Source of the DNA: Ruditapes philippinarum
Lineage: Eukaryota
Assembly (NCBI RefSeq): GCF_026571515.1
Contig: NW_026856455.1
Coordinates: 186,001-250,000, forward strand
Direction: 5' to 3'
DNA length: 64,000 bases
The notes under the pieces: model-generated
Seen by the model: only the letters and a program-made list of their open reading frames with translations
Told to the model about the DNA's origin: nothing
The model's database searches: none
Part shown: piece after piece, positions 1 through 64,000 of the stretch
Layout of the letters: each line of letters opens with the position of its first letter
Position numbering within the stretch: position 1 is the first letter of the stretch
Program-made: the position numbers and the translations under genes

Positions 1-449
1 ATTACGTATTATTTACGTCATGCGCTGTGATGTTCTCTTTGGTCATGTTCAAAGAATTCGGAACTATGAGCACAGAAGACATTATTGGAGCAATCATAGG
101 CTTTATGGTTATATGTTGTGGAATATTTCTCTTAAATGCGTTTAAAAACATGGATGTTTCCCTGAGAAACCTTCCAAAAGCGCACAAGAGGACGACATCT
201 CACAGCTCACAAAATGGTGACGTCATGACATCTGTATCCCATGACGACCACCATCTTCTCGAGGACAACGAGAATCACAGCCATGACGAGGAAAATCCAC
301 TAGATGACCGTTCTATAGTGTTTGCTGATGATCCAAAACTGTACGATCATGAACCGAAAACTTACCAAGATGACATTAAATTGACAACAGATTCAAACAG
401 TAACATATCAAATAGTAATTTAAATACTAGTCTAGTTTTAGATGATTAA
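1..449 (+). CDS. NIPA2: Last coding exon of a NIPA-family magnesium transporter (NIPA2-like), 5' truncated by the window
   Basis: Frame reads (Y)YVLFTSCAVMFSLVMFKEFGTMSTEDIIGAIIGFMVICCGIFLLNAFKN, matching the NIPA2 C-terminal TM helices (YYVFFTT...ILFKEW...D.IG...GF..II.GIFLL.AFK), then an acidic tail and TAA at 447-449. Confidence 0.88.
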   Translation, partial: YVLFTSCAVMFSLVMFKEFGTMSTEDIIGAIIGFMVICCGIFLLNAFKNMDVSLRNLPKAHKRTTSHSSQNGDVMTSVSHDDHHLLEDNENHSHDEENPLDDRSIVFADDPKLYDHEPKTYQDDIKLTTDSNSNISNSNLNTSLVLDD

Positions 450-2829
450 GTCAAATTATAAACCTTTACTCATTCAAGGAAAACTATTTTATGTCTTTAA
501 TTCTATATTCCATATTTTATTATTATTGTTGTTGTTATTTTAAACTTTCATTGAGTTCCTTTTATAGAAATTTCTATTTATCACCTTTTTATGTTTTCTT
601 TATTTGATATATTTCTTTTAGGCATATACACAAGGGGGAGTAACTCAATGTTTTGTTAAAGGAGTGTACTAACATACAAATTGTATTCATATATTTACAC
701 CTCAAAGAAACAGAAAAAAGTAGTTACTGAATAGTTTTACAAGATTTTTTATTCGGAAATAGTATCATTTTGTTAATACTAATTATCTACAAGAATATGT
801 GCTACATCCACATTAATTTATATTACATCTGTCAACTTGAAAATTTGACGTATTATGTTATACATGTAAAAATGTTTTATGCCACTACCTTTTCTGAAAA
901 TGATTTTCCATCATGTAACAAATACGTTTCGTCATTTCCGTTCCGAAATATAGAAAGGGCAAGCTCATCTTGAAAGAATGTTAAACTTAGAAATTGAAAA
1001 CATGTTTTGTAAGTTACCACAGGTGTGCTTACCTTCATTGTTTATGAATTTTTTATAATGTATGCATAATATTAATGATCCATTATAATTCCAAAAGCGT
1101 CCAAATGATTAAACGCTTGTTTTCAGTCAATCCCTTTATATGATCATGATGCTCTAAAAATAGAATGTTGATATTATGCTGACATAATGTTGATATTTTT
1201 TATCGTTTGTCAATCGATCTCATTTTATTGAAAAGATTGCATTTATTTGTATATATTTATTGTAATGAATTCCAAAAGTTTATATTCACAAAAAGATTTC
1301 ATATATGTTTTATTTGTGATTGTATATTTATGTTTTCATAATATTGGAGTTACTGTATTCAAAGCATTGTTGGTAAATTATTTAGATCTATACTTTTCAA
1401 GAGTATTTTCTTTCTTTTGTAATAAAACATGAATTCCATACACGATATTGTCCATATAGCATTTTGTGCGGCAAAACATAGAACTTAATATTGCTTCATA
1501 GGCAAGCCAAACAACCTTCTGGCTTATTGTTTGAGCCATTTATGTGAAGATACAATATTTGATTACTTTATAGCATAATGCCTCATACATTAGTTGCTTT
1601 CAAAGGGAAAATTTATTTATCTTCAATTGATTTTCCATGGAATTCAAGTCGTGAAATCCTTTTAAGTAATCTCCCCCAAAATACTGAATGTTAAATATTT
1701 TCAGATAAGTTTCTCTCCCATAAAATCATTTAATTTTACAATATTCCCATAAATATTGTATTATTCATAGTAGTCATTTGAAATGTGTGAATTAAATGTC
1801 GATTTAAAATAGTTGCTATGAATTCGTAACACGTTTTAGTGTACTTTGTACAGAATAAGACTTGAATTTAGTATCATTTTTATTCGTACATGTAATATTA
1901 AAACACTTATGATGTCACCAAACATAAGTTATTTTAAACTACCAACCATTTTTAATGTTCATTTGAAAACGCCTTTTTTACGTGGATTAGATTCATGCAA
2001 ATTAGTTCCAATGTGTCTTTTTCCATACAGCATTTACCCATGAATAAGATTAATGTAAATATATTCATAAATTAGCGGTATTGAACCAATCTGCTTTAGA
2101 ACCGTTATGTTTAGATGTTTTCTTGCTTTGAACTAAACCTTCATAATGTGTGCATTTGATTAAACCATTAGTTGTGTATATAATAATATATAATATAATG
2201 TATTGAACTGTTGTTATATGTTTTATATACACGTATTTTTGAAAAATTGATATACATGTATTTTTGACTCGTAGACTATCCAGTTAAGTACAATTACATG
2301 TACTTAGGCAGCTAAATTGAAACAAATTGTTCTGTCCAATTTTTAATTTAGCAAAAAGTTCTCAGTTTAATTATTTTAGTAACTACTAAATGAATTCTCA
2401 TACTAAATTAATTTGGAAAAGAATTATTCCACAGCTTTTTAATTTCTTGCCGACTTGTCTCTTAACATGAAGATTTCCAACATGCATTTGTATTTTTTTT
2501 ACACGTCAGCGAAAACAAAAAAAGACAACAACTCTCCTTAAAACTTACATTTAGCAGACTTTCTGTTACTATAAATGATGTGCAATGGTAATCCATATGA
2601 AGCGGTTTACTTATGACGTAATGCCAGGGAAAGTTAACTCTTGTTGACTATTAATTTCAGTGCTGTGCGCTGGTCAGAATATATTGTTGTGTTTATATGT
2701 ACAGTACATATTTATCAGTAGTCATTTTATGTAATAATAGTATTATTTTTTTCATTTACAAGTGTAACCAATGTATTGTAAGTTTATTCTATAGTGACGT
2801 CATATGCTTTCTATGACCCTCCATGACCC

Positions 2830-3040
2830 TTAAAGTTGACGGCTTTTAACCACTTGTCCATCTCCGGCTAGAGATTGAGTCCCTTAATTGACTCTAGATT
2901 CCTACACCCAGCTAGCTTTCTGAGACCAGAGGTTATACTCACGAACCCGTTCGTCCCTAAAATAATGCACAAAGGGGCACCCGAAATTGTCATACCCTTG
3001 CAAAGCTAGAGAGTCATCAAACGAATTTATCAGAGCCATG
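2830..3040 (+). mobile_element. Degenerate SINE remnant (bivalve SINE-like)
   Basis: GC-richer island; ccagctagcttt...ggttatactcacgaacccgttc is the reverse-complement homologue of 10830-10883; family assignment from recall only. Confidence 0.4.
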
Positions 3041-4485
3041 TGACTCGAATCAGAACCAAATAATCTTATTTGAAAATTAACTATCCTACAAATTTAAAGA
3101 TAAATATTTAAAATGCACCGAAAATGATAAATGATCCACACTAGTTAAACATATTACTTATTTTTTCAAACATTTTAAAAACAATATTTCATTTAGTATC
3201 TAATCAATATGTAACTAATTAACAACATCCCCCATGATTATCTATACGAAAATAACCTTCAGTCATTCTATAAATAGATATTCACCGAAAAGCATTCTTG
3301 AACTAACACTAAACCTTTGAAAACCATTGTAAAATCAATATTCACCTAAAAGCATTTTTTCAATCAACATTTATATAAAACCATTCCCATAACAACTTCA
3401 ATCTAAATCATTGTAAAATCAGTATTTCATCACATATATCATTGTTAATTCAGCATTCCACTAGCTTATTACAATCCTAAAATCGACATTCCAGCTAAAT
3501 CATAACCTAAAGTAACAATCCATAAGAAACCATTGTCTCAAATCATGATAAATCCAAATATATCACACCGTTAATATATCTAACACTTCAAAAATATGAA
3601 AGAATAGTTTTCCTACATGTGCTGTATGTTAATTCCAATTTATTAATCACATATTAAAGATTGTCAGGGTGGCATTTTGATTCTGTTTAGTCCATATTTA
3701 TACATATCTATGTATTTAGTTGAAAAAGAAAGTGTGCAGTTAGTTATTTTAAAAATCTGTTTACATACAAAAGCAAAGTAGTGGCAAATTTGGTTTTAAA
3801 TTTGCAGAAATGTATTGATAATACAATGGTTTAATTTGTACTGAAATTTGATAGTCAGATAATTATTTAGTTTCGTGAAAAAAGCGGAAGGGTAAAAAGT
3901 CAAAGTTGCAGAATTGCAGTATCTGTTTTGCTAATCTTAGCTATGAATCAACGAAAATGTTTGGGACTGTATGGTACAGACACAACGCCATATGGACTTG
4001 GGTTTGAATTGTGTTCCAGGCAAAAATACAAGTATCCAAATGCACAATACTGCTTTTAAAAAAGGCACTATTCTGCAACTTTTACTTTTTTATCCCTCAG
4101 CTGTTAACACGTACTATTCGGAGAGAAAGAAAAAATCAAATTTCAATAAAATTTAATCCATCGTGTAGTCAATACATTTCTGCTAATTTTGATGCCAAAT
4201 AATGCCAATACTTTGCTTAAATTAGTATAAAGAGTGTCCCAGTAACCAAGGGCACACTTTCTTTTCCAACTGAGTATATTTTATCTATCATCATGTCATG
4301 AAATCTTTTATGTTAAATATATGAATGTTTTAATGTGTTTTCGTGTAAATGTACTATTTGTATTTAGATAGTTTTTTGTCTGATTTTATTTCACATGTTT
4401 TTATTAACTTTTTGTAGGAAAATGGAGTTTTTATTTTGACAGGCAAATAAAGTGATTTTTATACTAAATGATTTTGTTTTATTGT

Positions 4486-4527
4486 TAGACGCCGCTTGCA
4501 AGCGGCGTCTAGTTGCAAGCGGCGTCA
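4486..4527. repeat. Perfect 26-bp spacerless palindrome plus a partial direct repeat
   Basis: tagacgccgcttg|caagcggcgtcta (4486-4511) followed by ttgcaagcggcgtc. Confidence 0.85.
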
Positions 4528-5630
4528 AGTAGATATGCATTTGTCCATACAGCAATTGGGAAACTTTTAGACTTGATTTTGTGTTTTTTTTTTGTTTCAA
4601 CAAAATCACAATGTTTTTAAATTTTCTAATAAAAATAGCTTTTATGATGTACAACATGTCACAGAGCTTTAAGGGATAGAATACACATTTAACTGAAGTG
4701 ATAGTGCCATGTTTGAATATTATATTCTTTTTATCATTATCCAATTTTATCTACATAATAAATAACGTGCAAATGAGCCAGTCTATAGTCGACCGTTCTA
4801 AAACTTAACCGTTGAGAGAGGTGACAACTGAGGCAGTGTCACTTACTTCATTTGCTTCGCCTCTGTTGAAGTTCGGCTCCGCCTTAAATTGTCCATATTA
4901 AATTTGATATTATGCTCCATATGCTAGCATTTAGTCTTCGTTGACGGGGTAGAAGGGGACCATGACAACTGTGATCAATATCACTTGTCGAATTATTAAA
5001 TTACAAGTTACAAAGCCTAAACCACGCCCACTATCAGAGAGGCGGTTCTCTGGTTCTCACTCAACCGTTAAGAAAGTACAACAAACCGGTTAGGCTACGG
5101 CCTGTAAGGGGAGATCACTGCAGAACAGTTTGTACTCGAAATCATTCGAACATTATGCAATTCATACCAACATTTAAATGGGTATATTCTCGGCACATAT
5201 TGTCTTGAATTTATTTCAAGTATACCAATCATTTCAATTTTATTTGTTAGCCAATTTATTTTGATTCGACCAGACGTTTAAGTCTTTGTCGCAACAGACA
5301 AACATTTAAGAATTTCAGACCTGGCATTATTTTGTGAATTTAGGATAAGGTTCTCCTTTTGCACAAAAATATGCAACTTTATTATTAAACAACGAGCACA
5401 TACCAAGAACATGGAGAAAAAATTGATTTGTGCTTCGGATATTCAACTGTAATAGAGAACGTTTTTCAATGCTGATTGACTGTTCACATCATTTGGCGGC
5501 GTCTTTGATGTGCAGCATCAACATTTAACTTGTTCTTCTCTGTGAAATTGTCAATATATATTTGTTGGTTACCAGGTTTTATTTATTTATGCGAAGACTG
5601 GTTATTTTGCAAGTGCGGTTTCAGAGATGC

Positions 5631-6113
5631 TACTAGATGGTTATTCGTAATTCCCAATAATTTACAGATGGTGGTTGGTAATTCAATACACTATCACCAG
5701 CATGAAATATTAGAAAATATCTTACATTTTTCAAACACAGAATAAAGGAGGGTATCTGGCCGGTTATTCGTATGTAACCCCCAGCTACCAACCAGAGGGT
5801 AGTTGTTTACTCGAACTTTGCATGCCCCCCCCCCCCCCCGGATATATGACAAGATAGTTGAACTCTACAAGGAAGCACACCGGTCTCCCTATGACCACTT
5901 TACTAGAGCAAATGTAACGGATATATAATAAGATAGGTGTTTTCTTCAGCATAGCAACATCCCCTCCCTCATACATCCATCAGAAGACTCAGTTGGTTTT
6001 TCGCGCGAATCCCAAAATCTTTTCATGCTGGTGATAGCGGACTGAAATACCAACTACCAGCCGTTGAATACAATGTATTTGGGAATTACGAATAACCAAT
6101 TACCACCTAGTAT
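5631..6113. mobile_element. MITE/foldback-like element with terminal inverted repeats
   Basis: tggttattcgtaattccca (5638-5656) inverted at 6080-6098; internal ggttattcg and taccaactacca submotifs; no ORF. Confidence 0.5.
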
Positions 6114-7027
6114 GGAGTTAGTTAGTTATTCGAATATCCAACTACCAACTGCCTACTAAATTAACGCTCATCTAGAAATGATAGATTCATAAAATTATAC
6201 CCAACTTCTCCCCCCCCCCCCGAAAATTGTTGCTTTTTGGTTATAGTAATTGAATTAATTTATCTTGTCATTTTTCTAGCAGTGTTTATTCTAAGTAACA
6301 CGTGACATTTAATTCTATTATGAAATACAGTAGCGCCGGTCTATATTTACTCTCTGGAAAATAATTATTCCTAAAAAAGATGTGTCCTTTGTGTCGGTTT
6401 CTCGGAAAACCATATCTTGTTATCTTGTCGTGTATTGATTTAAAGTAAACGAAAAAGCTGGATTTTTTTCAACAGGTTTAATGTATAATATATTGTTTTG
6501 ATTCACATAATATATTTAAATGTCAACATTTTTATAAACGTCACAATCCGACAAAGCATATGCATGGCCTTTCAAGCAATATACACAAAAATCTATCATT
6601 TTTCCACTCCTTCATTGGCGTCAAATATAACGGTTTGTCATACTAATACACTCTGAAATAAATATATTTAAAAAATCAGAATATATTTTCACGAATACTT
6701 TACTGGAATATTACGTGTCACACAATCAATTGTTTATATTCATATGAAATTTTGCGACTTTTACTGCTAAATAAGATTATGTAATAACTTTAAACGAAAT
6801 AAGTCATATCAAAAACTCTAAAAAAAAACAAATCTGAATCCATACAGGTATTTGAGTTGCACTAGTTATACATTTGTATAAAGATAAAATGTCATCAGCT
6901 TCTATAAACCTACTAAATATAATACGGAGATAAAAGAAAACAACCCTTTAGTACATTGTTAATGTTCAGGCCAAAAGACCTGTGTATAGATGCACAAAAC
7001 TGAGTTTCCTTATTTGATTTGCCATAC

Positions 7028-7507
7028 CTAAGTTCTATTCACGTGCCAGCTTCTAGAGATTGTAGGAAACGAGTTGATAAGAGTTGGGAACGACTCCTTT
7101 AACTTGGTCGTCCTACTGAACGAAACTGGTATGGTCTGACCCCGATGCCATCGGTTAGGTTGAAGTCTCTGCCTGTGTATGGTCCTTACAGAAGATGCAC
7201 CCCCTATAGGCTGAATAACACGATGTACTTCCGTATTGGGTACTGCTGGGTAAATAATTCTGTTATTGTCCAGGAACGAGGAAGACGACCTTGACACTGA
7301 CCTCATGCCAGGATAAATGGCCGCCGTTTCACTTGACATGGGAGATTCGCCCGGAGTAATTACCGTTTGACGTGACACTGAAGAAGAGGATGAGGAGGTT
7401 TGTCCCGGATAGACGACCGTCTTTTCATAGACAGAGTTTTGTCCGGGGTACATTGCTAATGGTCGTGTGATTGATCGGTAGTTACTCATTATTCCAGTAC
7501 ATCTTTC
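7028..7507 (-). CDS. Terminal TEP exon encoding a 159-aa Ser/Arg-rich tail with YPG-type repeats
   Basis: Acceptor ttttgtag|GAA AGA TGT is phase 0, in frame with the phase-0 donor ATG|gttag of exon 8269-8378; open to TAG at 7028. Confidence 0.7.
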   Translation of the reverse strand, partial: ERCTGIMSNYRSITRPLAMYPGQNSVYEKTVVYPGQTSSSSSSVSRQTVITPGESPMSSETAAIYPGMRSVSRSSSSFLDNNRIIYPAVPNTEVHRVIQPIGGASSVRTIHRQRLQPNRWHRGQTIPVSFSRTTKLKESFPTLINSFPTISRSWHVNRT

Positions 7508-10500
7508 CTACAAAATAAGAATGATTGTAATGGGATAGTCACAAAATAAACTGTACTTGGTAGGCATAGGTTGATTAACAACATTAATCATTGACATAAT
7601 GCTTTTTCAAAGGTAATCATATGGTATCGGTCAATTGAAATAAAATACTAAGTATATGATTCTAAACTTATATGATAACATTAAGCCTGGCATTACAGGA
7701 ACATCCTAAAGCATAATTTAGTTTGTTATGATATTGTACTAGAACGCTATGAAAATAAATATGTCATTTGAGTAATCAGAATGTAATTCCCAGGATACGA
7801 ACCCACGATTCTTTGATAGAGAGGCAGATATTTGTATCAACTGCACACTATTAACCATAAGAAACCAGTTATACTTAAATTTTAAGATGTGTCAGCAATA
7901 TTTTAGGAAAAGCCATTTATGCTTTTGGATCATTATTGTATTTTGATATTTGTCTTTGTATTGATATACACGTAATTATGTTGAAGCAAAATGTCCGACA
8001 TAAAATATATTTAAATTAAGTAATATCACATTAAATATTCTCAGAATAAAGATTGGTTGTTTTATTCTCGGGAGAGTATGCACATTTAAGGCAGAGCAAT
8101 ACTCTAGGCGTCACTCCATTTATCTAATCTTGATCTTAATGTGTAAAACCACTCTGAAAAGTTAAAAAGAGGATTATTGCAAACTAATCTGCAGCTGGAT
8201 TACTATGTCCATGCAAGGATGAAAAAACTAGTGTTAAAGTAAAATTATTGTTCGAAGGGAAGACTAACCATTGGAACAGCCTCTGGATCAAAGCCACACC
8301 CGCATTCAATACCACAGAAATCACATATATAGTTCTTTTTCAGCACGTTAGGTAGATAGAATTTCATTGCACTTTTTTCTAAAAACAAAACGAACCAATA
8401 TCATTATAATCAAAACATTTTACGAGACTTTTAAGACATTTTTTATTATACAAAATATTTAAATTGCTTCAAAGCTTGTCATGACAGTATTTATTTGAAC
8501 AAACAATCTTTATTATTTCTGAATTTGAAATTAGGTTTGATATAAATGTCATTTAATCTATAATCATTTTTGTAAAGTCATTTTTAATTCATTCTTGTAA
8601 ATATTTCATCACGGCTTTATCAGTAAAAGTACAGGAGCAGGAGTGCCTTTGGCATTATTATATTTCAGATTTATCATCATGATTGACCCGGTGCAGTAGG
8701 AAAGTATTTAGCAATGCTTCCGTAAATTGTTGAAAAATTCCAATATTTGAGTAAAATTTACAATAATATTAAAAAATAATGCTTTCGAAGCCATAACATA
8801 TAGGTCTACGTCATGTTTACATTTAATAGCGTTAAATCACGTCTGAACTGACGGCAACACGGCAACGCCATCTGTTGGCTATGGTCAGTGATTTATGAGA
8901 AGCAAGTGATATAACCATACCTGTATTATAATATGAGTACACTCTAACACTAGCTGGTTGTACACGACCAACTGTTGTTTCTCTCACAACATCAATGGTT
9001 TGACATGCGATCTCCTCGTCCAACTGAATAATATAGTCAACAAAATACAGATTAGATTTGTTTTCCATAAACTGTTTTGTAACTTCATTTTATGAACGTG
9101 CATGAGAGCAACCTTCTATTTCTACTTTTCTACTTAAAATATTTGACAAAAAGCGTCCCCAAAACAAAAAAAACCCTAAAACAAAAAAACAAACGAGGTT
9201 TTGATTTGTAAGTCCTGTTAAACGATGTTTAACTTTTCAAATATATTTTACTCCTTATCTCTTATCTAAAGCCTGAACTTAAAAATGAAAACGTGGTAAT
9301 GCTTGATTCTTTCTCAGACTTTTTTAAATAGTTAAAATTGATAAATAAATCATTACAGTGTATTTTTATAACTTAAAAAGATAAAGCCGATGTAAAAAAA
9401 ACAGAAACAATTATACGTGATTTATTTTGATAAACTGGTATAATGTTTGCAACAGTAATAAAAACTCAGACAAAAGATAAAATATAAAACCTACATAATC
9501 ATAGTAGAGTATAAGACGTCCATGTTCCAGTTCCTGTCTGGAGAAATACGCGTTATTTTTCTTTTCTCTTAACCAGAACTCCTCAGATGGTTGTATTGGC
9601 TTATAACCGGAAGGAAAACCAATGTCCAGTAGCACCATACCACTATCCTCGCTATCCAACCACCTAAAGGGTCAATCAAAAATAAAGCAAATGCCAGAAT
9701 CACAATGCCATAGTAAATGTTGAATAGGTATACCTAGAGCAGCATAGTAACATTAAAAGGCAGGCAAACCGTCACATCTTATTGGTGGTGGCGGTAGTTT
9801 TCACTACGGATCACGACAGTAAGCCACATTGAATTACCAGAGCACAATTCAACCACCGCATTGTTCCTGGACAGGCTGATTCCAGGAACAATGCGGTGGT
9901 TTTCCAGCACTAGTTGCCTTCACTTTCGCAAGGAACTGAGACTTCTGTACATACCAGAGCAGAGGTACAATGCGAATGACCAATGACCATTCACATCTTA
10001 TTACTGCTGATGTATCCATTTATTCTAATTTCATACTGCAATACCATAAACTATTTATAGAATTCTCCGAATTCTAACCTCACTATTCGATAACGTTATC
10101 AAGTAAAGGCTAAGCAATATAGTTACGCAATTTTAAAAGAGTTTGAAAACTTGATAAAAGGGTAATGTAAAATGATTAAACTATTTCAAGCCGAAATTTA
10201 AACGAAAATCGCTGCGTTTATGAGCAAGGTATAAATAAACGATCAAGGAAACAAGATCAAATCACAAGCCTAAAATAGTTTCAAAAAAGGTTTTGTCTGA
10301 CAAAAAAACATGAGAAAGAAAGTTACCGTGTGCAAACTTTCAAAGTAAATCTGTCCACTTCTGTACCATTGGTTGTCACCATCAGGTCAAAGCTTGGATT
10401 TCGTTCTTCTTCCAGAATGTTATAAAATGTGCTCACCTGCAACACGCATTTAAAGATCTTGACGAATTGATGTCGTTTTGCTGTTATGTTAAACACTTTC

Positions 10501-13500
10501 ATTTAATACAGTACTGAAGAAAATGAAAACAAAAATCAAGCGAAAATGAAGATGATCCCTTGGGATAAAGCATAATGTTTAAAACGCCTTTTGTGTAATT
10601 TATCTCTTTCATCATTTACAGATCAGTTCTAGTCAAATATTTTGTGTTGCTTTCCAAGATGATATTTATTCTTTTGCGAATGCTATTCCTCCTAGCAAGT
10701 CTTGACTAAATAGTTAAGGTCCTTAAATAATGGAGGGAAATTTAATCTTCATTGACCCAAGAAAGAATTTCGTTTAAGTTTTACATCGCACCAACGCAGT
10801 TAATGTCACATGGCGACTTTTATGTTTCAGACATGAACGGGCACCTGAGTAGAACCACCGAAGTTCCGTAAGCTAGCTGGATAAGAAATTTTGCAATGAA
10901 AATTTGAATAAAATAAATAGGCTGATAATAACATTTAGGCAAAGCACATACCGGGATAAAAAGAAAACAAAAAACATGGTAACGTTGTGTTTGTAACTTT
11001 AACTTAATTTTAAATAAAAGTTACCTCCACTAATCCAGTTCCTCTGCCGGTTGCTGAAATACGAAGGGTTCTGCTTTCCTCTGGTACCTGACAGAAAATA
11101 GAAAATCGTTATAATAAGAGGAAAAGATTGAATATACCCATTATTTATTTCTCAATAAATCTTATACTTAAAAAATGCATAAAAGACTATTCCATAAAAT
11201 ATATAAGTAGAAGATCTGATATGAAACACTATGTTGAATTGAACAAGTTGTTTGGATTTTAATTTCCATTTGATGTATCTAAATTCACTTCAATCGCATA
11301 GCAATACCATAGGGGAGGCAAAGATTTTGGTTGTTTGCTCCACAGAGGGCTGTTCTGCAGAGGTTACACTGTAGGTACATTAAATATTTACATCAATAAA
11401 TTGAAGAACGTCCATGTTTTCTGGGTTTATTGTGACATTCTTTGGAGATTCCGATCCGTAGTCAACACTGACTGTCATACTGACGTCAGAAGTGTACATT
11501 TGTGACGCAATATTCGATAACGCTTGTAAAGCAACTACTGTGTCCTGAAAAAAGAGAAAAATGATATGTCTGTAATTTCAGACGCATTCTGCAAATAATG
11601 CATTGTTTCAGGAAACTCCCATATCATCCATTAAAGATCGTGAAATAAAAAATTCTCAAAAGAAATCCACATTACACACGAGCATTCAAAAATATTAACG
11701 CCAAATTCAGCCAATGGAATTATGTGGATTTTGAAATAATCGTATTAAATTTGATATTCAAGATACTAAGGTTGTCGAGATCTGTCTAGGAATGAGAAAA
11801 ATATCTGAATAAGGGTTGTAATATAAAATACTGCAACACTCAGATTCTTTGAGAGTAAAAGTAACGTACAAGAAAGCAACAGATAAACATAGCAAAAGTT
11901 TTAAAACATGCTAATGCTATTAGAAAGAATTGTTCATGTGCGGTAAAACGAGAAAAAAGACATACGCCTACCGATTTTATATATCTCTACCTTGAGTGGT
12001 ACTGGTATCAATTAAAATGTTATATTCTTAACTTCTAATGACATACCTGTGTCGAGATGAAGCCTCCATAGGGACTTCTTTGTTGTACAAGCCATTTGAG
12101 AACAGGTAGGGCACCGTTTATATTGTTTTGTTTCGCGTAGGCAAGTAGTGCATATCCAGCTGTTTCAATTTCAATACTTCTGACTTCATTCTTCCAGCGC
12201 TTTGTTCCATCTGCAGACAGAGAAAAGTTGACACTAGCTAGCATAAATCTTTTTTAAATAACTTTAGATATAGTTCCACATCACAGGATCATTGACAAGA
12301 AAGTAATTTTAGCAAATTGCTAGAAGGTGGCATGATAATAAGTATTATCTGACATAACGCTTTTCTATTGCTTTTCGCACGAAACGTCATAAAAGAAACA
12401 AAAGACAATATACCTGATTCCACCATTCTGCTGCTCCGGTCTAATCTGGTCAGGAGGTCAGTAGTGTCTGCAGGGTCAGACTGTGCACTGGCATATGCTG
12501 TTATAGCAATCTCATAATCCCCTGTTAGTCTACTCCGTCCTTGCTGAATAAATCCCGTGGCCGACAAAATTGACTTCTTTAACAAGTCTATTTCTGTGAC
12601 GTTTCTCTGAAATTACATCATTTATACGTATGATTTCTTCTTTAATTACATGTTTTGATTTCATGACAAATATATTCCTACTCTTCATAGCACACAGTGA
12701 CAATTTATTACTAGTCAATACATATCGCTTGGAAGCTTTTTTGCATACCATCAACAAGGGTCTTTAATAGAATAGTCTATTTGTATTTGAAAGACCCTGC
12801 ATTAACACATAAAAATATGAAAGAAAACATTAAAAGCCTGCGAGTTTTTAAAAATATATCATATCACTGGGCGATTCCTTGTTTGTGTGTATGTGTTTTT
12901 TTCCGCATTCAACACACAACAAACGAATTTCGTAGATCAAATATTGCAAAAGTGATACGAATAGAATCTATGATACGTACGACGTAAAACGTTAAAGGTT
13001 ATAAAAAATGAAAATATTGCATGCAACGCAAGGATTCAAATAGCGGTAGTGTGCATTTTTAAAATTGATAACTTAGGCTTACCATGATATTTTTACTTTG
13101 GACTTCGTTCATGGCTATCAATACATATGCTGCCAGAGACCTGCTGCTTGATACTGACCCGCCCTAGAAAGAAATAAAATCTAACATTGAATGAAAATGA
13201 AGTAAATGAAGAGAGAAGAAAAGATCAACATTCTGACCGGTAAGAATTTCGCATTTCCATATACATTTGTTTAAAGCTTAGTGCGCCTTAACGTCTTTAA
13301 TTGTCCAAAACGAACCAAACCGTTTTAAGGAAACATTTTATGCTGAAGAAAATGTTTGTAAAAAGAAAGATACCCACCTGCATTGCCTTATTATGAACAA
13401 AACCCGTCGAGTTAAAACTGCCATCTGTTTTCTGATGCTCTAAGATAAACCTGACCCCTTTCTCAATAACTGCTGGATCAATGTATGTAAACTCACTAGC

Positions 13501-16500
13501 CTCTGCGAATGACTTCAAAACAAAGGCTGTGAGCCTGAAAATCGGATAGGAAGCACTTAAACACATCAAAAGATATTAAATGTCTATACAGTTACAATGA
13601 TGATCATTTCTCTAATTTTTTTGTACTTTTTATATTGCAGTTTACTGTGAACATTATTCTATTTAAGTCGGTGTCACACTGTCCTGAAACTGACATACAA
13701 TGGATTTTTTATATAGTTAGAAATTGACCGAGCAAGAACGATGACCACAAAGGGTTACACATTTAAACCTGAGACAACACGAAAATGAATCAGAAAGTCC
13801 TTCAGAATGAGATGCTACTATTTTTGTACTGTCGGGGCTTAAAAGACATCGATTATTTTACGTGGACTTCAGGTAGCTTATATATTTAAGATTATTTTCG
13901 AATCTGAAGTTTTAATCATGTGGCATCTCCTGCGGGACAATCTTACGATGTCAATGCAAACAAAATACAATCAAAACTTATGGAAAGCCTTTCCCAATAT
14001 TAACACATCAAACTGAAGACGATATCAACTAATTGCTTTTCCAAAATGCAACAATTAAGAAAGTCACTAGTATACTAACAAAACCAAGATTTAAAGGCCA
14101 CCTTTCATTGATTCACGATCTGCTTTTGAATTGAAATTTAAAAAAGTCATTTTACCACCAAATGCCGTGTGAAACTTGAAAAAATGTGATAAACGATATC
14201 TAATTTTATGAAAAATACTCACCATAAGCTTCCCTCATTATCTTTGTAACCAAATGCACTGAATGAACCGTCGTGTCTCTGATATGTCAGTTGTCTTTGA
14301 TATCCTGTAGTAAAAAAGGTTCAATAGCCTTTTAAACTTGTTACAATACTAGTTTATCACACAAGCATTTTCTTTGTTCACGTGTAGATATAAAAATTAA
14401 CATGAATCTTGAGACATGCTGCTTTAAATGACATTGTTAACACTATTCCTATCTCAAACAGATGGAGCAGCCAGGATATATTTACATGATATAATATATG
14501 CAGCCAACCTGTTATTCCAGAATTACAATATATAAAAGAAATCTCAAAAGAAATGGAATAAAAAGTCTCCAAAGAAATGGAATAAAAAGTCAAGTGCTTT
14601 TTTGTTTCCTTATTGTTTTTTGTTGTTGTTTTTCTTATGTTAAAAATGTAAATATTTCATGTATGTACATTTTTTTAAAATTGTTTGCATCAATTAATTT
14701 TATTATTGACAATTTATTTCACAATATACATAAAAAAATGATATTTTGCAAACCTGTTTCCATTATATACTCGACTCGTTCCTTCATAGCATCACTGTAT
14801 CTGTTGGTAACTTTTAAGTATTTTGCTGCGAAGACAGCTGGTGCGAACCGGACCATGTTCTGTTCTCCACACCCATAAGGAATCTTGATCAGCTGATCTA
14901 AGTGATCCATAGAGGGACCAAACATGTCGCCTATAAACAAAGTTTGGTTACAATTACATCTGATAAGTATGATAGTCGTGGTCTGGCTGTTTCAATTGGG
15001 TGGCACAAAACCGATGTAAAATTCTGTTGTAGGAAATAACTTTAAATCTTTAAAGGTTATATTCAATAACATTTGTATATCTTAGCCTGATCAATACTCT
15101 TTTTTTTTGTTTTTGTTTTTTTGTGTGTCTAACTGTTCTTGTGTTTGTTGTTGTTATGTTAGACTGCTCCTGCAAACAAATATTTAATACAAAAGAATTC
15201 GTTGCAACGTCATGTTATGCCCATTTCCCGCATAAACGATTTATTTCGACAAGAAGAAATGGTTTCATAAAATAACGATTTTTACTGAAGGAACGGCGTG
15301 ATAAGACAAACCAAACTTGGTAGAACCTAAGTAATTATCTATGAATTAATCTCTAATATTTCAATATAACATTATCATCGATATTTTCCTTGTGTCGGAT
15401 CCGGTCTAAAATCAGTCTTGGCTAAGTTACCTATCACTGTTATTTGTATTCTCTGAGAGTCTGGAACTATTCTTAATGGATAGATAACTGGAACATCTTT
15501 CTCAAAGTTACCACCATTGTCAAGTGATATTAGCACAGGTACATTGTTTTCTTCTTGTTGTCCTGGTGGCTGGAAATAAAATGAATGAATGAAATATTGA
15601 ATGAAATAATGAAATGAATAAAGTAAAACGAATATTTTTATTGTGCAACTACATAAATGTACATGCTATATTTTTAAGTATAAATGATAAATATTTTTGA
15701 TACTTAATCATTTTGATAATTGCAATACATTTCATACAGTAACTATCTAATTTAAAAGAAATGACTCTGACACAGTCATTGTACAGGTGGAATGGGATGT
15801 TTCTACATTGCAAAAGAAACACAAAGAAAATCCTTCGATGAAGTAGTAGATGTGTTTAAATATTTGAATAGCTTTCTTGCTGTATGAATGAAACTTGCAA
15901 ATGTTTTGACAGTTTTGACATTTTCGACATTTTATTAACAGAAAATTTGCATGTTATCAAGAAAAAATGAGATGTAACAACATTATTTGCAATATTAAAT
16001 TAAAATAATTTTGCATATTTATTTATATCTGAGCCATTTTTGGAAAGAAGAACATTTTTGTTTCTAATATCATTTATTTTCTGACGAGCCATATTCTAAT
16101 TGAGTACATATTACAAGTAGTACTTGCAATATGACTAGATTACCCTAAGCAATTTGTAAATGTAGTTGAAGTTGACATTTTTACAAAGTGTTGCCCTAAT
16201 GTCCACTCTTAATGATCTAAAGATTTATAATGTTTGCACTTCTACTCATCATAATTGTAAGGTCACAAGTTGAAGTTTAATTATGTCCTTTTAACTTACT
16301 CTGACAATAAGTTGACGAATAACAGTGTCTCTACCCCTGGGCGATGATGCTTCAACTTCAAGGGTTATTGTCCCTGTCTTTTGTGCTTTAATTGTGAAAT
16401 ACGCCGAGTGGGCATCGTTGGATTTTACCTGCAAAACAAATTGCTTTAAAGACGGAACGGACATTAAACACATCAAACACAAAGAATGAATCATCAAATA

Positions 16501-19500
16501 CTGAACCAACTTTACATAAACAAATCATAATTGAAAAGCAATAATAGAACAAACGTCGTGACTTGTCTGAATCAAATTCATCATCGTATTTTTATAAAAT
16601 CTCTGTTTATTTTTGTTGCTGTAGCTCGTACTTTTTTCATTGGATTTAACCCGTGGTGGTGGTGTTGGTAGTTTACCCTTCGGATCAAGACAGTAACTCC
16701 CTTCCACAAGGTACAAAAGCACAGTTCAGCCACCGCAACGTCCCCGGGAAGGTTGCTAATCAGTTTACCAGAACTAGTGCCTTCACTTAAATAATGTTAG
16801 TAATGTAATGGCCAGGCCTTACAATCATGATATTGAATTAATTCTAAAGTCAATTTAAACATTTACATTAATTTCTTATTTTTCAAAGACTTCATTAAAA
16901 CATTGAAAACTATAATTATTTACCAAAATACATTTTTTGACTCTGTCTTTCGTCTCCTCCTCCTTGCCATATCTGTTTACAGTTATACCAAGGAATTCCT
17001 CTGATGAATTCTTTAAAGACACGGTTACCTGAAATGACAATAACATGGTTTCAAGAAAGACAACAAGTCAAAAGGTCCTCTTCAAATATAAAATTGAAAA
17101 CTTTTTAAGTAATAAGATGCATCTAGAAATAAAATTAAACAGGAGATCCCTTCAGAGCAATGGCAACAAACTCTGATTGACTTTTTGTATAGTTCTGCAT
17201 TAATAAGTTTGATAAATGAGCAACAATTTTCAAATACCCGTTGGCTTATGCAGTATTAAATTTCAAGATAAATAAAATTGAACTCATTAGTATCATCAGA
17301 AAATTGTGACTTCACTGACTATAATTACGTAAGCAATAATTGATTTCACATATCAACCAAGTTATCTATGTATTCAAGAAAGAAAAGGGTCCCCATTGCA
17401 TATATGAGAACAACAATGTGTCTTATTATTTATTAAATTTCTGTAGGAGTCACACAAAAACTGAGGTAATTTAATTGATGGTTGAAATGAACATGATGCA
17501 AAAAATATCGACAAGCAAAGGATGAAATTGAAACGTTAAATAAGAGTTAATGTATATATGCTATGGTAAAAGTAAAAATATACTATAGTAGCTTATATAA
17601 ACATTAGAATTATGTAATAGAAATGTTGTTAATATTAATACTTACATACATATCATGTGGGTAGTAGTTAAACACAAGAGCTTGAATAACCGCCACTTCT
17701 CCAGACACGATGGAAAATGGTAAATGAAGGCTGACGAAAAACGGAAGGTATGCTGTCACCTTTATAAATTAGTAACACATCAAATAATAATAATACTTAT
17801 TTAGTTATCTTATTCGATTCCTTATTGTCAAAAGGATAAACTTTCATGTCAGATCGTTAAAGATCGGTCTAATTCGTCATACCCCGTAACTTATATAATC
17901 ATTGGACGCTAACATGGGCTAGATGAAGCAAAGATCTTGTCAACTTGCGACTGCCTTTACAAAAAACTTGCGGTAAAAGACGAAAACTATCAAAGTTTCA
18001 TCAGCATACAATTTATCTTAAATCATTAAAAACCTTTGCAAACAGAATTGTTCATAAAAGGACAAGTCAAGACAAATATACATATGGCAGACCCCCGCTA
18101 ATATAAGAATGTGGTATACAAACAAAAAACTAATTTACATTAGCAGGGACTGGAGCAACACCGAGACCAGATTCTGCATTGAGAGCATATCCTGTAGCCA
18201 CCCAGTCGGTTATTGTATCTGGTACAGTTGCGGTCATGACCACATTTCCGGTAGAGCTATAAAGATAATTATATACAATGTATTAATAAAAGAATACTAC
18301 TTAAAGATATAATGTGTTCATCCTTGTATAAAATTTTTAATCTGCGAAAATTCTTAAAATCTAAAAATTCTTACTGATTATATCTAATTTTAATAAAAGA
18401 ATGAATAAACTTAGTATTTGAAGCTGTGTTCCCTATTACAGGTCAAATAAAGTTGTTGTTTTTCTTTACAAAAATACCAGTGTTTAACGACATTATATAT
18501 TCACACTGAAACCACCTATAGTATGTAGAATTTAAAACTACCTTATGTGAAGTCAAAACATGTTTTATATATATTGTATATCAAATCTGAGCATAATATA
18601 TCTTTAAGAAATAACACAAACTCTAAATTTTAAATTATAGTGGTAGCGCTTTCAATATTTGTTGTGCATATCATCAGCCGAATATTTAATCAACAAAAAT
18701 AAACATGGAGTTTGTTGTTATTTCTTAAATGTTATAACATATTATTTATTTCAACACTGCACAAGGAACATTTAAATCACGTTTTAATGTACAATGTTCA
18801 TGTATATTTACATAGATACAAATAGGTTCGTCTTTTAACATTTACTGTTTGATTTATAACAAAACCATTACTTTATGTTGATTCATGGAAAAAAGGAAGG
18901 AATATATTTCAATAATAACTATTATTGTATTTTAACTATTAAAGATACACAACTAATGAATATATGCGTTTTTAAGTGACAAATAAAAATTACGCTTGTG
19001 TAACATTTTCTGTGAAAGAAACGATTGCGTTTACTTCAAATTTCCTGTGAAATAAACGATTGCGTTTATAAAACATTTTCTGTGAAATAAACGCAATTTT
19101 CATTTCAAATGCTTAAGTGCTAAACAATGCTATGTGCTAAAAGAGCTCAATGATACTGAAAACCATGTTACAAACATTATACATTTCAGATTATAAGTGC
19201 AAAGACAATGTTAAAGATTTATTTTATTTGTTTGTTTAATTTGACGGATTCGTTTCATATGATGCACAATATACAAATACGTATAATTTTTAAGGATAAA
19301 TAATGATTTTTTATAAAAAATAAGTTTGTTCAATTATGATAATGCTTTAGTGTATTAACATTTTACATCGAGTTATCTTTTCCCTTCTATTAAGCAGATA
19401 TTAATCAGTCCCTGTAAGCCAGCCATACCTGACAGATGTATTAGACCAAATCCAAGTCTCTGGAAAATCTTTTCTCACAGTTGTAGTTAAAGTACAAAAT

Positions 19501-22500
19501 GGCGGCGGGCATTCGCAAGAATATTTTGAACCAGGTGAACATGGGTTAGGTGATGATTCATAAATGCTGTCAATATCAGTAACAAAATACCCATTTCTAC
19601 TGTTAATCTCCATCTGAACTATAAAAAGATTGATACCTGTTTACAACATTGGTGACTAAATATAATATTTTTATTGCCCATTTAACAGGACTTGGAAGAA
19701 TCACATTGTCAGTAATGTGCTTCTTTCAGTTAAATAGCAAGTGATTTTTACACATAACGTTGCATCCATAGACTTGGATTGACTTAAATCTGTCAGGTTT
19801 GGGGGTCACACATTTAGACAAGCTGCAAGACAAAGAGAAAAGAGAGAAACCACTGCTTTTATGTAAAGGGCATACGGATTGACTCGATTTTACTTTGACT
19901 TTGAACGCCCTTTACTTTCACTGTTACCTGACAGACTCATTGGCCCATAACCAAGTCTCTGGGAAATCTTTGCGAATCGTTGTTCTGAAAGCACTTAAAT
20001 ATCTTCCTTGTGTGGATAAACATCCGGGACCATAACATTCATTAATGTCCATTCCTTGGCCGGAAGCTGCCCAAGAAGCACCCCTATCAACATATGGAGA
20101 TTGCTCTTCTATTTGGCGTTTAACTAAAATTGAAATCAATTGTTTATTTCAAACAGGAAACAGTCTTTTGCATTTATAAACAAAGGAATGGAAATTAATT
20201 ATATCTCAGAAAAACGCAATGTTGGATACGAGGGGCTTTATTTTTCTTTTGGAAAATTTAGATTGTGTTACCACCCAAACATCAAAATGTAGATTTTTGA
20301 TGGGATGTAACTTTCAAATTTGTCAAATGCTTAGTAAAAGAAACTAAATCAAGTAAGGGCGCCAATATGAATGTTAATTTCATGTTAATATGACTTAAAC
20401 AGAAAAAAGAATGCATTATAATGATTATATAGTATAATTGTACCTTTTCACAACAAAGCGACAAAAAACCTTCAATGTTCAAATGATTCTTAAATAAATA
20501 ACAAGAAATAATTGAATAAAATAGGTTTAGGTGCATGGTCTTACCAGTTGTTCAATACACTTTGAAAACGAGTAAACGATATGGTTTCATGTTGATCAAA
20601 TTTTGTAATTGGCAATTTTATTATCTGGAACGATATATAAGTAAGTGCACGTCCTTCATGGGCACTATACTAGTACATCATTTAAAATATTAAAAATAAT
20701 TGTACTCACGTTTCATGAAGTTAAAGTCATGCAACAATGCATCTGTAATCACCGAAAGACCGACGTTCTGTAAAATAGTATGGCTGTGAAATATGCGAAA
20801 TTTGAACATGAATAAAGACAATCCTTTAACCATTTGCTAATTTAAATATGTATGTTATATCCTACCTAACTTTAGCCAATAAAAGCTAACAATTATGTCC
20901 TATAAAGGTCTATAAATTTTCTCATACCAAAATCTCATTATGTCTTATGGAATTCTAGTCTCAGGAAAAAATAAGTAATCCGACCGGATGCTTGAAAGAT
21001 TTTAGCAGTGAAACATTTTTTAAACAAACGGTATAGCTCTCTCTTGCCTATATTAGTAATGTTTTTTTCCATTCCCTGTCATGGCAGGCCATTAAATAAT
21101 GTGTATTGTAATACAATGCGATTAAGGTGGGATTTTTTTCGTAGGGGAGGATCCTCGGGATCAGCATTTATATGAAAAAGTACGTAATAACTAAAGATTG
21201 TATAAGAATATATTCATGAAAAGTATTATACTAGTAAAATATTTCACTTCTTAACCCCCCACCCCAGCACCGACCATCGCAGTATTCAATTTTCAACAAT
21301 GTTTATACACTTACATTAAAAATACCAACAACATCGTTACTTGATACTCTTCCATACAAGTAGGAATCTTGGTATTTCCATCCTGGTCTTTCATACACTC
21401 CAAGTTTATTGTACACCTGTTTTGTAAAACATTAATTTGTAAAATGTAATATCATAATTCGAAAATGTCCAGCGAGATTCAAAAAATATTCTGTACTGTT
21501 TCTTTATAGTTTCAAAGCAGTTCTGTTTACTTCCACCTTGAAAGATTCTAAGAAAAATTCACTTGTTTTATAAATTTTGTATAATCGTATATGTTGACAA
21601 TGTACAGTCAAAACTGCCATAGTGACCCACTGTACATAGTGACTTCCTGTCTTATGTGAACCTGTTCTCCTCCCACCCATTTTTTTCGGTTATAAAGTTG
21701 CACTGTATTAAGCAAGTGACTGAGTTACGTTACTAACGACCTTGACTTGTATGGTCCGGAATGTGCATATCAATGTTTTTAGCGACTATGTCATAAAAGA
21801 TATCTCTGTTCTTACTCCTTGTCTGGTTAAAAAATGCCAGAATCAAATAAAAACGTATTGTTTTAGATCTTCAACAGAAGTATGAAGCCATACAAAAACT
21901 GAATATTAAGAGAATACCAGCGTATAAAGTTGCTGAAGAACTAGGTGTTGGAAACGCACAGATCCAGAACCTTCGTTAACGTAAAATAGAAGAAATTTCG
22001 GACTTTGTAAATAATGATCATACGAATACTTAACGTCATATTTTGGTACTTTTGTTACTTTTATTATGCTTGTTAGTAATTTGAATGTACATTATTACTA
22101 ATTGTCAAAAATGAATTTTACCCTCTTTTCGGTGATGTCATTTCCGGTTTTATGCAATATTACACTTTTATCTACAGCAAGAATAAAAACTTGTGAACCA
22201 GGATCAGCCCTGATGTTTAAAGAAACGTTAGTTCCTGGCGAGACTTGGGTCCTGTCGAATTTTAGGCTCACCTGAAAAATGCATTCACCACACATTTGTT
22301 ATACCTCTTACTAATTTTTTATGATATGATATGAAAGTATAGGAGATAAGTTATTAAATAAATGATCGTTTGTAACAGGTTTTGGTGTAATAAAAACAAA
22401 TAACATTGTATGAAGTATAAAGATTTTAAAAGCAATGTAAGTCAGATTTTACAATCAAGTATTGAATAAAAAGTATCAGTATTTATGCCCATTTTGGTGT

Positions 22501-25500
22501 ATGGCAATTTAGACAAAGATTGCTTAAATTGGCGACACACAAAATCCAGTCAAGACGGTCATTGTTTATTTTTACATTTGTCATTGTACAAAACTCTTTC
22601 TGCTTAGAAATGGTCTTAACTGGGTTGTATAAAACCGTTAAAGGTCTGAGTCGATATCACACGTATGTCTTCGGCATTATGTACCGCCTACTGTCCGTTC
22701 GGCAGACAATTCAACCGACAATAAACCAGTGTGTGGCAACCAACTAACTATATGTATGTTTAAAACATATGCTTACAAAAAAGATATAAGAGAAAGAGAT
22801 AAAAAGCAGAAATCGAGAGAAGTAAATCATCCTGTTTTCGAAAATATATGCATGTATTATGGATACAAAAATTCAGAGCTCAAGCTTACATCGTTTTGGA
22901 AATGCATATCAACCGTAAACGTGATGGCGTCAGCAATGATCTCACTGTGTTTATCGTTGTAGTAATAAGCAAGAAGAATACAGTCCGGAACCATCTCTGA
23001 CGTCATTGTCACGTAGAATGTGTTCTTTTGGTAAACAGATGCAATATGGGTAAAATGTGTCTGAATAATCCGTCCATTCTTGATAATCTGAAAATATGGG
23101 AGATTACTAATTGATCGTATGTTACAGAGTGTGTTGAAAAGAAATGGTATTAAATGATGTACGAATAACGGATATCCTTGTGCGATTATAAAGATTTTAA
23201 AATCAATTTGACTATTGCGAAATATTTCATTTCAATTAATGTATTGCATGATTTAAGCTATAACAAATGCATGATCAAAACAGGCGGTATAACCGTAATA
23301 TGGTTTGGTTGGTTTATGTGACATAAACCATTTACATACCATTTACATATTTGCCCATCATCTAGATTATCAAAATCTTTACAAAATAATGATATAGGAA
23401 TGATTACGAATTCTTAACATGCATCGTCTTTGAGAAATGTGCTAAGACAGCAAACGTCGTAACAAAATTATCAACAAGTTCGGGCTTCGCAACCTCACAT
23501 GAATAGGTTCGGGCATCAAATAAAGTATAATTCACAAATATTTTAAGGTAAAATTCTACTTACATGGTAAGTGACCTTTCCGTTTGGTCTGACATTACTT
23601 CTTACACTGAACTCTGCCTGCTTACCAACCTATTCCCAATACAAGTAGGTCACATATAGAATAAATACTATGCAATTATTTTTGCTAATAAGAAACACTA
23701 AGAAATCTAATCTCTAATTGTAATAGGTTATTATATGAAGAGTAATTAGAATTTAAAGAGGCTTAGTTAACATATGGTTCAAATAAACACATTTGAAATG
23801 TTAGTCTTCTTATTATGTTTTTATGTAAATGACATAAAATATATAGACGTTTTGTACCAAATTAATCTAAACTTATCAAATGCCTTTGAAATACAGATAT
23901 TACTGAATAAAAATGTGTTGTTTTTTTTCCGATATCATGACGATATCATGTTGATATTTGTTGATATCATGTTGATATTAAGATGATGTTATGTTAATAT
24001 CACGGTGATATCATGTTGAAATATGTTGATATCATGTTGAAATCATGTTCATGTTGCAACATACCTTTACAAACGAGGATTTCATCTCAAGATGTAAATA
24101 CGATTTACTTGCTGTACGGAAACGCTGGATGTTCTTAGATATTTTCTCATCCTTTAATTTCACCTGTAATTATATGTTAAATTATGCTTATATTTGATTT
24201 GATTTTTGTTGCATTTAAAGTCATATAGAAATTGTGGTATATCAGGATTGCAGATAATACCGACCGAATATCGGCATATTATACTATTCTTTTAATTTTC
24301 TTTTATATTACAATGTACAGTTTTATCAAAATTTAAAAAAAACATAGAAAATTACAGTGTACATGTTAATGCAAACTTGATGACGCAAAAAGTTATTAAA
24401 ACGTTTTCGTTGATTATGCCTCATATGCTTTACAAGGCACAAATAGACACATGGGTATACATAGGAACAAAAAATAATGTTGTTCCAAAGTATGCAAATG
24501 CCTGGGAAAGAAGAGCTACATGTATCAGTAAATGTTTTTATGAATAGAGAGCCGCGCGACATTTATATGCAGCACTTTGCTATCTTGAATATCATAAGTA
24601 ACATTCAACTTACGTCAATATGCCCAGTTGCGACATTCACCGGAATATCAAGTTCCAATTTAATAATTCCATCACGTGGTACAGACAAAAACATTTCCGG
24701 CATAAATATTACATTTCCGTCGGGAAACGGTGATAGAAACTCCATCAAGTTGGACGAAGGACTATTTGGCGGTCTGACAGGTGCTGATACACCGGTTTCC
24801 TTGTCGGTAAAATATGTAACGCCAATACGGACTCTATCCCCAGATTGTGTCAAAGGTCGACCATCAGGTTGTGTGATCTTTATCTACAAGACAACATGAT
24901 AGTCGAATACAATGCACAGTTATCAAAAGAAACTGGTTTTATTTTTTGCCCAAAAATACCAGTTATAATTCAAACTTATCACAGTGGAAGAAATTGTTCG
25001 AAAAGAATTCGAACAAGGAATAAATGTCTATAAAAATATTACTTTATTTTACTTTTCCAAGTAATATTAACCAGTACAAAGTGAGACTTAATCTAAAATT
25101 ATTGAAATATACACCATTTTGAATAGTATGGTTAAATCGAATACAGGTTTGACCAATCGCAATGTATGTCATTTGAAAGCGTTCGTACTTGTTCAAAAGA
25201 CATTTCATACTTGTGAATATATAGGTTTAAATTGATAAATATACTCAATCTTACATAGGTTGTATATTTAAATTCTGGTTTGAACGAGTCATCACCATAC
25301 GACAGGAACTCAAGTTTAAGCGGTCTCTCGTGAAAGGTTATGGTGCTCCTGGCTACACGGATCTCTCCTGTCTCGTCCTCGGTCACGTTGGCCTCTACGG
25401 TCAGGGTATCATACTTCAGCGAAGGATCAAACTTCAACAAGGTGTCAGTGGCAATACTAAAGTCTGCTTCACCGTCGATCTGTTAAATCACCGAAATACA

Positions 25501-52200: not shown

Positions 52201-55200
52201 CTTTACGGATTCATGTCACATTACTTTCGAAGAAAACTTATCTAAAATTAAAAAAAAAATGTTTTTAAAATAAGTGTCGACATTAAAACTGATCTTACCT
52301 TGACATGATCCTTCCAGCATGGTAAAACCATGTTGACATTTACAGGTGTAACTTCCGTTGGTGTTGACACAAACTTGATCACATTTATTCATTGCAGAAT
52401 CTTTACACTCATCTACATCTATAAATGAAGATTTTTTGTTCTAGTGTTTTATCTGACTCCGATGCAAGTATTATTTTGTGGCAATTATAAATAAATGTAA
52501 ATAAAAAACAAGAGCTGTCGGAGGACAGCAATGCTCGACAATTAGCACAGATATCAAAGTAATGACATTGGACAAATGGAAAGGACAGGAATTGAATACA
52601 GGTCTACTTTTTGACAGACCAGCAATCTACCTGTGCGCAAGCCCGGCTTGTTTAGTGGAAATGCATTTTATATTTATCAGAATATCATAATGAACATGAC
52701 TTTTGAAAAGAAGTTTGAAGTACTGCAAATGAAAATTGAAACATTTATTGATTACAGACTCAGATCATTATTGCAAACAAGTAATGTAAGTATCATGGCT
52801 ATATCTCAAAAGGTTATGTAATTAAATGAAAAGATAAAAATATAAAGTTCAAAAGGGGAGAGAAATCATCCTAAATACAAGATAAAATTATGGATCTGGG
52901 TCAGTGACCTACAATTATGACCCTTATGCATTTGTGAAGTTGTAAAATAATATCTTTGATAGTTATTGAGATATGTAAAACTTGCATGTCAACATTAACC
53001 AAGAGACTAAGTATAAAAGGGAAGATAAATCAGGCTAATTAAGTACATGACACAGATATGAGTGCTGATCAGTGATCATTATTTATGACCACACAAATAC
53101 ATGTGAAGTTTCAAATTTGTATCTTTAATAGTTGCAGAGATATGCAAAACTTGCATGTAAAACTTAACCCAGAAAATGAGATTTTTTTAGTACAAAAGGG
53201 AGCATAATTCAGTCAAAATACATGGCAGAGTAATGGATCTTTAGATGTGACCATCAAATATAACCCTAAGTACATGTGTAAAGTTTCAAGTAAATATCTT
53301 TGTTAGTTCTTAAGTTTCAAAGGGGCATAATTTTACAAATATTGCAGGAAGGCTTCTGCTTTTTTGCAAGCTAATGAATATTGTTACTACAAAAAAGTGT
53401 TGTAAATTTCAATAGAATATATCAAGCAATAATTGAGATATTTGACTTAACAAAAATTTTTTTACCAAAATTTCTAAGTTAAATAGGGGCATAATTCTGT
53501 AAATATTGTAGGCAGAGTTATCCAACTTGTCAATCAGATGAACATTGTTACAATAAATAAATATTGTAAGTTTCAATTGAATATCTCAAGCAATAATTGA
53601 AATATTTGATTTTATAAAAAACTTGAACCAACGCAGACACCGACCCAGACGTTGACGCCAACGCCGACGCCGGGGCGACTGCATTAGCTCTCCATATTCT
53701 TCGAATAGTCAAGCTAAAATTGAATTAATGACGATCATTTCACAGTAACCTTTTTATTCTATATGCAATTGATAAAATTAAATAAATGCATGTATATCTA
53801 TAACATATAGGAATAATTTGTTCATATATATATTTTTTCCCGTTCTATAGAACTTAGATACTTTTATATAATGCCTAAAAAGATAAGGCTAAAAAATTGA
53901 ATACGAAATCTTATTTAGACATTCATAAATATTATATAAAATGATTTAATATAATTTTACCGATACACTGATTAGAGATATTAATGTATCCAGTTTTGCA
54001 GGAACAAACAGCTCCGCCAGCTGTATTAACACATCTTGTATTAGCAGCAGAGCACCGTAGAAGACCAGCTGTACATTCGTCAACGTCAATGTTACAGTTA
54101 TCCCCAATCCAACCAGAATCACATACACAACCTGAAATAGGAAAGACGTATCCATTTACTGAAACGTATTTCTTGTTTTATAAAAGACAATGACTTCAGT
54201 TAAATTCCGTCAGTGCCTATCGTAATGACAAACAAACAAAGAAAAAATTAAGTCTCTCCTGACAGTGCGTAGGTAAAATTATGATATCATATGTATTCTA
54301 ATGTCTTCAATGTTTTCAGATTTTCTTTCGGAGACAAAAGTGCACTCCTGCTACATAGATAATAATGTCTCAATTTGAATGTGTCAAATTTTAATAAAAT
54401 TTTTAAAATAGATGTAAACGATTCTTGTATTTTTTGAACTAATCATTTTTTTTTCATTATTTCTCTGTAGTGATAACCTCCTTAATGTGTCATTATGTTT
54501 AATCAAATTAATCATAACAGATATTTTAAGAAATAATCACATTGCCATTTGAATTGTGAAAATGACTACAATTATAAATTATTTTACAATGAAGTCCCAA
54601 AATCCTACATTATAGTTGCTATACAGAAAATGTGTAGAAAAACTGCTAGAAAGTAACATTTATTATTTTTATATTGAAATATACCAGTTTTCTTGTCACA
54701 AACTCCGTGTAAACAGCTGCATGTCTGAGAACATTCCTTACCAAAATGGAATTCATCACATACTTAAAAGTAAATTTGAAAACAAAACTGTAGAATCTTG
54801 ATATATATGTAGCAAGACATAATCTACAATTTATGATAAAAGTAGATTGAATAAGCTCATATTTATTTAAATTGTTTCGCAAAACTCAAAATCCTTGGAA
54901 TATCTCCACCTAATTGTTCAAAAATTCACTGACTTTGGTATTAAGCAGTCACAATAATTGAATTGCAAATTGAAAACATGCTTAAATGACCGAAAACATA
55001 TTTTACAAATATTTCATATGTTGTAAGAAATACCTAAATGAAAAATTATAATAACTGTAAATCTAAATGCAATGCACCATACTTAACAGAACATATATGA
55101 AACTGTATGTTATTTTGTTAAGAAGTATGTGTATATTACCTAAGCATGTCCTTTTGTCATTTGCAAGTTTTGTTCCTGTTGGACATTCACAAGTAAAAGA

Positions 55201-58200
55201 CCCGTATGTATTTCTGCAGGTTGCAACCTTATCACAAAGATTAAGATCGGCGTCGGTACATTCATTGGCATCTACAAATTCAAGTATTGATTTTAAGGCT
55301 GTATGTGAAATATTTTCTTATGTAACTCTAATTATAATAAAGGCATTGGCATTTTTTTATTAAACGGTTGATAAATGTTTATAAGAATTATTATTTTGTT
55401 TTAAATACTGTAGACTTATAGTGAAATTTATATGGATTTATATTATTTTTCACGCACAAACTTAAAACAATAGTGGCAATCAACAGTTACACAAAGTATT
55501 CTTTTGCAGCCAAAATTGCATTTCTTTATATTATTGGGCATTTTATAAAGCAAGTGAACACATTAAGTGGCCACATTTCTACAAAAGTAAGTAACATGCT
55601 CTAAATAGTATCAAACATTGTCGTAATTACCTGAACAAGTCTCTTTATCAGGTAAGATTTTAAAACCTTTTCTGCAACCACAAGCATAACCTACATCAAG
55701 AGCATTGCAGTAATGAGAACAGTTCAAGTTCTGGAATTGCAAACATGGATCTGAAACTAAAAACAGATAAGAAGTAAAATCATAATTTATTTTAAGAAAA
55801 ATGAAGAGAAAAGTAACATTCAGTTTGCTAAAATCAGTAAAATTGATATCAAATTAACAGGAACCATTGTCAAGAATCGCGATTGCTGTAACAAAAGGTA
55901 ATGCATAAACATATACTTTAAAATCCCAAAAAGGGTAGTATATGTTTTTTACATGTTAACTGATGCCATAAGAATAGATAAATGTCATCAGTTAAATATT
56001 TAAGTAACCATGTACGTGAAATTCGACAGAAAAAATAACATTTTTATTATGTACAGATTTGAAGACGTTCGCAATAGTATTGCCAAATACTATTTACATT
56101 ATAACTATAGATCTAATAAAATTTCACTACATTATACTGTTCTTTCATATTTGTTTTTATGTTATTTATGTCATAGGAAAATTTAGTGCTGTGTACTGAA
56201 TTATAAAATAATTACAAACCTTTCTCACAAGAAGATCTATCATCATTTAGAGTGTACCCTGTATTGCAGTAACAATTGTAAAACCCAGGAACATTCATGC
56301 AATTTTGTTCACAATCAGCCGTTCCCTGTTCACATTCGTCGATATCTAGAACAGTATGAATAAAGTTACAGGTCTTGATATCGATTTAAATTTTTAAGTT
56401 GTACGTTTCACAAAGACAAACGGTGAATAACATGCATTTCATAAAAATATTGAGATAATAGACACAATATACAATATACTATTCAAAAGCAAAACATTAA
56501 ATAGACACCGAGAGACTATTATGAAAAAGTTAATATATGGAAACGTTACAGGGTATTTAGAAGTACATATTTACCTGCACAAGATGTTTCATTTATCTCG
56601 ACATATCCCTCAAAACATCCACATGTATATCCACCGAAGGCATTGTTACATTCTTGCATGCAATCATGAAATATTGGACTTGCACATTCATTTATATCTA
56701 CAATGAAATGACAATGACTCCTATAAACGTTTTACTTGTACAAATGTTGTAAAGTCCTTCGGCTAGTTAAATCAAATTTCAGTATTTCAAATTTCTGTGA
56801 TTTCGGTTATTCATCTAGACGATACTTCACATGCGATTGTTTTGAATTAGAATTCACTGGAATCTCATAATTACCCTATAGAAATATTAAACGCAATACG
56901 AGTATTGATAAGACATCATTTGATTTTCTATTGTCAGCTTCTTTTTGTTCATTGATGATCTAAATAACTAACTGTACCTTCACATGTTCCATTGATTTCC
57001 TGAAATCCATTCATGCACTGACAAAGATATGATCCCAAACTATTGGTGCATTCCTTCATCGGGTCTTTGCAAATATTAGCGACGTCACATTCGTTGATGT
57101 CTTCATCACAAGTATCGCCTTCCCATCCAGGATCACACAAACACCCTTTTACAGGGTCACATATTTGCGCACCTCTACCAGTGCAAACACATTCCTTTTC
57201 ACAGTTTTCACCCCATCGTGTTGCAGCACATGCTAGAATGTCATAAACATGGCGTGTGTACATAATCATAAATATACAGTTCTGTGATGTCTATTATTCG
57301 ATATTATATACATGAAAATGTGTATGAATATGTATATTAAATATTATCATTAATTATAAATCGGGTAGTTCATTTACATGATTTAGAGGAATGGAATCAA
57401 GGTAAAAACTAGTAATCAATTTTCACAATAATCCGTTTAAATATATTAAAAATGTATTCGTACCTTCACAGTTGGTTAAGCCGTTCAAGTAATAACCGGT
57501 AAAGCAAGAACAGGTGAAGTTTCCATGATTATTTGTACATAATTGAGGACAAACATTCTTTGCACATTCATCTATATCTATATAAACATTAAACATGATC
57601 GTAAAATAATAAAACAAATGTTTTAAGATTTTATTTATAAAAGTATACATTGTCAGCATGCAGGTAAAATACGTATTTCATAATTTTCTGCTCTTTTGCT
57701 AACATTTTGTCGAATATAGATATGTCGGACTGATTATATTTCTATTAAAGTACTTCGTTTATTCTAAAAGAAACTGTTTCTTTAGAAAGAGATTACAGCC
57801 ATACCATCGCAAACGACACCATTAGCATCCAACTCTAACCCTCTGTCACAGAAACATTTTTCAATTCCAGCTTCAAGAATACATCCACCAGTGTCTGCGC
57901 ATTTACTTTCACTAGAAGTATTACAAACGCCTGTTGCTTAAAATTGATAAAAAGTATTGGAATTAAAATATAATGTAACACGAACTATATTTGCATATTG
58001 TCAAACAGAATGTACACTTTGTTACAATTAAAAAGATATGTTTCAAATGTTGATGCAAGGAAAGATTAAAGCACTTAACTAGATAATTTATTTCCATTTA
58101 ACCTGAAACATAGATGAAAATTTCACATTTTCTTGTGATTTTTAATCATTTATCATTTAAGTTATCCTTTGTCAGTTTTGGTTGCAAATACATGTATTAG

Positions 58201-61200
58201 TGACTTCTATTAAAATAATTATGTACTTTATATTGGCATTACAGTTTGTTTGAGCGATTGAGCGAGCCTCTCTAATTGTTAACAATAAATGATATCAATA
58301 AGTGAGAGGTTGCTTCACGTACATTTTTGAATATCACACCACCTTGCAACTGAATTTGTAAATACGTATGAGGTGTTTGTATTGAAGATAACAAGATCAA
58401 CATAAATACCTGTATCACAACATAAATACCTGTATCAGCAACACAAGTCGAACCGTCATCTTGAAGTTTATATCCATCATGGCATTGGCAGGAGAACCCA
58501 CCTGGATTGTTTACACATAGATGTGAACAATTATCCAAGGCTTCTTCGCATTCATTTATATCTGAAAGACATTAAAAAGAAAAATTAAACATAAGTTATA
58601 AAAATATAAAAAGAAGAATGGAAAAGTAAATTAAAAGTGCATTATATCATTTTTTATTGGACCTTAATGTTAACTTGTAACAAACTGCTAAAATTGAAAA
58701 TTAATGATGTAAAATCTTGACTATTCAAAGTTTCAATGAAATGCTCAAAATACAAAGTACTTTTTGAATAACAAAGAGTTACATATACTAAATCCAAAAT
58801 ATTTCAATTGATGATATTGAATTTCTTTAAAGTGAGTTGAAAGGTTCAAATAGTAGAGCTAAGTCGAGGAGAGCAAATCATAGTTTTCATAATAAATTTA
58901 GGTTACAATCCACGTGTAAACGAATCACTTGATGAAATTTTCCTTCCCTGTGTCTCAATTTCTTTGTTTTGGATAATTTGTATTTCTTAATCAAATAATA
59001 AACAAGCAGAGATGTTACGAATAAAATGACCAAAATAAGATCAGTCATAACAATATCTTCTTACCAATACACTTGCTTGTATTCTTTGCACTAACTCGAT
59101 ACCCAGTAAAGCATGAACATTCAAAACTACCCTCCGTGTTAACACATATGTGTTCGCAATATGTTGTCTTTTCAGAACATTCATCAACATCTATAATAAG
59201 AATGAAGCACTGGATGTGTTAGGAGTGTCTGCTAGGTTCATTAGAACGTTTTATTGTAGTAGTAATTTAAGATTCATATTTACTTTCATGTTTATCTCTA
59301 TTAGCTATCTGGGTAATTTACAGTGGTTTGTGAAAAAAATGACCATTTAAAACAAATGAAATTTAATAACTTGTTTCAGACGGCGATGTCACTTTGTTAA
59401 TGTTCCCCGAAGTGCTTAATCTGCTAAAGTTATTTCAAACATATTATACATTAATAATGATATACAATGTATATTGAAATACTCGTGTGAGATTATTTTA
59501 AATGGTTATCATCAAAAAAGATCTGATTATGTGTTTATAAAACCAAAAGAAGAATAGCATCAACATAACAATTTTTATGTACCTATACAATCGTCGATAT
59601 CAGAATCGTTCATGTCCTTAACGTATCCCTCAGGGCATTCAGCACAAATATAGGACTTGCCTTCGCTAAGCTGCTCTTTGGCACTTATAGTTGTACATTC
59701 TCTTTCTAATGAACAAGGATTCGTTGAACACCAATCTTTTTCATTTTCACAGTTAGGACCTAAAAATAGATTTTAAATTTAGATAAAATATTAAAAACCA
59801 GTTCATACAGGAGGGGCGGCATTCAATGAACGCAGTTCACATACGATTCAGCAACACTGTCATCTAGTTATATTTTCAGCCTTGACATTTCTTAAACATT
59901 ATAAAATCCAGCAGAATATTAATGATATTTTCATTACGCTTCGTTTTAAAGACATGTTCATAAGATACAAAGATCCCCTTATAAAAATGAACATGTTAAA
60001 ACATATCGTTATCTGCAATTTTGCAATCATGTTATCATTACCATCATATGGAGATTCACAGATACATTCGAAATATTTAAAGTACTGTGTTTGTTGCTGG
60101 TCATCTCTTATAACATTAGAACAAACACCATGTCCACTACATCCAGTACACAGTAGAACATTTATAACAATGCCGGGCGAAGAACGACCATTACTATTCC
60201 TCACAGCAACTCTGAAAGTTAGAAATCAAATACTTTTAAAAGCATACTTAATTTATTAAGCAATATGTATTATTATTTCAATTTTTATTAAGAAAACAAC
60301 CATACTGCCAGAAGCTTAAACTAAAGCTATATTATGTAATAAACATACAGTACAACTAGTAAATACAAAATATTCAATTTATAATTATAAATAAGTATGT
60401 GCTTTATTCAAAATGTTTAAAAAAGTTAAGAACATAATAATGAAAGTAGATATAAAATCGAACATTCTTAAAAAAACATACTGAATATCGACTGGGTCGG
60501 TGTTAGACTGCGTGTATTCCACTGTCGACAATGTTTTGTTGATCTGAGCATTTGCGTTATTAGCTATAAAATAAATATCATGTCCATCTTCAAAACTTAA
60601 TGGGCATGTAACTTTCTGTCCTAAAGTTGCATTGATACTTTCACATCCAGTAAGTGTGGGTTGAGTTTCATCTAAAAACAAACACATGAAAGATTCAGCA
60701 TAATATTACAAAGATTTTATGAACAAAAAGCATGCGGTATAGAACAACTTCGGAAAGAATGTCACAAACGAAATGTCTGTAAACCAAACAATACGTTTTT
60801 TTAAAATACTTATGAGATGCACTTACTAATTTCATTTCTGTCAAGATCCGCATCAGTCTTCAAAATTCTAGTAGCATTTGCAACCTCTTTATTTTCTGTG
60901 AATACGAGGTCAAAAACACATTCAATATTCTCGGCGCCATTACAGTCTTGCTCTGCTTGTGCTCGTTTATCAACATCAATCTCATCCAGAAATCTTGGAG
61001 TGAAAGAATTATTTTGATAATCTTGATGCGATTTGCCATCTTCATACACAAACATAGACTTCTTTTCATCAATCTCCCCTGTTATGTAAAACATGACCTT
61101 TTAGTTAATGAATTATTTATCTTATATGACGTATATTTATATGACTGTTATGAATAAAAACATAGCTATCGTGTAAACTACATGTTGAATTTTATGAAAA

Positions 61201-64000
61201 ATTACAGCAATGTATTCGATGTAGCTAAATCATAAAATACTAAAAATGTAATATGCGGGATTTCCTCAAGGAACTTATTTATTAGCTTGACATTTCACAA
61301 TGTTAACTGTCGCCCTTCCATATGTTAAACATATAAGATTATTACACACTGTTGATGATATAATTATACATTTCAGACATTGAAATCGATGACATTCAAA
61401 TGGTTCATCAAAAGGTTGTCAATAGATATGTGTTTAAGAAACAGTGCGACCAGTATACTGTAGATGAGCATTTATTCAATCAAGAGCCGAGAAGTTCAAT
61501 GCTTGTATTTTGATATTATATTGTTCCGAATTCAAAGCAGGGCAAGTCCATTATCTATATTATATCAATGTTAGTGTAAAAACACAGCCTAACAGGTATA
61601 TTCATTATGATAACCTCAAACTAAGCAATATTTATAGCAATCCAACGCTTTATTTAATTAACGCCATTTTCTTACATGTCTGTCCGTAATCAAATATTTG
61701 TCTCTCTGAAGAATTTGCGTTTATAACAGTACCATTAGGCATCATCAAATCGTTGTATGGATTCCCATCAAAGTTACCAAGAAGTCCGCTTGTGACGTTT
61801 GTCAGTGTATTTGGTATAATGGTGCTTATAGACAACATTTGTACACTAACTGATATGTTCAGCGATATGCCTAAAAGAAATATAACAGTTTTGGTGATGG
61901 TTATTTAATCATAGATGTCATTAGTTTGCATCAAAGCGCATCAAGATCAAATGTATTTCTATCTTAAATTCAAAAAAAAAAGGAGAAGCAATTTCAATAA
62001 TTTCAAAAGCAGGAAATACTTAAACCGAGTAGGTGCAGAGCTTAAATTCCTAGAACGAATCATTTATATTTCTTATTGTGTTAGAAAGCAATATATGTCA
62101 AAAGAAGAAAACATAAAATATTTTGTTTCACTAAGTAAATAAGAAATTATGTACATGGAAAAATTATTTGATAATCAAAATTCAAATATATTTCTGGAAT
62201 GAAAGATTAAATAAATACCTGAAGTTGGAAAAAGAACGCTTAATGCATTATCCCTACGTGCTAGAATAAGGTTGGCTTCGGGAGTTGAATATGTAAAGAG
62301 ATCATCCAAGCCCTTTTTAGAGCCAGCATTGTATTGACTTGTTATGTCCACTTGATTAGCATAAATGATCAAACCTGAAATTCACAAATTAATTTTGCTT
62401 TAAACATGACACGAGATGAAATACTCAGAAACATTTTCTTAAATCATTCTTTACTATCAAAAACAAATCATGTTATGTCATTTGACATTAACTACTGGTC
62501 GAAATAGTTTAAGCACATAATTAAAAGTTAATGTTGCTATACTGACCGTTATTTTAGTGCTAACAAATAAATTATTGGTTTACAAAGCTTAAATGGTATT
62601 GGTAGGAGAGGTTATACGTATGTGAACGGTTTCAATAATGTTATAAATAACATTACCCTAAATCCATATGTGTCTTCCTAAAAACAAAGACGGCGTCTCT
62701 TAAGTTTTATGATAACGTTGCTATCATGAATAGATAGAACATTAGGAAGCTCAAAACCATCATTGAAACATCTTATTTGAGACATACAATATATGCCGAC
62801 TGGAATGCATGATTACCGTTCCGTGCTTTGTTTAGCTCCACATGTACAGATGCATTGGTATTGTCCCTTGCAGCAAACGCCGTAAATGCAGTAGCATCTG
62901 TTAGGTTACCGTCTTTCTTTAATGTTCTGGCTGTTCTCGCCTGTAGATCAAATGTAATATTCTCCGTCGAAACGCGTAAAAGAACGAACTCTCCGATTCC
63001 ATTGAATGTGAAATTCAGACCATCTAGGGTTGCAAAATGTGGGTCTCCCCAAAAGACTCCTTAATAAGACATATCAAACATAGTTAAAACACTGTTTGTT
63101 TTTAAAGACATTTCTGAGTGTACTGCATTGTTGATAACTGAAAAGTCTTGAAACAAACTTATGTAGATAAATGGAGTCACCATTTTGGTTTTTTGTTCTT
63201 TTTAATCAAGTTTTTTTCTAATTTTTCTCCCATAAAATGCCTGCCACATTTTCAGTTTTTGCCGTGTTTGGCTTTTTCTAGGGATTCTGTTTTTTCTATT
63301 AGCAAGGTAACCCCTATTTCTATATTCAATTTACATATACTTTGTTTTAATAATATTTTTTTTAACTTGATGAATATTATATTTTTCTCTTCTTTTGTTT
63401 TCTTGTGTTTTGTTTGAAAGGAAAGAAGTAAAAATGATTACCAAATCTAAACGGGGAGATTTTGTAGCAGCTTCCAGTTGGTCTAAGTGAGTAATACAGA
63501 CTACAGTAATTTGACTTCATGCAACAATTTTCTTTCGGCTCATGATCATGCTTCAAGTGTTCATTTTGTATCTTTGGGTGATAAAGTTGGAAACCACCAG
63601 CAATTGGACGCTGATAAACCCACAGCCATGTTTTAAGGTCATAACAACATGACTGAAGTAGAGTCAAAACAGATCTTACATTCAATTGGTTTTCCGTAAG
63701 AAAACAATACATATTCTTTATATCTAAAGTTAAAATTGTACATTCTTTCGAAATTGAATATTCATTTGTTAATACAGCTCGGCCAAAAATTTCTTTATCA
63801 TAAAAAATCCTTGACAATTAGTTTCAATTCTTAGATAACATTGTTCACCTTTCCAAAATGTCCAAAGTTCCCCCTGTGAAGCATGTCAACACAATAATGT
63901 GATTTATCTTGGCGATGCCGATGAAGTCCAATCTGCCAAAACCATGGATCGAACCTTGACAATCTTATGTCACAAGGACATTCGGGGGTCAGACTTGCTA
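43259..64000 (-). CDS. Large transmembrane mucin-like protein (MUC4/SUSD2/mesh-related: AMOP-VWD-EGF/cbEGF array-SEA-EGF-TM-tail); ~39 exons visible, 5' end outside the window
   Basis: AMOP (CPCD...GKSCCYD...NCC...C.LYY..RP); VWD start [25 protein letters not shown] (62817-63060) and [14 protein letters not shown]; more than 20 EGF units (DINEC, C.N..GS..C.C); [14 protein letters not shown]; [29 protein letters not shown] followed by RKRKQKQKK (45289-45418); stop at 43259. Confidence 0.9.
52507..53719. mobile_element. Non-autonomous Helentron/HINE-like (pearl/CvA-type) element with internal ~165-bp tandem units
   Basis: Terminal hairpin gctgtc-ggag-gacagc; subterminal inverted pair gctcgacaatt / aatagtcaagc; ~5 units marked by aagggg(c/a)ataatt; (gacgcc)n tract at 53635-53672; A-rich ends. 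Confidence 0.75.

Follow-up and report, generated by a model that had tools for sequence, protein, structure and literature searches.

In the thioester protein (TEP) family, a protease cuts the bait region, the protein changes its shape, and the thioester that becomes exposed attaches to the protease or to the surface of a microbe. Several members have tandem alternative exons for a bait-like variable region whose C-terminal end is conserved. According to the available portion of PMC7016707, CfTEP of the scallop Chlamys (Azumapecten) farreri has six mutually exclusive exons and BgTEP2 of Biomphalaria glabrata has twelve, and Drosophila Tep2 is known as five isoforms; this bears out in print the Drosophila and scallop precedents named in the initial annotation of the clam locus reported here. 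The gene of Ruditapes philippinarum resembles these systems in its general layout. It differs from them in having just two alternative exons and Cys-containing baits.

Competition of RNA pairings is described outside the family. In human ATE1, exons 7a and 7b are governed by competing R1-R3 and R3-R4 pairings, so that only one splice site is masked at any given moment (PMC7797038, available portion). In Dscam-type docking site/selector systems, a single element competes for duplicated partners (PMC6071210, available portion). A literature search found no published study of the clam exon pair.

A CD109-like gene and its protein

The window, i.e., the whole 64,000-nt stretch of contig NW_026856455.1 that was analysed, carries a CD109-like TEP gene on the minus strand at 7031..37232. 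Its coding exons, 36 segments in each isoform, match the RefSeq proteins P0007 and P0001 exactly and cover all residues from the second to the last; the start codon ATG is further upstream, outside the coding exons located. Seven Pfam families were found in the protein (MG2, MG3, A2M_BRD, A2M, TED, CUB2, and A2M_recep); C345C and ANATO are not among them, and the MG/bait/CUB/TED/receptor-binding order fits the CD109/iTEP group. The exon at 14754..14930 (minus strand) encodes an intact thioester motif, GCGEQ, within the TED domain. The best solved relative turned out to be human CD109 (PDB 8s3o and 9fx2, E=4e-177), with which the clam protein has the domain order, the thioester, and the bait position in common. 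As judged by sequence, the protein is a member of the TEP superfamily and of its CD109/iTEP group. In contrast to human CD109, it has no hydrophobic C-terminal anchor signal: the top 19-residue hydropathy in its last 200 residues is 0.66, a value from a hydropathy scan only, which does not indicate the GPI anchor of CD109 proper. The clam protein also differs in having no R-x-K/R-R site and in ending with a 160-residue tail that contains YPG-type repeats. Pfam gave no match in any of the eight other open frames tested in the window.

In a quick tree, the clam gene clusters with proteins of Mercenaria, Mactra, Dreissena, and Mya (SH-aLRT 100), apart from CfTEP, and thus appears to be a paralogue rather than the orthologue of the scallop gene. 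The rows for Sinanodonta, lgn17, Potamilus_a, Biomph_CD109, and Pelobates were wrongly trimmed in that tree, and the group they form is an artefact.

The alternative exons and the bait region

All exons of interest lie on the minus strand. Constitutive exon U (20710..20767) has a phase-1 donor, and its joints 21315-20767 and 20710-20123 are seen in RNA run X1. It is followed by alternative exons A (19928..20123, 196 nt) and B (19429..19618, 190 nt) and then by constitutive exon D (18139..18256) with a phase-2 acceptor. Both alternative exons run from phase 1 to phase 2, with the borders ag/TT...CAG/gtaaca in A and ag/TT...CAG/gtatgg in B. The initial annotation had the two exons, their lengths, TT starts, and phases, as well as the phase-1 donor at 20710, right; its downstream acceptor at 18257 needs a correction, as exon D begins at 18256, just past the G (18257) that completes the acceptor AG. 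The reading frame is open in U+A+D and in U+B+D (D from 18256). With neither exon (U+D) a stop appears after 26 codons, and with both (U+A+B+D) after 89, in agreement with the earlier expectation that either combination loses the frame.

Exons A and B are homologous neighbours of similar length and identical phase, the structural hallmarks of mutually exclusive tandem exons. Only their 3' ends can be aligned, over 70 nt at 76% identity (BLASTN E=1e-8). Synonymous codons in this shared segment are identical in six of six cases from 19962 onward and in three of six before, numbers too few for significance. An HMM of 85 shared-end segments detects two and only two copies in the window, which score 35.9 and 35.4 (the next scores 2.6), and a third or degenerate exon copy in the window is thereby ruled out. 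The N-terminal parts had been called unrelated, which is slightly too strong: in a test with 5000 shuffles, the A-B score was attained 107 times, a sign of weak residual similarity. The variable part of exon A contains two Cys and five K/R, that of exon B four Cys, six Pro, and two K/R. Given these differences in basic residues, proline, and cysteine, the two baits are probably sensitive to different proteases.

The two isoforms that had been anticipated are present in RefSeq as CD109 antigen-like proteins, both automatic models of the identical gene and exon pair. XP_060591788.1 (isoform X1, exon A, 1647 aa) matches the window exactly over 1645 of its 1647 residues, and XP_060591789.1 (isoform X2, exon B, 1645 aa) over 1643 of 1645; their sole difference starts at residue 702 and spans the exon A/B segment. 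The concern that automated annotation might merge or miss one exon is therefore unfounded. Among the contigs of RNA run X1, one matches exon A without a difference in 196 nt and is spliced to U (depth 9.6, short side 58 letters); the joint of B with D, at 19429-18256, also occurs (depth 8.4, short side 22 letters). These are two of the four junctions suggested for checking; the other two, U-B and A-D, are not listed among the contigs of the run, so the observed joints alone leave room for transcripts with both exons. No A-B or U-D joint is listed either in this single low-depth contig run, contigs being prone to drop rare forms. Of 24 listed runs four were covered; the other three, the raw-read runs X21, X23, and X24, show no usable coverage of the exons.

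That the pair encodes the bait region, as proposed initially, is supported by comparison with human CD109. CD109-TEV carries its TEV site in the bait region (PMC12927315, available portion), and the TEV motif of chain 9fx2 aligns to residues 715-722 of the clam protein, within exon A. Taken together, the locus very likely contains tandem mutually exclusive exons that provide a TEP with alternative bait regions. The product would be a secreted CD109/iTEP-type protein with two alternative baits; by analogy with the family, cleavage of either bait would expose the thioester and lead to binding of the protease or of a microbial surface.

The four introns all have GT-AG borders and ordinary donor sites, so U2/U12 incompatibility is rejected as the cause of exclusivity. 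The A-B intron has one YNYTRAY match, a candidate branch-point-like TACTGAC at 19708..19714 (minus strand), which is separated from the A donor by 218 nt and from the B acceptor by 91 nt; given the 218 nt, steric interference between the exons is unlikely.

Candidate element E in the A-B intron

The A-B intron harbours a 40-nt candidate element, E (19764..19803, minus strand), which had escaped the initial annotation and is a gapped inverted copy of the exon B 3' end together with its donor. E can form 35 pairs, one of them G-U, with 19465-19422 over the B 5' splice site (-44.0 kcal/mol) and 28 pairs, three of them G-U, with exon A at 19963-19925 over the A 5' splice site (-40.6 kcal/mol). The same bases of E are involved, which makes the two pairings mutually exclusive. 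For the other 34 donors of the gene the mean is -26.3 kcal/mol (SD 3.2) and the best value -32.5 kcal/mol. Among 3187 minus-strand tiles, E gives the strongest duplex with each of the two exon ends, and none of 1000 intron shuffles reaches it. With whole exons as targets, the B score is reached by 0 of 3000 shuffles and the A score by 21 of 3000; when G-U scoring is added to whole exons, the A pairing is not significant (45/300 shuffles). The A and B matches to E are not independent of each other. In inverted BLASTN, B has the top match of the 36 exons (E=2.3e-4). A perfect inverted match of 16 nt also exists close to one constitutive exon, 35097-34923 (0/200 shuffles).

In folding models, the E-A pairing reaches 0.99 before the B end exists, and the E-B pairing 0.96-1.00 afterwards. 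Forced folds of the two pairings are near-equal (-203.3 and -203.1 kcal/mol), and the folding energy of the whole region is unremarkable (z=-0.39). Two further minus-strand features were noted. A predicted 11-bp hairpin just 3' of the A donor (19863..19915, -14.9 kcal/mol) would shorten the loop between this donor and E. A second inverted match, in the intron upstream of A (20183..20199), agrees with exon A 20041-20057 at 16 of 17 positions (-20.3 kcal/mol; E=0.12, not significant alone) and would enclose the A acceptor.

These data suggest a model in which exclusivity would arise in two layers. Inclusion of both exons or of neither yields a premature stop, and such transcripts would thus be lost by nonsense-mediated decay. 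As a second layer, E would cover one donor at a time. In nascent RNA, E would pair over the A donor first and favour B; if the A donor is committed first, or if the B end displaces A, E would cover the B donor, loop out B, and favour A. That E enforces exclusivity is only a tentative proposal. We are similarly hesitant about its acting as an RNA switch that masks one 5' splice site, with transcription speed or strand displacement picking the bait. Should the switch reading hold, E may have been born by an inverted micro-duplication of the exon's coding end.

The proposed arrangement resembles that of ATE1, where a single element in the intron between two exclusive exons can pair with similar sites, one at either exon. 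In ATE1, however, 3' splice sites are masked and the partners are intronic, conserved, and tested by mutagenesis, as the available portion of PMC7797038 reports, whereas the partners of E are coding ends with 5' splice sites and the clam pairing is a computed one. Dscam-type systems likewise rely on a single competing element, but there the docking site is placed outside the cluster, upstream or downstream of it, and competes for intronic selectors (PMC6071210, available portion), whereas E lies between the exons and its partners are exonic.

Alternative explanations and significance

The occurrence of E-like elements was surveyed at 175 unique TEP exon ends, of which 172 had enough flank (102 in multi-exon arrays and 70 single). 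None of the 102 array ends had a match that 0 of 100 shuffles reached, which rules out a general antisense element of TEP arrays; among the single-exon ends there was one such case in 70. A metagenome motif scan covering at least 147 loci (at least 151 stretches) revealed no orthologous genomic locus. Searches in other species yielded no exon resembling B. One search for exon B homologues retrieved the clam's own isoform only (one match, two candidates); a second gave four matches attributable to the conserved motif, including a 32-aa sequence nearly identical to the B end.

There is about an even chance that the exons are exclusive through frameshift-coupled decay and ordinary splicing factors only, E being a neutral relic of an inverted duplication of the B end. 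E is indeed nearer to B (BLASTN E=6e-5) than to A (a 10-nt match only), as expected of an inverted B copy, and it is missing from the other TEP arrays. A relic, however, does not readily account for the precise overlap of E's pairings with both 5' splice sites, for its lying where R3 lies in ATE1, or for the near-equal energies of the two folds. The synonymous identity from 19962 onward also points away from a relic, with too few codons for significance. Decay and ordinary splicing factors have to be set against a comparison paper in which exon-joining reads were found in only 83 of 377 clusters.

It is improbable that A is the sole important form, with exon B a duplicate that is seldom used or in decay. 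The one listed Mercenaria model has an exon homologous to A, the homologue searches found B in R. philippinarum only, and in RNA run X1 the contigs differ from the window at 6 of 117 letters in exon B and at 0 of 196 in exon A, with zero contig depth over the 5' part of B. The differences among exon B copies are non-synonymous, which fits diversifying selection and also relaxed constraint. Yet B retains an open frame, canonical splice sites, the conserved C-terminal motif, and a RefSeq isoform; the depth of the B-D joint is near that of the U-A joint; and in the database fragment P0129 the motif is intact although the sequence upstream of it has changed. An assembly artefact from merged haplotypes or paralogues might be suspected in a highly heterozygous species with 17 CD109/iTEP genes (PMC6831834, available portion), but A and B are, over the short part that can be aligned, far past allelic distance, an independent RNA run shows the U-A and B-D joints within this very gene, and the sole N run of the window is at 36777-36906. 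Transcripts with both exons, for their part, would run into a stop. We consider an artefact or double inclusion very improbable.

Tandem bait exons are already known in TEPs and this pair is already in RefSeq; the clam gene adds one mollusc case. The exon pair represents a known route to diversify innate immune TEPs, here in a paralogue distinct from the scallop gene and in a clam species that is farmed. If functional, E would be, as far as the literature was searched, the first structural mechanism proposed for the choice of TEP bait exons, and the locus would offer a compact (about 700 nt), directly testable two-exon model of that choice. Such a mechanism would be the counterpart of the ATE1 switch at donor sites and would point to a simple evolutionary route to exclusivity, in which a short inverted copy of an exon end is able to silence either duplicate.

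The CD109-like gene and its two bait-region exons

A thioester-exon search retrieved the Ruditapes philippinarum protein "CD109 antigen-like isoform X2", with isoform X1 in the same cluster. The window matches exactly 1645 residues of isoform X1 (XP_060591788.1; 1647 aa) and 1643 of isoform X2 (XP_060591789.1; 1645 aa), each coded by 36 segments lying between 37232 and 7031. The two differ solely in carrying the exon A or the exon B segment, from residue 702; the pair is therefore already annotated, contrary to the expectation of the initial annotation that one exon might be merged or missed. Such isoforms are typically built by NCBI from transcript alignments.

Exon A (20123–19928, 196 nt) and exon B (19618–19429, 190 nt), both on the minus strand, are preceded by AG, start with TT and end in CAG/GT. 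On the same strand, the upstream exon U (20767–20710) ends in phase 1 and the first base of the downstream exon D is 18256; the acceptor had been placed one base off, at the G of its AG (18257). The open reading frame is kept by U+A+D and by U+B+D and, as claimed, is broken by both exons or neither (U+A+B+D stops after 89 codons, U+D after 26). The common 3′ ends were likewise borne out, with 76% identity over the last 70 nt, and an HMM from 85 such segments found only two copies within the window, A and B. "Unrelated", as the N-terminal parts were described, is too strong, since a weak A-B similarity remains (107/5000 shuffles). Exon A shows clear homology to the Mercenaria segment (0/5000 shuffles), unlike exon B (1802/5000), from which we infer that either the duplication would be older than the Ruditapes–Mercenaria split or B would have evolved fast. 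The B-D intron holds a 35-nt unit repeated three times in tandem (18989–19100) and a repeat-like stretch with imperfect inverted ends (18295–18632), possibly a small non-autonomous transposon, which draws many partly matching reads in 4/4 runs.

The Pfam search of the protein returned MG2, MG3, A2M_BRD, A2M, TED, CUB2 and A2M_recep, and neither C345C nor anaphylatoxin domains. The thioester motif GCGEQ is intact, and the histidine further downstream in GFVHNK is presumably catalytic, judging by complement C3. The closest solved structure is CD109 (E-value 4e-177); a motif of chain 9fx2, which we take to be a TEV site, aligns with residues 715–722, within exon A. In CD109-TEV, the TEV site lies in the bait region (PMC12927315). 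No hydrophobic C-terminus was found in the clam protein, which thus looks secreted rather than anchored. A tail of 160 residues with YPG-type repeats, coded by the last exon (7031–7507), lies outside every Pfam family matched; a short motif in it is shared with proteins of Mercenaria, Mya and Dreissena. A quick tree of 33 rows, five of them mis-cut and their grouping disregarded, places the clam protein with proteins of Mercenaria, Mactra, Dreissena and Mya (SH-aLRT 100) and scallop CfTEP separately.

Elsewhere, the intron after exon 35097–34923 contains a broken LINE-like remnant (31767–34859) with endonuclease- and reverse-transcriptase-like fragments recognized by eye, 0/4 of which gave Pfam matches; inside it, the 16 nt at 34752–34767 match that exon perfectly in inverted orientation. 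Palindromic-looking copies of an interspersed repeat occur at 38361–38620 and 29895–30040; the two are similar, with near-identical translations.

Transcripts and variation of exon B

Four of 24 sequencing runs were compared with the window. Exon joints come from contigs of RNA run X1 (a label separate from isoform X1), the three raw-read runs having no usable exon coverage. The GT-AG joints are 21315–20767, U-A (20710–20123, depth 9.6) and B-D (19429–18256, depth 8.4, short side 22 letters); both exons are therefore spliced in RNA. None of the U-B, A-D, A-B or U-D joints was found among these contigs, some of which continue past the A donor into intron sequence. The exon A contig equals the window at 196/196 letters. 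The exon B contig has 6 differences in 117 letters, the two listed ones being amino-acid-changing, and a 32-aa database fragment shows more changes in its B copy, then an intact motif. Such substitutions in B copies lie in the variable part, and diversifying selection on exon B is possible.

Bait-exon arrays in other animals

PMC7016707 describes 12 mutually exclusive variable-region exons with conserved C-terminal ends in snail BgTEP2 and cites six such exons for scallop CfTEP and five isoforms for Drosophila Tep2, the latter two being the precedents originally invoked. Differences are confined to the bait segment in 4 of the 8 sets of bivalve models (isoforms or near-identical ones) compared. 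A metagenome-contig motif scan for TEP exon ends gave at least 147 loci, which overlap one another, at least 55 with two or more copies; the largest array among the matches listed has eight copies in one locus. The tandem bait-exon arrangement is common, and the clam pair is a real feature of this known kind; its reading at the outset as mutually exclusive exons is probably correct.

The donor GG/GTACC, weak and palindromic, ends 59 of 101 unique exon ends in multi-exon TEP arrays vs. 8 of 74 single exons among the matches listed (e.g., L031, L067, L084), counts that are not independent, as the arrays are related. Locus L087 (530–587, oriented-strand coordinates), only 640 nt long with a single TEP exon end, has a strong complementary stretch ~190–250 nt downstream (z 5.5, 0/100 shuffles); with so short a locus, a second exon may have been missed beyond its limits.

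An intronic element complementary to both donors

A repeat search found bases 19785–19802 of the A-B intron to be complementary to the end of exon B and its donor; the match extends over 19764–19803, a 40-nt element (E) that the initial annotation overlooked. The computed duplexes comprise 35 pairs with B (19465–19422, −44.0 kcal/mol) and 28 with A (19963–19925, −40.6 kcal/mol), identical bases of E covering the GU of either donor; the 34 remaining donors of the gene average −26.3 (best −32.5). E ranks top of 3187 window tiles for both targets and is equalled by 0/1000 intron shuffles, the targets (A and B ends) having been picked after the match was seen. When whole exons are tested without preselecting a target, strict pairing gives 0/3000 shuffles for B, 21/3000 for A and 0/200 for one constitutive exon; G-U scoring gives 0/300 for B and 45/300 for A. 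Among 36 exons, the inverted BLASTN match is strongest for B (34/42, E-value 2.3e-4). Being more similar to B than to A, E was probably generated by copying the end of B in inverted orientation. The E-A match is then a consequence of A-B homology, and the E-A and E-B matches represent one event.

Growing-transcript folding models place E on the A donor (0.99) before the B end exists and on the B donor (0.96–1.00) afterwards; folds forced to E-A and E-B lie 0.2 kcal/mol apart, and a predicted 11-bp hairpin reduces the loop between the A donor and E. E holding the A donor would lead to the use of exon B; if A were committed first, or displaced by B, B would be looped out and exon A used. Stems masking single donors are documented (PMC2724269). 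Dscam-type models have docking sites outside the cluster (PMC6071210).

That E enforces the exclusivity of A and B is a tentative proposal, on balance doubtful. No orthologous genomic DNA of the clam locus, from which conservation or covariation could be read, was found among the metagenome matches listed. E is not general to TEP arrays, 0/102 array exon ends among those matches having reached 0/100 shuffles. An inverted relic that is neutral would give much the same picture. Frameshift-coupled decay could also produce exclusivity without E. Steric exclusion is unlikely because a branch-like site lies 218 nt from the A donor, vs. the limit of 50 applied in PMC5740500. Searches of the open-access literature turned up neither a study of the two clam exons nor, for a TEP, any mechanism based on RNA structure. 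Beyond the annotated pair, element E adds a specific, testable candidate for the mechanism of bait-exon selection.

What the first reader, a model, noticed from the sequence alone, without database searches (positions are those of the whole stretch)
19765..19798. Antisense decoy of the shared exon end and 5' splice site between the two alternative TEP exons: candidate RNA-structure splicing switch
Seen: the 309-nt intron between exons A and B holds an inverted copy of their conserved 3' end. Against exon B there are two exact co-linear 11-nt blocks (AGACTTGGATT and ATCTGTCAGGT); against exon A, AGACTTGG and TCTGTCAGGT. The second block spans the exon|GT junction. In the pre-mRNA the element can pair with either exon A (about 130 nt upstream) or exon B (about 300-335 nt downstream), but not both at once. 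Established: competing RNA pairings drive mutually exclusive splicing in Dscam-type clusters, usually via intron-intron docking/selector pairs that activate an exon. Inference: here the logic appears reversed, with one shared antisense element masking the donor of whichever exon it binds, using the protein-constrained FPETW codons as the common target. I know of no description of this in a TEP, but cannot search.
Basis: partly seen in the sequence, partly recalled or inferred. Interest (0 to 1): 0.85.

Follow-up and report, generated by a model that had tools for sequence, protein, structure and literature searches.

The report
Antisense exon-end copy between alternative TEP exons
A clam immune gene (a thioester protein) has two alternative exons, and the intron between them holds a short backwards copy of the second exon's end that could fold over that exon's splice site; this is a plausible but untested splicing control of a kind already known in other genes.

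Summary
The gene on the minus strand belongs to the A2M/TEP superfamily. RNA contigs from four studies show two alternative bait-region exons: A (19928-20123, 196 nt) and B (19429-19618, 190 nt). No A-B joint was seen, and both lengths leave a remainder of 1 when divided by 3.

The 309-nt intron between them holds a 38-42 nt inverted copy of the exon B end plus its donor, at 19765-19802. The gapped alignment scores 42, against 20 +/- 2.6 for shuffles.

In silico the element is bistable. Before exon B is transcribed it pairs with the exon A end (-40.6 kcal/mol, P about 0.73). In the full transcript it pairs with the exon B end (-45 kcal/mol, P about 0.87), which buries the B donor. This agrees with A looking like the commoner form.

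Function is not shown:
- No orthologous intron could be reached, so conservation is untested.
- None of about 63 other FPETW exon ends has such a copy. These include a 7-exon and a 2-exon TEP cluster in the same genome.
- About 1% of random 45-mers in this window have an equally good inverted partner.
- The element is derived from B, so the A pairing may be incidental.

The masking logic is not new: ATE1 uses one shared intronic element to hinder one of two 3' splice sites. The scan had noted the exon pair (s1-804151), but had not noted this element on other DNA.

The parts
19765..19802 (-). Intronic antisense element. As RNA it reads 5'-CCAAACCUGACAGAUUUAAGUCAAUCCAAGUCUAUGGA-3'. It has two helix-forming blocks, 19788-19798 and 19770-19780, separated by a 7-nt spacer. 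The predicted duplex extends to 19764-19806.
   Evidence: (I2, I6, I18, I22)
19423..19464 (-). Exon B 3' end (FPETW codons through SV) plus donor positions +1 to +6. This is the primary pairing partner and the source of the inverted copy: 37 predicted pairs (1 G-U), -45.4 kcal/mol.
19926..19962 (-). Exon A 3' end plus donor GU, the alternative partner. There are 28 predicted pairs (3 G-U), including an unbroken 14-bp helix over exon positions -12 to intron +2; -40.6 kcal/mol.
19928..20123 (-). Alternative bait-region exon A, 196 nt. It has the higher contig depth in the four RNA runs, which is only a rough guide to abundance.
   Evidence: joints 18256^19928 (4 runs) and 20123^20710; translation
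19429..19618 (-). Alternative bait-region exon B, 190 nt, apparently the minor form. Its 5' two-thirds are highly polymorphic.
   Evidence: joint 18256^19429 (X16); contigs ending exactly at 19618 and 19429 (X16, X20); translation
19619..19927 (-). The 309-nt intron between exons A and B, which holds the element.
20710..20767 (-). Upstream constitutive 58-nt exon, joined to exon A in RNA contigs.
18137..18256 (-). Downstream constitutive exon (start of the Pfam A2M domain), joined to A or to B.

Best explanation
The element is a short inverted duplicate of the last 38 nt of exon B plus the first few intron bases. It lies about 300 nt upstream of its source, in the intron between the two alternative bait-region exons of a clam TEP gene.

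Proposed mechanism: in the pre-mRNA the element forms a long-range interrupted duplex with the exon B end. The duplex buries the B donor (exon -10 to intron +2 in a perfect 11-bp helix, and +4 to +6 also paired) and encloses the B acceptor and exon body in a loop of about 300 nt. The element is already present when the B donor emerges from the polymerase, so it can compete with U1 at once. B is therefore disfavoured and A is the default exon.

The A end shares the FPETW codons and the TCTGTCAG|GT junction, so the same element can instead fold back on the A donor in nascent RNA. Transcripts in which that happens would leave the B donor free. That would couple use of B to masking of A.

Shown here: the sequence anatomy, the alternative use of A and B in RNA, and the predicted energies and pairing probabilities.

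Inferred: that the duplex forms in vivo, that it changes the A/B ratio, and that the A pairing matters.
For: - The co-linear inverted copy is far above shuffles (42 against 20 +/- 2.6).
- Duplex energies are -43.6 to -45.4 kcal/mol for B and -40.6 for A. Random 45-mers against their 400-nt flanks in the same window average -19.1, sd 5.3, with a 1% tail at -32.5. The six other exon ends of the gene give -15.6 to -26.8.
- In partition-function folds the element pairs with the A end (P 0.73) in every truncation ending before the B donor. It pairs with the B end (P 0.85-0.88) once the B donor is included, and the B donor is then only 0.12 unpaired. An independent fold of 19415-19810 closes on the same stem, z = -2.8.
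- RNA contigs from 4 studies use A or B and show no A-B joint. A contigs are the deeper ones, as expected if B is the masked exon.
- The element is single-copy, so it is not a transposon. It matches no Rfam family.
- It is unchanged in the unspliced contig of another individual that spans it, although that contig differs at 4 positions just 8-27 nt from the element.
- Differences between the element and the B end concentrate in the spacer between the two helices: 4 of 6 events fall in 11 of 42 columns (my count).
- A working precedent exists for a shared element in the intervening intron that masks one of two splice sites (ATE1, PMC7797038).
Against: - No cross-species conservation or covariation could be obtained.
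- The element is absent from every other TEP alternative-exon cluster examined. These cover 7 exon ends in the paralogous cluster on C2261, 21 further FPETW exon ends in this genome including a second two-exon pair on C2438, and 35 exon ends in 22 metagenome loci. The best inverted score among them is 24.
- About 1% of random 45-mers in this window have an equally good inverted partner. With many exon pairs inspected by the scan, one coincidence at a donor is not unlikely.
- The two perfect 11-mers imply either constraint or a young age, and these cannot be told apart here.
- Frame incompatibility with nonsense-mediated decay suffices for mutual exclusivity.
- B is still used at an appreciable level, so any masking is partial.
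- The loops are 126 and 300 nt long, so folding has to compete with protein binding and with co-transcriptional splicing.
Confidence: 0.42

Rival explanations
1. Neutral relic. A short replication template-switch, or a templated insertion, copied about 42 nt of the exon B end in reverse into the nearby intron. The copy is young, is decaying, and has no appreciable effect on splicing. Its position at a donor of an alternative exon pair is coincidence.
For: - The homology has sharp borders. Nothing beyond 42 nt aligns, as expected of a short template switch (mechanism described in PMC5453318 and PMC8794818).
- The copy derives from B only.
- Inverted pairs of this quality occur about once per 10 kb in this window.
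- No equivalent exists in about 63 other FPETW exon ends, including two other alternative-exon clusters in the same genome.
- Flank divergence is 2 of 31 positions. That is only a few times the between-individual intron divergence of about 2-4% seen, so a recent origin is possible.
Against: - A duplex of -45 kcal/mol over a donor is physically likely to have some effect, whatever its origin.
- The spacer has diverged far more than the two helices (2 substitutions plus 4 deleted bases in 11-15 nt, against 2 substitutions in about 31 nt), which uniform decay does not predict well (roughly p = 0.04).
- The chance that one of two specific donors falls in such a pair is about 2%.
Confidence: 0.42
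2. One-way silencer only. The element represses exon B by masking its donor and looping the exon out, which sets A as the default. The complementarity to exon A is a passive by-product of A/B homology and plays no part, so there is no toggle.
For: - The element is B-like at all diagnostic positions, and the A match is not significant by sequence.
- At equilibrium, pairing with A is essentially nil (P below 0.02) once B is present.
- The A donor is transcribed about 130 nt before the element, which gives U1 a head start.
- A has the higher contig depth.
Against: - The A duplex is still -40.6 kcal/mol, with a 14-bp helix over the donor.
- It dominates every fold of transcripts that end before the B donor.
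- This reading overlaps the best explanation, which already includes it as the core effect.
Confidence: 0.12
3. Pure chance complementarity, with no common origin and no function.
For: Each ungapped arm alone is only marginally unusual.
Against: Two co-linear arms lie in the same order and spacing class, and the matches extend on both outer sides. The gapped score is 42, against a shuffle maximum of 33 in 300 trials.
Confidence: 0.02

Closest known systems
ATE1 exons 7a/7b competing-structure module R1-R3 / R3-R4 (Kalinina et al. 2021, PMC7797038)
   Same: - Two tandemly duplicated, mutually exclusive exons.
- One element (R3) in the intron between them is complementary to two homologous sites, one per exon.
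- The two pairings exclude each other.
- The authors state that the pairings act by hindering one of the two splice sites so that only one is exposed.
   Different: - In ATE1 both partners are intronic, lie just upstream of each exon, and mask 3' splice sites. Here the partners are the exon 3' ends plus the donors, so the 5' splice sites and protein-coding sequence are involved.
- The ATE1 elements are conserved across vertebrates and validated by disruptive and compensatory mutants and by antisense oligonucleotides. Here nothing is validated and conservation is unknown.
Docking-site / selector-sequence systems of arthropod exon clusters (Dscam1 exons 4, 6 and 9, 14-3-3zeta, Mhc, MRP1, srp; reviewed in PMC6071210 and PMC4691838)
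   Same: One site competes for several duplicated complementary sites in a tandem exon array, and only one pairing forms at a time.
   Different: - There the pairs are intron-intron, and pairing activates the neighbouring exon.
- Here the pairing is intron-exon, spans the donor, and is predicted to repress.
- Here there are only two exons.
Duplication model for the origin of competing structures (Ivanov and Pervouchine 2018, PMC6071210)
   Same: The two partner arms (the A end and the B end) are homologous because the exon was duplicated, and they share one complementary arm.
   Different: - In that model the single arm predates the duplication.
- Here the single arm looks like a later inverted copy of one of the duplicates (B-like, including intron +4 to +6), so its origin differs.
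Structure-mediated repression of chicken beta-tropomyosin exon 6B (Clouet d'Orval et al., Science 1991, listed as reference 98 of PMC5224494) and 5' splice-site stem-loops such as MAPT exon 10 and SMN2 exon 7
   Same: RNA structure sequesters one exon of a mutually exclusive pair, or a donor site, and lowers its use. The details of these cases are from my own knowledge; only the existence and title of the 1991 paper were seen.
   Different: Those are one-exon structures with no shared element that can swap partners, and they are in vertebrate genes.
Mutually exclusive bait-region or hypervariable exons of invertebrate TEPs (Biomphalaria BgA2M, BgCD109 and BgTEP2 with 12 exons; Chlamys farreri CfTEP with 6; Drosophila TEP2; PMC7016707)
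   Same: Same gene family, same position (between A2M_BRD and A2M), and the same conserved C-terminal FPETW part of the alternative exons.
   Different: Those reports describe the isoforms, not a mechanism. A library search found no paper that holds docking site, selector and mutually exclusive together with Tep.

Membership tests
A2M/TEP superfamily gene with alternatively spliced bait/variable region | A2M_BRD, A2M and thioester (TED) domains, with the GCGEQ motif | tested here: met
   Pfam PF07703 (22101-22295), PF00207 (18133-18243 and 17613-17759) and PF07678 (14722-14940). PYGCGEQ is in the ORF at 14719-14940.
A2M/TEP superfamily gene with alternatively spliced bait/variable region | Tandem homologous exons between the bait-region domain and the A2M domain, used one at a time in mRNA | tested here: met
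   Joints 18256^19928 (4 runs) and 18256^19429 (1 run), with no 19928^19618 joint. The exons are 196 and 190 nt in the same phase. These are contigs, so rare double inclusion cannot be excluded.
Competing-RNA-structure control of mutually exclusive exons (docking/selector type, ATE1 type) | One element complementary to two or more alternative sites, one per exon, with pairings that cannot coexist | tested here: met
   The same nucleotides, 19765-19798, pair with the A end or the B end. Pairing probabilities switch from A to B. This is in silico only.
Competing-RNA-structure control of mutually exclusive exons (docking/selector type, ATE1 type) | Partner sites are intronic elements next to each variable exon | tested here: not met
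   The partners are the last 35-36 exonic nucleotides plus intron +1 to +6.
Competing-RNA-structure control of mutually exclusive exons (docking/selector type, ATE1 type) | Evolutionary conservation and/or compensatory substitutions of the paired arms | not testable with these tools
- There is no protein homologue of exon A in either protein collection.
- The metagenome pattern scan was empty.
- The genome has no relatives in the genome search.
Competing-RNA-structure control of mutually exclusive exons (docking/selector type, ATE1 type) | Disruptive mutations change exon choice and compensatory mutations restore it | not testable with these tools
   This needs a minigene or genome-editing experiment.
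Template-switch-derived inverted repeat | A short reverse-complement copy of a nearby source, with sharp borders | tested here: met
   The copy spans 42 columns, lies 300 nt from its source, and has no homology beyond.
Template-switch-derived inverted repeat | The ancestral or outgroup sequence lacks the copy, showing a single-step origin | not testable with these tools
   No outgroup sequence is available.

The most novel reading that the evidence does not exclude
A single intronic element that mimics the 5' end of U1 (it carries ACCUG, complementary to CAG|GU) acts as a kinetic toggle between two duplicated donors. In nascent RNA it either captures the exon A donor before U1 does, which leaves the B donor free, or it stays free and captures the B donor as that emerges. 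Exactly one donor would be masked in every transcript. The selector sequences are the protein-constrained FPETW codons and the exon-intron junction themselves. This would be the first competing-structure control of mutually exclusive splicing that works on 5' splice sites through exonic arms, the first in a mollusc, and the first in an immune TEP diversity cluster.
Probability: 0.18. Interest if true: 0.7.

Novelty: new variant of a known kind. Interest (0 to 1): 0.45.

Why it matters
TEP bait-region exon clusters diversify immune recognition in molluscs and arthropods, but how one exon is chosen is not known for any of them.

If this element works, it would extend competing-structure control of mutually exclusive splicing in three ways:
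- from intronic 3'-side elements (Dscam, ATE1) to donor masking through coding sequence;
- to a new phylum;
- by showing that such a module can arise in one step, by inverted copying of an exon end.

It is also easy to test, because a 2.7-kb minigene holds everything needed.

If it is a neutral relic, it is a clean example of how template switching seeds strong pre-mRNA structures at splice sites.

Tried and rejected
1. Orthologous introns could not be reached.
- phmmer with exon A against 1.84 billion representatives gave only EGF-like repeats and three read-through TEP fragments.
- The word-index search with the exon A ORF found nothing.
- An exact or degenerate pattern for both exon ends found nothing in the metagenome contigs.
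Full-length TEP relatives were therefore out of reach of the length-limited protein search.

2. Is the element a general feature of TEP clusters? No. Neither duplex energies nor inverted-alignment scores are comparable in:
- the 7-exon paralog on C2261;
- 35 exon ends in 22 metagenome loci;
- 21 further exon ends in this genome.

The low energies in L020 are irregular pairings of G-rich glycine codons within the exons, not an antisense copy.

3. A second hairpin around the exon A acceptor (20041-20057 / 20183-20199, 17 nt with 1 mismatch) is probably chance. Its score has p of about 0.02 per region, and it vanishes in larger folds (P 0.005-0.03).

4. Synonymous-site argument. A and B share 8 of 9 synonymous third positions in their last 13 codons, but this holds inside and outside the helices alike. 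It therefore does not single out pairing constraint over gene conversion or codon bias (read).

5. Rfam: no family in 18000-21000.

6. Editing: the RNA contigs show no A-to-G pattern in the helix.

7. Searching other exon pairs of this genome through Pfam families was abandoned as too indirect.

Full report
**What is there**

The minus strand of the window carries a gene of the A2M/TEP superfamily.
- Single-exon translations hit Pfam A2M_BRD (22101-22295), A2M (18133-18243 and 17613-17759) and the thioester domain (14722-14940).
- The thioester exon holds PYGCGEQ.

Contigs of four probable RNA runs from four different studies were laid on 17100-23050. They define these exons: 22888-23050+, 22120-22269, 21315-21414, 20710-20767, 19928-20123 (A), 19429-19618 (B), 18137-18256 and 17642-17757.
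- The downstream exon is joined to A, skipping B, in all four runs, and to B in one run.
- Contigs of exon B stop exactly at its two borders in two runs.
- No A-B joint was reported.

A (196 nt) and B (190 nt) start and end in the same phase, and each leaves a remainder of 1 on division by 3. Including both, or neither, therefore shifts the frame.

Their translations are unalignable except for the last 20 or so residues (..RKDFPETW[LI]W..SV). This is the usual picture for TEP bait or hypervariable exons, whose mutually exclusive use is already described in molluscs (PMC7016707).

I did not verify that.

**The observation**

It is correct to the base. The 309-nt intron holds, at 19765-19802, an inverted copy of the exon B end. 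A gapped alignment gives 34 identical columns of 42:

TCCA-t-AGACTTGGATT..G-a-CT..TA-a-ATCTGTCAGGT-t-TGG (element)
TCCA-g-AGACTTGGATTTGG-t-CTAATA-c-ATCTGTCAGGT-a-TGG (exon B end)

- The score is 42, against 20.0 +/- 2.6 (maximum 33) for 300 shuffles.
- Homology stops sharply at both ends.
- The element agrees with B, not A, wherever the two differ, including intron positions +4 to +6. By sequence, its match to the A end is not significant (score 22, null 18 +/- 4.7).
- The intron segment is single-copy in the genome and matches no Rfam family.
- Unspliced low-depth contigs from other individuals run through the element without change, so it is real and not private to the assembled animal.

**How unusual it is**

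- Taken singly, the two ungapped arms are only marginal.
- The composite is clearly non-random against shuffles.
- Against real sequence the picture is more sober. About 1% of all 45-nt windows in the 64 kb have an inverted partner scoring 40 or more within 500 nt, which is about 6-7 pairs.
- By energy, the B end (-43.6 kcal/mol) and the A end (-40.6) lie beyond the 1% tail (-32.5) of random 45-mers against their own flanks. The more extreme values come from long inverted repeats of transposon type. The other six exon ends of the gene give -15.6 to -26.8.

**Predicted structures**

- RNAduplex gives 37 pairs (1 G-U) and -45.4 kcal/mol with the B end. The B donor lies inside a perfect 11-bp helix.
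- It gives 28 pairs (3 G-U) and -40.6 kcal/mol with the A end. This includes an unbroken 14-bp helix over exon -12 to intron +2.
- Both duplexes use the same element nucleotides, so they exclude each other.
- In partition-function folds, transcripts that end anywhere before the B donor pair the element with the A end (mean P 0.73).
- Transcripts that include the B donor pair it with the B end (P 0.85-0.88). The B donor is then only 0.12 unpaired, and the A donor 0.52-0.61 unpaired.
- An independent fold of 19415-19810 closes on the same stem, with z = -2.8.

**What could not be shown**

Conservation is the key test, and it was out of reach.
- Exon A has no homologue in either protein collection.
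- A DNA pattern for both exon ends found nothing in the metagenome contigs.
- The genome has no relatives in the genome collection.
One contig spans the whole element with no difference, although it carries four differences 8-27 nt away. This is suggestive but far too little.

**Is it a general TEP device?**

No.
- The same genome has a paralogous TEP cluster with at least seven tandem alternative exons on contig C2261.
- It has another pair of FPETW exons only 253 nt apart on C2438, and about 17 further single FPETW exons.
- Twenty-two metagenome contigs from other animals carry 35 more such exon ends, many in tandem clusters with the donor at the same phase.
- None of these roughly 63 exon ends has an inverted copy nearby. 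The best score is 24, against 42 here.
- None has a comparable duplex except irregular G-rich pairings within the exons of L020.

The element is thus specific to this gene and lineage. That fits either a recent neutral insertion or a locally evolved regulator.

**Most likely mechanism, and its rivals**

I favour, at about 0.4, the reading that the duplex forms in a useful fraction of transcripts and represses exon B.
- The element is transcribed before the B donor, so it can compete with U1 immediately. The pairing both buries the donor and loops out the exon.
- This agrees with A having the higher contig depth in all four runs (contig depth is only a rough guide).
- The two-way toggle, in which masking of the A donor in nascent RNA frees B, is an attractive extension. 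I rate it at about 0.2.

The main rival, of about equal weight, is a neutral relic of a short template switch or templated insertion (mechanism in PMC5453318 and PMC8794818).
- For the relic: sharp borders, derivation from B only, the frequency of such pairs in this genome, absence from all paralogs, and the fact that frame incompatibility already enforces exclusivity.
- Against the relic: the differences cluster in the spacer between the helices (4 of 6 events in 11 of 42 columns, roughly p = 0.04, defined after the fact). A -45 kcal/mol duplex over a donor is also physically unlikely to be without any effect.

**Comparison with what is known**

That contrast is fair.
- A closer precedent exists. 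[quoted passage not shown] It is complementary to two homologous sites, R1 and R4, just upstream of each exon. [quoted passage not shown]
- The clam element would be the mirror image of that arrangement, acting on the 5' splice sites through exonic arms.
- Structure-mediated repression of one exon of a mutually exclusive pair goes back to beta-tropomyosin exon 6B (the 1991 reference seen; the details are from my own knowledge).
- I found no paper that links RNA structure to exon choice in any TEP gene.

**Verdict**

- If functional, the element is a new variant of a known kind.
- It is an easily testable candidate, not a demonstrated switch.
- Interest: 0.45.

Noticed in passing
G000:C2261:34659-40589 (L008, L035-L041), minus strand: A paralogous TEP gene with at least seven tandem alternative bait-region exons, each ending ..FPETWLW.. 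with the donor in the same phase. It resembles the 6-exon CfTEP and 12-exon BgTEP2 clusters in the literature. No docking/selector search was done on it.
   Followed up: partly
G000:C2438:51390-51693 (L045, L048), minus strand: Two FPETW exon ends lie only 253 nt apart (..[17 protein letters not shown] and ..TRKIFPETWLWRTETVQ). This may be the second two-exon TEP noted by the scan (s1-803803). The intron between them must be very short, so steric hindrance may enforce exclusivity there. There is no inverted copy nearby.
   Followed up: partly
window 20041-20057 and 20183-20199: A 17-nt inverted repeat with one mismatch links the inside of exon A (codons QGMDIN) to the intron 60-76 nt upstream of its acceptor, so it would enclose the acceptor. 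Its score has p of about 0.02 per region, and it disappears in folds of longer transcripts. It is probably chance.
   Followed up: yes
window 19493-19564 (exon B, 5' two-thirds): RNA contigs of other individuals differ from the assembly at 7-10 of 190 positions in exon B. All the listed differences lie in the variable part and none in the last 64 nt. This points to high allelic diversity of the bait region.
   Followed up: no
window 18294-18691: An intronic stretch with very high contig depth in the RNA runs (up to 285) and many loose ends and partial joints. It looks like a repeated, transcribed element inside the intron downstream of exon B.
   Followed up: no
window 19985-20052 (exon A residues 23-44, ..[19 protein letters not shown]..): The best database hits of exon A are repeats of large EGF-like proteins (P0001-P0003, stretches aligned to residues 23-44). 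The bait exon may therefore carry a motif like a calcium-binding EGF domain N-terminus. The match is short and weak.
   Followed up: no
window 29891-30055 and 38366-38635; also 3776-4210 and 5621-6115: Strong local inverted repeats (alignment scores 48-90). The two strongest share the sequence GCCGCGTCACGACAAAACCAACATA, which suggests a transposon family with terminal or internal inverted repeats.
   Followed up: no
window 19005-19109: Three tandem 35-nt repeats (ATTTYCTGTGAAAKAAACG..) in the intron downstream of exon B, with internal inverted symmetry.
   Followed up: no
L015, L020, L024, L026, L029 (metagenome contigs); proteins P0004, P0006, P0007: Marine metagenome contigs from unidentified animals carry 3-4 tandem FPETW exons each. 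Database 'proteins' P0004, P0006 and P0007 are read-through predictions across such tandem alternative exons, so they are annotation artefacts.
   Followed up: partly
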